From Bacteroidales bacterium (GTDB taxonomy: Bacteria; Bacteroidota; Bacteroidia; Bacteroidales; NBLH01), in the NCBI GenBank assembly GCA_050296515.1, contig JBNKRJ010000051.1, positions 51,192-115,191 on the forward strand: a stretch of 64,000 bases of DNA, in the 5' to 3' direction. Each line of letters begins with the position of its first letter. Positions within the stretch are counted from its first letter, which is position 1. Below, in pieces: positions 1 to 64,000 of this stretch. Below the pieces are notes generated by a model. That model ran no database searches and had not been told where the DNA came from. It saw only the letters and a program-made list of their open reading frames with translations. A program made the translations under genes and the position numbers.

Positions 1-519
1 CAGCAAAAGATATAGCATTGCCGGAAAAAAATAGAGGTAAGCTAAATTGTAGTGCCCTCCAAACCTGTCAAGCTGCGGACTGAGGAAAATTACTATTGCT
101 GAAACTAAAAAGCTATAAATTGGTGGTAAAGATAACTTTGAAAGAAACAAATACATAAAAACCAAGCCAATGACCAATGAAAATATCATCCAAACATTAA
201 GGATTGAAATAACACTGTTTGAAAAATCAAAACCAAAATTTTCTAAAAACTTTAGAGTATTTATTATTAAGGGCTGGTTACCAGTATAATAAACTGATTC
301 ACCATAGGGATAGTTTTGAGAAATTGTATGTGAATATGCACTATCGAATGTTAAATGATAGTATGAACCATATGTACTTTTAAGGCCATCACCACCTTTG
401 GCAAAAAAAACATAATTAGGTGACTTTAAGATATTTCCATAGAAATAATAAACCAAAAGGCTAGAAAGAATTAAAACCAGCAAAAGGTAAATTAAAGATT
501 TGTAAGACCTATTTTTCAC
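1..519 (-). CDS. Polytopic membrane protein, probable GT-C-type glycosyltransferase (5' part only; runs off window start)
   Basis: Not in ORF track (no stop in window). Manual translation from GTG at 519: MKNRSYKSLIYLLLVLILSSLLVYYFYGNILKSPNYVFFAKGGDGLKSTYGSYYH...NYPYGESVYYTGNQP; N-terminal TM then a periplasmic loop; directly downstream of GT2 gene. Confidence 0.6.
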   Translation of the reverse strand, partial: MKNRSYKSLIYLLLVLILSSLLVYYFYGNILKSPNYVFFAKGGDGLKSTYGSYYHLTFDSAYSHTISQNYPYGESVYYTGNQPLIINTLKFLENFGFDFSNSVISILNVWMIFSLVIGLVFMYLFLSKLSLPPIYSFLVSAIVIFLSPQLDRFGGHYNLAYLYFFPAMLYLLL

Positions 520-585
520 AAAAATTCTGTTTAAAATTTGAGTTCTGATAAAATGTTAAAGTAACTGATCAATGTGTTCATTAAA

Positions 586-1536
586 TTACTCCTCATTTGA
601 ATAGTATTCAGCAACATACAATGGCCTGTTTTTGACTTCGAGATGAATTCGACCAATGTATTCACCAATTATTCCTAAAAAAATCAGCTGAACCGAACCA
701 ATAAATATGACAAGCAAGGCGGTTGTTGCATAGCCTGTTGTTTCATAATTTTCATTCGTAAGATAATCCCATACCATTGTTCCTCCCATTATTGCTGAAA
801 TGATTATAGCAATAATTCCGAAGTAGGTTGCAAAACGTAAAGGTTTTATTGAAAAAGAAAGGACACTATCAAGCGCCAATCTCAGCAACTTTCTTCTGCT
901 ATACTTTGACTTGCCTGCATGACGAACTGGTGCTTTAAATTCAATAATTCTTTTATTTTTTACTCCTATCCAGCTTATTAACCCACGAAACATTCTGTTT
1001 CCTTCCTTCATTTTCTTTACGACCTCAATATATTTTCTGTCAACAAGCCTAAAATCAGGCGCTTGCGCTGGAATTTCAAAATCAGAAAAGTAGTTTAAAA
1101 GCTTGTAAAAAAGCTTTCCTCTCCATCTATTAAACTTCGATTCTTGTAAATTATCTGTCCTTTTTGTTAGTACTAAATCTGTACCATCCAGCCAATACTT
1201 TAACATTTCAGGAATTAAATCAGGAGGATGTTGTAAATCTGCATCCATAAAAATTACACAATCTCCTCTGCTATAATCCATACCCGCAGTCATTGCCAGT
1301 TCATGACCAAAATTACGAACAAGGTCAACTAGTTTCACACTTGAATCTGAGTTGATAAGTTGTAATATTTCAGTCTTAGTACCATCAGTACTTCCATCAT
1401 TCACAAATATCAATTCACAATTTATCCCAGCAGCTTGCTCCAAACAATTCATTAAAGCACCATATAGCTCTTTGATATTTTCTTCTTCATTATAAGCTGA
1501 AATGACAATACTTACACTACTTCTATTCGTTTTCAT
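586..1536 (-). CDS. Glycosyltransferase family 2, GtrB/DPM1-like polyprenol-phosphate glycosyltransferase
   Basis: SAYNEEENI, VNDGSTD, RNFGH, MDADLQHPP motifs; two C-terminal TM helices and GEYIGRI..EVKNRPLY tail. Confidence 0.92.
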   Translation of the reverse strand: MKTNRSSVSIVISAYNEEENIKELYGALMNCLEQAAGINCELIFVNDGSTDGTKTEILQLINSDSSVKLVDLVRNFGHELAMTAGMDYSRGDCVIFMDADLQHPPDLIPEMLKYWLDGTDLVLTKRTDNLQESKFNRWRGKLFYKLLNYFSDFEIPAQAPDFRLVDRKYIEVVKKMKEGNRMFRGLISWIGVKNKRIIEFKAPVRHAGKSKYSRRKLLRLALDSVLSFSIKPLRFATYFGIIAIIISAIMGGTMVWDYLTNENYETTGYATTALLVIFIGSVQLIFLGIIGEYIGRIHLEVKNRPLYVAEYYSNEE

Positions 1537-1545
1537 CTTAGCAAA

Positions 1546-3165
1546 TCATTTTTTCTTAAATAACTTCATGTTATAATTATCCGGGATTTTTACTCTTTGG
1601 TAATACTTTTCAAGCATTTCGTTTATGGTACTTTCACATTCTCTTTTGTCTGGTTTTTCTCCCAGAATAAAAACATAATCAGCTGATTGCTCCATATTAT
1701 TCGAATGCACCCAATAAACACAGGTACTATCTTTTTTTAACCCTCCTATCGTGTTATTAGGTATTTTGGGCTTCCATCTTATAGGAAACCAGCCTACATC
1801 AGCCTCATAATTTTCAAGAACAACCATCGGTTTATCGGCCCCCATATAATTTGAAAAATGAAGGCTTAACCAATTATCCGAAAAGTTTATAGGTATAACA
1901 GTTGAATTAGGTTCTATATAATCAGCGACTTTGTAAATGGGAGTTACAAAATTGTTCAAGTCTTTTGTAGCCAGTAAATATCGATAAACAAAACCAAGGT
2001 TTATCCCAATTATTACAACTACCGAGATAATGTTCAGCCATTTTGGAAATTTTTGAATAGCTAGCCATGCAATAAAAAATATATAAAACATCAGAGCAAA
2101 TCTATCAGACATCATTCCTGCACCACCACTGTTAGGATAATAAAAATACACTAATAATACAACCAATGAAATAAGCAAAAAGATATCTTTTTTTAAGAAT
2201 AATCCATTTTTAGTTGTATGAATAATTTTTTGCCAAATACTTTGATCTTGCTTATAATCAATTTGTTGTATTCTTTGAAAAAACAAAATAGCAGTTAACC
2301 CAACAAATAGATGATAAAGTACCTCAGTAAGTCTTAATTCAGGTTCATATGACAAAGCAATAATAGGCCGGATATCTTTTATCCATTTTATTAACTCTGA
2401 ATTATCTAAATATTCGTTCTCACCTGAGAAATCTCTTTTAAGAAAAAACCAGAGGAAAAGCAGCAAAGATGGAAGAGAAGCAAAAAATAATGTTGCTATT
2501 TGCTTGAAGTGAGTTTTTACAACTTTCTTTATGCTTCTTTTGTTTTGATAGGTTTCCCAGACCTCCTGTAGAGCTAATGTAAATATACTAAAAAGTAAAA
2601 ATGCATAAACCAGCAGATGAGCGAAGTAAGTAATACTTATCAGCAAAAATAAAACAACTGACATCCTCAATATGTTCTTTTCGTTTTTCTGTTTTAACCA
2701 ATAACTAATCGTGTAAAACAAAAGAATAAATGCTAAACAATAGTTGTAAAAACCAATATAGAACAAAAAACTATATGTAAATGGAAAAATAATATAGCTT
2801 AAAACAGGCTTATTATAAATTTTAACAAATGACCTGAATGACAATGGCAACAAAACAAAATATAAAATCAACAATACCTTTTCGGCCACCCAGGCAGGAA
2901 GAAATAAATTTGTAAGGGCAAGTATAAAATGCGAAAGCCAGTTTGGTACCGGTTCCGGGTTAATTGCAAAATAATTGTTCAAAGTGCTATGCGAATTAAA
3001 CAATAACTCACTGATAATATTTGAGTTATATAAATGTGCCGGACCATCCATTGTTGGGAAAAACCGAAATAAAAGAACTGGTAGCATATTTAATAATATC
3101 ATTAGTTGAAATAATTTCTTTTCACTAATTATTGATATTATTCTTTTAGAGCTAGTTTTGAACAT
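1546..3165 (-). CDS. Polytopic membrane protein, probable GT-C-fold glycosyltransferase
   Basis: Many TM segments, PTMDGPAHLYNS acidic first loop, soluble C-terminal domain; 9 bp upstream of GT2 gene. Confidence 0.55.
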   Translation of the reverse strand: MFKTSSKRIISIISEKKLFQLMILLNMLPVLLFRFFPTMDGPAHLYNSNIISELLFNSHSTLNNYFAINPEPVPNWLSHFILALTNLFLPAWVAEKVLLILYFVLLPLSFRSFVKIYNKPVLSYIIFPFTYSFLFYIGFYNYCLAFILLFYTISYWLKQKNEKNILRMSVVLFLLISITYFAHLLVYAFLLFSIFTLALQEVWETYQNKRSIKKVVKTHFKQIATLFFASLPSLLLFLWFFLKRDFSGENEYLDNSELIKWIKDIRPIIALSYEPELRLTEVLYHLFVGLTAILFFQRIQQIDYKQDQSIWQKIIHTTKNGLFLKKDIFLLISLVVLLVYFYYPNSGGAGMMSDRFALMFYIFFIAWLAIQKFPKWLNIISVVVIIGINLGFVYRYLLATKDLNNFVTPIYKVADYIEPNSTVIPINFSDNWLSLHFSNYMGADKPMVVLENYEADVGWFPIRWKPKIPNNTIGGLKKDSTCVYWVHSNNMEQSADYVFILGEKPDKRECESTINEMLEKYYQRVKIPDNYNMKLFKKK

Positions 3166-3261
3166 TTATCCGATTTTGGTTTATGGGGTCAAAAATAAAA
3201 AAACATCAGCAAAAATTGACCGATGTTTTTAACTATGAAGAGAGTAAATGGTATTCAATAA

Positions 3262-3813
3262 TTATAACTGCAACCTGCTTTTAAATGGTAAAAAGGTCAT
3301 AAAATCAGCATGATGAACCACATATGCTTCGGTTGAGCGTTTTACCAAATCACCTTCGTGAGCATGAGCTGCAATAATATGGCAAACCTCAGCAGGAACA
3401 GCACATTCTTCTGCTAAAGAAACTCCTGAGAAAGGATGACGCAAATACTTTCCATATGCTCCCTGAACTGCTTTTCCATTGTCATCTAGCTCATATTCAA
3501 GCAATTTACCAACATCAGCTAAAATAGCACCTGCTATTAAAACATCCATATCAACAGGTAAATCATCTTTGAAAAACTTGTTCATTTGTTCTCCTGAATC
3601 CTTTGTTATATGCACAACAGCACGTTTGTGTGCCAAAAAAGTCACGTTGCAATTTGGAACCAATAAAGTAAATGGAATAGTATTTAAATCATCAGTAGTT
3701 AAAACACTTCGCTCTAATGCCAATTCCCAAGTTTTTGCAGTTTTTTCGCGTAATTCTACATCTTTAATCCAAGCTAATTCTTCACCCCAGAGTTTTTTCA
3801 CATCATCAGTCAT
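3262..3813 (-). CDS. HD/HDIG-domain phosphohydrolase-like protein (HD dyad reads AD)
   Basis: AH..AV, GAILADVGKLLEY, RHPFSG, HIIAAH, HHAD pattern typical of HD domains. Confidence 0.8.
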   Translation of the reverse strand: MTDDVKKLWGEELAWIKDVELREKTAKTWELALERSVLTTDDLNTIPFTLLVPNCNVTFLAHKRAVVHITKDSGEQMNKFFKDDLPVDMDVLIAGAILADVGKLLEYELDDNGKAVQGAYGKYLRHPFSGVSLAEECAVPAEVCHIIAAHAHEGDLVKRSTEAYVVHHADFMTFLPFKSRLQL

Positions 3814-3998
3814 AATATAGTAATTTGAAGTTAGAAATTTGAAGTTAGATATTACATGTAAACATCTATGTTCAAGTCCATGTTTTCTGTATCAAAAATA
3901 GTGGAAAATGATACGATAAAGTATGACTTTGCTCAGTGAATCAGAAAAAGGGAAAATACTATCGTTTTTAAAAGTTTTGCATGAGGATAGCGAGTATT

Positions 3999-4688
3999 TT
4001 ACAATTTTATAAGACTTAAAATATCAATCAACTTTGTTACTTCATAGGTTGGTTTTGCATTCGATTCATTTTTAGTCCTCTCAGGATTAAACCAGCACGT
4101 ATCAATATTTGCCAAATTTCCACCAAGCATATCCGATTTCAAACTATCGCCAATAATCAATATCTCTTTCTTGTTATGGAAATTGATTTTATTTAAAGTG
4201 TATTCAAAAAACAATTCATCTGGCTTAGCAGCACCAACTTCTTCAGAAACTATAATATGTTCGAAATGTTTATCTAGTTTTGATTTGTTAAGCCGATTGT
4301 ACTGAGTTTTCTTTATTCCATTGGTAATGATTGCAAGCTTTGCATCACCATTTAATTTTGTCATGAGTTCATAAGTACCGTCAATGACAAAACTACTTTG
4401 TCCAAGAGCATCCAGGTATTTTGTACTAAAATTTCCAGGATCAATATTTAAATTTAGATCATTAAATAAAATCTCAAATCTCTTTACACGTAACCTTTCA
4501 GAGGTAATTGTTCCGTTTTCGAGTTCTGTCCATAATTTGGCATTTATTTCTCGATATTTATCAAGATAATTAGGGTAAAACTCTTGATTAAAAGCTTTGA
4601 ATGCTTCCAATAATGCAAATTTTTCAGACTGGTCATAATCAAGTAATGTTCCATCGGCATCGAACAACAGCCACTTGTATTTAATCAT
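3999..4688 (-). CDS. yjjG: HAD-family noncanonical pyrimidine nucleotidase (YjjG family)
   Basis: LFDADGTLLD motif I, ITNG, SEEVGAAKPD, IGDSLKSD. Confidence 0.85.
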   Translation of the reverse strand: MIKYKWLLFDADGTLLDYDQSEKFALLEAFKAFNQEFYPNYLDKYREINAKLWTELENGTITSERLRVKRFEILFNDLNLNIDPGNFSTKYLDALGQSSFVIDGTYELMTKLNGDAKLAIITNGIKKTQYNRLNKSKLDKHFEHIIVSEEVGAAKPDELFFEYTLNKINFHNKKEILIIGDSLKSDMLGGNLANIDTCWFNPERTKNESNAKPTYEVTKLIDILSLIKL

Positions 4689-4690
4689 TT

Positions 4691-5097
4691 TTATATTCTT
4701 TTATAATTTTCAAGCACATTTTCAGGGAATCTTACCGGCCTGTTTTTTTCCATACTAAAATAATATCCCATTTGTTTGCCTTCGCAATAAACAATATCGT
4801 TTTCGACAATTTCAAAAGGGGCCACCCACGTACTTTTCTCTAGTTTTTCGATCCAGGCTTTGCCTATTGGATGACTATTGATTGTCAAGGGCTTAATATA
4901 TTTAATATAGGTTTCTGCCAAAATCGGGGGAATTATTTTCTTTCAACATTTCTTCAAGTGGAAAATATTTATTGAGTATAGCAATTCTTAAATCTTTGAA
5001 CCATTTTACATAAAAAGTATTGTTTACAATTTGCATGTAATCAGTATAGTAAGATTTTACCTTTATGGATTGTTCAATGTACATTTTTTTTGGTCAT
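4691..5097 (-). pseudogene. Frameshifted acyl-CoA thioesterase (4HBT/YbgC hot-dog family)
   Basis: ORFs 4902-5084 (TDYMQIVNNTFYVKWF.DLR) and 4691-4921 (LAETYIKYIKPL...) join into one thioesterase if one G of the G5 run at 4926-4930 is removed; ATG at 5097 is also one base out of frame across a T8 run at 5084-5091. Confidence 0.75.
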
Positions 5098-5213
5098 TTT
5101 TAATCCATTAGTTTAAATTTGAAACTAAAAAAAATTTCAATAACTAAAGTATAGACAATCCTCCATCTAGCAAAGTCAAATTTAACCACGATTGCATGGG
5201 GCTAAAACCCCAA

Positions 5214-5237
5214 AAGGGACACATCTCTGCATCCCTT
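5214..5237 (-). terminator. Probable intrinsic terminator after the dehydrogenase gene
   Basis: Minus strand AAGGGATGCA-GAGA-TGTGTCCCTT followed by TT. Confidence 0.55.
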
Positions 5238-5284
5238 ATCTTATCAATATAAATCAAAATCAAGTAAACTACTTGTCTAATATT

Positions 5285-6481
5285 TTACAGTTTTGCAATT
5301 ATAGCATCTGCCATTTGCCTGGTTGAAGCGGCGCCATTGTTAATTACATCAGGCTTACCACGCATCTTCATCATATCATAAGTGCGCACTTTACCTTCTT
5401 CAATTACTTCAGCAACAGCTTTACGGATTTTCTTCGCAATCTCGTTTTCTTCAATAAAATCAAGCATCATACAAGCTGATTCAATCATTGCAACAGGATT
5501 CACAATAGAAGTCTCATAATCAGCATATTTAGGTGCAGAACCATGAGTAGGTTCAAATACTCCAACACCCGAATCGGGATTAATTTGAGCACTACATGCA
5601 AAACCTAAACCACCAATAAGACCAGCAAATCCGTCAGATACGATATCTCCAAACATATTACCTGCTACGATTACTCCGTAATCCTCAGGGTTTTTGGTTA
5701 ACCACATCATTTGCGCATCAATATTAGTGTTCCATAGTTCAATCTCAGGATAATCAGCTTTTTGCATTGCCAAAGCCATTTTGTACATCATTCCTGAAGT
5801 TTCGCGAATAACATTTGGTTTTTCGCAAAGGGTAACCGACTTGTATCCATATTTTTTAGCGTGCTCAAATGCAGCACGAAGAATACGCTCAGTTGCCTTT
5901 TTAGTAAATATTCTTGTTGAAATTGAAACTTCTTCTTTTGGTGTTTTACCAAAATTCTTAGCAAATTTAGGGTGAGTCATAAAAGCATCGTAAATCTGCT
6001 CAGAAGGGTTCGACCACTCAACACCACCATATAAACCTTCAGTATTCTGACGGAAAATAACCACATCAACCATAGGCTCTTCAATCTCATCGCCTACTCC
6101 ACGACGGATGAAGTTTAATGGGTTTCCTTTGTAAGTACGGCAAGGACGGGCACAAATATCCAAACCAAAATGCTGACGCAATCCAACAATAGGACTTGAA
6201 TATACCAAACCTTTTTCTTTTAATTCAGGAGCAAGTTCATCAAAAGCTTCGTCTTTTGGTTTTGAAGTAATCGCACCAAACAGCCCAACTTTATGTTCCT
6301 CTAATAGTTTAATTGTACGTTCTGGCAGTGGGTTACCCTCTATACACCAAAATTCCCAACCAATGTCTCCTTCAACATAGTCAGCATCAAAACCAGCTGC
6401 TGTAAGCACCCTGATAGTTTCGTCCAATACTGCTTTTCCAATTCCATCACCTGGCATAGCCACAATTGTTCTTTTTGCCAT
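5285..6481 (-). CDS. Isocitrate/isopropylmalate dehydrogenase family (beta-decarboxylating dehydrogenase; substrate uncertain)
   Basis: MPGDGIG, RQNTEGLY, NMFGDIVSD, FEPTHGSAPKYA, VNP motifs. Confidence 0.9.
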   Translation of the reverse strand: MAKRTIVAMPGDGIGKAVLDETIRVLTAAGFDADYVEGDIGWEFWCIEGNPLPERTIKLLEEHKVGLFGAITSKPKDEAFDELAPELKEKGLVYSSPIVGLRQHFGLDICARPCRTYKGNPLNFIRRGVGDEIEEPMVDVVIFRQNTEGLYGGVEWSNPSEQIYDAFMTHPKFAKNFGKTPKEEVSISTRIFTKKATERILRAAFEHAKKYGYKSVTLCEKPNVIRETSGMMYKMALAMQKADYPEIELWNTNIDAQMMWLTKNPEDYGVIVAGNMFGDIVSDGFAGLIGGLGFACSAQINPDSGVGVFEPTHGSAPKYADYETSIVNPVAMIESACMMLDFIEENEIAKKIRKAVAEVIEEGKVRTYDMMKMRGKPDVINNGAASTRQMADAIIAKL

Positions 6482-6701
6482 ATCTTTATAAGTTAGTTAC
6501 TAATTAATTGAATTAATTTTCTGACTCAAAAATAAGACATTTTTAAAGGCGATATAAAGGAAAAAGATGATTTAAATCAGGTTTTGAATCGCAGATAATC
6601 AAGTACTTATGATAAAAATAAATGGAATTACCTAACAATGTTATAGATACATCACAAAATTCCACCCTCCGCAGAAAACAACATGACAAAAATCATGATA
6701 C

Positions 6702-6812
6702 TTGAACTTAGAACCTAGAATTTAGAATTTTGAAGTTTGAAATTAGATATTCTTATAAACTAACTTTCTGGTACACTAAGTTCAAAGTTCCAATACACTA
6801 ATTTCTGAAATT
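6702..6812. repeat. Degenerate heptamer tandem array with inverted units
   Basis: TTGAACT TAGAACC TAGAATT TAGAATT TTGAAGT TTGAAAT TAGATAT (6702-6750); inverted units AGTTCAA/AGTTCCA near 6779. Confidence 0.7.
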
Positions 6813-7186
6813 CATTTCAAATGCCTCACTACCAAATAGAAAAAATAAATCCAACCTAAAAATAATATTGAACCACCAATAGGATTTAAAATTCCAAACT
6901 TTCCAACATCAACAAACGATTTGGTAAAAATAACTCCCTGAAATAGTAAGCTTCCTACAACAAAAGCAATGGCTACATAATTGAATTTAATGGTCGGAAA
7001 TAAATGCATAAGTATACCAAGTAAAATTAATGCAAGTCCATGATACATAGTAAAATCACGAGCAATCTGAAAGCTTTCAACGGCTTGTCTTTCAACCAAG
7101 GTTGGTTTTAGGGCATGACTTCCAAGAGCTCCAAAAAGAATTGAGATAAACGCAAATAAAATTCCGGTTGCTATGGTTAATTTCAT
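6812..7186 (-). CDS. DUF423 (YgdD/TMEM256-like) membrane protein
   Basis: GALGSHAL, YHGLAL, GSLLFQG, PIGG...GW; 4 TM. Confidence 0.85.
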   Translation of the reverse strand: MKLTIATGILFAFISILFGALGSHALKPTLVERQAVESFQIARDFTMYHGLALILLGILMHLFPTIKFNYVAIAFVVGSLLFQGVIFTKSFVDVGKFGILNPIGGSILFLGWIYFFYLVVRHLK

Positions 7187-7385
7187 TCGATATATAATTA
7201 AAATTTAATTTGGCTAAAAGTATAAATTCTAGTTAACTTAGCCACTCTTTATTTAGACTCGAGATGCAAGATTTTAGATATGAGAATATAGATTAGCTTA
7301 TAAAATATTTAATCTACCCGCTCAAATCCAGCGATTCAACACTCAGGTCTAATTACTCAATACTAACATCTAAATTACTATATAA

Positions 7386-8843
7386 ATGAGTGAAATATTG
7401 AAATTAAAACCGGAAGCTATTTGGAAATACTTCCATGAAATTACGCAAATACCCAGACCTTCTAAAAAGGAGGAAAGAATCATTCAGTATTTATTGGATT
7501 TTGCGAAAGAACACAGACTAGAAGCAAAAAAAGATGAAGTTGGTAATGTTGTGATTAAAAAAGCTGCTACTCCCGGCATGGAAAACAAGAAAGCTGTAAT
7601 TCTTCAAAGTCATACGGATATGGTTTGTGAAAAAAACAACGATACTGAGCATGATTTTGATAATGACCCAATTACAACCTGGATTGATGGCGAATGGGTA
7701 AAAGCAAAGGGCACAACTTTAGGTGGTGATGATGGAATTGGCATTGCTGCTTCATTGGCAATTTTGACTGATAACACTGTCAAACATGGTCCAATTGAAT
7801 GTTTTTTTACAGCTGATGAAGAAACAGGCATGTCAGGAGCATTCGGACTTCAACCCGGATTCCTGGAAGGTGATATTCTGATTAACCTGGATTCCGAAGA
7901 TGAAGGTGAATTATTTATTGGTTGTGCCGGTGGTATGGATACAACAGTTTCTTTTGACTATAAAAAAGAAGAAGTTCCATCCGGATATTATTCATGTAAA
8001 ATAACTGTATCGGGCTTAAACGGTGGTCATTCTGGTGATGAAATTGACAAAGGACTAGGAAACTCAAATAAAATTTTGAATAGATTCTTACACAGAATTT
8101 CTAAAATCGTAGATGTTCGTTTAAGCGAATTTGATGGCGGAAATTTAAGAAATGCTATTCCACGTGAAGCATGGGCTATAATAAATGTTCCAAATAACGA
8201 AAAAGAAACTATAAGAAAAGAATTGAATGTTTATGCAGCTGAAGTTCAGGCAGAATTTGCTATTACTGAAAAAAACCTGAAACTTGATTTAGATACAGTT
8301 GATACCCCGGCATTTGTTATTGACAAAAATACGCAACAGAATTTAATAAAGGCATTATATAGTTGTCCGCATGGGGTAATGGCAATGAGCCAGGCTATTG
8401 ATGGATTGGTAGAAACTTCAACAAACCTTGCTTCTGTAAAATTCAAAGGAGATAAAATTGAAATTTGTACAAGCCAGAGAAGTTCAGTTGGAACAGCTTT
8501 AAAAGATGTTGCGAACATGGTAGCAAGTGTTTTTCAACTAGCTGGTGCTGAGACAGTTCATAGCGATGGTTACCCTGGATGGAATCCGAATTTGGATTCA
8601 GATATCTTAAGAGTGACCGAAACTGCTTATGAAAAATTGTTTAATGAAAAGCCGAAGGTAAGAGCCATCCATGCAGGACTGGAGTGTGGGTTATTCTTAA
8701 CAAAATATCCAAATCTTGATATGGTTTCATTTGGACCAACCATTAAGGGGGCGCATTCACCAGATGAAAGAATGAATATCCCAACTGTTCAAAAATTCTG
8801 GGATTTACTAGTAGAAGTTTTGGAAAATATTAGTGATAAATAA
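7386..8843 (+). CDS. pepD: Aminoacyl-histidine dipeptidase (M20 family)
   Basis: LQSHTDMVCEK, TTLGGDDGIG, DEETGM, NLDSEDEG, GGHSG, IHAGLECG, HSPDE. Confidence 0.95.
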   Translation: MSEILKLKPEAIWKYFHEITQIPRPSKKEERIIQYLLDFAKEHRLEAKKDEVGNVVIKKAATPGMENKKAVILQSHTDMVCEKNNDTEHDFDNDPITTWIDGEWVKAKGTTLGGDDGIGIAASLAILTDNTVKHGPIECFFTADEETGMSGAFGLQPGFLEGDILINLDSEDEGELFIGCAGGMDTTVSFDYKKEEVPSGYYSCKITVSGLNGGHSGDEIDKGLGNSNKILNRFLHRISKIVDVRLSEFDGGNLRNAIPREAWAIINVPNNEKETIRKELNVYAAEVQAEFAITEKNLKLDLDTVDTPAFVIDKNTQQNLIKALYSCPHGVMAMSQAIDGLVETSTNLASVKFKGDKIEICTSQRSSVGTALKDVANMVASVFQLAGAETVHSDGYPGWNPNLDSDILRVTETAYEKLFNEKPKVRAIHAGLECGLFLTKYPNLDMVSFGPTIKGAHSPDERMNIPTVQKFWDLLVEVLENISDK

Positions 8844-8845
8844 TA

Positions 8846-8906
8846 AGTTAGCAGTCAGCAGTTGACAGTCTTTTGACAAAAACTGTAAACTGTAGACTGC
8901 ATAACT
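8846..8906. repeat. Heptamer fold-back repeat after pepD
   Basis: AGTTAGC AGTCAGC AGTTGAC AGTC ... AACTGTA AACTGTA GACTGCA TAACT. Confidence 0.7.
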
Positions 8907-8979
8907 TAGACCACTTCTCCATATACAAGCAATTTAAATTTACATTCTGTACACAAATAACCAACTTTTATTCTAATCA

Positions 8980-9465
8980 ATGACCAGATTATCCTCCAGA
9001 GCAACTTCTTTTTGGAAGAACATTTTTCCAATAATTATTTTCTTTGCATCAGTTATGTTTGCAGCTAATATGGTGGCAAATGAAGCACCATTTTACATAG
9101 CTCTTGTTCTTGGTTTTTTGTTGATATTTTATTCATTTATTTCTGTTCGCAAAGCAAGGCAGGTTCATTACGACAAAGAATACTTATACATTGAATACCA
9201 GCCGGAATCAATAAAAATTCCTTTAACCCGCATATTAGAAATAAATGAGTATTGGATAACGCCCAGAACAGCAACAATTGTTTTAAAAGAACCCTGCCAG
9301 ATAGGACACAAAATAAAGTACGTACAGCGATTCAAGCTATTTTTATTTTCAGCAAATCATCCTGATGTAGTAAAACTATACGAAAGGTTGAAAGTAAACG
9401 CTAAAAAAGAACTGGAAACTTCAAAGAAAGAAAAAGGAAGAATTTATCGTTTATTTGCTGATTAA
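8980..9465 (+). CDS. Hypothetical protein with two N-terminal TM helices and a small soluble domain
   Basis: 161-aa ORF filling the intergenic space; hydrophobic N-terminal helices. Confidence 0.6.
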   Translation: MTRLSSRATSFWKNIFPIIIFFASVMFAANMVANEAPFYIALVLGFLLIFYSFISVRKARQVHYDKEYLYIEYQPESIKIPLTRILEINEYWITPRTATIVLKEPCQIGHKIKYVQRFKLFLFSANHPDVVKLYERLKVNAKKELETSKKEKGRIYRLFAD

Positions 9466-9605
9466 TAAAAATATTCCTGAATAAATTAATAGTTTATACA
9501 GAATGGTTATCATGTAACAGAAAACAAATTTTCTTAACATGCTAATCCTTAGGCATTATACCAAAGTCTTTTTTATTACCTTGATGGCGGTTTGGTATTA
9601 GAATT

Positions 9606-11687
9606 TTAATTCTCTTTTGGTTGATATTTTTCTTTTAGATAATCGTATGTTGCCATTTGTGATCGTACAAGGGATTTATCGTTTACAATAGGAATATTTC
9701 TCATTTTTTCGCCCACAAAGCAAGCCTTCACATTATCTTTTAACTGTATGTTTAAAATATCAAGCAACTCTTGCTTTAATTCATTATCATAAACTGGAAA
9801 TCCACACTCGATTCTTCTGTAAAGATTTCGCTTCATCCAATCGGCTGAGCTTAAATAAATTACCGGATCACCTTGATTATTAAACACAAATACCCTTGCA
9901 TGTTCCAAAAAGCGGTCAACAATTCTTATTACTCGGATGTTCTTACTATACTTTTTACCAGCCTTAAGAATACATGAGCCTCTTACAATTAGGTCAACTT
10001 TTACTCCCTTTTGGCTCGCCTTGTATAACAAATCAACCGTAAAAGGATCCTGCAAGCCATTCATTTTAAGCAAAATATATCCCTTCCCTCCTTTTTTGGC
10101 AATTTCAATTTCTTTTTCAATCAGTCTTGCAAAAGTTTCAACCATATTGTAATTAGGCACCAAAATGTGTTTGAAGTTCATCTCAATCTTTTGATCCTCA
10201 AGATGTGCAAACAGTCGCTTCAAGTCTTTAATAATTCCTTTGTGCGAGGTAAATAGACCGTGATCACCATAAAGCCGGGCAGTTTTTTCATTAAAATTAC
10301 CAGTACCCATAAATGCCTGACTTTTTAGCTCAGCTTCCGGCTTTCTTATAACTAAAGCAACTTTTGCATGAACTTTTAAGTTAGGAATACTGTAAATAAT
10401 TTTAACTCCTGCCTTAAGCATCTCACTAGCATACAACAGGTTGGCCTCTTCGTCAAATCTTGCTTTTAACTCCACAAACACGGTTACTTTTTTGCCATTT
10501 TCAGCTGCTTCAATTAAGGCGCTAACCACTTCAGAATGTGTTGCAACCCTGTATTGTGTAGACATAATTTCTGTCACTGAATCATCTCTTGTAGCTTCTC
10601 TTAAAAACTGAATAAAATGATCGTAAGTCTGGTAAGGTACACTTAATAAATAATCCTTTTTATTTACGCAAGAAGAGATTGATTTTCCACTCATAAAGTC
10701 AGGAATCCTAACTCTTGATAATTTCATATATTCAAGCTCTGGCGAATGTGGGTTTGGAAATGAGAAAAAGTCACGAAAATTATGATGGGTCCCTCCTTTA
10801 ACAGTAATAGAGCTATCAATTCTTAATGCATCGAGTAAATACTTCAACATTCTGTGAGGGATATCCCGGTAATGCAAAAACCTGTTTGGTTCACCTAATG
10901 AACGTGATGCCCTTATAGATGAAATGGCATTTATTAACTCCTCCCCTTCGTATTCATCGTAATCCATATCAGCATCACGAGTCAATTTTATTGAGTGCCA
11001 GTCTTTTACCAGATAACCTGGAAATATTTTATGAACAAATTTCATAATGGTGTCATCCAAAAAGATAATCGAATGTTTCCCATTTTCCGGAGGTAGTGTG
11101 ATAAACCTTGAAATATTATGGTCTGTGGGCAATTTTATCAAACCATATTTAGGAATTCGCCTGCTTAAACTCTTAAATGCAGAATCCTTACTATAAAGTT
11201 CAAGAGCCAGATATACCTGACCTGTTTTTAGAAAGGGATAAATCCTATTCCTAACTAACAAAACCGGTTGAATGGTTGATAATATTTTTGAATCAAAAAT
11301 ATTTTCAAGAAATTCTGTTTGGCTATCAGATAATTCTGCACCCTTTTCTAAAAGATAGATTCCATTCTTTTTTAATTCAGGAACTATTTTCTGTTCAAAG
11401 ATTTCATGAAATTCAGCTTGATGTAAACTAACTGTTTGGTTTATTTTACGAATTATTTTTGCAGGATCTCGTTCACCAAATCCCTCAGGAAGAAGAGTTT
11501 CTGATTCAATCAACTGCCGATAATAACTTACTCTTACCTGGTAAAATTCTTCAAGGTTATTCGAAAAAATAGCCAAAAACTTGATACGTTCATAAAGTGG
11601 GTTTGTTTCATCTATTGCTTCTTGCAAAACTCTATAATTAAATGAAAGCCAACTTAAATCACGATTATAGTAAGAGTATTTGGACAT
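9606..11687 (-). CDS. ppk1: Polyphosphate kinase 1
   Basis: NRDLSWLSFNYRVLQEA, NNLEEFY, VELKARFDEE, KVHAK, GTGNFNE, DRFLEHAR, SSADWMKRNL. Confidence 0.95.
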   Translation of the reverse strand: MSKYSYYNRDLSWLSFNYRVLQEAIDETNPLYERIKFLAIFSNNLEEFYQVRVSYYRQLIESETLLPEGFGERDPAKIIRKINQTVSLHQAEFHEIFEQKIVPELKKNGIYLLEKGAELSDSQTEFLENIFDSKILSTIQPVLLVRNRIYPFLKTGQVYLALELYSKDSAFKSLSRRIPKYGLIKLPTDHNISRFITLPPENGKHSIIFLDDTIMKFVHKIFPGYLVKDWHSIKLTRDADMDYDEYEGEELINAISSIRASRSLGEPNRFLHYRDIPHRMLKYLLDALRIDSSITVKGGTHHNFRDFFSFPNPHSPELEYMKLSRVRIPDFMSGKSISSCVNKKDYLLSVPYQTYDHFIQFLREATRDDSVTEIMSTQYRVATHSEVVSALIEAAENGKKVTVFVELKARFDEEANLLYASEMLKAGVKIIYSIPNLKVHAKVALVIRKPEAELKSQAFMGTGNFNEKTARLYGDHGLFTSHKGIIKDLKRLFAHLEDQKIEMNFKHILVPNYNMVETFARLIEKEIEIAKKGGKGYILLKMNGLQDPFTVDLLYKASQKGVKVDLIVRGSCILKAGKKYSKNIRVIRIVDRFLEHARVFVFNNQGDPVIYLSSADWMKRNLYRRIECGFPVYDNELKQELLDILNIQLKDNVKACFVGEKMRNIPIVNDKSLVRSQMATYDYLKEKYQPKEN

Positions 11688-11772
11688 AGAACGCCTTGTT
11701 TGTTTTTAGTATTATCTAACAAATATAATAATAGTTTACTTGTTGGCTCGCTAAAAGGATTTAATTTGTCAG

Positions 11773-12270
11773 CTATGGAGTAAGTCTTTTGATAATATTT
11801 TCATGCTGAGGAAATTTACTCAATAGATTATCCTTTGTAGCCAGCTGAAAATCAGCAAAATCAAACCCGGGTGCAACAAAACAGCCAACTAAAGAATACT
11901 CTTTGGAGTTGTCTGGTGAGGCACCAAACCAACAACCTGCCGGAACAATATGCTGAGGGAATTCTCCGTTCTCCAAATTCAGGCCTAGTTTTAAAACCTG
12001 GTAATTACCAGAAGGATCAATAACATGTATATTTAAGGGATCTCCAGCATGAAATGCCCAAATTTCGTCTGATTTAATTCTATGAAAATGAGACACTTGA
12101 TCGCCTTTTAATAAAAAGTAAATGGAAGTATAAAATTTACGATTACCGCTATACCTTTCAGGAAGTGCTTCTGCATTTATTATTTCATTTGCAGCAAAAG
12201 TTTCATAATAATAACCTCCCTCAGGATGAGCTTGCAATTCAAGTTTGCTGATCCAGTATTCTGCATTCAT
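11773..12270 (-). CDS. Cupin domain protein (DUF985/Cupin_5)
   Basis: HPEGGYY, TSIYFLL, SHFHRIKSDEIW, VAPGFDFADF. Confidence 0.9.
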   Translation of the reverse strand: MNAEYWISKLELQAHPEGGYYYETFAANEIINAEALPERYSGNRKFYTSIYFLLKGDQVSHFHRIKSDEIWAFHAGDPLNIHVIDPSGNYQVLKLGLNLENGEFPQHIVPAGCWFGASPDNSKEYSLVGCFVAPGFDFADFQLATKDNLLSKFPQHENIIKRLTP

Positions 12271-12362
12271 TTGAGTCGATTTTAAAACAAAAATAATCCA
12301 AAATTTGAATAAAAAAAGCTGTCCAAAAGAACAGCTTCAAAATAACTTTAAGAATAAATAAT

Positions 12363-13871
12363 CTACAAACCAAATGCATAATAATATCTTCCGGGTATAT
12401 CTTCGTAAACTCCGGCAATCATAACCCCACCTTCCTTATTATCAACCAATTTCAAGAAATCTTCAACTGTTTTAACAGCTTTATTGTTTGCATGAGTAAT
12501 GATGAAACCTTCTCGCATTTGTGTATATCTTCTTAGTTTACCTTCGTTAAGTTTAACTACTTTAACTCCACCTTCAATACCCAATTTGTGTGCAGTTTTT
12601 GAATTGATTGCTTCAAGTTCGCAACCCAAAACACTCATTAATTCCTTGTCTTCTTTCTGAACCATGTCTGTAGACCCCGAGCGATTACTTAAAGTCACAG
12701 AGTATTCTTTTCTTTTACCTTCCCGATCAACCAAAATCTTTATGTCATCTCCCGGACGATGGCCGGCAATAATCTCCTGAAGCTTTGGCGTAGAATTGGT
12801 TGTTTCACCATCAATTGATAAAATAACATCTCCTTCTTTTAATCCGGCTTTAGCAGCAGCACTGTTATTTAATAAGCTATCGATATAAACACCTTCGGTT
12901 ACGTCTAGTTCTTTTTCTTTTGCTAAATTTCCATCTACAGATTTAATTGTAATTCCAAGTACTCCACGCTGAACTACTCCAAATTTTAATAAATCCTCAA
13001 CCACTTTATTTACAATATTGCTTGGCACGGCAAAGCCATATCCACTATAAGATCCTGTTGGACTGGCAATTGCAGTATTTATTCCAATCAGTCCTCCCTG
13101 AAGGTTTACCAATGCACCTCCACTATTTCCCGGGTTAATGGCAGCATCGGTCTGAATAAAACTTTCTATTGCATATTCAGCTTTTAATATATTGATGCTC
13201 CTTGCTTTCGCACTGACAATACCAGCAGTTACAGTTGAATTCAAGCTAAACGGGTTCCCTACAGCTAATACCCATTCACCAACTTTTACATCATCCGAAT
13301 TAACCAATGGCAAAGCAGGTAAGTTTTTTTCTTTAATCTGAATCAGGGCTAAATCTGTACTCGGGTCAGTACCAATCACTTTTGCTTTGTAATTCCTGTT
13401 ATCATACAATGTTACCTCAATATCATCCGCATTTTCAATTACATGATTATTGGTAATAATAAAACCATCTGAATTTATAATTACACCAGATCCGGCTGCC
13501 ATCTGTATATCAGGCTTTTGCTGATAGTTTTTAGGGGATTGTTGCGGGCCAAAGAAAAACTTGAAAAAATCGTCGTTATAAAAATCACGGAAAGGATCTT
13601 GCTGACGATAACGATTATGAGATCTATTTACATAACTCGTTTTGATGTGTACCACTGAATTTACAACTTTATCAACTGTTTTTGTAAAATCAAGTGGCTC
13701 AAAGTCTCCATTTTCAGTTTGACGAAACAATACTTTACTTGTTGGCGAAGTATTTATATGTTCAATTTTAATAGAATCATCATTTCGCTTGGTAAACATA
13801 TTTAGCGCAGCAAAAGAACCGATGCTAACGACCAGGGCAATTAAACCTGATAAAAATATCTGCTTCTTCAT
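12363..13871 (-). CDS. htrA: HtrA/DegP (Do) serine protease with PDZ domains
   Basis: TNNHVI, DLA, TDAAINPGNSGG catalytic triad motifs; two C-terminal PDZ regions. Confidence 0.93.
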   Translation of the reverse strand: MKKQIFLSGLIALVVSIGSFAALNMFTKRNDDSIKIEHINTSPTSKVLFRQTENGDFEPLDFTKTVDKVVNSVVHIKTSYVNRSHNRYRQQDPFRDFYNDDFFKFFFGPQQSPKNYQQKPDIQMAAGSGVIINSDGFIITNNHVIENADDIEVTLYDNRNYKAKVIGTDPSTDLALIQIKEKNLPALPLVNSDDVKVGEWVLAVGNPFSLNSTVTAGIVSAKARSINILKAEYAIESFIQTDAAINPGNSGGALVNLQGGLIGINTAIASPTGSYSGYGFAVPSNIVNKVVEDLLKFGVVQRGVLGITIKSVDGNLAKEKELDVTEGVYIDSLLNNSAAAKAGLKEGDVILSIDGETTNSTPKLQEIIAGHRPGDDIKILVDREGKRKEYSVTLSNRSGSTDMVQKEDKELMSVLGCELEAINSKTAHKLGIEGGVKVVKLNEGKLRRYTQMREGFIITHANNKAVKTVEDFLKLVDNKEGGVMIAGVYEDIPGRYYYAFGL

Positions 13872-14046
13872 GTCTTTAAATTTTTAGTTTATCATTTAAC
13901 TATTTTTGGTTTATTAAATCTGTAAGCCAAAAATATTTTTTTGAAATGATAAAAAGTGTTAAAAAATTCTAATCAATATTAAGCGCATGAATAAGGACTG
14001 CAATGAACACAGCCATAACAGTCCTTAAAACAACACTTTATAGATT

Positions 14047-14490
14047 TTACGAGATATCAATCACCCTTGGTGGTTTTGGCTTAGCCTCTTCTTTTTTAGG
14101 TATGCTAACGTACAAAATTCCATTCTCGTATTTAGCATTAATTTTTCCGTCATCGGCAGATTCAGGGAGCGCAAATGAACGGCTAAAAGACTGATAACTA
14201 AACTCTTTCCTTGAATAATTGCCTTCTGACTTTTCATCTTCCATTTTCTTTTCAGACGAAATGCAAAGCGTATTATTTTCAAGGTTGATTTTAAAATCTT
14301 TCTTAGTCATGCCTGGTACAGCCATCTCTACTTCAAAACCATTATCATCTTCCTTAATGTTTACAGCAGGTAAGGTGGTATTTGTATCAGAGAAATGCTT
14401 GTTTGACCAGTTTAACAAATCCTTGTCAAAAAAATCATTAAAAAAGTTTGACCATGATGGTAGATACTCATTGCGTTTCATTAGTGACAT
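14047..14490 (-). CDS. Hsp20/alpha-crystallin small heat shock protein
   Basis: LPAVNIKE, VPGM.K.DF, FSRSFALP, AKYENGILYVSIPK, IDI C-terminal motif. Confidence 0.95.
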   Translation of the reverse strand: MSLMKRNEYLPSWSNFFNDFFDKDLLNWSNKHFSDTNTTLPAVNIKEDDNGFEVEMAVPGMTKKDFKINLENNTLCISSEKKMEDEKSEGNYSRKEFSYQSFSRSFALPESADDGKINAKYENGILYVSIPKKEEAKPKPPRVIDIS

Positions 14491-14556
14491 AATAACCTCC
14501 TTTTTTTAAGTTTTACATTGTTTTCTGATTTAAAGTTTAATTCTGTAAAGAATTTT

Positions 14557-14707
14557 TCAAACAAAATGCCAAATAAGACCACCAACCAACACATCATCAA
14601 ATAAATAATTGATTATCAAATATTTAAAACAACATCTAAAAAGTTGTCAAATTTTCACAACCAGACAAATAGTCAGCAACAATCGCTCAATTAAAGACAT
14701 ATTGTCG
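14557..14707 (-). promoter_or_regulatory. Sigma54-type promoter of hsp20 with IHF-like site and upstream palindromic activator sites
   Basis: Minus strand TTGGCATTTTGTTTGA (14572-14557, GG-N10-GA); TATCAAATATTTA (14614-14626, matches WATCAANNNNTTR); GACA-N3-TGTC-like boxes at 14645-14657, 14663-14675, 14695-14707. Confidence 0.6.
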
Positions 14708-14809
14708 TGAATCTATGATTCAAAAGTTCATAATTAATTAAACTTGAAAGTGCAATATTTTATAGATATTTGTGTGTCACATATTTATAGATATTTAACC
14801 TAACCATAA

Positions 14810-15640
14810 ATGAAAAAACCATTTTTTATCCTTGTTATTAATATAGTTTCTAACTTTTCGATGCTTGCCCAACTTGAAACCGCCATGACATTCAATATCA
14901 GACTTGATACAGAATCTGATATTGAAAACAATTGGCATTATAGAAAGGCCGAGTTGGTTGAGTTGATAAAATTCTATCATCCGGATATACTTGGTATTCA
15001 AGAAGCTCTATCAAACCAGATGGAATACATAGACAGCTCACTTACCGATTATGCATTTGTTGGCGTTGGTAGGGATGATGGAAAAAAAGCTGGCGAGTAC
15101 AGTGCTATATTTTACAATTCGAAAAAATTTACTATTATCAAAAGCAATACTTTTTGGCTGTCTGAAACACCCGGGAAAGTATCGTTTGGTTGGGATGCTG
15201 CTTGCAAAAGAGTTTGTACTTATGCATTATTTGAAAACAAATCTACAAAAAAGCAATTTTGGGCTTTTAACACTCATTTTGATCACCAGGGTGAAAAAGC
15301 AAGGATAGGATCAACGAGTCTTATCGTACTCAAAATCAAAGAATTAACCAAGAATAAAAAACCAGTTGTTCTAACTGGTGATTTTAATATGACACCAGAG
15401 CATGAAAGTATCAAGACAATTAATAAACTAATGAAAGATGCCAGCAGTATTTCGAAGACAAAGCCTTATGGTCCAAATGGAACTTTTAGCGGTTTCGATA
15501 CACAAGCGGTTGCAAAGGAAAGAATTGACTACATCCTTGTAAATAACTTAAATGTAAATAAATACAGGCACATTGATGACAGAAGAAAAAACAATCTGCG
15601 AATTAGTGATCATTTACCTGTAATGGTAGAGTTTTATTAA
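14810..15640 (+). CDS. Exported endonuclease/exonuclease/phosphatase (EEP) family protein
   Basis: Signal peptide; MTFNIR, GIQEA, NTHFDH, TGDFN, RIDYI, SDHLPV. Confidence 0.9.
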   Translation: MKKPFFILVINIVSNFSMLAQLETAMTFNIRLDTESDIENNWHYRKAELVELIKFYHPDILGIQEALSNQMEYIDSSLTDYAFVGVGRDDGKKAGEYSAIFYNSKKFTIIKSNTFWLSETPGKVSFGWDAACKRVCTYALFENKSTKKQFWAFNTHFDHQGEKARIGSTSLIVLKIKELTKNKKPVVLTGDFNMTPEHESIKTINKLMKDASSISKTKPYGPNGTFSGFDTQAVAKERIDYILVNNLNVNKYRHIDDRRKNNLRISDHLPVMVEFY

Positions 15641-15667
15641 GAAATATCAATTTATAGCTAAAATAAT

Positions 15668-16654
15668 ATGAGTTTAATTAAACTAATAGATACCAAAAAA
15701 TATGATGAGGCTATAATGCAATGCAAAAAGCTTATAAAAGATGGTATTAACACTGGCGATGAATCAACCAGCTTGACCGGTTATGTTTATCTTGCAATCA
15801 TTTACACAAGACAAAACAAGCTAAAGAAAAGCAGGGCAATTTTTGATGAATATTACCTTGAGATATTAGATGAATGTACAAGCTTTTGGATTGGTACTGA
15901 ACTGGTTAACACCTACCTCTCGTATGGAGAGTTAAAAGCACCCTTAAACTATCTTAACGAATATCTTAACCAAAATCCTGATGATTTTAAAGGTTTGTAT
16001 CTTAAAGGGCATGTGCTATATCTGGGAAAAGAATATGAAGAGTCCTTGAAGGTTTTGCAAAAGGCTATAGAAATAAATAATTCAAACAAAGGTTTGCTCT
16101 ATAATGTAGCCATGGTTTATAAAGAACTAGGGAATGATGAACAAGCATTTAGATACTTTGAACTTTCATATGAAGCTGGAAACGATAAAGCAATTGAAGA
16201 AATTATAAAGCTTCTCTTTAAGAGAACCGGGTTTTGCGATTACGAAAATTGCGAAAACCCCTGTTGTACAAAAGTTAAACTAAAGGGAATTAACGCATTG
16301 ACAGTATCCAATAAGCAAAACTTCAAAGCTCTGGTAATTAATGATTCACGAAACAATTGTTGGATAAAATCAGGCAAAACAAAAAAAGGTCACTGGGTGT
16401 TTGAATGCAAAAACTTCGGTGAAAACAATTTTTGCAATGACTATAAGAATCGTCCCGAAACATGTAGAGATTACCCTTCTTCACTATTTGTAAAACGAGC
16501 CTGCTGTTCTTATGATTTTGAAATAAAAGAAAATCCTGTTCCTTTTAAATCAAAATCATCTCTGGCTGTGTTGCTCGATATTTTGGATAACTACAAATAC
16601 CAAAACGCAAAAGAGCAACTCTTGCTTAAAAACAAAGAATTGCTCAAATCTTAG
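15668..16654 (+). CDS. TPR protein with C-terminal YkgJ/CxxCxxCC-like cysteine-cluster domain
   Basis: N-terminal TPR-like helices; CDYENCENPCC...ECK...FCNDYKNRPETCRDYP. Confidence 0.7.
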   Translation: MSLIKLIDTKKYDEAIMQCKKLIKDGINTGDESTSLTGYVYLAIIYTRQNKLKKSRAIFDEYYLEILDECTSFWIGTELVNTYLSYGELKAPLNYLNEYLNQNPDDFKGLYLKGHVLYLGKEYEESLKVLQKAIEINNSNKGLLYNVAMVYKELGNDEQAFRYFELSYEAGNDKAIEEIIKLLFKRTGFCDYENCENPCCTKVKLKGINALTVSNKQNFKALVINDSRNNCWIKSGKTKKGHWVFECKNFGENNFCNDYKNRPETCRDYPSSLFVKRACCSYDFEIKENPVPFKSKSSLAVLLDILDNYKYQNAKEQLLLKNKELLKS

Positions 16655-16667
16655 TGACATTTCAAGG

Positions 16668-17801
16668 CTAATTGCTACTTTTCACCTTTGCTTTATTATT
16701 ATTGAAGTTGCCTCTTTTTTTCCGGCGTCCTTTACCTTTTCTATCGCTGTTTTTTTGTTTCATTGATAAAGAGTCAACAGTTTTCTCACCAAGCACATCA
16801 GTATGCATCAGCTTGTCCTCAAGCAAGTTATAAGGTTTAATCCCTTTCTTGTTCATTTGTATGATTTCTTTAACCCGTTCAAGCGAAACGGAAACAATTT
16901 CAGGCGAATCTTTTGCTCCAACACTATAATAAACCAGTTTTTTAAGCAAGTCTTTTTTAAATGGATAGGCAATTCCGCGCTCTGTTTCCAGCTCTAACAA
17001 AACATCAGGAAAATCTTCATGAGCTTCAATGTACTGATCGAGTTCGTACATTAAACAACATTTCAACTTTCCACATTGTCCTGTCAGTTTTTGAGCATTG
17101 TGCGGCAATTCTTGTATTCTGGCCGCAGTAGTTGAAACGGAGTCAAACTTATTTCGCCATGATGAACAGCATAATTCACGTCCGCAAGAGCCAATTCCGC
17201 CAACCAAAGCAGACTCCTGCCTTGCTCCTATTTGCCGCATTTCAATTCTTACATTAAACTCCTGTGCGTAATGCTTTATTAGTTCACGAAAATCAACACG
17301 TCCGTCAGCAATGTAGTAAAAGGTAGCTTTACTCCCGTCACCCTGAAACTCAACATCACTGATCTTCATTTCAAGTTCCAGTTTTTGAGCAAGTTGCCTT
17401 GCTTTTATCATTACTGGTTTTTCACGAAATCTTGCTTTAGTAAGTTTTTCAACATCGTACTTCGAAGCAATTCGATAGATTATCTTTTCAGGTTTGTTTT
17501 GTGGTGATTTTCTTTTCACCTGAAGCTCGGCCATTTTTCCTGTAAGCGAAACCACTCCTAAACCATGGCCACTTTCGCATTGAACAGCTACATAATCTCC
17601 CCTTTTTACAGGAAGCTTGTTTTGGTTTACATAAAACTCTTTACGATTATTTTTAAAGCTAACTTCAACAATTTTAGATGTTCCTGACTCAGGAATATTT
17701 TTTAACCAATCATAAGCTGTGTTTTTTGCATATTTTTTTTCTATTTCCTGAAAAGCATCTATATCTGATACGCCCTTTGAAGGGCAATTGTTACATCCCA
17801 T
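16668..17801 (-). CDS. ricT: PSP1/YaaT family regulatory Fe-S protein RicT (likely start 17801)
   Basis: VEVSFKNNRKEFY, RVDFRELI, RIEMRQIGARQE, GSCGRELCC, GQCGKLKCCL.YE. Confidence 0.9.
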   Translation of the reverse strand: MGCNNCPSKGVSDIDAFQEIEKKYAKNTAYDWLKNIPESGTSKIVEVSFKNNRKEFYVNQNKLPVKRGDYVAVQCESGHGLGVVSLTGKMAELQVKRKSPQNKPEKIIYRIASKYDVEKLTKARFREKPVMIKARQLAQKLELEMKISDVEFQGDGSKATFYYIADGRVDFRELIKHYAQEFNVRIEMRQIGARQESALVGGIGSCGRELCCSSWRNKFDSVSTTAARIQELPHNAQKLTGQCGKLKCCLMYELDQYIEAHEDFPDVLLELETERGIAYPFKKDLLKKLVYYSVGAKDSPEIVSVSLERVKEIIQMNKKGIKPYNLLEDKLMHTDVLGEKTVDSLSMKQKNSDRKGKGRRKKRGNFNNNKAKVKSSN

Positions 17802-17997
17802 ATTTTTATTTTTTACACCACAAAAGTATAAAGCGAATTGATTGAAAGCCCTTTTAAATATGAAAGAAGACAAGGATAATTCCCAAATAAATGAGAAAAC
17901 TTTAGTAAATACAGGCCTTATGAACGTTTTCTAATTTGAATATAGTTTTAAATGCTTATTTGAGAAGCATTTTATAAATTTGTATAAACAGCCATTT

Positions 17998-18855
17998 ATG
18001 AAAATAATTTTAATGTTGCCTTTTTTATTATCTTTTATGGCACTTAAGGGTCAAATCTTCGATACTAAAACGGAGAGTAAATTTCTATTCATTAATGTAG
18101 ATACTTTACATATTTATCCAAACCTTACTCACAAAAATGAAATCATTAAAATCAAGAACCATCTGATTAACAAGAATATAGAAGAGGAGTTTTTCCCATC
18201 CTACAGCTTTTATTTAGATAAGGATAGTGCTTATAAAGCTTATTTGTTCGTCTCAAAAGAAAAGCAAAGTGTGAAGCTAATTGTTGAGCTAAGCAAAAAC
18301 AAAACAGTCATTTATAATGATTACATTGCTTACTATGCCTTTTTAGAAGGGGCGTATGAAAAATGGCAAAATGCCTGGATTGCTGATTTCAACAATGACG
18401 GCAATCGGGATATTGGTATATATAAACAATTGATTGACTTTGAGTTACCTACAGAAGAATCTGAAAACATCAGTGCTGATGAAAAGTACCTACTACTGTT
18501 TAAAGATGGGAAATTTAATAGAAAAGAATGGAACAATAACATACTAATAAGATGTCAATTACACCCAAACCAAAAAGATATGAAATCAAAAGAAATTACC
18601 ATTACAGGAACCGCATTAAATGCAAAATTGGGCGCAATTATTCAAACCGAAAGTGGTGAAATATACTATCTATCAGGTATTTATGAATGGACGGATAATA
18701 TTACAAATAAAAAAATAAAGGTAACTGGTTCTATTTCAAGTGAATTTTACGCTCCCAAGGACTTAAAAACAAAAGATGGGGCCTATAAAACAGGAATGAG
18801 TGGTGAGAAAGTAAATATACAAAATGCGAAGTGGGAGGTAATTGAAAAAAACTAG
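17998..18855 (+). CDS. Hypothetical exported protein, apparently two domains
   Basis: Signal peptide from ATG 17998; DFNNDGNRD Ca-binding-like loop; C-terminal beta-rich domain. Confidence 0.55.
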   Translation: MKIILMLPFLLSFMALKGQIFDTKTESKFLFINVDTLHIYPNLTHKNEIIKIKNHLINKNIEEEFFPSYSFYLDKDSAYKAYLFVSKEKQSVKLIVELSKNKTVIYNDYIAYYAFLEGAYEKWQNAWIADFNNDGNRDIGIYKQLIDFELPTEESENISADEKYLLLFKDGKFNRKEWNNNILIRCQLHPNQKDMKSKEITITGTALNAKLGAIIQTESGEIYYLSGIYEWTDNITNKKIKVTGSISSEFYAPKDLKTKDGAYKTGMSGEKVNIQNAKWEVIEKN

Positions 18856-18921
18856 AGTTATGTCAAGGCTAATTTACCAGAAATATCAAATTTGACTTAA
18901 CACTAGTCAGTTATTCAGATA

Positions 18922-19503
18922 TCAGGTAATTTTTCGTCTATCGATAACTACTTTTAATACAAAATAAGAATAAAATGTATTTATCGGGATAAAATTATAC
19001 TGCAAAGCCTTGCTGGTTTTTCTGGCAATATCTAACAGCCCCAGACCTGCACCACCTTTTGGTGAAATTTTACCACCTGAAAGTTGGGTTGAATACATTT
19101 GGTTTAATTCCTCAAACGATGATTTGTTAATCAACTCAATAGAATCCTGCAATTTATCAACATTTTTATTCTTTACCTTATTTGATGATATAATAAAATA
19201 CTGTTCCTTCTTTTTTCCAATCATAAACAGTCCCTTACCAACATTAGCTAATTCAGAAATTTCATCGGAATGCCTGCTCATGTTTTGCAGTATTTCAATC
19301 ATTGCATGATAAACTCTCCTTTTGGTAACATTATCAACAGCCTTTTTCTCCATATCGGCCTCGGCCATTGCACTAAACATTTTTATGATATTGTGATTAA
19401 ACCTGCCCACGTAAACCAGGCTAATGCCTTTTCCAATTATATTATCGTAGATGGTAGTTATTCCGGAGAGAAAGTGTTCATCAATATCATACTTCTTTTT
19501 CAT
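18922..19503 (-). CDS. SiaB family protein kinase (DUF6272)
   Basis: IEILQNMSRH N-box and KGGAGLGLLDIARKT G-box. Confidence 0.85.
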   Translation of the reverse strand: MKKKYDIDEHFLSGITTIYDNIIGKGISLVYVGRFNHNIIKMFSAMAEADMEKKAVDNVTKRRVYHAMIEILQNMSRHSDEISELANVGKGLFMIGKKKEQYFIISSNKVKNKNVDKLQDSIELINKSSFEELNQMYSTQLSGGKISPKGGAGLGLLDIARKTSKALQYNFIPINTFYSYFVLKVVIDRRKIT

Positions 19504-19653
19504 ACGAGGTCAAGGCAAAGTTATCTCAGTAAATATAGCAAAAAAAGTTAAGCAAACTTAGAAAAATAGAAATCGGCATACCAGAACTTCAAAAATGGTT
19601 GTGAATAAATGTCCAATTTCTGTGCCGAGTTTGTCCAAACACATAAAGTTCTA

Positions 19654-21189
19654 TCAAACCACCTGATGCTCAGGCCTCAACAAATCATTTACTGTTTTTA
19701 CCGGATTAAAAGTAATTAAGTCAACTTCTACGAACAAAGTATTCCAATCCGACATGGCACCGTTCCATAAACCTGGCAATTCAAGAGCCTTCAGGTCTTT
19801 TCCGTCTTTGGATTTCTTTGAAATAAAACCAGTTGCAGGATCTACAAACTTTGTTAAATCAAACTTATCACCTTTGTAATCTTTAACCGCACATACCAGG
19901 TCTACCGGATTAAAGTGACTTGAATTCTTAAGAATAGCAACCTTTTCAGGATTATTCATATCAATTTGTGAACCTTCAACTATTTGTAAGGATGAACTTC
20001 CATCAGGATTTACTGCCCAAAATGGTCCCCCGCCAGGTTCACCTTCGTTTTTGACCATTCCACAAACCCTTAATGGCCTGTTAAGCTTGTTTTTCAAATA
20101 GCTGATTTTCTCTTCGAATGAATATGCTGAATATGATGAAGGTGGTTCAACGCAAAGCTTTTGTTCTATAAAATCTTCTATTTCAGAAATATAATGATCT
20201 GTTATTTTAGATCCATTTTCAAGTTTATCCATGTAATTAAATATAATGCCCTGACAATCGAACAAGAGTCCTGCTAAAGCTTTTTTATAATTAATGGTTT
20301 GCTGCTTTAATTGGTCAGGAACAACATTATCTATGTTTTTCACAAAAATTACATCAGCATTGATTTCATTCAGGTTTTTAATAAGGGCACCATGTCCACC
20401 AGGCCTGAAAAGAATAGAACCATCTGAATTTCTGAAAGGCTGATTCTCTAAATCTACAGCCAGTGTGTCGGTAGAAGGCTTTTGAATAGAATATTCAACA
20501 TAAAAAGATAGTTCAAATTGTGCTTCTAAAACGCCCTTAACCTCTTCTACATGCTCTTTAAAAGCACTCATGTGTTCTGGAGAAACTGTGAAATGCAAAT
20601 AAGCTTCGTTCCCAGATGCAGCATACAAGGCAGCCTCCACCAGGTGTTCCTGGATTGGTGTTTTTGCACCGGTTGGGTATTTATGAAATTTTAATAAGCC
20701 TTTGGGTAACTTACCATAATTCAATCCTTCTTCACTCAAAAGCCCCCTTATAATGTCCTGATAATCAGTAATTTTTAAATCATCAAAATTAACATGTTTT
20801 AGAAGAGCATGATTCTTTAAATCGTTGTAAAATGCAAATTTTGGCAAATTTTTAATGAATGAAGCCACAGAATTAAAGCTTTCATCTTTTAATAGTTCCT
20901 CTTTGTTTTCAGCATCCAAAAACTCAAACAAGGTTTTAAACATCCTGGAAGCCGCACCTGAAGCTGGAACAAACTTTACAATCTTTTTATTTCGATAATC
21001 ATAATTATATTTTCTGATTTTCTTCTCAAGCTCCTGTTCTGCCATTCTAACCAGCCCATCACCAGCCAGAGCAGGTCTTTGTATATTCATAAAATCAAAG
21101 CCATTTGCAAAATTATTAACCTGATTTTCAGCTTGTTTAGTATTAATCCCCTTATTTTCAAGTTGCTTGATATCATTTTCAGTCCACAT
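19654..21189 (-). CDS. DUF4301 family protein
   Basis: VKFVPASGAASRMFK, LPKGLL.FH, RPGGHGAL, KNIDNV, GEPGGGPFW, HFNPVDL, ELPGLWNGAM. Confidence 0.9.
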   Translation of the reverse strand: MWTENDIKQLENKGINTKQAENQVNNFANGFDFMNIQRPALAGDGLVRMAEQELEKKIRKYNYDYRNKKIVKFVPASGAASRMFKTLFEFLDAENKEELLKDESFNSVASFIKNLPKFAFYNDLKNHALLKHVNFDDLKITDYQDIIRGLLSEEGLNYGKLPKGLLKFHKYPTGAKTPIQEHLVEAALYAASGNEAYLHFTVSPEHMSAFKEHVEEVKGVLEAQFELSFYVEYSIQKPSTDTLAVDLENQPFRNSDGSILFRPGGHGALIKNLNEINADVIFVKNIDNVVPDQLKQQTINYKKALAGLLFDCQGIIFNYMDKLENGSKITDHYISEIEDFIEQKLCVEPPSSYSAYSFEEKISYLKNKLNRPLRVCGMVKNEGEPGGGPFWAVNPDGSSSLQIVEGSQIDMNNPEKVAILKNSSHFNPVDLVCAVKDYKGDKFDLTKFVDPATGFISKKSKDGKDLKALELPGLWNGAMSDWNTLFVEVDLITFNPVKTVNDLLRPEHQVV

Positions 21190-21369
21190 AATTATTCTTT
21201 ATTTTACAGTTTGGTTATTTGGTAGGTAAAAATACAATAATGTTGATTGTTTTAAGAATTAAATGAGCAAAATATAAGGATTTCATTACCCCCCCCAAAA
21301 AAAATGCGCATACAGCATAGCCATACACGCAAATTATAATATCTCATTAGATTACAAAATAATCAATAA

Positions 21370-21636
21370 TTATCTTGAAATTTCGTCTTTTGAGGTGATA
21401 TTTTTTAAGCTGTCAAAGTCAGCTTCTGCATTAATTTTCACCCATTTTTCATCAGCCTCGTCATCTGGAAGGATAGCCTCAACCGGACATTCTGCTTCGC
21501 AAGCAGCACAGTCAGTACATTCATCAGGATTGATAACCAACATATCATCCAATTCGAAGAAACAGTCAACAGGACATACTTCAACGCAATCTCCGTGCTT
21601 ATTACCTTTACAGGCTTCAGTTACTACTCTTGGCAT
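21370..21636 (-). CDS. Ferredoxin, 7Fe (FdxA-like) type
   Basis: [17 protein letters not shown] and [12 protein letters not shown] cysteine sets. Confidence 0.9.
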
Positions 21637-21775
21637 AGTTTTAAGATTTTTAAAAGTTAAAATTCTGTTTATTAGATAATTAATTTTAAGTTTAAAAAAA
21701 CAGACAAAGACATCTGCTTTTTAAAAACACTAAAATAATACAATTATTTATTTATTCTATGGTAATAATTCCAAA

Positions 21776-22501
21776 TTATTCAAACTTGGTCCTTATAGTA
21801 TTCCTGAATCGCTCAGAATAGTTTTCATCAATCAATGAAGCACTTATTCTTACCAATACCTTATCTTTCTCTTGATTTTCAATAACAACCAAAGGCTCAT
21901 GCTTTAAATTAGTCCATGGCAATTGCAAGATATAATTTCTGACCATTTTAAGGCTACCAGTATTTTGAAACTCTTTAGATAAATTTATTGTAAAACTTGT
22001 ATTCGCACTTAGATCAGTCAACCCGGTTTTTATAACCTGCTTTGTAAACAGTTTGCTATAAGAAACATTAATCGTATGTAATGGACTTATTTCCAATATA
22101 GCATTGCGACTGCTAAGCTTAATAATTTTCCCAGCCTGCCCTTCAATTTCAATAACTTCATTCACTTTATAAGAGTCATTCCACTTCAGATAAAGCCCTG
22201 CAACATAATCCTTTACAACAAACCAGGCGATCCAGCCAATCACAACAAACAGGATAATTGCCAGTGCGCCAGCTATAACGGTATTATTTTCAGAAAAATA
22301 TTTTATCGATTCAAATACGTAAAAAACCCATGTAATGAATTCAAGAAAATAAATAAATTTTCTAAGGGTTTTCTTATAATTTTGTTTAATTACAAAACGC
22401 TTATTCAGATAATGGAATAACCTGAATATGAAATAGATAAAAAGTGCTGCAAGCAAAAATGCCTGAATGGACGGGTTATTGAAATATTGCTTGTAATTCA
22501 T
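21776..22501 (-). CDS. MscS-like mechanosensitive channel domain protein
   Basis: Three TM helices, KDYVAG, then beta domain (EVIEIEGQAGKII). Confidence 0.65.
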   Translation of the reverse strand: MNYKQYFNNPSIQAFLLAALFIYFIFRLFHYLNKRFVIKQNYKKTLRKFIYFLEFITWVFYVFESIKYFSENNTVIAGALAIILFVVIGWIAWFVVKDYVAGLYLKWNDSYKVNEVIEIEGQAGKIIKLSSRNAILEISPLHTINVSYSKLFTKQVIKTGLTDLSANTSFTINLSKEFQNTGSLKMVRNYILQLPWTNLKHEPLVVIENQEKDKVLVRISASLIDENYSERFRNTIRTKFE

Positions 22502-22560
22502 TTTTTAATTTTTATAAACAAAAATCAAAATACAATTTACAAAAAAACAAATTTTCTTAT

Positions 22561-23673
22561 CTAATTCAAATAAATAATAAAGGCAACGTCTTTTTTCGGA
22601 ACCACTCCATCGTACATATAAAACCGAATAGGTGCTATTGCTTTTACCACCTTCTTTATTCGCATAGTCTCTAAATCAAAGTACCAATCTTCGAAAAAAA
22701 TTACTGACTTAATATCTTCCCTGTAAATCTCTGTTTCGGCCATTATGGTCTTTTCTTGTGCTGTTTCAGGGTCAACATAAACCATTTCCGTAGTTTCATA
22801 TCCCAATTTTGCCTTAATCTGTTGATTGTTTAAGGGTTCTTTTGTCTTATAATTAACAACTTTTGATTTGCCAGACAATGCCCTGTCAATCAGCATATTT
22901 CTAAATCTCTGCCGTGCAAAACTATTCCAGTTAGGCGCATCCAGTTCTTCAAGAAAGAGGGCATTTTCATCATCTTTATTAAACAAAAGTTTGTTTTCAA
23001 TAGAGAACTCGTATTCAAAATGGCCTAGAAATTCCATTCGTTTTTCCACTCTTTTTAGCTTTCCCTTTTTTAGTTCAGGAAAAACAAACCACGCAGTTTT
23101 TTTATATAACCATTGTCTCAAATCATCATATTCTCTTTCGTATCTTCTGACAGGACAAAAACCCAAAACTGTTTTTGTTAGTTGAAATTCATTCTCATTA
23201 AAGATCCACTTATCAAAAAACAGTAAAGCTTTAAGACCAGCAGTATCAACAGGCTGATTTACAACCGAATTCACCAACTCTCCTTTTTCATTATTCAGCA
23301 TAATTGTATCGGATCTGCCTCCAAGGTTATCCAGTATCTTCGAAATATCAGCTTTCACAAACAATTCATCATATCGCTCAAAATACGCATTTCCATAAGG
23401 AGAATAATCCTCGTACACTGTAAAAGCTACATTTGTCATTTTCTTTACCAACTGAGCCCTAAAATTAAATTTATTTGTGAGTTCAGCTTTTTTTATTGCC
23501 TGTGAATAAAACTCTTTAGCATAACTATAACCATTAAAATAATTAGTATCAATGGCAATTACATCACTTAATACAAGATCTGGGAAAATCAGTGAATTAA
23601 CTTGTTTTTTCTTTTGAGCAAATACAGAAGAAAAGGATAAAATCAGTAGAATTAAATTTAAATATTTTAGCAT
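22561..23673 (-). CDS. GldN/PorN-like exported protein
   Basis: Signal peptide; two copies of the GldN-like motif (FFDKWIFN...KTVLGFCPVR and FFEDWYFD...KKVVKAIAPIR). Confidence 0.6.
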   Translation of the reverse strand: MLKYLNLILLILSFSSVFAQKKKQVNSLIFPDLVLSDVIAIDTNYFNGYSYAKEFYSQAIKKAELTNKFNFRAQLVKKMTNVAFTVYEDYSPYGNAYFERYDELFVKADISKILDNLGGRSDTIMLNNEKGELVNSVVNQPVDTAGLKALLFFDKWIFNENEFQLTKTVLGFCPVRRYEREYDDLRQWLYKKTAWFVFPELKKGKLKRVEKRMEFLGHFEYEFSIENKLLFNKDDENALFLEELDAPNWNSFARQRFRNMLIDRALSGKSKVVNYKTKEPLNNQQIKAKLGYETTEMVYVDPETAQEKTIMAETEIYREDIKSVIFFEDWYFDLETMRIKKVVKAIAPIRFYMYDGVVPKKDVAFIIYLN

Positions 23674-23857
23674 GACAATAAAGTGATTAATGAATTAAGT
23701 TGATTGTTAAAATTAATAAAAAAAATCAAATTCCATTAATTAAAAAACTATTGATTATCAATAGAATACATCCTTTCAATTTATAAACCTCAACAAATAA
23801 GGATGACAATAAAAAGTCATTTAACTTATCTTTACCAACCATTTTGAAAAATTAAAC

Positions 23858-25117
23858 ATGTCAACAAGATTTATAGTTTTATTAGTCATATTAGTACTCA
23901 TTGATATTTATGTTTTCAGAACCTTTGTAAACCAGTTCTCAGGATTCTCAAAACTATTAAAATACACGATTTATGGTATTTACTGGATGGTTCCATTATT
24001 CCTTGTTTCTTTCACCATTTATGGCATCAACTCAAATGGTCCCAGTCATATTCGCGAAAGCAGAGCAATACTCTATGCAATAGCATGCCTGGTATTGTTT
24101 TATATACCTAAACTACTCGTTTTAGTTTTTCAAGGTGTTGAAGATTTCAGTAAAATAGCTGCCTGGATTACCAAAAAACTTAGCCAACCAGAAAGCAGCA
24201 TCTATTCAGGTGCTGAAAAAATTTCAAGATCAGTTTTTATTGGTAGAATAGGACTAATAATCGCAAGTATTCCTTTTGCCTCAATTCTTTATGGTATTGT
24301 AAAGGGTAGATTTAATTTTACAGTTAATAAAAAAAAATTGTACTTTGATAATTTACCTGAAAAATTTGATGGTTTTAAGATAGCTCAATTCTCTGATTTT
24401 CATGCAGGTAGTTTAATTGGTCAACAAGAGAATTTCAAAAAAGCCATTCAACTTATAAACAGCCAACAAGCAGATATAATTGTTTTTACCGGTGACATGG
24501 TCAATAGCAGGGCAGATGAATTAGATGATTGGTTAAGCGTTTTATCAGAGTTAAAGGCAAAACTAGGAAAATTCTCCATTTTAGGAAATCATGACTATGG
24601 TGACTATTACCAATGGGATACGCAAGATGAAAAGGTTGCCAACCTGCAAAAACTCAAAGACTATCATAAGCAATTAGGATTCAAGCTGATGCTAAATGAA
24701 AATCATATATTTGAAAAAGATGATGAAAAAATTGCATTATTAGGAGTTGAGAATTGGGGTAAAAAGCCCTTTCCCCAGCTTGGCAGGCTTGATGAAGCAA
24801 TGAAAAACACCGACGATATCCCTTTTAAGGTTCTATTATCGCACGATCCCAGCCACTGGGACGAAGAAGTTCTTGGCAAAACTGATGTAGATTTAACACT
24901 TTCCGGGCATACTCATGGAATGCAACTTGCAATTAATGTTGCCGGATACAGCTGGAGTCCTGTAAGTATGCGTTACCCACGGTGGAAAGGATTGTATACC
25001 GAAAATAATCAACATTTATACGTAAACATTGGTCTGGGATATATAGGTTTTCCAGGCCGTGTTGGAACAAATCCCGAAATCACCGTAATTGAACTAAAAA
25101 AGAATAATGTCGCATAA
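23858..25117 (+). CDS. Membrane-anchored metallophosphoesterase (YkuE/YaeI-like)
   Basis: N-terminal TMs; SDFH, TGDMVN, LGNHDYG, SHDP, LSGHTHG. Confidence 0.9.
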   Translation: MSTRFIVLLVILVLIDIYVFRTFVNQFSGFSKLLKYTIYGIYWMVPLFLVSFTIYGINSNGPSHIRESRAILYAIACLVLFYIPKLLVLVFQGVEDFSKIAAWITKKLSQPESSIYSGAEKISRSVFIGRIGLIIASIPFASILYGIVKGRFNFTVNKKKLYFDNLPEKFDGFKIAQFSDFHAGSLIGQQENFKKAIQLINSQQADIIVFTGDMVNSRADELDDWLSVLSELKAKLGKFSILGNHDYGDYYQWDTQDEKVANLQKLKDYHKQLGFKLMLNENHIFEKDDEKIALLGVENWGKKPFPQLGRLDEAMKNTDDIPFKVLLSHDPSHWDEEVLGKTDVDLTLSGHTHGMQLAINVAGYSWSPVSMRYPRWKGLYTENNQHLYVNIGLGYIGFPGRVGTNPEITVIELKKNNVA

Positions 25118-25745
25118 ACATCAACACGAATCAAAAACCATGTGGGTGGTAATTTTAACTGCTATCACAATGGTTGTAGAAATAACTTATGGAATCACCA
25201 CAAAATCAATGGCCCTTCTCGCAGATGGTATTCATATGGGCTCACATGTTCTGGCAATTGGATTGAGCTGGGTAGCCTATATTGCTGTAAGAAAGGTAGA
25301 TAAAAGCAAAAAATTCGATGGTGACCCTGATAAAATACTCTCCCTTTCAGGCTATAGCAGTGGTTTAATACTTCTTATTTTTGCATTTGTTATACTAGCC
25401 GAGGCAGTTGAGCGCTTTATCAATCCTATTGAAATTATTTACCGGGAAGCTATTTTTGTAGCCATAATCGGACTGGTTGTAAACATTGTCAGCGCTTTCT
25501 TACTTCATCATGATCATAACCACTCTGATCACAACATTCGAGCGGCTTACCTGCATGTTATTGCAGATGCACTAACCAGCCTGTCAGCAATTTTAGGACT
25601 TGTTGCTGCTATGATTTGGAACATCCCTTTTATTGATACCATTGCCGCCATTATTAGCTCATTTGTTATTATAAAATGGTCAATTAGTCTACTGAAAGAT
25701 TCAGGAAAAGCTTTGCTAGATATAAAAATAAATGATAAAGAATAG
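25107..25745 (+). CDS. Cation diffusion facilitator (DmeF-like) metal efflux transporter
   Basis: SMALLADGIHMGSH, His-rich loop, NIRAAYLHVIADALTS. Confidence 0.88.
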   Translation: MSHKHQHESKTMWVVILTAITMVVEITYGITTKSMALLADGIHMGSHVLAIGLSWVAYIAVRKVDKSKKFDGDPDKILSLSGYSSGLILLIFAFVILAEAVERFINPIEIIYREAIFVAIIGLVVNIVSAFLLHHDHNHSDHNIRAAYLHVIADALTSLSAILGLVAAMIWNIPFIDTIAAIISSFVIIKWSISLLKDSGKALLDIKINDKE

Positions 25746-25797
25746 AGACTTTTACTTTCTAGTAAACTGAAATCAACTTTTTTATACATTTGCAGCT

Positions 25798-28224
25798 ATG
25801 CAAAAATTTATTTTAACCATATTGCTAAGTTTATTCATTAACCAATTCTTAGCCCAAACCAGCTGGACAGTATACGGTACAGTAAAAGATTCCACAGGAA
25901 AATCAATTGAATTAGTAAATGTTAAAGTTTTAAATTCAAACAATGGAACTGTCAGCAATAAAAATGGCGAATATTCTCTCAACATAAAAGGTGAAAAAGA
26001 TATAATTCTTCAATTTTCAAGAATAAACTTCTCCAACAGAGAATTTGCCTTAAGTTATAAATCACAACCTGTTAAAATTGATGTTGTATTAACTCCTAAA
26101 GATGAGGAACTCTCAGAAGTCAAAATCATTGACCAAAAGGCCAAGGAAAAAGGGTTAACACACATTGAGCCCAAGCTTCTTGATAATATACCAAACATCT
26201 CCGGTGATAAAATTCAGACATTTATTAAAACACTTCCAGGTGTTGCTTCAGCAAATGAGTTAAGCTCAACCTATTCTGTTCGGGGTGGCAACTTCGATGA
26301 AAACCTAGTGTATATAAATGGTTTTGAAGTGTTTAGACCAGTTCTTTTGCAAAGTGGACAACAGGAAGGCCTAAATATGGCAAACCCTGATTTGGTTTCC
26401 AACATTGAATTTTCAGCTGGGGGTTTTAGTGCCAAATACGATGATAAAATGTCGTCAGTATTGGATATCAAGTACAAAAAACCAAGAGCGTTTGGCGCCA
26501 GTGCCAGTGTAAGCATGCTGGGCGCATCAGGGCATATTGAAGGGAGTCATTTTAACAAGAAATTTACTCATCTAACGGGAATCCGGTACAAAAATTCACA
26601 ATACCTGCTAAGCAGCCTTGAAACAAAGGGTGAATACAAACCAAACTTTCTTGATTTTCAGACAAATCTTGGATATCAAATAAATAATAATCTAAGTATC
26701 AATTTATTAGGATATTATGCAAACAACAACTATTTGTTTTTGCCGGAAGACAGGAGCACTTCGTTTGGAACCACCAATGAGCCTTTAAACCTCTATATTG
26801 ATTTTGAAGGGAATGAAAAGGACCAGTTTACCTCGTTAATGGCAGGTTTGAGTCTTGAATACAGGCCTTCAGAAAACATGGGTTTGATATTATCAGGCTC
26901 TGGTTATGATAATAGCGAATCATTGACTTACGACATCCAGGGAAGGTATTCGCTGAATCAACTTGATAAAGAATTAGGCTCGTCAACCTTTGGCGATAGT
27001 ATTTTAAACCTGGGCATTGGTAGTTTTATTGACCATGCAAGAAGCTATTTTGATGCAAATATTTACAATATAAAACACTCAGGCTGGCTTCAAAAAGGCA
27101 ATCATTTTATTCAATGGGGTGCAAAATATCAAATTGAACAGGTTGAAGACAGGATAAATGAGTGGAAAATGATTGATTCTGCTGGATTTGCTGTCCCTTA
27201 CACAAATGAAGAAATACGTTTGTCAGAATATTGGAGCTCTCAAAACAGTTTAAATTCAAACAGGTACAGTGGTTACTTGCAGGCCAACTATAAAAGTGAT
27301 GGTGACATATTATGGAACATTGAATATGGAGCTCGCCTCAGCTGGTGGGATGTAAACGAGGAGCTATTGTTTAGTCCGCGAGTATCACTTGGTTGGTATC
27401 CCAGCGAAAACAAAAAATTGTATTTCCGATTGGGTGGCGGAATTTACTATCAGTCAGTATTTTACAGAGAAATCATCGACAGGCAGGGAGATATTCACAA
27501 GGATACACCTACCCCCTACTCCATTCAATATACTGCCTCTGGAGATTATGACTTTAAAATGTTCGAAAGACCATTTCATTTGAAAACAGAAATCTATTAT
27601 AAAGATCTAAAACAAATAATTCCATATAGTGTTGACAACATTAGGCTGATTTATTATCCGGAAAAAAAAGCAAACGGATATTCCGCAGGAATTGACTTTA
27701 GAGTAAACGGGGAATTTGTAAAAGGAACCGATTCATGGTTAAGTTTATCTTTAATGAAATCTGGAATTGATATAAAAGGTGAAGAATATGGAACTCAGCC
27801 CTTACCAACTGATCACCTTGTAAATATCAGTCTTTTCTTCCAGGATTATGTACCTGGAAATAAAAGATTTAGAATGTATCTGGCATTATTCTATTTAAGT
27901 GGTTTACCATTTGGCCCTCCAAACAACGAAACATACTATGCTCCATTAAGAATGCAGGATTACAAACGAGTTGATATTGGTTTTTCTGTGGATTTGAAGG
28001 ACAAACAGAAAGTTTACAACTCAGCAGTTATTAGGGCATTTAAAGACATAACCTTAAATTTAGAAATATTCAACCTGCTTGGCATAAGTAATACAGTATC
28101 GTACAACTGGGTGACTGTTGTTCCTAATTCAGCAATTTTTGGCAGCAACATCCACAATAACTTTGCTGTTCCTAACCGATTAAGTGCCAGAAGGTTTAAC
28201 CTAAAGCTACTAGTATCTTTTTAA
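25798..28224 (+). CDS. TonB-dependent receptor with N-terminal carboxypeptidase-regulatory-like domain
   Basis: GTVKD...NGEYSL, LSEVKII, plug SVRGGNFDEN, GGFSAKYDDKMSSVLDI, C-terminal Phe. Confidence 0.88.
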   Translation: MQKFILTILLSLFINQFLAQTSWTVYGTVKDSTGKSIELVNVKVLNSNNGTVSNKNGEYSLNIKGEKDIILQFSRINFSNREFALSYKSQPVKIDVVLTPKDEELSEVKIIDQKAKEKGLTHIEPKLLDNIPNISGDKIQTFIKTLPGVASANELSSTYSVRGGNFDENLVYINGFEVFRPVLLQSGQQEGLNMANPDLVSNIEFSAGGFSAKYDDKMSSVLDIKYKKPRAFGASASVSMLGASGHIEGSHFNKKFTHLTGIRYKNSQYLLSSLETKGEYKPNFLDFQTNLGYQINNNLSINLLGYYANNNYLFLPEDRSTSFGTTNEPLNLYIDFEGNEKDQFTSLMAGLSLEYRPSENMGLILSGSGYDNSESLTYDIQGRYSLNQLDKELGSSTFGDSILNLGIGSFIDHARSYFDANIYNIKHSGWLQKGNHFIQWGAKYQIEQVEDRINEWKMIDSAGFAVPYTNEEIRLSEYWSSQNSLNSNRYSGYLQANYKSDGDILWNIEYGARLSWWDVNEELLFSPRVSLGWYPSENKKLYFRLGGGIYYQSVFYREIIDRQGDIHKDTPTPYSIQYTASGDYDFKMFERPFHLKTEIYYKDLKQIIPYSVDNIRLIYYPEKKANGYSAGIDFRVNGEFVKGTDSWLSLSLMKSGIDIKGEEYGTQPLPTDHLVNISLFFQDYVPGNKRFRMYLALFYLSGLPFGPPNNETYYAPLRMQDYKRVDIGFSVDLKDKQKVYNSAVIRAFKDITLNLEIFNLLGISNTVSYNWVTVVPNSAIFGSNIHNNFAVPNRLSARRFNLKLLVSF

Positions 28225-28259
28225 CTTTATGAACCTTTTACTTTAACTTTATAAACTTA

Positions 28260-30725
28260 CTAAACTTTAATCTGATTGTTTATTGCATGGTAAACTTCTT
28301 CAGTTAGAGTATCATGCGTGTATTGTTGCGGATAAACAGCCTGTAAGAAGTTTACTTCTACCCTTGAAAACAATTTAGGTATCTTTTTCCCTGATGGAAG
28401 TGCTTTATATGCCCCGTTAATAGCAACAGGAACAACTGGTATATTTAGTTCTTTGCTTAATATTGCAAACATTTTTTTAAATTCACCCACTTTCCCATTT
28501 TTTGTTCGGGTTCCTTCGGGGAAAATAATCAGATTTTTTCCTTTTCGTAAAACCTCAGCCATTTTCTGAATAGACTCTTGTAACCCTTTATTCAAATCAA
28601 CCACAATCACATTATTTCTTTTTGCTAAAAAGTTCATAAACCAGTTGTTCACATGTTTCTTTTTCGCATAAAAATAGGTTGATTTCATAGTCTTCCTTCG
28701 TAAGAATGAAGCAACAAAGAGACCATCAAAAAAACTTTGATGATTTGGAGCAATTATACAAGGCCCCTCTGGTAAGTTTTTATGACCAGTTCCTTTAAAC
28801 CTAAAATACAATTTAAAGAAAACCTTAGATGCACTTTTAATAATAGATATCGTAGGCCATGATTTTGGAAGTTGCAGGTTTACTTTCTCCTTCAATGTCT
28901 CTGTCCAATTTGTCGATTCCAGCTTTTGCCAAAGCTTGTTATTTTTTATGTGTTCAACCATTTGCCTTACCGAAGGAAAGCTTAGCAAGCTTTCTTCTTC
29001 CAGCTTTACTCCAAAAGTTCTTTCAATAAAATCAATTAAACTCAATTTACCCAGGGAGTCTAAAGCAATGTCGTATTCAATATGATCGTCAGGAGAAATT
29101 TCTGTATCAACCTCACTTTCAATAAATTGTCTCACCAATTGATATTCTTCCGAATCTGGATGTTCAATCTTCTTTGCACTCTCATTTGAAAGATTTTCTA
29201 TCAATTCAGCCAGTTTAAAACGTTGAATTTTGCCAAGTTTTGTTCTAGGAAGTTCTTGTTTAACCAATGTAAATTGCATAATTCGTTTATAAGAGCTAAG
29301 TTCTTTATTAAACTCAGGAAGAATTTTCTCTTTGAAATAAACTCGTGGCTCTTCAATTCCCTGCTCCGAAAGAAACTTAAAATCAGGAATAATTACAGCA
29401 TGCAATTGATTGTGATACATAAAAACAGCTGCTTCCTTAACAGCTTCAATTTTATTTTCAAGCTTCATTTCAATTTCTACCGGGCTGATATTCTTACCAT
29501 TAGCAAGTACAATAATATCCTTTTTTCTACCTGTGATGTGCAAAAATCCATTTTTATCAAAATGTCCAAGGTCGCCAGTATATAGCCATCCACCTTTCAG
29601 AGTTTCAGCTGTTTCTTCCGGTTTATTGTAATACCCTTGCATAATATTTTTACCCCGGGCAACAATTTCACCATCCCTGATTTCGATATCAATTCCGGGC
29701 AATGCTTGTCCTGGTGAGCCTTTCAATACCTTACCTGGCCTTGTAAATGTAATCATAGGAGCAGCTTCCGTCATCCCATAACCTTCTAATACTTCAAAAC
29801 CAAGCACTTTATAAAAACTGCCAACCTCCTTATTTAGGGCAGCTCCTCCACATACCATAAAATCAATATTGCCACCCAAACCATCATGGACCTTCTTAAA
29901 GATTTTTTTTGCAAAAGCTCTGCTTCCGGAAATCTTGACCAGGTTATAAAAAAGCCTGCCAATAAAACTTGCAAATATTTTCGCCTTTAACCCATTGTAT
30001 ATCAACTCATAAAGTCGAGGAACTCCAATAATTATATTTACCTTATTGTTCTTTAAGGTCTCCATTAAATCAGGCGATTGCATAGATGGAGACATTACAA
30101 CTGTTCCACCCACAAACAAAGGTGCCATCATAGAACCTACCAAAGGGAAAATATGATGCATTGGCAATAGCATCAAAGCTTCTCTGTCACTTGTAAATAT
30201 TTCAACATCAGCAGTAACAGCTCTAATATTTGCCATTAAATTAGCAAAAGAAAGCATTACCCCTTTAGGTTTTCCAGTAGTTCCTGAAGTATAAATAATT
30301 ACTGCTGTTTTTTCTTTATCAGAAGGAAAATCAATCTCATTTAGTCCAGATGGATTGTTTTGCATTTCAATCTCCTCAAAGAGAATAGATTCAATTCCAA
30401 AATTCAGATTCTGATTTGCCTTTTTTAATTGTGCCTGGAGTTCTTTACTGGTAAAAACAACACTGGGTTTGCAATCATTCAAAATGTAGCTAACATCATC
30501 AACTGATGCACCTGAATCAATAGGAACAACAGTACAATTATTTAACCATGCAGCATAAAATGCATAAATCCATTCCAACCTGTTTTCTGAATAAATAGCA
30601 ACTATTGAGTCCTTTACAGGAATAAAATTTGAGAATTCATTTATGAGCTGAGTCAATTGATTATAAGAAATCTTTAAATCTTTATAAATTAACGCAACTT
30701 TCTCAGGAAAACCTCTATATATCAT
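28260..30725 (-). CDS. Long-chain acyl-CoA synthetase-ACP-PlsC acyltransferase fusion
   Basis: IYTSGTTGKPKG, EGYGMTE, TGDLG; LDSLG phosphopantetheine site; NHQSFFD and FPEGTRT acyltransferase motifs. Confidence 0.9.
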   Translation of the reverse strand: MIYRGFPEKVALIYKDLKISYNQLTQLINEFSNFIPVKDSIVAIYSENRLEWIYAFYAAWLNNCTVVPIDSGASVDDVSYILNDCKPSVVFTSKELQAQLKKANQNLNFGIESILFEEIEMQNNPSGLNEIDFPSDKEKTAVIIYTSGTTGKPKGVMLSFANLMANIRAVTADVEIFTSDREALMLLPMHHIFPLVGSMMAPLFVGGTVVMSPSMQSPDLMETLKNNKVNIIIGVPRLYELIYNGLKAKIFASFIGRLFYNLVKISGSRAFAKKIFKKVHDGLGGNIDFMVCGGAALNKEVGSFYKVLGFEVLEGYGMTEAAPMITFTRPGKVLKGSPGQALPGIDIEIRDGEIVARGKNIMQGYYNKPEETAETLKGGWLYTGDLGHFDKNGFLHITGRKKDIIVLANGKNISPVEIEMKLENKIEAVKEAAVFMYHNQLHAVIIPDFKFLSEQGIEEPRVYFKEKILPEFNKELSSYKRIMQFTLVKQELPRTKLGKIQRFKLAELIENLSNESAKKIEHPDSEEYQLVRQFIESEVDTEISPDDHIEYDIALDSLGKLSLIDFIERTFGVKLEEESLLSFPSVRQMVEHIKNNKLWQKLESTNWTETLKEKVNLQLPKSWPTISIIKSASKVFFKLYFRFKGTGHKNLPEGPCIIAPNHQSFFDGLFVASFLRRKTMKSTYFYAKKKHVNNWFMNFLAKRNNVIVVDLNKGLQESIQKMAEVLRKGKNLIIFPEGTRTKNGKVGEFKKMFAILSKELNIPVVPVAINGAYKALPSGKKIPKLFSRVEVNFLQAVYPQQYTHDTLTEEVYHAINNQIKV

Positions 30726-31155
30726 ATTCTAAAAATATTTTCACTATTCTAATTCTGACAAAAATATCAAATATTTAGATTTTAAATAAGCTATTAGCAT
30801 TTAATTATGATTCGTTTTAAATTAAATACACTTACTAAACCGCTATTTCTCAATCGATTGAAACTTTAAAACTCTAAAAAGATGAAGGATGAATAATTCA
30901 TCTTCTTTAACATCCTTATCCTATAATTAGAATCTTTTAACTAATTATATTCTAAATATTTATTAATTTAGCTGAGTTAAATTAGCTAATCATCCCTGAA
31001 GATTTATTAAAATTTCAACATTTACTTGATGTCAAGTTATGATTACATTTTTGACTAGCGAATAATTGGCATTTATTTTGTAAATTATAATTAGAAATTT
31101 TGATCAAAAATTTTTGTTAATTCAGAAAAAAAAACCATTTTGTCAAAATCTTAAG

Positions 31156-33972
31156 ATGTTGATAAAGATTCTTCTAAAATATAGACTGATTTTAATGTTA
31201 TTGCTCGGATTATTTTTTTCGAGCCAACAAAGGCTTTCTGCGCAATTGAGTGATAAGGAAAAGGCCCAATGGATTATTATTAATATTGCACAAAGCACCA
31301 ACTGGACAAGCGAATCTTCTATAAGAAATTACACAATTGCAACCTTTGGCTATTCAGGCGTTTATACTGAGCTTGTTAAACTCTCCAGCAAGAACCTAAT
31401 TAAAGGAAAAAGTTTCAAAGTTGAGCAATACAAGAGGGTTAAAGACATTGGTCCCGCTCATATTTTATATGTTCCCCAAAGTCAATTTGAAAATCTTCAG
31501 AATATTCTTGACAAACTTACCTTGAACACACTACTAATTACTGATGAATGTCCTTTTCCTGTTTACATGATCAATTTTACCGGTGGTAAATCAGAGAAAA
31601 AAATTGATATTATTTCAAGAAAAGCGAAGCAAGCTGGCATTAGTTTTAATGATAAATTAATTGAAACTGCTGGTAGTGAGGAGGATCTTAAAAGGCTTTA
31701 TTCTTCAACTGAAAAGAAATTACAGAAAGAAAGATTGGAACTAGAGCAACAGAGAGAAGAATTTAAAAAGCAGGAAGAAGAATTAGAACGTTTGAAAATT
31801 GCCAACCAAAAGGAGATTGAAGAAAACAAGAGGCAAAAAGAAATAAATAAACAGCAAAAAGTAGAAATTGAAGAACTAAAAGTTGAACAGGAACAGCAAC
31901 GAATTCACCTACAAGAAGTAGAAGAAAATCTTTCTATTCAACAACTTAAACTTGATTTTAATACTAAGGAACTAAAAAAGCAGGAAGGAAGGATTAAATC
32001 TCAATTAGATTCTGTAGAAAAAAGCAGGGCCGAAATTGCTAAACAGGATGAAGAGATAAAGAAAAATCAGGAACTTATTGCAAAAAAAGATACCAACATT
32101 ACAGAACAAGGTGATCAAATTAAGTTTCAAAGGCTAGTTATGGCCGGATTTACTATTTTATTAATTTTTATTATTGTATTAGCTTACTTTATTTGGAGAG
32201 GTTATAAAGTAAAACAAAAAATTAATGATGAGCTACGAGATAAAAACGATGCCATCAATAAACAAAGAGAGGAAATCTTTAATCAAAATCAGCAAGCTGA
32301 GCTTCTAAGCAAAGAGCTTGAAAAGTTGTCTATTGTTGCAGCTCAAACAGATAACTCAGTTACCATTATGGATAAAGATGGTAATTTTGAATGGGTAAAT
32401 GTAGGATATACAAGAACATATGGATATACCTTGCAACTACTTAAAAATGAGAGAGGTGAAAATCTTCTTGAAGCCAGTACCGAAGAAAGAATCAGAGAAA
32501 TCTTTGAAAAATGTAAAAGAGAGAAAAAAACGCAGGTTTACGAAACCCTAAATAAAACCAGAGCAGGTAAAGACCTTTGGATTCAGATTAGTTTAACACC
32601 AATTCTTGATGCAGAAGGAAATATTAGTAAAATGATTACTATTGGTACTGATGTTAACCGAATTAAAAAAGCAGAAAAAGAAATTCGGGCCCAGCACAAA
32701 AAAATCCTTGATCAATCAAAACAGTTAGAAGCGACCAATAAAGAACTTGAGAAATTGTCACTTGTAGCAAGTGAAACAGACAATGCTATTTCAATTATGG
32801 ACGCAGCTGGAAATTTCCAGTGGATTAATGATGGCTACTCAAGATTATTTGGATATTCATATAATCAGTTAGTTACTGAATATAGTGGAAATATTATCAC
32901 AAAAGGCTTAAGCCCTGACGTTAAAGCACTCATAAAAAAATGCATTGAACAACAAGTTCCTGTCTCTTACCAAAACTACAGAAGTACACGAGAAGGGAAG
33001 AAAATCTGGGTGCAAACAACCTTAACACCAATTACAGATAAAGAAGGAAATCCTCGAAGCATCATATCTATATCGCAAGATATAAGCCAGTTAAAAAAAG
33101 CCGAGCAAGAAATAAGGCAATTAAGTGAAGAACTTATGACTCAAAAGGAAGAATTAGTCATACAAAAAGATCACGCTTTACAACTGAATGAAAACATATT
33201 AGCCAGTATTGGTTATGCTAAGACCATCCAGTCTGCCATTCTTCCTCCCGAGCTCGCTACTAATAAAGATTTTGAATCATTTATTATCTACAAACCCAAA
33301 GATATTGTTTCTGGAGATTTTTATTGGCACTCATATCTTCCTGCGAAAAATGGAGGAAAAGGAAAACATTTTATTGCTGCTGTTGACTGTACCGGTCATG
33401 GTGTTCCTGGGGCATTTATGTCTATGATTGGAAGCCGTTTGCTAAATGAAATTGTTAAAGAAAAAGGAATTGACAAACCAAGTCAGATTCTGGACAGGAT
33501 GAACAATCAAATCAAGCAGGTTCTCAGGCAAGAAAAGAATGAAAATAATGATGGTATGGATGTTTGCCTTTGTTCTTTAGAACATGTACAAAATGGCACA
33601 ACAAAAATGGTATTTTCAGGAGCAAAACGTCCACTTTATTTTTATAGAAGAAAAGAACAATCACTTAAATATATCAAAGGAACACGAAAGACAATTGGTG
33701 GGACACAAGCCAAAAGAAATACTGAGGTCTTCACAGATCATGAAATACTTCTAGAAAAAGGGGACCTTTTATATTTAACTACTGATGGAATAATAGACCA
33801 ACCTTCTCCTGATAGAGTTAGGTTTGGAAGTATGCGGTTCATTCAATTGCTTAATGCAATTGCAAACAAAACGCCAGAAATGCAAAAGCAGGCAGTAGAA
33901 GAAGCCATGCTACGATACCAAGGCTCTGAAGAACAAAGAGATGACGTCACTTTCATTGGGGTTAAAGTTTAG
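31156..33972 (+). CDS. YfiR(DUF4154)-like sensor - coiled coil - TM - 2xPAS - SpoIIE/PP2C phosphatase
   Basis: Signal peptide; long E/K/Q coiled coil; TM; two PAS repeats; PKDIVSGDFYW, DCTGHGVPGAFMS, DGMD, TDG, QRDDVT. Confidence 0.85.
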   Translation: MLIKILLKYRLILMLLLGLFFSSQQRLSAQLSDKEKAQWIIINIAQSTNWTSESSIRNYTIATFGYSGVYTELVKLSSKNLIKGKSFKVEQYKRVKDIGPAHILYVPQSQFENLQNILDKLTLNTLLITDECPFPVYMINFTGGKSEKKIDIISRKAKQAGISFNDKLIETAGSEEDLKRLYSSTEKKLQKERLELEQQREEFKKQEEELERLKIANQKEIEENKRQKEINKQQKVEIEELKVEQEQQRIHLQEVEENLSIQQLKLDFNTKELKKQEGRIKSQLDSVEKSRAEIAKQDEEIKKNQELIAKKDTNITEQGDQIKFQRLVMAGFTILLIFIIVLAYFIWRGYKVKQKINDELRDKNDAINKQREEIFNQNQQAELLSKELEKLSIVAAQTDNSVTIMDKDGNFEWVNVGYTRTYGYTLQLLKNERGENLLEASTEERIREIFEKCKREKKTQVYETLNKTRAGKDLWIQISLTPILDAEGNISKMITIGTDVNRIKKAEKEIRAQHKKILDQSKQLEATNKELEKLSLVASETDNAISIMDAAGNFQWINDGYSRLFGYSYNQLVTEYSGNIITKGLSPDVKALIKKCIEQQVPVSYQNYRSTREGKKIWVQTTLTPITDKEGNPRSIISISQDISQLKKAEQEIRQLSEELMTQKEELVIQKDHALQLNENILASIGYAKTIQSAILPPELATNKDFESFIIYKPKDIVSGDFYWHSYLPAKNGGKGKHFIAAVDCTGHGVPGAFMSMIGSRLLNEIVKEKGIDKPSQILDRMNNQIKQVLRQEKNENNDGMDVCLCSLEHVQNGTTKMVFSGAKRPLYFYRRKEQSLKYIKGTRKTIGGTQAKRNTEVFTDHEILLEKGDLLYLTTDGIIDQPSPDRVRFGSMRFIQLLNAIANKTPEMQKQAVEEAMLRYQGSEEQRDDVTFIGVKV

Positions 33973-33976
33973 ATTT

Positions 33977-34930
33977 TTAAAGAAAATCTTCATTTTCAAA
34001 AACAGATTGTACTACCAAATTCAACTTTTCAACTGATTTTGCTTTTTTTATTAGTTTCAACACCTTATGACTATTGGTAAAAGAAATGGAAAAATATTCC
34101 CACAAATTCTGAATTTTACCCAGCAAGTGTCCAGGTCCTGAGAGTGAAACATTGTAATAGTTGTATAAATCATCGTAAAATGCAGAAAATCGCGTCTTCT
34201 TACTTTCATACCCAGTCTTTTTTAAGAAAATAAGTTCTTCTACTAAAAAGGGATTTGCGATAAGCCCTCGACCTATCATCCAATGCTTGATGTCACCAAA
34301 TCTGTTTTTCAAAACCTGAAACGAGTTAATATCCTTTATATCACCATTATAAGCAATATTACCTTGATAAAGTTCCAAACTTTTTTCGACTATGTTTGTA
34401 TTTGCAAAACCTTTATACATTTGTTTTGCAATACGCGGATGAATAATTAGCTCTTTTACGGGAAATTGGTTTAAAATTGGCAACAAACGTAAAATTTCCT
34501 CCTCACTATCATAACCTGCCCTCAATTTAATTGATATATCACATTTTATCTTTGGAAGAGCATTTTCCAGGATGTTACAAATAATTTCGGGAAAGGGCAA
34601 TAACCCTGAACCAAGTTTTCTTTTTGCAACCATAGGGTATGGGCAACCAAGGTTCCAGTTAATTTCAGTATAACCTAAACCCGACAAATAATTAACAAGA
34701 AAAACAAAGTCTTCTGTATTATTACAGAGAATCTGTGGAATCACGTTTACACCGACATTGTTTTCTGGCAAAACATCAACTATTTGAGCTTTTTTTATTG
34801 TTTTATCGTTTTGAAGTCGCAGAAATGGAGTGTAAACTTTATCGACCCCATCAAAATGATCACAGATTAATTTTCTGAAAGTAAAGTCTGTTATTCCCTG
34901 AAGCGGTGCTAGCGAAAAAACATCAGCCAT
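33977..34930 (-). CDS. tRNA-dihydrouridine synthase family protein
   Basis: LAPLQGITD, NWNLGCP, GSGLL, IHPR, YNGDI, MIGRG. Confidence 0.9.
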   Translation of the reverse strand: MADVFSLAPLQGITDFTFRKLICDHFDGVDKVYTPFLRLQNDKTIKKAQIVDVLPENNVGVNVIPQILCNNTEDFVFLVNYLSGLGYTEINWNLGCPYPMVAKRKLGSGLLPFPEIICNILENALPKIKCDISIKLRAGYDSEEEILRLLPILNQFPVKELIIHPRIAKQMYKGFANTNIVEKSLELYQGNIAYNGDIKDINSFQVLKNRFGDIKHWMIGRGLIANPFLVEELIFLKKTGYESKKTRFSAFYDDLYNYYNVSLSGPGHLLGKIQNLWEYFSISFTNSHKVLKLIKKAKSVEKLNLVVQSVFENEDFL

Positions 34931-34954
34931 ATAACATTAATAATACAAAACAAT

Positions 34955-35911
34955 TTAATTTACACCAAAGGATTGCTTGATATCACTTCCAAAAGAACCT
35001 ATTGTTTCTATTAACGTACCCTTTTCCTCATTCTCAGCGGTAATTTTAATCATTTGCGTAAACCAATCTGTTCCACTAAAATTATTAGCCTCATCTTTAG
35101 GTATTTGCTTTTCTTGCAATGTGAGACGCAAGGTTAAAAAATCAATTCGGATAGCTGACAAAAACTGCTCTCTGTAAAAACGACTTGTTGATTTTATGGG
35201 AAACAAAAACCTGATTCCTTTTTCCTGTGATAAAATAAGTAAGATATTTTTATCTTCCGGAGCATGTACAACTAATGCTTTTTCCTCTACAGGCAAAAGA
35301 GCCCTTCCAAATTCTTCAAGTATTCCAATCTGTTGCATCAAATAGCCAGTATAAACGGATTCATAATCTTCCTGAATTTCATAAATCGATTCCAAAATTT
35401 CCTTTGTATCTGATTTAGTAAAAGTAGTTTCGTCTTCCCCGGACCACCACATAGCATATTCATCATTCAAGCTCGCCTCCTTATCAATTCTAAGATCAGA
35501 AAGACGCAAAGTTCTGGTTGACTGAATCTTACCAAATACTCCAGTAATATCAAAGCTGGTAAAATAAATAGCATTAGGGTAAGCAGTGTATTTTATTTTT
35601 AGTAAAGCATCATTGTATTTTTTAGCATCTTCTTCATCATAAATAAAGAAAACTGAATATCCTATGTTTTCAGAGGTAAAGACTATTGGCACCTGCAATG
35701 CACCTTCCTCTAATAAACTGATATACATTACTGAAAAATCGAAGCTAAAACCATTAGTATCACAAAACTCTTGTAATTTTGAGATAGCCAAAATAGCATC
35801 AACTCTAAGTTGTTTTGAATTACTTACCTGGATATTTTTAAAACCATAAATTTCTGCATTGGTAGAAAAAATATCTGAAGAATATCCATTCTGATTGTCG
35901 CCCATTTTCAT
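34955..35911 (-). CDS. Hypothetical protein
   Basis: 318-aa ORF co-oriented between neighbours; no motif recognised. Confidence 0.6.
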   Translation of the reverse strand: MKMGDNQNGYSSDIFSTNAEIYGFKNIQVSNSKQLRVDAILAISKLQEFCDTNGFSFDFSVMYISLLEEGALQVPIVFTSENIGYSVFFIYDEEDAKKYNDALLKIKYTAYPNAIYFTSFDITGVFGKIQSTRTLRLSDLRIDKEASLNDEYAMWWSGEDETTFTKSDTKEILESIYEIQEDYESVYTGYLMQQIGILEEFGRALLPVEEKALVVHAPEDKNILLILSQEKGIRFLFPIKSTSRFYREQFLSAIRIDFLTLRLTLQEKQIPKDEANNFSGTDWFTQMIKITAENEEKGTLIETIGSFGSDIKQSFGVN

Positions 35912-35983
35912 TATGGTAAAATCACTTGAAATGGCTAAAGGTAGCTAAATAAAATTTGATAGGCAATTATGAATAGTTTAAGA

Positions 35984-36532
35984 TTATTCGTCTTCTTCAA
36001 TTCGTTCAACTAATTGCCAGATAGCATTGTCAAGATAAATATCATTTTCTGCATCTCCTACATTGAAAGCAGTAGCTGTTACTGCACCCAGAAATTTCAT
36101 ATTAAGAGCCGTAAATGTTCGCCTGAATTGTTCAATAGTCAGATCACAATCACCAGGCCCTGAACCAGCAGGTAATAATAAAGCTCCACGCTTTCCGGAT
36201 AGTCTCTTATTTCCAAAATAAGGCCGTAAACGATCAACGACCAGCTTTGTTTTTGCTGTAGGACCAAACCAATAAATTGGTGTTGCAAAAATTAGAACAT
36301 CACAAGTATCAATTTTTGGGTAAATCTGCTGCATTCCATCATTTATTTTACACACCATTTCACCCTTTTTGCAAACCCGACAATCAGTACATGTATCAAT
36401 CTGATAATCATACAAATGCTGAATATCGACTTCATATAATTCGGGATTAAGTTTATCTTGCAATCTATTTGACATGCTTACAGAATTTCCGTTTTTCCGC
36501 GGACTGCCAATTAAAATCAGAATCTTCTCCAT
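35984..36532 (-). CDS. Flavodoxin / iron-sulfur flavoprotein (NADPH-dependent FMN reductase family)
   Basis: GSPRKNGNS, CTDCRVC.....C, ATPIYW, DRL. Confidence 0.88.
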   Translation of the reverse strand: MEKILILIGSPRKNGNSVSMSNRLQDKLNPELYEVDIQHLYDYQIDTCTDCRVCKKGEMVCKINDGMQQIYPKIDTCDVLIFATPIYWFGPTAKTKLVVDRLRPYFGNKRLSGKRGALLLPAGSGPGDCDLTIEQFRRTFTALNMKFLGAVTATAFNVGDAENDIYLDNAIWQLVERIEEDE

Positions 36533-36695
36533 ACGAAAGGTTTTTAGGCAGCCAAAAATAAAATATTATAGAAAAATGTCAAAAGTAATCGTATTAAATT
36601 GATAATAAGTTTTTACGTACTGTTTTGTCTAAAGTATTGCCATTTCTTATTATTTATTATTTTTGCGTTGCAAACCATAAAAAACAAAAGATAAA

Positions 36696-37310
36696 TTGGC
36701 AGTATCAATTAATATAAGTGCTCTTACAGATGAGCAAATTATTGATGAATACAAAAAGACTTCAGACAAAAGCTGGATTGGAGAACTGTACAAAAGATAT
36801 ACCCGTTTTGTTTTTTTGGTTTCGATGAAATACCTAAAGAATGAGGAACGTTGCCAGGATGCTGTAATGCAGATTTTTGAGAAACTCTTCAGTGATTTTC
36901 ATAAACATCAAATTGAAAAATTTAAACCCTGGTTGCACACTGTTACCAGAAACCATTGCTTGATTTTACTACGTAAAGATCAGTCGGTGCTGCAAAAAGA
37001 AAAGAAATTTCAAATTGAGCAGGATCTTTTTATGGAAACCGAAGATGATTTGCATCTTGATAATACAAACGATAAAGACAAACAAATTAGTTGTCTTAAA
37101 GAAGCAATTTTAGAACTAAACCAAGAGCAAAAGGTATGCATTGAGATGTTTTACCTACAGGAAAAATCGTATAAAGAAATAGCTGATGAAACAGGTTTCT
37201 CTGAAAAAAAGGTGAAAAGTTATATACAAAATGGAAAACGCAATCTTAAGATAAAATTGATGAAAATGACAGCTGGCCTACTTTTATTGATATACCTGAT
37301 GGTTAGCTAA
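36696..37310 (+). CDS. ECF sigma-70 factor
   Basis: LYKRY, DAVMQIF, WLHTVTRNHC (region 2); SYKEIA...VKSYIQNGKRNLK (region 4). Confidence 0.92.
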   Translation: MAVSINISALTDEQIIDEYKKTSDKSWIGELYKRYTRFVFLVSMKYLKNEERCQDAVMQIFEKLFSDFHKHQIEKFKPWLHTVTRNHCLILLRKDQSVLQKEKKFQIEQDLFMETEDDLHLDNTNDKDKQISCLKEAILELNQEQKVCIEMFYLQEKSYKEIADETGFSEKKVKSYIQNGKRNLKIKLMKMTAGLLLLIYLMVS

Positions 37311-37355
37311 AAGAAATGAACAGAAACCAACGAATGACAAAGCTTGGATAACTAA

Positions 37356-38666
37356 ATGAGCGACAATAACTTACATAAAATCTTTGCAGATACAGCTTGT
37401 GTTTCGACCGAGATGATGATAGATTACCTGGATGGTAAACTTTCAGAGAAGGAGAAAAACAAAGTTGAAGTTCATATTGCTTCCTGCGAAATGTGTCGTG
37501 ATGAGTTTGAAGGCTTATCGTTACTTGAAGATAAGTCAAAAATAACTGCAATTGTAGTTGACTTAGATGAAAAAATTGATAAAAGAATTAACGAAGAAGG
37601 AAAAAAAATTCCTCTTTTTAGGAATGTATACAGAATTGCTGCTGCCATCATAATATTAATTTCATCTACTTGGTTTATAAGCTTATATGTAGATTCAAGC
37701 GTAAGTAATATGGATGAATCTGTTGTCTCGCAGGCAATGGATGAAAAGTCAGAAACTGATGATGGTTTTGTTGCAGACAAGGAACCTAAAGTGGAAGAAC
37801 AGCAGGAAATAACTGTAGAAAGAAATCAAGATAAAAAGGAAAACATTGAAAGTACAAAGGTTAAAGAAACAACCTCAAACGAAAAATTATCGGAAACCAG
37901 AAGTGAATTAAAAACTACAGTAGCTAAAGAAGACAATTACGAGATAGAGACAGAAGTTTCAGAGAAAAAAATGGAAGAAAAAATTCCTGTTGAAGAATAT
38001 TCAGCAAGTGTAAATGATAAAATTATTGTTACTGAAGACAAATCAAAAAATAAAAGTGAAGCTGGTTTAGAAAAAACAATTGTTAAAGATGAACAACAGA
38101 AACTAGACCAGCTTGATGATCTAAGAGAAGATGAAAACGAAGAAGTAGTTGCAGAATATGCAGCTATTGAAGATGCTCAACTTGATAGGAAAGCAACAAG
38201 AGGTGATAACAGACGAAACCGTCTCTTTAAAGGAAAAGAATCAAAGAAAAGATCAGAAGCCGCCGGAACTGGAATAACAAACACTACAGCTATTGATAAT
38301 TTTGAGCAGGCAATGGCAAAATACAATGAACGGGATTATAAACAAGCTGTTGAATTATTCAAGAAAAGTCTTGATGTGCATTCAAATACTGATGAAGTCC
38401 ATTTTTACCTTGCTAAAAGCTACTCAAACTTAAATGATACTGAAAACGCTTTGGTCAATTACAATAAAGTGATTGCAATGATTGAAAGTCCATACTATGA
38501 GGATGCACTGTGGAACAAAGCTCATTTATTAATGGAGCTAAATAAAAGAAAATCAGCAATTAACTCATTTAATCAAATTAAAGATGGAAAAGGTATTTAT
38601 TCTGAAAGAGCTGTAAAAATTATTGATTCGTTAAACAGGACTATTTCAGCTGAAGAAGATAAGTAA
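37356..38666 (+). CDS. Zinc-binding anti-sigma factor (zf-HC2) with TM, charged linker and C-terminal TPRs
   Basis: HIASCEMC (HxxxCxxC), IAAAII TM, TPR-like C-terminus; directly downstream of the ECF gene. Confidence 0.8.
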   Translation: MSDNNLHKIFADTACVSTEMMIDYLDGKLSEKEKNKVEVHIASCEMCRDEFEGLSLLEDKSKITAIVVDLDEKIDKRINEEGKKIPLFRNVYRIAAAIIILISSTWFISLYVDSSVSNMDESVVSQAMDEKSETDDGFVADKEPKVEEQQEITVERNQDKKENIESTKVKETTSNEKLSETRSELKTTVAKEDNYEIETEVSEKKMEEKIPVEEYSASVNDKIIVTEDKSKNKSEAGLEKTIVKDEQQKLDQLDDLREDENEEVVAEYAAIEDAQLDRKATRGDNRRNRLFKGKESKKRSEAAGTGITNTTAIDNFEQAMAKYNERDYKQAVELFKKSLDVHSNTDEVHFYLAKSYSNLNDTENALVNYNKVIAMIESPYYEDALWNKAHLLMELNKRKSAINSFNQIKDGKGIYSERAVKIIDSLNRTISAEEDK

Positions 38667-38693
38667 GTTAACCACAATTTTGTGTGTTTTATT

Positions 38694-38737
38694 CAGGTGA
38701 CAACACCTGACTAGTGCACCAGCCAGGTGTTGTCACC
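38694..38737. repeat. 14-bp perfect inverted repeat between convergent genes (REP-like or bidirectional terminator)
   Basis: GGTGACAACACCTG (38696-38709), 14-nt spacer, CAGGTGTTGTCACC (38724-38737). Confidence 0.75.
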
Positions 38738-38784
38738 CAGTTAATTACTCAAAATATCACACTTTAAATAATGTAAATTGAAAA

Positions 38785-39441
38785 TCATCCATTTTTGCTT
38801 ATTTCCTTTAATTTCTCCAATCCTAATATCACTATTTCTTTCCCTTCCAACTTTACCAAATTCTCCTTCTCAAATTCTTTTAGAAAACGGATGGTGCTTT
38901 CGGTTGAAATAGCAGCAAATTCGGCTAAATCCTGGCGGGATAAATATTGAAAAATACCATCATATTTAAATTCAGCTCCGGATAAATATAGTAAAGCAGT
39001 AGCAAGTTTTCCTCGCATTTGCTTATGCGAGAGGTTACCAATAATTTCGATTAACTTCTTTTCAACCTGATAGTTCCGCGAAGTAACTTCCATTGCGAAA
39101 TCAGGGTTATTTTTTAAAAGCTCGCCCAAGCCATTTTTATCAATCATACAAATTTCAGCATCCGTTAATGCTAATGAAGAGTAGGTATAAACCTCTTCGC
39201 CAAAAACTGAAGAAAACGCCAAAAATTCACCAGGTTTTGCTATTCTTAAGTTAATTTGCTTTCCATATCCGGTTTGCAGAAATACTTTAACCAATCCATT
39301 TAGAATAAACATTACATATGGAGCAAAAGCACCCTGCTTAAATATATTTTCACCACTAAAATAGCTGATTTGCTTCTTTTGATGTCGCAAAAACTCCTGC
39401 TCATCAATTGATAATCCCTTAAAACAAAAACCTGAATCCAT
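38785..39441 (-). CDS. Crp/Fnr family transcriptional regulator
   Basis: cNMP-binding beta-roll (GENIFKQG, GLVKV, PGEF) and HTH LSRQDLAEFAAISTESTIRFLKEF. Confidence 0.92.
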   Translation of the reverse strand: MDSGFCFKGLSIDEQEFLRHQKKQISYFSGENIFKQGAFAPYVMFILNGLVKVFLQTGYGKQINLRIAKPGEFLAFSSVFGEEVYTYSSLALTDAEICMIDKNGLGELLKNNPDFAMEVTSRNYQVEKKLIEIIGNLSHKQMRGKLATALLYLSGAEFKYDGIFQYLSRQDLAEFAAISTESTIRFLKEFEKENLVKLEGKEIVILGLEKLKEISKNG

Positions 39442-39703
39442 TTAATTTAATTTAATTTAATTCATCTACCTTTAACGGCGTAACTTATAGTAATTTAGCA
39501 AATTGCTCGAAGCACGGAAACAGAAAATCGAAGTAAAGACTTCAAAACAAAAAAAGGACTACTTCCCACTTCAGTCTTCTGACTATATTATTTGTGTTTG
39601 CAAAGGTACTAATTGAACTTTCTTTTCCGCTATAAAATCATTGATTTTGCATGAACCCTATCGTGATTATTTCAAATAGAACTATCATTTGGCAGCCAAA
39701 AAG

Positions 39704-39780
39704 TTGAAAAAAATCAATTGAAAGTCAGGAATCGTACAGTACTGATTTATTGTACAATAGTGGTTATATAAATAATTTTG
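39704..39780 (+). promoter_or_regulatory. FNR/CRP-like box and Bacteroidota -7 promoter element upstream of the SQR operon
   Basis: TTGAA-AAAA-ATCAA at 39704-39717 (one mismatch to TTGAT-N4-ATCAA); TAATTTTG at 39773-39780. Confidence 0.55.
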
Positions 39781-39799
39781 CAGTGTAAAATTAATACAA

Positions 39800-40150
39800 A
39801 TGAGAAGGATTGTTATTCCTGTAGAAAATAATAAACTAAGTGAACATTTTAACAGATGCTCTCTCTATTTAATTGTTGAGATTTATAAGGAACACATTTC
39901 CATGAAAGAATACAGAAGCTCAAGAATAAATGATAACGAAGAGCTTGTAAACTGGTTAATAAACATTAAAGCCAGTGATATTGTTACGTATAATATTGAT
40001 AAAGAAGTGGTTAATGCATTAATTAATACCAAAATCAGCTTGTTTGTTGGCATTACAATTAGTAATCCAAACGTAATTGTAGAGAATTATTTGAATGGAA
40101 AATTAAAATCTGATTTAAAAATGATTGGCGCATTAACCAATTCAAAATAA
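39800..40150 (+). CDS. NifB/NifX-like (dinitrogenase FeMo-cofactor-binding fold) small protein
   Basis: MRRIVIPV...LSEHFNRC...YLNGKL pattern. Confidence 0.7.
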   Translation: MRRIVIPVENNKLSEHFNRCSLYLIVEIYKEHISMKEYRSSRINDNEELVNWLINIKASDIVTYNIDKEVVNALINTKISLFVGITISNPNVIVENYLNGKLKSDLKMIGALTNSK

Positions 40151-40168
40151 AAGAATAGCGAAAGTAAA

Positions 40169-41338
40169 ATGAAGAATTTTTTAATACTTGGAGGTGGGTT
40201 TGCAGGAATAGAAGCTGCAATTAAGCTTAGAAAAAAAGGCTATAATGTAACACTGGTTTCAGAACGTGAGTATTTATTTATTTACCCCATATCTATCTGG
40301 ATTCCAACAAGAACTCTGAAATTTAAAGACAGTACAATACCTTTAACCCATTTCAGAGAAAAACATGGATTTGAATTAATTATTGATGTTGTAGAAAACA
40401 TTGATGCTGCAAATAAAAAAGTAAAACTAAAAGGGCAGGAACTTGAATTTGATTATCTATTTATTGCCCTGGGCATGAGTAAGTTTCGACTAAAAGGGAT
40501 TGAAAATACTCTTTCAATTTGTGGTGCTCCCGAACAGGCAGAATTAATTGGTGAAAAGCTTGATAAACTCGTTAGTAAAGGGGAAGGAAAAATAGCCGTA
40601 GGTTTTGGAGGCAACCCAAAGGATACTAAGGGGACAGGTTTAAGAGGGGGGCCCGCATTTGAGTTGCTTTTCAATATCAGCACCTATTTAAAGAAAAAAG
40701 GTCTTTTGAATAATTTTGAACTCAACTTTTTTGCCCCGATGGCAGAACCAGGAAAAAAAATGGGAAAGAAAGCACTTGCTAATCTCTCAAAATTTTTCAA
40801 ACATTACAGAGTAAATGAACATATTGGCAAGAAAATAATTGGATTTAACAAAGGAGAGATACAATTTGAAGGTGATAAAACCTTGCAAAGCGACTTAATC
40901 GTTTACATCTCTGGAGGTGAAGGACATGATCTATTGAAAGACACTGGTCTCCCTTTAAGTGAAGCAGGTTTTATCAAAACACTACCAACGTGCCAGGTAG
41001 AAGGATATCCAGAGATTTATGCTATTGGCGATTCGGCAGATTTGATTGGACCAGCCTGGGCTGCTAAGCAAGGACATTTAGCGGAAATAATGGCTGATAC
41101 AGCTACATATAACGCTCATAATCAAATAATTGGTTCTGGAAAGACAAAAAGTTATGTTGATAAAGTAAGCATTGTTTGCTTAATGGATTCAGGAAATGGC
41201 GCAGCATTAGTATCACGAAGTGATAAAAAAGAAAGTATGCTAATGCTTCCTATTGTTGGTCATTGGTTAAAAAAGGCGTGGGGCTTTTATTATAAAAATT
41301 CAAAACTAAAAAGAATGCCAAGGATTCCTGGCATGTAA
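40169..41338 (+). CDS. sqrF: Sulfide:quinone oxidoreductase, type VI (SqrF-like)
   Basis: LGGGFAG; IYPISIWIP; TLSIC; GFGGNPKD...RGGPAFE; FFAPMAEPG; AKQGH; IVCLMD; amphipathic C-terminus. Confidence 0.78.
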   Translation: MKNFLILGGGFAGIEAAIKLRKKGYNVTLVSEREYLFIYPISIWIPTRTLKFKDSTIPLTHFREKHGFELIIDVVENIDAANKKVKLKGQELEFDYLFIALGMSKFRLKGIENTLSICGAPEQAELIGEKLDKLVSKGEGKIAVGFGGNPKDTKGTGLRGGPAFELLFNISTYLKKKGLLNNFELNFFAPMAEPGKKMGKKALANLSKFFKHYRVNEHIGKKIIGFNKGEIQFEGDKTLQSDLIVYISGGEGHDLLKDTGLPLSEAGFIKTLPTCQVEGYPEIYAIGDSADLIGPAWAAKQGHLAEIMADTATYNAHNQIIGSGKTKSYVDKVSIVCLMDSGNGAALVSRSDKKESMLMLPIVGHWLKKAWGFYYKNSKLKRMPRIPGM

Positions 41339-41348
41339 TTGTAACCAA

Positions 41349-41903
41349 ATGAGTAAACAAATCCGCATAGCAAGTATATTTTCAAAAAAAAGAACATACA
41401 TTCATATAGCTTTAGGTATTATAACATATTACCTGATAAGTTATTTTCACATTTCTTTATGGTGGGTAGTTGGTGTAGGTTCAGCAACCGGGATTATTTT
41501 CGGAAAGATATTTTGTCGTTGGGTTTGCCCATTAGGTATTATGATGGAATTTATGATGAAGATGAACCCCAATGATTCATTAAAAAACATGTACCAATAC
41601 CATAAACTGGGCTGTCCGATAGCATGGATTTCAGGATTACTAAACAAAATTTCGCTTTTTAAGATTAAACTTAATCACAATACCTGCAAAAGCTGTGGCG
41701 CATGTGATAAAGCTTGCTATATGCCAACAATTGATTCTGAGAGGTTTAGCTTGTATAAAAAAGACAAAACGAATCCGGCAACAGCATACAGCTGCTCAAA
41801 ATGTTTGAAATGTGTATCAGCTTGTCCAAATGGCAGCTTAACTTTTAAGGTAGACACTTTAGCAATTGAAACTTATACAAATAAAAATAAAATAACACAA
41901 TAA
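41349..41903 (+). CDS. Membrane-bound 4Fe-4S binding protein (Fer4_5/NapH-like)
   Basis: TM helices; FCRWVCPLG, GCP, CKSCGACDKAC, CSKCLKCVSACP. Confidence 0.85.
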   Translation: MSKQIRIASIFSKKRTYIHIALGIITYYLISYFHISLWWVVGVGSATGIIFGKIFCRWVCPLGIMMEFMMKMNPNDSLKNMYQYHKLGCPIAWISGLLNKISLFKIKLNHNTCKSCGACDKACYMPTIDSERFSLYKKDKTNPATAYSCSKCLKCVSACPNGSLTFKVDTLAIETYTNKNKITQ

Positions 41904-41914
41904 TTAATAACAAA

Positions 41915-42337
41915 ATGGGAACAGCACTTTATATCATAATAGGAGTAATAGTAGCATTCATAGGCTTAATCATTTATAATTACAAGAAAATGAACAATAT
42001 GCCAGCTACTGAAGATCATGAGAACATAAAAACGTTGAATAACAAAAACTTCAAAAACCAGGTAAAATCAGGTGTGGTCATGGTAGACTTCTGGGCGCCC
42101 TGGTGTGGACCGTGTAAAATGGTTGCCCCTACTCTAAATAGTATTGCCGAAACAGAATCGGATAAAGTGAAAGTAGCAAAAGTGAACGTTGACAAAGAAC
42201 AACAAATTGCTCAGAAGTTTAAAATAAGAAATATACCAACCATGATTATTTTCAAAGATGGAAAAGAAGCTAAGAGAATAATTGGCGTTAAATCAAAAAA
42301 ATCTTTGATGAAAGAAGTGGAACTTCTATTGAACTAA
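41915..42337 (+). CDS. trxA: Thioredoxin with N-terminal membrane anchor
   Basis: DFWAPWCGPC, IPT; N-terminal TM. Confidence 0.88.
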   Translation: MGTALYIIIGVIVAFIGLIIYNYKKMNNMPATEDHENIKTLNNKNFKNQVKSGVVMVDFWAPWCGPCKMVAPTLNSIAETESDKVKVAKVNVDKEQQIAQKFKIRNIPTMIIFKDGKEAKRIIGVKSKKSLMKEVELLLN

Positions 42338-42564
42338 CTAAATATCAATAAAATAATAAATATTCTGTCTTTTAGCAAAAGTAACCAATCAATTATTCAT
42401 TTAATGACTTATGGTCAGAAGAAAGAATCTTTCCAGGCACCGGGGTCATTATTACTTCGGTCTTCGGCCTTTCGACACCGGGCTATTTGCAGAATTAATG
42501 TAAGTATTACAATAAACTACAACAGAATCAGATCAAATAATATTAACAAATAAAATAACTAAAA

Positions 42565-43095
42565 ATGAAAAATTTAATGCTTTTAACAATAATTGCAGTT
42601 CTTATTACAGGAACATATAGCTGCTCATCAACCAATTCTGAAGAAAAAAGCGCAAGCATAAGCAATGCATCAATGATTACAACAACAGATAATACAATTA
42701 TGGACGAGACAAAAACAATTGAAAAAACAACCTCGGGAAAAGTTGTTCATTTAACTACTCAGGAGTTTAAAGACAAAGTATTTAATTATGAAGCAAACAA
42801 AGAATGGAAATACAACGGTGATAAACCTGCAATTATTGATTTTTATGCCGACTGGTGTCGCCCATGTAAAATGGTTGCACCAATTCTGGAAGATTTGGCA
42901 AAAGAATACGAAAATGATATTGTTATATACAAAGTAGATACAGAGGCAGAACAGGAACTTGCTGCTGTATTTGGTATTAGAAGTATTCCGACTATTCTTT
43001 TTGTTCCGGTTGATGGACAACCACAAATGGCTCAGGGTGCTTTACCAAAAGAAAGTTTTAAAGAAGCCATTAACGATATTTTACTTAAAAAATAG
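42565..43095 (+). CDS. Thioredoxin, probable lipoprotein
   Basis: Signal peptide ending TYSC; DFYADWCRPC, SIPT. Confidence 0.88.
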   Translation: MKNLMLLTIIAVLITGTYSCSSTNSEEKSASISNASMITTTDNTIMDETKTIEKTTSGKVVHLTTQEFKDKVFNYEANKEWKYNGDKPAIIDFYADWCRPCKMVAPILEDLAKEYENDIVIYKVDTEAEQELAAVFGIRSIPTILFVPVDGQPQMAQGALPKESFKEAINDILLKK

Positions 43096-43368
43096 ATGTT
43101 TACGATGCTGGAAAAACTAAAAAAGCAACTAGCTTTGGATAATTCAGACCGATCTTTTTTTCAGAAAGTCTGGGATAATAAAATCTATCGAATATCACTG
43201 GGAGCAATGGCAGGTGGAGTTTTAGGAATTTTATACTGGAAATACATTGGGTGTAATACAGGCAGCTGTCCGCTTACATCCAACCCGATTCAGTCAGTAT
43301 TGCTATTTGGCTTTTTAGGAGGTTTTCTGGCGAAAGACAAAAAAGAAGTAAAAAAAGAGACAGAATAG
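43096..43368 (+). CDS. DUF6132-like small membrane protein
   Basis: GGVLGILYWKYIGCNTGSCPLTSNP. Confidence 0.75.
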   Translation: MFTMLEKLKKQLALDNSDRSFFQKVWDNKIYRISLGAMAGGVLGILYWKYIGCNTGSCPLTSNPIQSVLLFGFLGGFLAKDKKEVKKETE

Positions 43369-43475
43369 TTAAGAAAAGAATTCATTCAAAGTCTTTAGCT
43401 AAGGCTTGTGCTAAAAAAGGAGGTCATTGGTCATTTATTGCAGTTTTCAATGACAAACTTAAGGCTCTTTAGCGT

Positions 43476-44366
43476 CTACAAATTTCTATTCGTTTCGGAT
43501 AAATAAGAATGTAAATTCTCCAATCCCAAAAGGGGAATAGAAGAAGAATAAAACTTTAATAATTTTAACTGCTTTAATGATTCATTTTCAAGCAGGAAAC
43601 TTTTCGAAGTGTCTAATTTATTAAGAATTAAATGACTTATAAACAATTCGATATCTCTGATTTTTTTAATTGTTCTTTCAGCTTCGTTTAAAGATAATTT
43701 TTCTGGATTTGCAACTAGATTAATCGCAGTACTTTCTGCAGAAAAAAGGGCTTGAAACTTACGGTAAGTATTCATCAATTTTGATAATTGAGAAAGTACT
43801 TTATCAGTTTCAAGTTCTTTTTTTCCAACCTTTAATTGCGAAATAATTTCTCTCTTTTTATTAATTGCCTTTCTTAATTCAAATAACTGTTCGAGCCATT
43901 TTAAGCTTATTGCAGGCAGGGCAAAAAAGCGCAAACTTAAGGCGGTTGGCGGCATGTCAATAATTATTAACTCAGCTTTAAAATTATTTAAATAATACTC
44001 CAAAGCCATTAGCATCGCAAATTCCTCAACTGTTGGAGAATATTTAAAAAGCTTAAAATAGTTTTTAATACTGAAAGCCTGTTGATAGCTATAGTTTGCC
44101 TGGATTTTTTCTTCAGATTCTTTCAAGTATTTTTTTATCCACTTATCGATATCAGGCTCAGCAATGCGCAGATTTTCTGTCACAATAACTGGTGTATCGG
44201 ATAATTCTGTCTCAAAAATATCTTGCTGATTATGAGCAGGATCCAATGAAACAAGAAACGTTTCAGTACCCGATTTAGAAGATTGCAATGCCTGTAAAGC
44301 AGAAATGGTGGACTTTCCTACTCCACCTTTGCCGATGTAAAATTGTATTTCATTATAATTGTGCAC
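43476..44366 (-). CDS. ArsA/Get3-family ATPase (single domain)
   Basis: GKGGVGKST, SLDPAH, DMPPTA, NPEKLSLNE. Confidence 0.88.
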   Translation of the reverse strand: MHNYNEIQFYIGKGGVGKSTISALQALQSSKSGTETFLVSLDPAHNQQDIFETELSDTPVIVTENLRIAEPDIDKWIKKYLKESEEKIQANYSYQQAFSIKNYFKLFKYSPTVEEFAMLMALEYYLNNFKAELIIIDMPPTALSLRFFALPAISLKWLEQLFELRKAINKKREIISQLKVGKKELETDKVLSQLSKLMNTYRKFQALFSAESTAINLVANPEKLSLNEAERTIKKIRDIELFISHLILNKLDTSKSFLLENESLKQLKLLKFYSSSIPLLGLENLHSYLSETNRNL

Positions 44367-44458
44367 TGATCTTTATTTATTATTATGATTCAAATAAAAT
44401 GCAGATGATTCCGATTTTACAGATTTTTCTTCATGCTTCATTCTTCCCTCTTCCAACT

Positions 44459-44728
44459 TTACCCGATATCGAAACTTGAGAACATTTCACTCAATGGATT
44501 TCTGGATAAATCAAGCCTTTCCATCATAATTTTAAGGTCTTCTTCCATTTCAGGTAAAAGCTCTGTAGTAATATGAATTGGTGGAGAAGGATATCCCAAA
44601 AAAGAACCACAAACCAGCAATGCAAATGTATTTCGTAGCTCTTCTTCTTCCCATTGATGGGCTTCTATTGCTTTTGATCTATTAGCTTTATCAATTGCCT
44701 GAAGAATATTTTTTAGTTTTTTAAACAA
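44459..44728 (-). CDS. Small protein of the type found between cstA and arsA (cory-CC-star-like)
   Basis: EEELRNTFALLV.GSFLG.PSPP...ELLPEME; directly upstream of ArsA. Confidence 0.6.
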   Translation of the reverse strand: MFKKLKNILQAIDKANRSKAIEAHQWEEEELRNTFALLVCGSFLGYPSPPIHITTELLPEMEEDLKIMMERLDLSRNPLSEMFSSFDIG

Positions 44729-44777
44729 TTGTATACTGATTTTTTATGATGATTATGATTTTAAATCATGAATTTAA

Positions 44778-45050
44778 TTACCATGAAAACCCATTACCCT
44801 CCCTTTTTATCAAAAGTTTCTCTTTTAATTTAATTTCTTTTTCTTTCTCTAACAGTAATTCTTCCTGTAGTTCTAGTTCATTTTCAGTTCTTTGTTCAGA
44901 TTTTTCATATTTTATTTCTTCTTTTAAAGAACGGATTTCTCTGTTTAATCGAAAAATGTATGACAGATATTCACGATTGAAAATCGCCATTATGAAACCT
45001 AAGATGACCAATAGCAAAAGTCCGTAAAGCAAGTATAAATTATCGATCAT
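44778..45050 (-). CDS. Small hypothetical protein (TM + coiled coil); likely start 45050
   Basis: MIDNLYLLYGLLLLVILGFIMAIF then E/K-rich helix; overlaps the upstream ORF stop. Confidence 0.5.
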   Translation of the reverse strand: MIDNLYLLYGLLLLVILGFIMAIFNREYLSYIFRLNREIRSLKEEIKYEKSEQRTENELELQEELLLEKEKEIKLKEKLLIKREGNGFSW

Positions 45051-45261
45051 TTTCCTTCTCTCCAAGCATTTCTTCCAATTTACTAATTCTATCCTTAACA
45101 ACTTCTGTCTTTTCTAACATCAATTCAATCTTCTTCTTCTTTTCCATAAGAAACCGCTCCTTTTCTCTTTTTAAAGCTTTAATCCTGGCAACTTTCCAAT
45201 TAAAGTTGAATAAACTTACAACCAGAAGCAATAATATTACAATAACAATCCCCACAACCAT
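45040..45261 (-). CDS. Small hypothetical protein (TM + coiled coil)
   Basis: MVVGIVIVILLLLVVSLF then basic/acidic helix. Confidence 0.5.
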   Translation of the reverse strand: MVVGIVIVILLLLVVSLFNFNWKVARIKALKREKERFLMEKKKKIELMLEKTEVVKDRISKLEEMLGEKENDR

Positions 45262-45273
45262 TTAAAATCTACC

Positions 45274-45609
45274 TTAACACTGAGCGCAACTAATACAAAA
45301 CCTACTGTGTGGCACTAACAATATCCGCCCCAGCGGAATTGGCTGCCTGCATTTTGTACAAAGTCCAAAATCATCGCTTTCAATTTGCGACAAAGTATGT
45401 TTTAAACCATTCAGTTTCATCTCAGCTTGTCGAAGTGCTGCTTCTGCAACACTCTTATTATTAATCGCATCCATTCTTGATATCCTGCCAATGGCATTTT
45501 CAGGTTCAACAGGCCTAGTAAGTTCTTTGTATTCTGCAACAAGACTTTCCGTTCTTTCAATCTCCTTGAGTATTTTAAATTTAATTTCTTCTTTATCAAT
45601 ACCATCCAT
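45274..45609 (-). CDS. TraR/DksA C4-type zinc finger protein
   Basis: AIGRISRMDAI; FGLCTKC..PIP.GR....PHSRFCISC. Confidence 0.88.
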   Translation of the reverse strand: MDGIDKEEIKFKILKEIERTESLVAEYKELTRPVEPENAIGRISRMDAINNKSVAEAALRQAEMKLNGLKHTLSQIESDDFGLCTKCRQPIPLGRILLVPHSRFCISCAQC

Positions 45610-45751
45610 AATTCTAAATTAGAAATCTCATAAAAGCACCTTTTTCAAAAGGCTTTGCTAAGTTAACAATTCTTAAATCATCGTTAAAAAATTATAAACG
45701 AATAATTTAGGTATAAATAATCTTTTATATTTGCGTAAACAAAATTCGAAA

Positions 45752-46225
45752 TTGAAAAACTACCTCAAAAATAAACTACTCCATCCAATACTTGATTTAC
45801 TAAAACAGGGCATGTCGCCCGAAAAAATTTCATTAACTATTACCCTGGGAATTATTATTGGTATTATGCCATTTTTAGTAATTGGTAGTTATATATTACT
45901 TGCACTTGCTATTATCCTTAGGCTTAACATACCTGCCACCCAAATTGTCTGCCATGCGGTAATTGTAGTCAAAATTGCTTTATTTGTTCCCTTCTTAAAA
46001 ATGGGTCAAGCCATTTTTAGTGTTCCTCAACTTCCTTATGAAACCAACGAAATTTTAAGTCATTTAAAAACTGAATTCTGGAATACCTTTTCAGTAGTTT
46101 GGCAGGTAAGTTTGTCGGGAATACTAGCATGGCTTATTATCTCAATTCCATTAGGTTATATAATTTACAGGTCTTCAATTTTCTTTTTCGCAAGAAAGCA
46201 AATTAAACTTCTTGTTAGAGCTTAG
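45752..46225 (+). CDS. DUF2062 membrane protein (paralog 1; likely TTG start 45752)
   Basis: KQGMSPEKISL...G...G..P...RLNIPA...VPF; TATATTTGC -7 element just upstream. Confidence 0.75.
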   Translation: MKNYLKNKLLHPILDLLKQGMSPEKISLTITLGIIIGIMPFLVIGSYILLALAIILRLNIPATQIVCHAVIVVKIALFVPFLKMGQAIFSVPQLPYETNEILSHLKTEFWNTFSVVWQVSLSGILAWLIISIPLGYIIYRSSIFFFARKQIKLLVRA

Positions 46226-46305
46226 TAATAATCCCTTGGAGACATTAAACTATCACTATTTATAGACTTTGCAAAAAAGGATGTATAATCAGCATTTTAA
46301 TAGAA

Positions 46306-46357
46306 GTCATTGGACATTAGTCATTTGTAATTACCAGTGACTTAATGACTAATGTCC
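46306..46357. repeat. GTCATTG-type heptamer fold-back repeat
   Basis: GTCATTG GACATTA GTCATTT GTAATTA; GGACATTAGTCATT (46312-46325) pairs perfectly with AATGACTAATGTCC (46344-46357). Confidence 0.75.
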
Positions 46358-46743
46358 TGTTAAGATCCATTCATTCTAAGAAATACTAATAATTTCCAAA
46401 TTAACAAATCCCGAAACGGTAAAGTATAATTTCAACTTTTTTACTAATGATGTAGTAATGTTGAGGCTGCTATCATTGAATATATATCTAACCGCTTGAA
46501 AAAGACTTTCTTTTGAAGTAAACATGATGTAGTTGAAATTTTGTCCCCCTCTTTTTGTATAAATAATTTTGCATGGTGTAGGAAATTAAAAAATCAAACC
46601 AAAATTTTATTTTTTATTCACCTAATAATCAAATACTTCACATAAAGTTGACCATCGGGGTCTTTAACATTCTAATCAAAACGGATATGATGTATAACAC
46701 TATCATACAACTCTCTTTAATATTAATTATAAAAAACCAACAC

Positions 46744-49700
46744 ATGGAAACAAAAACTCTTCAAAAAATCCTGAAGCAGGCTTTGCTTTTGGTAATTTTA
46801 TCAACAAACCTAACAATTCTAAAAGCCCAGGTGGGCAATGTAATCTGGGAGGAAAATTTCAACACACTTAACACTGATATCTGGACACCCAACGTTGGAG
46901 ATGGCTGTGCTATTGGCTTATGCGGTTGGGGAAATGCAGAACTAGAGTATTATAATACTGATAATGTTTACATTGCGGACATTCCTGGGGAATCAGGAAA
47001 CAAAGCACTGGTGCTGGAAGCCAGAAATCAAACCATGGGTTCTGCATCCTTCACTTCAGGGAAAGTAGATACCGAAGGCAAATTGTCTATTCAATATGGA
47101 CTAATAGAAATTAGAATGAAAGTTCCGAACCTTGAAACTGGTTTATGGCCTGCTGCGTGGCTTTTAGGAACGGTAAATTCAGGATGGCCTGCGAAAGGCG
47201 AAATAGACATGATGGAAATGGGACATAATTTGACTGAAAGGATCAGACAAGGATATCCTTCATCTACAGTCAACAATTATGTAGGTGCCAATGCCATCTG
47301 GCAAAACTCTGCTGATGGAGGTGTTGCAAGCATTGCCTGGGATGTAGATTATGATCTGCCTTATGTTTCCAACACTCCGCTAAATGACAGGTTTGTAACC
47401 TATCGCCTATATTGGGAACCAACACAAATGCGTTACACAGTGGTGGACAATGGCGTTGAATACGATCTTTACACTAATCCATTTCCTCTTGATTCTGAAG
47501 GTGATACAAAAACATTTCAGCGTCCTTTTTATATGCTTTTAAACCTGGCTGTGGGCGGAAATTTTACAGATGCTGCAAATGCTAGTCAGGTAACAGCACC
47601 AATGCCAGCAAAAATGTATATTGATTATGTTCGTGTTTCGGAATGGAATGGTTACGGAAATGTTGAATTTGATGATAGCCAGTTAACTGCTGAATCAGGC
47701 GTATTTGGCGTTCTTACTGATAATACCCCCGCGAATAACGAATTGGACTTTGGAAACGATGCAGCTATTTATGTTTGGGGAGGTACTATGCAGGAAGGCA
47801 GTACTCTGGCTTACGAAGGAAGCAATGTTGTTGCCTGGGAAACAACTACTCCAAACAGCTGGTTTGGTGGAGGCATTGTTTCCTTATTTGGGAAAAACAT
47901 GTCGAATTTCGTTGATGAAGGTAAACTTAAATTTAAGATTAAAATTCCGGCAGATGTTTCGTTTAAAATTGGTGTAACTGATAATTATACCAACGAAAAA
48001 TATGTAGATTTTCCAGCAGGACAAACGAAATACGGTCTGGTACGTAATGGAGACTGGGGACAGGTTGAAATTCCAATAGCTGATTTTTCAGGTTTAATTG
48101 CATTCCAGGACATGAATTACCTATTTGCAATTGTTAGCGATGCTGCAAATCTTCCGTCCTCAACTTTTCAGCTGGCAATTGATGATATTATTTGGGACGA
48201 TGGAAATGAAACAACAATTATTCCCGTAACCGGAGTAACCGTTTCACCAACAAGTAAAACACTTAAAGTTGATGAAAATCAACAACTAACAGCTACAGTA
48301 TTGCCATCAAATGCAAGCAATAAAAACATCAGCTGGAGTACCAGCAATGCTTCAATCGCCTCAGTAAGTTCAACAGGCTTGGTAACTGCTCAAAGTGTTG
48401 GTAGAGCTACAATCACTGTCACCACTGAAGATGGAAACTTTACAGCGACCAGTTTAATAACTGTTGAGGCAGATAATTCACTACCTTCACCATGGGAAAC
48501 TGGTGATATTGGAAGTGTAGGAGCTGTTGGATCTGCCACTTACAGCAATGGAACTTTCACTTTAGAAGGCTCAGGTGCCGATATTTGGGGGACAAGTGAT
48601 GAATTCAGGTATGTTTATCAACCCATTGATGGGGATGTGGTTATAACTGCCAAAGTCAACTCATTAAGCAATACCGATGCCTGGGCAAAAACAGGTGTGA
48701 TGATAAGAGAAAACCTGAATAACAACTCAAAACATGCTATGACAGTGGTAACTGCTGGAAACGGAACAGCTTTTCAACGAAGGGAAGCAACAGGTGGTTC
48801 AAGTGCTCATAATACAGGACCCTCAACTTCAGCACCTTATTGGGTAAAATTAGAACGCTCTGGTGATACTTTTACAAGCTCTGTTTCGTCTGATGGGACT
48901 AACTGGTCAACAATTGGTTCAAGTTCACTCACCATGTCAGCAACAGTTTATGTAGGATTAGCAACCACATCTCATAACGATGGTACAATTTGCACAGCTC
49001 AAATCAGCGATGTGGCGATAAATACCAGCAATGTTAACTATGCCGCAATTCCAGGTACCATTCAGGCAGAAGATTATACAGACATGTTTGGCATTCAAAC
49101 AGAAGCAACAACAGACACAGGTGGTGGATTAAATGTAGGTTGGATTGATGAGGGTGATTGGTTAGATTTTGCTGTAGATGTTTCATCAACAGGTAATTAC
49201 TTACTTAAATTAAGAGGTGCAACTCCAAATGGCCCAGACGTTTGTACTATTTTAATTGATAATAATACTGTTAGCAGCATTGACATTGATAACACTGAAG
49301 GCTGGCAGAAATGGCAAACTTTTGAAACAACCGTTTCGTTAACTGAAGGAACTCATACCTTGCGTTTATCTGCTGCTACAACAGGATTTAATATAAACCG
49401 GGTAGAGTTTACTCTTAACAACCAAAGCAATAATTGTTCTGTTGTTGGTGCTACCGGCGATTATACTGCAGAAATTTCAAACGATGCTTCGAACCCAACA
49501 ATTACTTTTGTTCCGAAAAGATCAGGTGTTGGCTCATCGGTATGCATCTTGTATTATGGAACCAGTGCTGCTGGTGATTTACCAGGTTATAATGTAACCC
49601 CAAATGTGCCTTACGAAATTAGCGCTCAAAACGGAGAGCATATTTACTTTTATTACACTTATTCATTGCCTGAAGGTGGGGAAAACAATACAGCTGGAAC

Positions 49701-50028
49701 AAGAAATGACTTTACAGTAGGTAATTGCAGTTCTTTAAAATCAGCTATGGCAGGAACAACTGAGACTGAAAATTTGGATAATGAATCATTTTCAGCCAAA
49801 AATTTGGTCCTTTATCCAAACCCTGCTAAAAAAGAGTTAAATATCAATGGAATTGAAGATGTTAAAGAGCTGGTTATTTACACTTTATCCGGCAGTAAAA
49901 TGCTTGAGAAAAAAGTAAAAGAAACAAACAAAACATCTATTAACATTGAGCATTTAAGTAAAGGAATTTACATATTAAAAGCAGTTGGTAAAAACTCAGT
50001 AAAAACTACACTTTTTGTTAAAGAATAG
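46744..50028 (+). CDS. T9SS-secreted multimodular GH16 beta-1,3-glucanase (GH16 - CBM-like - Big_2 - ConA/DUF1349-like - CBM6 - CBM56-like - CTD)
   Basis: Signal peptide; WPAAW and GEIDMME catalytic motif; VTGVTVSP (Big_2); IQAEDY...GWIDEGDW (CBM6); LYPNPAK...LSKGIYIL (T9SS type A CTD). Confidence 0.88.
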   Translation: METKTLQKILKQALLLVILSTNLTILKAQVGNVIWEENFNTLNTDIWTPNVGDGCAIGLCGWGNAELEYYNTDNVYIADIPGESGNKALVLEARNQTMGSASFTSGKVDTEGKLSIQYGLIEIRMKVPNLETGLWPAAWLLGTVNSGWPAKGEIDMMEMGHNLTERIRQGYPSSTVNNYVGANAIWQNSADGGVASIAWDVDYDLPYVSNTPLNDRFVTYRLYWEPTQMRYTVVDNGVEYDLYTNPFPLDSEGDTKTFQRPFYMLLNLAVGGNFTDAANASQVTAPMPAKMYIDYVRVSEWNGYGNVEFDDSQLTAESGVFGVLTDNTPANNELDFGNDAAIYVWGGTMQEGSTLAYEGSNVVAWETTTPNSWFGGGIVSLFGKNMSNFVDEGKLKFKIKIPADVSFKIGVTDNYTNEKYVDFPAGQTKYGLVRNGDWGQVEIPIADFSGLIAFQDMNYLFAIVSDAANLPSSTFQLAIDDIIWDDGNETTIIPVTGVTVSPTSKTLKVDENQQLTATVLPSNASNKNISWSTSNASIASVSSTGLVTAQSVGRATITVTTEDGNFTATSLITVEADNSLPSPWETGDIGSVGAVGSATYSNGTFTLEGSGADIWGTSDEFRYVYQPIDGDVVITAKVNSLSNTDAWAKTGVMIRENLNNNSKHAMTVVTAGNGTAFQRREATGGSSAHNTGPSTSAPYWVKLERSGDTFTSSVSSDGTNWSTIGSSSLTMSATVYVGLATTSHNDGTICTAQISDVAINTSNVNYAAIPGTIQAEDYTDMFGIQTEATTDTGGGLNVGWIDEGDWLDFAVDVSSTGNYLLKLRGATPNGPDVCTILIDNNTVSSIDIDNTEGWQKWQTFETTVSLTEGTHTLRLSAATTGFNINRVEFTLNNQSNNCSVVGATGDYTAEISNDASNPTITFVPKRSGVGSSVCILYYGTSAAGDLPGYNVTPNVPYEISAQNGEHIYFYYTYSLPEGGENNTAGTRNDFTVGNCSSLKSAMAGTTETENLDNESFSAKNLVLYPNPAKKELNINGIEDVKELVIYTLSGSKMLEKKVKETNKTSINIEHLSKGIYILKAVGKNSVKTTLFVKE

Positions 50029-50039
50029 TCTCTAAAAAT

Positions 50040-50061
50040 CTGGAAGCCTTTGGGCTTCCAG
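50040..50061 (+). terminator. Hairpin downstream of the GH16 gene
   Basis: CTGGAAGCC-TTTG-GGCTTCCAG. Confidence 0.6.
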
Positions 50062-50184
50062 CTTCTCAATTAACCTGTTGGAATGTTAAGAATCATTAAG
50101 TCCCGGTTAAAAAAACATAATGAATATTCGAAAGTGTGACAACAATAAATTTTTTATGTTATATTCGCACAAAATCTTGAACAA

Positions 50185-50661
50185 CTGAAGAAGTATTTTA
50201 AAAATAAGATAATGCAACCACTGCTTGGCTTTCTAAGCCAGGGAATGTCGCCTCACAAATTAGCACTTACTTTAGCATTTGGAATTGTTTTTGGAATTAT
50301 TCCATTTTTTGGAATAAGCACCTATCTTCTTATTGTAATTGCAATCATATTTAAGCTGAACATTCCTGCAATTCAACTAGTTAACTATGCAGCTTATGTT
50401 ATCCAGATAACATTATTTGTGCCTTTTTTAAAGTCTGGCCAATATTTATTTGGCGGACACGAACTTCCTTTTGATATAAGCAATATAATTGAAATGTTAC
50501 AAGAGCACTTCTGGAAAACAATAGAAGCCATTTGGGAAATTAATTTAATGGGCATAGCAATGTGGGCAATTATTGCTATACCCGGAGGGCTTGGGATTTA
50601 CTATTTATCAAGACCATTTTTTGTAAAACAACAACTTAAGCTTCAACCAAAACTTGCCTAA
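50185..50661 (+). CDS. DUF2062 membrane protein (paralog 2; ATG 50212, or CTG 50185 by homology)
   Basis: SQGMSPHKLAL...KLNIPAIQ...VPFLK; aligns end to end with paralog 1. Confidence 0.78.
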   Translation: MKKYFKNKIMQPLLGFLSQGMSPHKLALTLAFGIVFGIIPFFGISTYLLIVIAIIFKLNIPAIQLVNYAAYVIQITLFVPFLKSGQYLFGGHELPFDISNIIEMLQEHFWKTIEAIWEINLMGIAMWAIIAIPGGLGIYYLSRPFFVKQQLKLQPKLA

Positions 50662-50857
50662 TAAAACTTATAATAAGCAGCATTTAAAACTATAACACCT
50701 GCATCTTTTCCAAAGTGCCCTTAATTTTCAAACAACATAATTTTACAGCAGGATAAAATATTCATCACCTTGCTTATTTTCATATAATTTAATACTTTAG
50801 TTATTCTAGGCTTTAGTCAAAACTAACTCAACTATTTTAACTTTTTGGGAAACAAAT

Positions 50858-52990
50858 ATGCACAAAACAAATAAAAACCCAGGCATTTATTTTAGGATGC
50901 TTTCAATGGGTTTAGCTGCTACAATAATATTTTTTCTTTCTTTTTCAGCAGTATTCTTTTTTAAAAATAAGCAGGAACAATTATTGTTTCAATCAAATCA
51001 AGAACAATTCAAACATGAGATAAACTCATTATTTACACTCAATAGTTCTATGATTGATAAAGTAATCTATGATTACACCTTTTGGGATGAATTTATTGAA
51101 GAAATTAAGATAAGAAATCCGGAATGGTTTAAGAATAACATCACTACTATTTTACAAGCCTTTAGCGTTGATTATGTAAGCGTATATGATACAACATTTA
51201 GTCTGATACATGAAGCCTCCTCTGACTCTCTTAGAAAAATTAAAAAGATAATTCCGCAAAATGCATTACCTCAACTTATGGAATCAAGATTCACTCATTT
51301 TTTCACATTAATTGACAATGAACTATTTGAAATAAGTGGAGGCAGCATACATCCGGATAATGACCCTACGCATACTTTAACACGGCCAGGTGGATACCTG
51401 TTTATTGCAAAAAAATGGGATCATGACTTTATAAATCAATTGTCAGCATTAAGCGGTGCAGAAGTTCAACTACTCCAAGTTTCTGATTCTGTTAAAAATG
51501 ACAAACACTATTCTATTACTACAGAACAAATACTATTAGGATGGAACAAGCTGCCTGCAGTCAAGATATTGTATGAAAAAGAGGATGAAACCATAAAGCT
51601 ATATAAAGAAATATCAAGGTATATGCTTTTCATTATTGTATGTTCCTTAACTATATTTTGGTTTTTATTTCATTTAACGACAAGAAAATGGATTAGCAGA
51701 CCACTAAAGCTTGTATCTGAAATATTAAAAACAGAAAAGGTAAAATTAATTAATGATTTGCAAAAGGCGCCAGGCGAATTTAAAAATATTGGACAACTTT
51801 TTCATGCTTACGTAAAACAAAAACATGAATTGCAAATTGCAAAGGAAAAAGCAGAAGAAAGCGAACGCCTAAAATCAGCCTTTTTAGCAAATATGAGTCA
51901 TGAAATTCGCACGCCAATGAATGGCATTCTTGGATTTGCAGAGTTATTGAAATCATCTGAAATATTGGGTACCGCTGAAACCAATTATATTAATCTAATT
52001 GAAAAAAGTGGTAACCGCTTGTTGAACATTATTAATGACTTAATTGATTTGTCAAAACTTGAGTCAGGACAAATGAATGTAACCTATTCGGATACAGATG
52101 TGAATGAAATTACCCGGTTTATACATTCGTTTTTTAAACCCGAAGCAGAAGGCCGTGGATTAAAAATAAACTTCAACAATACGCTTTTAACAAAAGAAGC
52201 AATAATAAAAACAGATAAAGAGAAACTATACGCAATACTTACAAACCTTGTAAAAAATGCTATAAAGTATAGTAAAGAAGGAACAATAGATTTTGGTTAC
52301 GTAAAGAAAGAAGAATTTTTAGAGTTCTATGTAAAAGATAACGGGATTGGAATTGCAAAGGAAAAACATCAAACAGTATTCGAGCGATTCTCACAAATAG
52401 ACACTTCATTATCAAGCAATTATGATGGAGCTGGGCTAGGACTGGCGATTACCAAAGCCTATGTTATTTTATTAGGAGGTGAGATATACCTCGAAAGCGA
52501 ATCGGGCAAGGGAACTCAATTTTATTTTACTATTCCCTACAACCCTGTTTATGTTGAAATAACTAAAATTGAGGAAGATTTAATCTCATTGAGTGAATTG
52601 CCCTTAAAGAAAAAGCTAAAAATATTAATTGTGGAAGATGAAGAAACCTCCTATTTACTTTTGAGTATTCTTCTTAAAGACATCAGTAAAGAAATACTTT
52701 ATGCAAAAACAGGGTTCGAAGCCATCGAAGTCTGCAGTGAGAATCTTGATATTGATTTAATACTACTAGATATAAAAATGCCTTTAATGCATGGTTATGC
52801 AGCTGCAAAACAGATAAGAAAATTTAATAAAGATGTAATAATTATTGCGCAAACCGCCTATGCGTTGTCAGGAGACAGGGAAAAAGCCCTTGAAGCCGGA
52901 TGCAATGCTCATATTCCAAAACCCATCAACCAGGAAAAATTGATTCAAATGATTTATAAATATGTAAATGAAAAAGAGAGGTTGCTATAG
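50858..52990 (+). CDS. Hybrid sensor histidine kinase (CHASE4 - HisKA - HATPase - REC)
   Basis: DYTFWDE (CHASE4); [44 protein letters not shown]. Confidence 0.92.
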
Positions 52991-53061
52991 CAACTAATTA
53001 ATCAACACTATATCTCATAAGAACTCAAAAGAAAACTACTACAATTAGTTTTATAAATTAA

Positions 53062-53652
53062 TTACATTTTCTGCAAAAACAGTTTTAAATCATCAAACGT
53101 AGTAGATTCAAAGTTCCAATGTCCTTTCAATGCACCTAAACCAAGACTGTTCGCAATAGGGTTCTGCAACGCTAAAAAGCATTGTATTCTTGATTTTGAT
53201 TCATTTTTAGGTTTTTCATTGTTGCAATTAATGAAATCATCAATACAACGATTCACAGGTAGATCGGTAATTGAATTCAGACACAAGTCCTCCAACATGC
53301 CTGAATCTTTATTATTTGGCATTACAAATATGCCAATTTTTGGATTTGTATCTGAAAAATCATTTATAATTTTTGGAACCGGAAGATTTGATTTTTTCAG
53401 AGACATAGCAATACTGTCAAATGCAGATTGAGCAGGATTATCATCAGCATCTCTTATCAACCCAAAAGAGACTACATTTCTAAAACCAGTAATGTTAGGA
53501 ATAGCTTTTATTTTTAAGTCAAATTTCCCTTTTCCACCAAAGTCAAGAAGTTGAACATCATCGATCTGAAGCTTTCTTAATAAGGCTTGAAAAAACGAAA
53601 TTTCATCTTTCCCTTCAACCGCTAGGATTTTAGTTTTATCTATAATTTCCAT
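53062..53652 (-). CDS. DUF3226 (TOPRIM-like) protein
   Basis: LAVEGKDE, FGGKG, IRDAD, GIFVMP...GMLEDL. Confidence 0.75.
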   Translation of the reverse strand: MEIIDKTKILAVEGKDEISFFQALLRKLQIDDVQLLDFGGKGKFDLKIKAIPNITGFRNVVSFGLIRDADDNPAQSAFDSIAMSLKKSNLPVPKIINDFSDTNPKIGIFVMPNNKDSGMLEDLCLNSITDLPVNRCIDDFINCNNEKPKNESKSRIQCFLALQNPIANSLGLGALKGHWNFESTTFDDLKLFLQKM

Positions 53653-53654
53653 AA

Positions 53655-54722
53655 CTACCTAATTTCCCAGTTACTTTCAAGTGACAAGTTTAATACTTCA
53701 GAATCAAATTTATATGAGGTAAATTCACCTTCATTGTTTTCTATCCTAAAAAGCCTGATGTCATCTTTATCAGTCTGTTTATTTTGGTAGACTGCATTTA
53801 AGGATTTGGCGCATTCCAGAGAATGAGTTGTAACAAAGATCTGAACATCATAAATCCTGGCAGTTTCAATTATTGATTCCCATAATTTGGGAAGAAAAGA
53901 ATAATGAAATCCATCTTCAATTTCATCAATCAAAACCATACCACCTTCGGCGTCGGCAATTGTCACCAAAATATAGAGTAGTTTTTTTATACCATCTCCC
54001 ATTATTTGAATAGGAGATAATTTATCAAATCCAATATCAATATAAATCATATTATTAGCACCCAACGATACATCCACTACTCTACTATCCAGTATTCTTA
54101 AAGATTTGATAAAACTATCTAATTTCTTTTTTATAATAACTCTATCAATTCGGTTATAAATATCACCATGATCGGTTGCATGAAACAAAAAAATCCCTCT
54201 TAGTTTTTCAATGTAATCTTTTGTTGGAGAATAAGTTATACCCTTAGATGTATATTGTAATAATGCTTTTTGAAATTTATCTTTTGACAATTTATTGGTC
54301 TTTACAGAAAAATTAAACTCTATACCATTAACTAATCTTTTATGAATAGTTGAACTTGAATCAAAACTTGATGTATCACCGCTTTTCTTAACAGATGATT
54401 CCTCGTAGATAGGTTTTATTACTAACCTTCGAAACTGATTGTTTTTTACAAATTCAGTATTGATTTCAATTTGATTATTATAGTCTTGTTTATTAAAGAT
54501 ATATTGAAAATCATCATTTTCCACATGTAAAAGTCCTCTAAATCTATCAATGTTTGTAACCAAATTTGGGTTTGAAACCCCTAATGATAAAAAAATAGCT
54601 TCAAGCAGTGAGGTCTTTCCACTATTATTTTTACCAACAAATAAATTCACTTCCTTAAAATCATCTACTTCAATATTAGTAAAGCCACGAAAATTTGTAA
54701 TATTAATGCGATATAGTTTCAC
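53655..54722 (-). CDS. AAA_15/AAA_21 ABC-type ATPase
   Basis: ITNFRGF, VGKNNSGKTS (Walker A), MGDG signature, LIDEIEDGFH (Walker B/D-loop), VTTHS. Confidence 0.88.
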   Translation of the reverse strand: MKLYRINITNFRGFTNIEVDDFKEVNLFVGKNNSGKTSLLEAIFLSLGVSNPNLVTNIDRFRGLLHVENDDFQYIFNKQDYNNQIEINTEFVKNNQFRRLVIKPIYEESSVKKSGDTSSFDSSSTIHKRLVNGIEFNFSVKTNKLSKDKFQKALLQYTSKGITYSPTKDYIEKLRGIFLFHATDHGDIYNRIDRVIIKKKLDSFIKSLRILDSRVVDVSLGANNMIYIDIGFDKLSPIQIMGDGIKKLLYILVTIADAEGGMVLIDEIEDGFHYSFLPKLWESIIETARIYDVQIFVTTHSLECAKSLNAVYQNKQTDKDDIRLFRIENNEGEFTSYKFDSEVLNLSLESNWEIR

Positions 54723-54930
54723 TTGTTTAAATTTTAGTTAAGTAATTGATATTTATTCACTTCTCTTAAACCATTTATATGGAGTTCATGAGCTTGCTTC
54801 GCAAGGTTAAACATATTCTTTTGTAGAGCGATTATTCGCTTCGCTTATGAGAGCACTTCGTTAAGTTAAGTTTCTTTATAAACCCCGAAGGGCTCAGCGT
54901 AAACTAATCCCTCTATGAGGCTTTCATTTG
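54717..54930 (-). repeat. Leader repeat copy A (inverted partner of 61539-61694)
   Basis: Reverse complement of 54717-54832 aligns to 61578-61694 at about 99/117 columns (manual count), with a 35-bp identical core; 54906-54930 aligns to 61539-61563 at 21/25. Confidence 0.9.
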
Positions 54931-55085
54931 TTTATTCTTTTGTGCTTAACCTTTTAAACAGAGCTTAAATTTTATGCGTAAAAATATCTAAATCAATTAA
55001 ACAAGCAAAATATGATTATCAATTTAGTAATAAACAATTGCAAAAGCATGAATTATAAAAGATGATGAAAAACTGCTAAACCAAC

Positions 55086-58000
55086 CTATTTCTCCACTTT
55101 CACCCTGATTCCCTCAGAATGAGAAGTAAACTCAGGTGCATACATGCATTGAATAGTTGTCACCCCATTTGAAAAATCACCTTTGTGAGTAACACGCAAT
55201 GGATATTCAAATACATAGGTTCCTTTTGGTAATGCTTCCATAAAAAAGTTGGTAGCAGCATCTTTTGTACTCTCATAATATCCAAGACCATCCTGCCACT
55301 TGTAAGTTGAGATTACGTTAATTGGCTCAAAACCTGAAGCCCGCATATCTTTCATATGAATGTATTCCATTCTTCGGTCAACTCTTAACTCAATTCGTAC
55401 AATGACTTTATCACCAATTTTTAGTTCATTATTATCTGAAATAGGTTCTATTACTTTGCCCCTTTCAGTTAGTTTCTCAATAAACAATTGCTTTTTAAGC
55501 TTTAATGGCGTTTCATGTGGAGTAATTTTATCCAGTTGCTCAAAATACTGCCAGTAAACTGCTCCCCAGGACACACCTTCGTCTGATTTGGTGACAGTAA
55601 CATTTCCCATTTCAGGCTTAATCTCTCCCCTGCCCCATGATGTTTTGAAATATCCGGTTCCTGCTTCTACTTTTACATCATCCATTTTTTTAGGATCAAT
55701 AATTTGATCACCCATTTTTATTTCAACTAACTTATCGCTTGCCAGCCAATCGCTTCCTCGCAGTAATAATGAATAGATTGCTTCTGTGGTTGCTTTTGTC
55801 GTCTTCCAATCCTGGGTCTGTTTTTGCTTTAACAACCACACTTTCAAATCATTAACAGCTGTCTGGTCATTAGCCACTTCGTCAAATACTTCAATCATTA
55901 GTGCCTGAGTTTCAATAGGTGCCTGGTACCAGTACCATCCACCAACATTGTCAATCCAGTACATGCCCATTTCTTCGTTGCTGGTTGAGTTTTCTTTCAA
56001 GGATTTCACAATATCAGCAGGAACAATTTTGTTTTCGTATCGGTGTAATCCAAGAGCAATCATACCTTGCATGTACTTGCTTTGCGACAACCAGTACTTT
56101 TCAGCCTGACTTTTAAAATAATCAAAAGCTTCTTTACTTCTTGCAGGTATTTGTATATCTGTAAAATAACTTCTGCCATAAAGATATTGAATAGCATCAT
56201 AACTTAAATGATTTTCCTCCAGCTCCTCTTTGGTATAATTTTTCTTTAGCCAATCGTAATCTTCTTTGATACGAACATCCAAATAACCAATAGCATTTTG
56301 CAGCATGTTCCATGTTTTTTGATCGGTTCGAACGGTTTTCACACCTAATTTATCCAAATGTCCCATTCCTGTAACAATGTGCTGGGTAATGTATCTGCTT
56401 TCTGGCATTCCTTTAAACCATGGCCATCCACCATTTGACTTTTGGGCTTTCTGCACCTTTTTTAATGCACGACCCAATTCATCGCCCATTCTGTTTAAAT
56501 CAAACAATAACCCAACATGGTTTTTTCGCTCTGTTTCGTTCTTACCATTTAATACCCAGGGAGTTTCTTCAAGCAATACTGCTTTTAATTCCTGGTTTTT
56601 CTCTAAATTAGAAAGCAAAGCTTCCGATCCTTTGGTATTTTTCCATGAATCAAAAACCTGTTTTATTTTCGGACTTGAATTGGCAATGTGCGATGCAATA
56701 CTGTTTGCATAAAAACGACTGAAAGTCTGCTCGGTACATTCATACGGATATTCCATCAAATAAGGCAGTGCCTGAACAGCATACCAAGCCGGATTTGAAG
56801 TGAACTCAAGCGTCAGCTTCTGATGCCGTAAAGTACTTGATTTACCGGAATTTATCAGTTTCTCAAACTTGTATGTTTTGGTTTGATTTCCCCTTACTGG
56901 TAATGGCATTGATTCGGTAACCAGCATTCGGTTAGTTAACACAGGCAATGGTTTTTGCTCACCATCAGAAAAGTCACCTGCTTTGGCGACCACCTTGTAC
57001 ATAATTGCATCAACTCCTTCAGGAATTTCAAGATTCCAGCTAACCAAACTGTTTTTCCCTGCTTTTACCTCAAAGTCCCTGGTCTCTTGCTCATTCTTTG
57101 CAAAAATTGTACTGACAGGTTTCATGCTTATCGCATCAAACAACTCAAGTTTTACTTTTCCAGTTAAGTTTTTATCTGAAATATTACTGATTTTTACAGG
57201 GAAAGTAATCTTATCGTTCTCGCGGAAAAAACGAGGCTCATTGGGTAACAGCATTAAATCTTTCTGCGTAACCAATTCATTGGTAATTGAGCCATATTGC
57301 AAATCTTTTGTAGTTGCAAAACCCATCATTTTCCATTTAGTAAGTGACTCAGGTACAGTGAATTCCACAATTACTTCACCTTCTTTGTTAGTCCTCAAAT
57401 GAGGATAGAAAAATGCCGTTTCATTAAAATTGGTTCTGACTTTCACATTTGAAAAATCTTCCTCACTTTTACCTCCTGCCAAATCGCCTCCTTGTTGTTT
57501 TAAATCACTGATGTTCGTTGTTGTAATATCCTCTTCCCGCAATTCCTTTTCGGAGGTTGGCGCATCGTCATCAAATGAGTCGGCCTTAGCCTCCATCATT
57601 GGTGCAGGTACAGCTTTTCCAACTTTTCTTTTGAGTGAAAGCCTATTATTTCCTCTTACTCTGCCATAACCCGTTACAACAACTTCATCCAAACCACCAT
57701 AATAATTATAATAACCAGGATAATAGTTAAATTCAAACCAGTTAAAGTAATCATAGTATAGATTCGCCACATATACAGGCATGTCCAGATTCTTTTTAAT
57801 CAATGTTGAATTCAAATAACTAAATGTTCCTGTATTCCAGGTTCTTGCCGTGTAGTAGGAATTGTAAACATTAAAATCCCAATAATTGGTCCTGAATTGA
57901 TCTAGTGAAGCATCATAGAGGGTCGCAAGCATTTCTGCTGCCACTTTATCACCTTTGTGCCCTTTAATTTTTAGTCTCCATTGCTCTTTTTCACCTGGAT

Positions 58001-61000
58001 ACAACTTATCACGGAAGGTTTCAAATTCAATATCCAGATATTTATTAGAATAAGGTACATATACCACTGAGTTGTGATTGTAGTACCTATTATCCTTTAC
58101 AAAAACGAAATGAACAGAAAAATTACCACGATGCTTTTCCTCAACCGGAATTTTAATCAGCTTTTGCTCATTATTTAAAGTAAGATATTGAGATAAAACT
58201 ATTTGGTCCTTGTGTTCTACCTGATACAAAACGGTTACATTTTTATTGCTTGTACCTATTAAAAACTCAGCCTCCTCTCCAGGCTCACAATAAGTCTTAA
58301 CTGCTGAAAATAAATCAATTACCTTATAGGGCATCTCATTTCCTTCATCCGAAAAAACATTAAAGAAATGTTTGTTGCTTACCTTGTTACCAAATGCATC
58401 GGTTGAAGAGATTTCAGCCACATACCTTCCGGTTTCAAATCCTTTTACAACTGAAAAATCAAGTTTCTTTTGCTCTTTTGTATTAAAAACAGTCATAAAT
58501 ACCTGCTTGTCCTTCTCCAATTGCAGGTTTTCCGATTCATTATCGTAAATATTACCCGGAAACTTCTCGTTCCATTCCTCTTTTGTAAAAATGTGCTTAT
58601 CAGGTCTTGTCCAATGCCTTGCTCTTATGGCTTCGGGCAAATCCTTTAGTTTATAAATCTTTATCTCGCCACTTGCCGGAATATACTCACTATTAAGATT
58701 ATAAGTCCCTATTTGTATTAGCTTATCATCTTCATCATCATATCTTTTATCATTTTTATTAATCAATCCCGAAAGAGGCAAACTTACCTGCAATGCCCTG
58801 TACCCAACATTCAGATTTTTAGAAGTGCTTTGTGTTTCCCCATTAATATCGGTTACATCGACCTTAATCTGGTAATTAAAAGATAAGAACTCATTTTCCT
58901 CATAGGATAAATCAGGTAAAGCTTTGAATTTCAATTTATAATGCCCATTATCATCCGTCTGCAACTCACCATTTTTAATTTCAACCGGAACACTATTAAA
59001 AGCCCAATACCACCAGCCACGCCACTGTGGAGTCCGGATAATTCGATATTTCACATTTGCTTCACTAACAGCAGCACCTGAATAACTCGTTGCTTTTCCT
59101 TCTACTTCCACTTCATCATTTAACAAATAATTTCCTTTAAACGGAAGCATCTCTACCTCAAACTTTGGTCGCTTGTATTCCTCTACAGAAATATATTTTG
59201 AGCCATTGTAGCACTCCAACAAGAAGTTTCCGTTTAACAACCCGGTTGGGATATCAAATGTTCCACTAAAAGTACCATATTCATTTGTTTTAAGGTTTAG
59301 TTCTGCAACTTTCTGATGGTTCACATCTTTCAAAACAACAGTTACACTATACCCGGTTTCAATTTTATTGGTTTCACCATCGGATCTGATACTAATTCCC
59401 TTAAAATAAATGGTTTGACCAGGTCGATAAATGGCCCTGTCTGTGAAAAAAGTAGTATAAACATTTGAATACTTTTCGTGTGGCTGGTAGTAGATATAGG
59501 AACCATTTGCTGTTGTTAGGTAGTCACCAGCATATGAAAAGTTTACATTCCAGCTTTGAGAGTCTTTGCCCTTGACTGCCTTAATAACAAAACTACCATC
59601 CTGAACAGTAGTATAAACATTTCCCATTTTTTCAACATACCTACGCTTTGAATAACTGTACTTAGAATACCATGATTGACAAGTCACTCCCTGCATTGGC
59701 ATACCTGTAGTTCTGTTTAGCACCACATAGCGGAAAGAGCCATCGTATTGCTGTTGTTTGATGTAACTGATATTTGATACCGTAAAGGCCTGAAAGGCCG
59801 ACATTGCCTCATTGTAATCAAATCCTTCATTATCAGAAACTAATAAAACATAAAACCCGACCGGAAGTTGATTAAGTATGACTTCTACTGAATGCTCATT
59901 AAAGTCCTTATCAACAGGCAAGTCATAATTTAAAGTATAAACCTGGTCAGACGATTTTTTAATTTTGTCGTACAACTCTTCATAACTATATTTCCCATAT
60001 AGTTTTTCATACTTTGCACGACTCATTTTAGCCGCCCTGATATAAACCTTATTAATGTTTCGATAATTTATCTTTGCCGAAAACTTTGCATCCGGCATCA
60101 CAATACTTTCGGTATTAAAACTTAAGTTATGTGTTTCGATGGTGATAATTAGCTGTTTGCAATGTCCTGCTGCGTTTGTTTTTGGAAACTTTTCAATTAC
60201 TTTATTACAAATCTTATGAGCCTTAACACGGTAGTTTTTGTATTGATCTGTGGCCTTTGATAATGGATCGTACTTGCCTGATAAATTATAATAATATTGC
60301 GCGATGGCCAGTGAAACCTCACCTGAGAAAGGATTCGAGTTGTATTTATTTTCAAGCTTTGTCAATGCTTCAAGATACAGACCTTCTTTGTTATTATGAA
60401 CTGAATGAGCATATGCAAACTTTAGCCTTTTTAAATCTACATCAATTAAAGCTTCAACTTCTTTTGCATGGTTCAGCCTGAATTTTAGTAAATCCTGGAA
60501 AATCAGCTGAGCATGAAAATGTAACGATAAAGTATCTGCAGTTTTAATATCTTTTGTAATAAATTTATTTGCATCTGAAAAGTAAAAGTCTTCCCTTAAC
60601 TCAAAATTATCAGCAGGCTTTGTCAAAGCAATTTCTGTATTTGAGAAAAAATCAACTGCCTTATGCGCCAAAAAATCATACAAAGTAGGCCGCAAAGTCT
60701 TTGGTTTTGTTCCGGAATAAATCAGTTCTTTATACTTTTCAGTAGGAATCTTCTGAAGCTCCTCTTTGTTCGTTAAAGACTGATTATAGTTAATAATCAT
60801 CTCATTAACAAGATGATCCAGCGTCCAGGTTTCCATGTCTGCATTATCGAAATTTACCGTATTACTCCGATCCTGAAATTTGTATCGGTTGTTTTGATAA
60901 TACCACCAGTACATGTCAGCAAGCATGGAGTGCATAATTGCCTTATCTGGGAAAACAGCTTCTTTTACAGCTGAATCCAACTCATAGCAAAGCTTTTCAA

Positions 61001-61253
61001 AGGCTTTTTCCTCGTTTGAATTTTTATATTTTAATCGAAAAATAAATGATTTAATGACTTGCTCAGAGTTTTTATCTGATTTAGCCTTTGCTAAGATTTC
61101 ATTAACCACCTCAAGTGCAGATTTTGGAAGCCCTTTTTTCTCAAGACTATCCACCTCGGTCCATTTCGACTGGTAAAACTTCATGTTTTGCGCATTTAGA
61201 TTAGAAATAAATAAAAAAGTTAGAAAGAATAAGATTACGATTTTTGATTTCAT
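55086..61253 (-). CDS. Bacterial alpha-2-macroglobulin family protein
   Basis: FTDRAIYRPGQ, VEEYKRPKFEV, VRTNFNETAFF.P, PESLTKW, thioester YPYECTEQ, MYAPEF. Confidence 0.93.
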   Translation of the reverse strand: MKSKIVILFFLTFLFISNLNAQNMKFYQSKWTEVDSLEKKGLPKSALEVVNEILAKAKSDKNSEQVIKSFIFRLKYKNSNEEKAFEKLCYELDSAVKEAVFPDKAIMHSMLADMYWWYYQNNRYKFQDRSNTVNFDNADMETWTLDHLVNEMIINYNQSLTNKEELQKIPTEKYKELIYSGTKPKTLRPTLYDFLAHKAVDFFSNTEIALTKPADNFELREDFYFSDANKFITKDIKTADTLSLHFHAQLIFQDLLKFRLNHAKEVEALIDVDLKRLKFAYAHSVHNNKEGLYLEALTKLENKYNSNPFSGEVSLAIAQYYYNLSGKYDPLSKATDQYKNYRVKAHKICNKVIEKFPKTNAAGHCKQLIITIETHNLSFNTESIVMPDAKFSAKINYRNINKVYIRAAKMSRAKYEKLYGKYSYEELYDKIKKSSDQVYTLNYDLPVDKDFNEHSVEVILNQLPVGFYVLLVSDNEGFDYNEAMSAFQAFTVSNISYIKQQQYDGSFRYVVLNRTTGMPMQGVTCQSWYSKYSYSKRRYVEKMGNVYTTVQDGSFVIKAVKGKDSQSWNVNFSYAGDYLTTANGSYIYYQPHEKYSNVYTTFFTDRAIYRPGQTIYFKGISIRSDGETNKIETGYSVTVVLKDVNHQKVAELNLKTNEYGTFSGTFDIPTGLLNGNFLLECYNGSKYISVEEYKRPKFEVEMLPFKGNYLLNDEVEVEGKATSYSGAAVSEANVKYRIIRTPQWRGWWYWAFNSVPVEIKNGELQTDDNGHYKLKFKALPDLSYEENEFLSFNYQIKVDVTDINGETQSTSKNLNVGYRALQVSLPLSGLINKNDKRYDDEDDKLIQIGTYNLNSEYIPASGEIKIYKLKDLPEAIRARHWTRPDKHIFTKEEWNEKFPGNIYDNESENLQLEKDKQVFMTVFNTKEQKKLDFSVVKGFETGRYVAEISSTDAFGNKVSNKHFFNVFSDEGNEMPYKVIDLFSAVKTYCEPGEEAEFLIGTSNKNVTVLYQVEHKDQIVLSQYLTLNNEQKLIKIPVEEKHRGNFSVHFVFVKDNRYYNHNSVVYVPYSNKYLDIEFETFRDKLYPGEKEQWRLKIKGHKGDKVAAEMLATLYDASLDQFRTNYWDFNVYNSYYTARTWNTGTFSYLNSTLIKKNLDMPVYVANLYYDYFNWFEFNYYPGYYNYYGGLDEVVVTGYGRVRGNNRLSLKRKVGKAVPAPMMEAKADSFDDDAPTSEKELREEDITTTNISDLKQQGGDLAGGKSEEDFSNVKVRTNFNETAFFYPHLRTNKEGEVIVEFTVPESLTKWKMMGFATTKDLQYGSITNELVTQKDLMLLPNEPRFFRENDKITFPVKISNISDKNLTGKVKLELFDAISMKPVSTIFAKNEQETRDFEVKAGKNSLVSWNLEIPEGVDAIMYKVVAKAGDFSDGEQKPLPVLTNRMLVTESMPLPVRGNQTKTYKFEKLINSGKSSTLRHQKLTLEFTSNPAWYAVQALPYLMEYPYECTEQTFSRFYANSIASHIANSSPKIKQVFDSWKNTKGSEALLSNLEKNQELKAVLLEETPWVLNGKNETERKNHVGLLFDLNRMGDELGRALKKVQKAQKSNGGWPWFKGMPESRYITQHIVTGMGHLDKLGVKTVRTDQKTWNMLQNAIGYLDVRIKEDYDWLKKNYTKEELEENHLSYDAIQYLYGRSYFTDIQIPARSKEAFDYFKSQAEKYWLSQSKYMQGMIALGLHRYENKIVPADIVKSLKENSTSNEEMGMYWIDNVGGWYWYQAPIETQALMIEVFDEVANDQTAVNDLKVWLLKQKQTQDWKTTKATTEAIYSLLLRGSDWLASDKLVEIKMGDQIIDPKKMDDVKVEAGTGYFKTSWGRGEIKPEMGNVTVTKSDEGVSWGAVYWQYFEQLDKITPHETPLKLKKQLFIEKLTERGKVIEPISDNNELKIGDKVIVRIELRVDRRMEYIHMKDMRASGFEPINVISTYKWQDGLGYYESTKDAATNFFMEALPKGTYVFEYPLRVTHKGDFSNGVTTIQCMYAPEFTSHSEGIRVKVEK

Positions 61254-61538
61254 GACGAATAAATTAAGTGCATGATAATTAGCAATGTTAATTTCAATAG
61301 TTAAACTTCATTCAGTTTTGATGATATTCATTTCGAGTCATTGGTCAATAGCCTTTAATACAGGAATCCAATATCAATGACTAGTGACTAATAACCAATT
61401 TCTATTATTGAAGATACGAAAAAAAAGTAATTCCATAATTTTACCCCAAACTGAAAAAACATTTTGCCTATGAATTACAATTCTCTATTTTTGAATTAAA
61501 TCCGGTACTCCTCACTAATATTTACATTTAATAATTAT

Positions 61539-61694
61539 CAAATGAGACCCTCGGAGAGGGATTTATTAAGAATTTTCATCGCTATACAAAAGAACATACT
61601 TAACCTTGCAGTGCAAGCTCATGAATTCTTTAGAAATAATTAAAATGAAGATGAATAAATATCAATTACTTAACTAAAATTTAAACCAGTGAAA
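61539..61694 (+). repeat. Leader repeat copy B (inverted partner of 54717-54930)
   Basis: Identical core TGAATAAATATCAATTACTTAACTAAAATTTAAAC at 61652-61686; ends on GTGAAA start of the downstream gene. Confidence 0.9.
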
Positions 61695-64000
61695 TCAGTA
61701 AAATTCCTTCTATTTTCAATGTTGGTTATACTTATATCTTGTAGCCAAAAAAAACACCCCATGTATCAATCCAAGCAATTTAGTATAACAGATAGTACTG
61801 TAGTACAAGGCAACTATATTGCCAGGGCAATATCCTCAACAGAAATTACCTCCAACTATCAAAGTCCTGAAAGCGATAAAATATCTGCTTTAATGGAGTT
61901 TAAATTCAGCATTAATGGCAAAGACAACGAAAAGCCATTTGCAATGAATCACAAGTATCTTTTTAACACCGAAGAGGCTGCAAAAAACGAAATTACCTTG
62001 TCATTTGGAAGTAATGAATACATGCAAGACATTGATTCTGAAGGAAAAACACTACGTCCTAATACAAAAATGACAGTAAAACTTGATTTTAATAAGGTTC
62101 TAAAAGACTTTGAAGAGAAAGGGTACTTTGAAACAATTTCTGGTGAAAAAGTATATAAAGATGACTTTAAAGGATTATTCATTGCCGGAAATACGGCACC
62201 ACTTAGCTGGGATTTTGAAAACCTTCATAATAAAGGACTTGAACTGAAAGATGAAGACGGTGATGGAATTTATGAAATTGAGCTCATTATGAATCCTTAT
62301 AATCCGGATAATTTTACTTCGGCACACTGGAAACTGGCAAATGACATCAGTAAATATCCACAGTTAAACTCGGGCAAAGTGATTATTGATGCTTTGTATA
62401 ATCTGGGTTTGGATGAAACCGTAATGAACATTGAAGATGATGGGACATTCCGTACAGGTAAAGAATGGCCGGGAGTTTGGACGCGTGATGTGAGCTACAG
62501 TGTATTTCTGAGCCTGGGAGTTTTGGAACCTGAAATTTGCAAAACCAGCCTGATGAGAAAAGTAAGTAATGGAAGAATCATTCAGGATACTGGTACAGGT
62601 GGCGCATGGCCGGTTTCTTCCGACAGAACCACCTGGGTAATAGCAGCTTACGAATTGTATAAAATTACAGGTGACGAAGAGTGGCTTAACACCATCTATC
62701 CCATTATTGAAAAATCATTACAAACTGATTTAAAAACCATTGTTGATCCTAAAACAGGTTTAATGAGAGGGGAATCATCTTTTTTAGATTGGCGCAAACA
62801 GACTTATCCAAAATGGATGAACAGCGTGGATATTTATGAATCGCTTTGCCTTGGAACCAATGCTGTTCATTACCGGGCTTACGAAATTATGGCTGAGATT
62901 GCTCAATTAAAAGGCAATGATCCAACCCAATATAGCAAAGTTGCTGAAACTATTAAGCAGGCAATCAATAAACATTTATGGCAGGAGGACAAAGGTTATT
63001 ATGGACAGTTTATTTATGGAAGAACCTATAAATCATTGTCCCCGAAATCTGAAACGCTGGGGGAAGCCCTTTGCATATTGTTCGGTATCGCCGATGATGA
63101 AAAGAGCCGAAAAGTGATTGAAAATACACCCATGGTACCATTTGGTGCAGCATGTGTTTATCCTCAAATTCCCCAAATTCCACCTTATCATAACAATGGT
63201 ATCTGGCCCTTTGTTCAGGCATTCTGGAACATTTCAGCTGCCAAACAATTAAATTACAGCGCATTGGAGCATGGATTAGCATCCTTTTACCGACCTGCAG
63301 CCCTGTTTTTAACCAATAAGGAAAACTTTGTAGCCGAAAATGGTGATTTACAGGGAACTGAAATTAATTCTGACCGACAACTATGGTCCGTGGCAGCCAA
63401 TATGGCAATGGTTTACAGGGTGTTGCTGGGCATGAATTTCCGGAAAGATGGAATTGTATTAAAACCAGTTGTTCCGGAAGGTTATGGAGGTAAAATAAAG
63501 GTAACCAACTTTAAATACAGAAATGCAACACTTGATTTTGAAATAAATGGATTTGGAAATAAAATCAAAACCTTCACAATTGACGGTGAAGAACAAAAAG
63601 ATGCATTTGTCCCGGGTAATCTGACTGGTAATCATACGCTTGTTATCGAACTTAACTCTTCGATTAAAAACAAAGGAGAATTCAAACTGGTAGAGAATAA
63701 ATTTGCACCTGCCACTCCCATTGTTAAAGAAGATAAAGAAAGCGACAAAATAGCAATTGGTTGGGATAATATCTTGGAAATACAAAAGTACACAATCTTA
63801 AAAAATGGAGAAGAAGTGGATAATATTGCAAATGAAAAAGATAAAACCCGTTTCTTTTTTACCATTGATGCTCTATCTGCATTAGAAGAATACCAGGTAA
63901 TTGCAATTGATAAAAATAATTCATTTTTAAGCAAACCAATTGTAAAAGCTAAAAGCTATTATATTCAAGCAGAAGAATTTGCTCCTGCCTCAAAGCTTCC
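61689..64000 (+). CDS. Lipoprotein glycoside hydrolase, (alpha/alpha)6 MGH1-like/amylo-alpha-1,6-glucosidase-like (3' end beyond window)
   Basis: Not in ORF track (no stop in window). GTG start, MKSVKFLLFSMLVILISC lipobox; DEDGDGIYE; GKEWPGVWTRDVSYS; QDTGTGGAWPVSSDR; same frame spot-checked at 62460 and 63900. Confidence 0.8.
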   Translation, partial: MKSVKFLLFSMLVILISCSQKKHPMYQSKQFSITDSTVVQGNYIARAISSTEITSNYQSPESDKISALMEFKFSINGKDNEKPFAMNHKYLFNTEEAAKNEITLSFGSNEYMQDIDSEGKTLRPNTKMTVKLDFNKVLKDFEEKGYFETISGEKVYKDDFKGLFIAGNTAPLSWDFENLHNKGLELKDEDGDGIYEIELIMNPYNPDNFTSAHWKLANDISKYPQLNSGKVIIDALYNLGLDETVMNIEDDGTFRTGKEWPGVWTRDVSYSVFLSLGVLEPEICKTSLMRKVSNGRIIQDTGTGGAWPVSSDRTTWVIAAYELYKITGDEEWLNTIYPIIEKSLQTDLKTIVDPKTGLMRGESSFLDWRKQTYPKWMNSVDIYESLCLGTNAVHYRAYEIMAEIAQLKGNDPTQYSKVAETIKQAINKHLWQEDKGYYGQFIYGRTYKSLSPKSETLGEALCILFGIADDEKSRKVIENTPMVPFGAACVYPQIPQIPPYHNNGIWPFVQAFWNISAAKQLNYSALEHGLASFYRPAALFLTNKENFVAENGDLQGTEINSDRQLWSVAANMAMVYRVLLGMNFRKDGIVLKPVVPEGYGGKIKVTNFKYRNATLDFEINGFGNKIKTFTIDGEEQKDAFVPGNLTGNHTLVIELNSSIKNKGEFKLVENKFAPATPIVKEDKESDKIAIGWDNILEIQKYTILKNGEEVDNIANEKDKTRFFFTIDALSALEEYQVIAIDKNNSFLSKPIVKAKSYYIQAEEFAPASKL

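Follow-up and report, generated by a model that had tools for sequence, protein, structure and literature searches.

Start-codon-fused mini elements in a Bacteroidales genome share their ends with an IS110-family insertion sequence

The window analyzed here, a 64,000-nucleotide stretch of a Bacteroidales genome, holds two copies (A and B) of a short repeat, each ending on the start codon of a different gene. We consider it highly probable that both copies belong to a family of approximately 120 gene-less mini elements (minis) that share their ends with an insertion sequence (IS) of the IS110 family, and that would have been moved in trans by the RNA-guided recombinase of that IS into the ATG AAA with which genes open. 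We infer that the minis are non-autonomous IS110 derivatives that replace start codons; their mobilization is likewise deduced from sequence.

The window pair and its genome-wide family

By BLASTN, positions 54832-54717 of the minus strand aligned with positions 61578-61694 of the plus strand at 99 of 117 columns (84.6%, E 7.5e-30), in agreement with the manual count of about 99/117 given in the initial annotation of this DNA. The alignment also contained the 35-bp identical core reported there, together with the second block matching at 21 of 25 positions and the two hairpins in which stems are kept and loops changed, and similarity did cease in both copies right after GTG AAA. Both GTG codons were, as had been claimed, the starts of listed open reading frames (ORFs), one encoding an AAA_15/AAA_21 ATPase and the other a six-hairpin glycosidase, and domain matches upheld the identity of the alpha-2-macroglobulin gene that the copies bracket, which is a bystander. 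What had been described as two blocks are parts of one continuous element, and the gap between them consists of two optional hairpin modules present in copy A only. The features of the pair are as follows.

53655..54722, minus strand: AAA ATPase gene (AAA_15/AAA_21), 355 aa, starting on the element's GTG (ORF list, domain match)
54717..54921, minus strand: mini element copy A, 205 bp, running from the first base past the left ATGAAA through the closing GTGAAA
54717..54755, minus strand: conserved right end of copy A, with A-rich leader, arm, 8-nt match to the putative donor guide and replacement GTG AAA
54807..54824, minus strand: internal site of copy A, with a 7-nt match to the putative fourth guide of the IS110 RNA, a 4-nt spacer and an inverted-repeat arm
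54834..54905, minus strand: two optional hairpin modules not found in copy B, ends approximate (alignment, module combinations across 87 copies)
54913..54927, minus strand: stranded original start, a mini-ORF (M-K-A-S-stop) made of ATG AAA and the element's first bases
55086..61253, minus strand: alpha-2-macroglobulin gene, bystander between two independent insertions (ORF list, domain match, relatives)
61542..61547, plus strand: left junction of copy B, ATGAGA, one change from ATGAAA (sequence)
61548..61694, plus strand: mini element copy B, 147 bp (sequence, alignment)
61586..61603, plus strand: internal site of copy B, guide match intact and arm decayed (alignment)
61689..64000, plus strand: glycoside hydrolase gene, 895 aa within the contig, starting on the element's GTG (ORF list, domain match)

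Copy A was recent-looking, with 92-97% identity to many other mini copies, and the arm of its internal site mirrors the arm preceding its right end. Copy B was more decayed, with a mutated internal arm and ~85% identity to A. Each copy represents a separate insertion, and the two genes concerned point in opposite directions. A neighboring protein carries a Por secretion tail, which fits a Bacteroidota host.

We searched the 7.07-Mb host genome (G000) for further copies. The initial annotation had proposed looking for many copies abutting start codons, and this was borne out, in that the 39-nt right-end motif occurred 120 times genome-wide, many of these on start codons, rather than just twice. 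Both ends were present in 87 copies of 91-244 bp, 85 of which were distinct in sequence; length varied by optional hairpin modules on a ~92-bp core, with 13 copies consisting of the core only. When these modules were counted outside elements, the palindromic strand and the ends of contigs confounded the result. Terminal inverted repeats, the classical MITE criterion, were absent, the mini ends not being complementary.

Throughout the family, copies were placed after an ATGAAA-type site and terminated in GTGAAA. The downstream sequence was long enough for analysis at 103 non-tandem right ends; 55 of these opened an in-frame ORF of at least 80 aa, as compared with 3/103 and 5/103 in the other frames and with 5-19% of background GTGAAA/ATGAAA hexamers. 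The remaining 48 opened no long ORF, 23 of them having a sense ORF within 300 nt. The new start codon was GTG in 103 of the 120 right ends and was preceded by C at -3 in 113/120; an A at this position is described as favoring initiation in Flavobacterium (PMC6847099). Genes downstream of minis were unrelated to each other. On the left side, the flank read ATGAA in 56 of 63 independent mini cases and had a G before the ATG in 29/63 versus 11% in the background, an excess that is predicted by the target guide of the resident IS described below. The old ATG was left on a short stub, most commonly MKPS (28/87) or MKPSFRVPLKL (22/87). Tandem junctions were also found, with 16 right ends directly followed by another copy, and 16 copies sat behind the end of a second mini family in the same genome.

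A resident IS110-family element and its predicted RNA guides

The initial annotation had pointed out that no recombinase is encoded in the window; an IS110 gene was found outside it. Profile searches of the genome for tyrosine recombinases, Y1 transposases, IS110 and reverse transcriptases, followed by inspection of the flanks, yielded 14 matches to PF00589, six to PF01797 and a single PF02371 gene. The IS110 gene alone was bounded by the ends of the mini (G000:C17:31437-32970, 1534 bp), and the left end, an internal site and the right end were common to the minis and this 1.5-kb IS. Its product was assigned to NF033542, IS110 (RNA-guided transposase), at 268 bits against a cut-off of 140, and matched IS621 (PDB 8wt6) with an E of 1e-13. 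The resident IS is inserted behind a mini of the second family, where it supplies GTG AAA to a 208-aa ORF. It is single-copy, and a frameshift at its 5' end immediately precedes the first catalytic Asp; the same frameshift was present in the contig of the likely source sequencing run. A second, truncated IS left end was located on contig C133. Beyond the short end motifs the mini interior could not be aligned to the resident IS, the left end of a homologue (L181) being closer. Given that the resident copy is single and frameshifted, the minis may have been spread by a related enzyme that has since been lost or is missing from the assembly.

The same IS layout was seen at 79 genome loci and 80 metagenome loci with 51-89% identity, the closest homologues being mostly in Bacteroidales or Prolixibacteraceae records. 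One of these (L052) is intact, with 413 aa, and another locus (L054) holds a tandem IS dimer. Among full-length homologues with enough flank, 25/45 supplied an in-frame start, and a subgroup targeted AAGAAA, with the guide matching accordingly. No circle junction was detected in the contigs of 4 DNA runs, and no junction-formed -33/-7 promoter was found for the resident IS.

The IS110 gene is followed by a predicted RNA of ~125-170 nt in which stems enclose two internal loops. Its structure was drawn by hand on the basis of a single fold and then tested: across 27 sequences, the four helices were 88.5% paired and showed 50 two-sided changes (0/500 shuffles; 29-39% in slid controls). Unguided consensus folding with RNAalifold returned only 3 pairs. 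Rfam gave only sub-threshold chance matches on the IS locus. In loop 1, the 3' strand equals the left flank (target-left; GATGAAA at the resident element) and a T-run in the 5' strand complements the bases after the core (target-right, the A-rich codon 3). In loop 2, the 3' strand equals the right end of the element (AAGTGAAA) and the 5' strand, the fourth guide, equals the internal site ACAAAAG.

RNAs were parsed at 63 of 80 loci in each of two homologue sets (genome and independent metagenome), 17/80 having no parsable RNA, and guide matches were compared with permutations, which ignore relatedness and are inflated by it; guide changes recurred in several subgroups. In the genome set, the target guide matched the left flank over 7.7 versus 6.0 nt permuted (n = 48, 0/2000) and the fourth guide matched the internal site over 7.2 versus 5.1 nt (n = 50); right ends in this set were called using the guide itself, which is circular. 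The corresponding values in the metagenome set were 7.44 versus 6.0 (n = 48, 0/1000) and 7.62 versus 5.31 (n = 45, 0/1000), and the donor guide matched a guide-free right-end call over 8.0 versus 5.72 nt (n = 39, 0/1000). Two loci with 5-nt matches only (L055, L117) were left out of the right-end tests. The right target guide gave a weaker signal than the left, matching 1.80 versus 1.54 permuted of 3 positions (83 loci, 0/5000) and 16 of 28 non-A positions. Cross controls were near background overall, with that of the donor guide against the left flank slightly raised (6.02 versus 5.76, 7/1000). Over ~160 homologous loci, three of the four predicted guides behave like those of bridge RNAs, changing together with target-left, target-right and the right end of the element, respectively, and the co-variation of the right target guide would place the core at the last two A of ATGAAA.

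In the mechanism that we propose, the recombinase-RNA complex would excise the mini, or copy it out, as a circle, which would then be recombined at the AA core in codon 2. As seen at the insertions themselves, the former ATG AAA ends up in a short stub upstream, and the gene receives an A-rich leader with GTG AAA in frame. Because the regenerated start would keep the gene translatable, insertions would be tolerated and accumulate; because the new right end is itself a target, the tandem stacks would also be explained.

The antisense match of the fourth guide to the left end beside the core was at background (4.43 versus 4.5 permuted), i.e., no match of the IS621 type was present. Its site in the IS, 7-10 nt in the same sense, lies ~20-40 nt inside the left end; behind it come a short spacer and an arm that mirrors the one preceding the right end. 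These arms are 7 nt long, the left one being internal, with a mean of 5.6 identical positions versus 4.5 permuted. In the minis, a search allowing 4 mismatches found the internal site in 70/87, at 37-136 nt from the left end, with ACAAAAG conserved at 87-100% per position; this retention and high conservation suggest that the site is likely required in cis. Its placement could reflect a double-stranded donor that is looped, or a single strand that folds back on itself by way of the arms; for another IS110, transfer of a single strand has been reported (bioRxiv 10.1101/2025.10.25.684509). When the bottom strand of the junction was folded back, arm-arm pairing was part of the minimum-energy fold in 28/61 minis and 14/40 IS, counts that come with no shuffle control, and the arm mismatches recurring across elements fit protein recognition equally well. 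We tentatively suggest, while leaning slightly towards doubt, that these elements represent a Bacteroidota branch of bridge recombinases with a split donor, in which one guide reads the right end and the other a site tens to more than 100 bases inside the left end, the two being joined by looping or by strand fold-back through the arms. Such an arrangement would let 90-bp RNA-less minis with variable hairpin inserts spread to more than 100 start codons and rewrite host translation starts.

Empty sites in relatives and alternative origins

Of 41 genomes searched, 11 had a match to the element, the one strong case being G008, which belongs to the same genus. In G008, the orthologue of the copy-B hydrolase starts with a native ATGAAA and has no element, its leader aligning poorly over ~59 nt, and in G002 the homologue of the ATPase starts at the same codon, an ATG, again with no element. 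Reciprocal empty sites were provided by L022 and L023, which are filled in G008 and have clean empty orthologues in the host genome. A screen of 11 loci from relatives yielded a right end at 9, of which two were these clean cases, four had no orthologue or a partial match only, and three were too diverged or ambiguous. On these genome comparisons, the repeat would arise by insertion and not by duplication. G032, a member of another family, carries a different mini with the same layout, and all 8 copies retrieved were free of stops over 20 codons. The left-end and internal motifs of this mini and of the second G000 mini family resemble those of other clades of the same IS110 group. No PF02371 match was found in G032 (95% complete), though this genome carries a second mini family.

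The minis might be mobile and start-targeted but moved by a Y1/HUH transposase or a tyrosine recombinase, with their likeness to the IS110 ends reflecting a shared target. The PF00589 and PF01797 matches in the genome, the frameshift of the resident IS110, and the hairpin-rich nature of minis that lack terminal inverted repeats agree with such a mover. We consider it improbable, however, since the left end, internal site and arm common to the minis and IS110 are not target-derived and match the predicted IS110 RNA guides, since the second G000 family and the G032 mini carry motifs of other clades of the same IS110 group, and since none of the other 25 loci inspected had mini ends within 260-300 nt per side (by eye). 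Tyrosine recombinase, Y1 and reverse-transcriptase loci were rejected as the mover, mini ends being found at none.

The initial annotation had proposed a portable leader that expresses captured genes. Part of this stood, in that many copies abut starts and empty sites exist; the element is, however, one that lands on existing genes rather than a cassette shown to express captured ones. TAnnTTTG is the Bacteroidota -7 consensus. A promoter-like TAACCTTG, one mismatch from it, was present in 55/87 minis and lacking in 31/87, and the exact element occurred in neither window copy. In the left ends of parent IS, the exact TAnnTTTG was found just past the internal site in 15/41 (1.1 expected), where it is probably the transposase promoter; TAACCTTG in the minis may be a relic of this -7 element, and since 55/87 keep it, some minis may act as weak putative promoters. 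These motifs, the termination of minis on start codons and the fold of copy A, which was better than shuffles (z -2.4), are what one would expect of a scattered cassette of promoter and 5'UTR that is retained, in the manner of Neisseria REP2, for the joint regulation of downstream genes. That origin is nevertheless even less probable than another mover, given the minis without the motif, the nearly half of copies that open no gene, the unrelated downstream genes and the orthologues in relatives that have no element; a promoter-like trait can be a side effect of insertion rather than its origin.

A conserved cis-regulatory RNA, also proposed initially, found no support, as Rfam returned only sub-threshold chance matches on window positions 50000-64000, copy B folded no better than shuffles (z 0.08) and the downstream genes are unrelated. 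We rejected a riboswitch or other cis-regulatory RNA identity, having found neither conserved structure nor related downstream genes. That the pair are recombination sites inverting the 6.7-kb macroglobulin segment is the least likely reading: the copies are inverted and could recombine homologously, and IS110 enzymes are described as able to invert DNA when programmed (PMC11208160), but the macroglobulin gene has the same orientation relative to its hydrolase and DUF2062-like neighbors in G008, which has no elements there, no strand-switch joint was seen in contigs of 4 runs of one study (a weak check, since rare variants are lost from contigs), inverted pairs within 10 kb numbered just 2 among the 120 ends, and copy B is decayed and no more than 85% like copy A.

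Relation to known systems

A literature search of incomplete coverage returned no paper on this mini family, on IS110 minis at Bacteroidota start codons, on a distal donor guide or on Prevotella start-codon elements, and ISfinder and supplementary tables may list members. Within that coverage, no precedent was found for start-codon replacement combined with a distal donor guide and more than 100 minis that lack the RNA. Already known were IS110 elements aimed at translation signals, one small non-autonomous IS110 and start-fused repeats. By exchanging ATG for GTG at dozens of genes, altering their leaders and leaving stubs upstream, such an RNA-guided parasite could shift expression across the genome, and the minis define a natural 91-bp donor for genome engineering.

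In IS621/IS110, as described in PMC11208160 and PMC13626964, a DEDD recombinase works with an RNA whose two loops have strands matching target and donor around a dinucleotide core, and the right donor guide of IS621 pairs with the top strand beside the core (PMC11208160). The present IS resembles IS621 in its DEDD recombinase, two-loop RNA and short sub-terminal inverted repeats. It differs in having its RNA 3' of the gene, in the order of the guides, top strand before bottom strand, and in being aimed at a start codon. Its fourth guide also departs from IS621: in place of the core-adjacent bases it matches, in the same sense, a site ~20-40 nt within the left end of the IS (37-136 nt in minis), which points to a donor-recognition mode unlike that of IS621. 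The IS1111-group seekRNA elements, as characterized in PMC11187229, likewise have a non-coding region downstream of tnp, a top-strand complement preceding the bottom-strand match and no true target duplication. Their sTIR, however, measure 11-13 bp and lie 7 and 3 bp from the ends, whereas the arms here are imperfect, 6-8 bp long and, on the left, far inside.

MITEPpu9/ssr9 of ISPpu9 is a non-autonomous element with IS110-like ends that is mobilized in trans and found in tandem and next to its parent (PMC12288879). The minis are similar in being non-autonomous, with shared IS110 ends, no transposase, many copies, tandem arrangements and empty sites, and presumably also in being moved in trans. 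Unlike MITEPpu9, for which 8 copies in REP sites and an sRNA are described (PMC12288879), they comprise ~120 copies at start codons and carry no bridge RNA. IS900 of Mycobacterium avium subsp. paratuberculosis is also an IS110-family element aimed at translation initiation signals, through the motif CATG-N6-TCTCCTT, i.e., an ATG and, on the other strand, a purine-rich RBS with a spacer between them (PMC8141618). Bacteroidota are described as a phylum without Shine-Dalgarno sequences (PMC6847099), and the mini family, which acts in this phylum, inserts behind the second codon and, unlike IS900, supplies a new start codon in place of the old one. Finally, Neisseria REP2 repeats are 120-150 bp long, lack terminal inverted repeats, contain hairpins and end on start codons fused to unrelated genes (PMC3184786), all in common with the short hairpin repeats described here. 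REP2 was described as carrying a promoter and RBS, with its mechanism of spread left open, whereas here a candidate mover is identified by sequence; the minis would thereby offer both a mover and a readable targeting code for REP2-like start-codon-fused repeats of unexplained spread (PMC3184786).

Probable accessory genes and unrelated repeats

The ATPase gene of the window that starts on the GTG of a mini element belongs to a gene pair:

Window 53062-54722, minus strand: AAA_15/AAA_21 ATPase and DUF3226 genes

This pair had no match in the same-genus genome G008 and was present at a different location in the relative's genome G002; it is therefore probably accessory, and a defence role would be a guess. 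Elsewhere in the genome from which the window comes (G000) are two recombinase genes:

C43:2137-2601 and C73:375-860: tyrosine recombinase genes, each with an ORF directly after

By eye, the DNA of these ORFs suggests what we take to be an IS91-like zinc-finger transposase. Across the whole of G000, at least five further families of short repeats (about 107-163 bp) reached high copy number, the commonest word of each having 24-56 copies. Several of these families are palindromic, and their ends show them to be unrelated to the main mini family.

Additional mini families

Three further features concern mini elements:

G000, e.g. C17:31314-31436, also C25, C82 and C130: second mini family (~130 bp)
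G032 (genome of another taxonomic family), loci L007-L014: third mini family (~205 bp), same architecture as the G000 minis
G000, C5 near 24100-24250: left end of a mini joined to a further left end in inverted orientation, the two making up a long palindrome

A strict search of G000 recovered 31 right ends of the second family, with 12 of 16 free right ends in frame. In its left-end, internal and right-end motifs this family resembles L067, L178 and L228, which form a different clade within the same IS110 group; the G000 assembly yielded no transposase cognate to it. No PF02371 match was found in the G032 genome, although it carries the third family.

Tandem copies and altered targets of the full IS

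At L054, the full IS was repeated head-to-tail as a dimer or trimer, its copies joined at a junction identical to that expected of a circle. In the IS110 subgroup comprising L066, L071, L073, L074, L077 and L174, guides and flanks contained AAGAAA or AGGAAA, not ATGAAA. The subgroup represents a case of natural reprogramming away from start codons.
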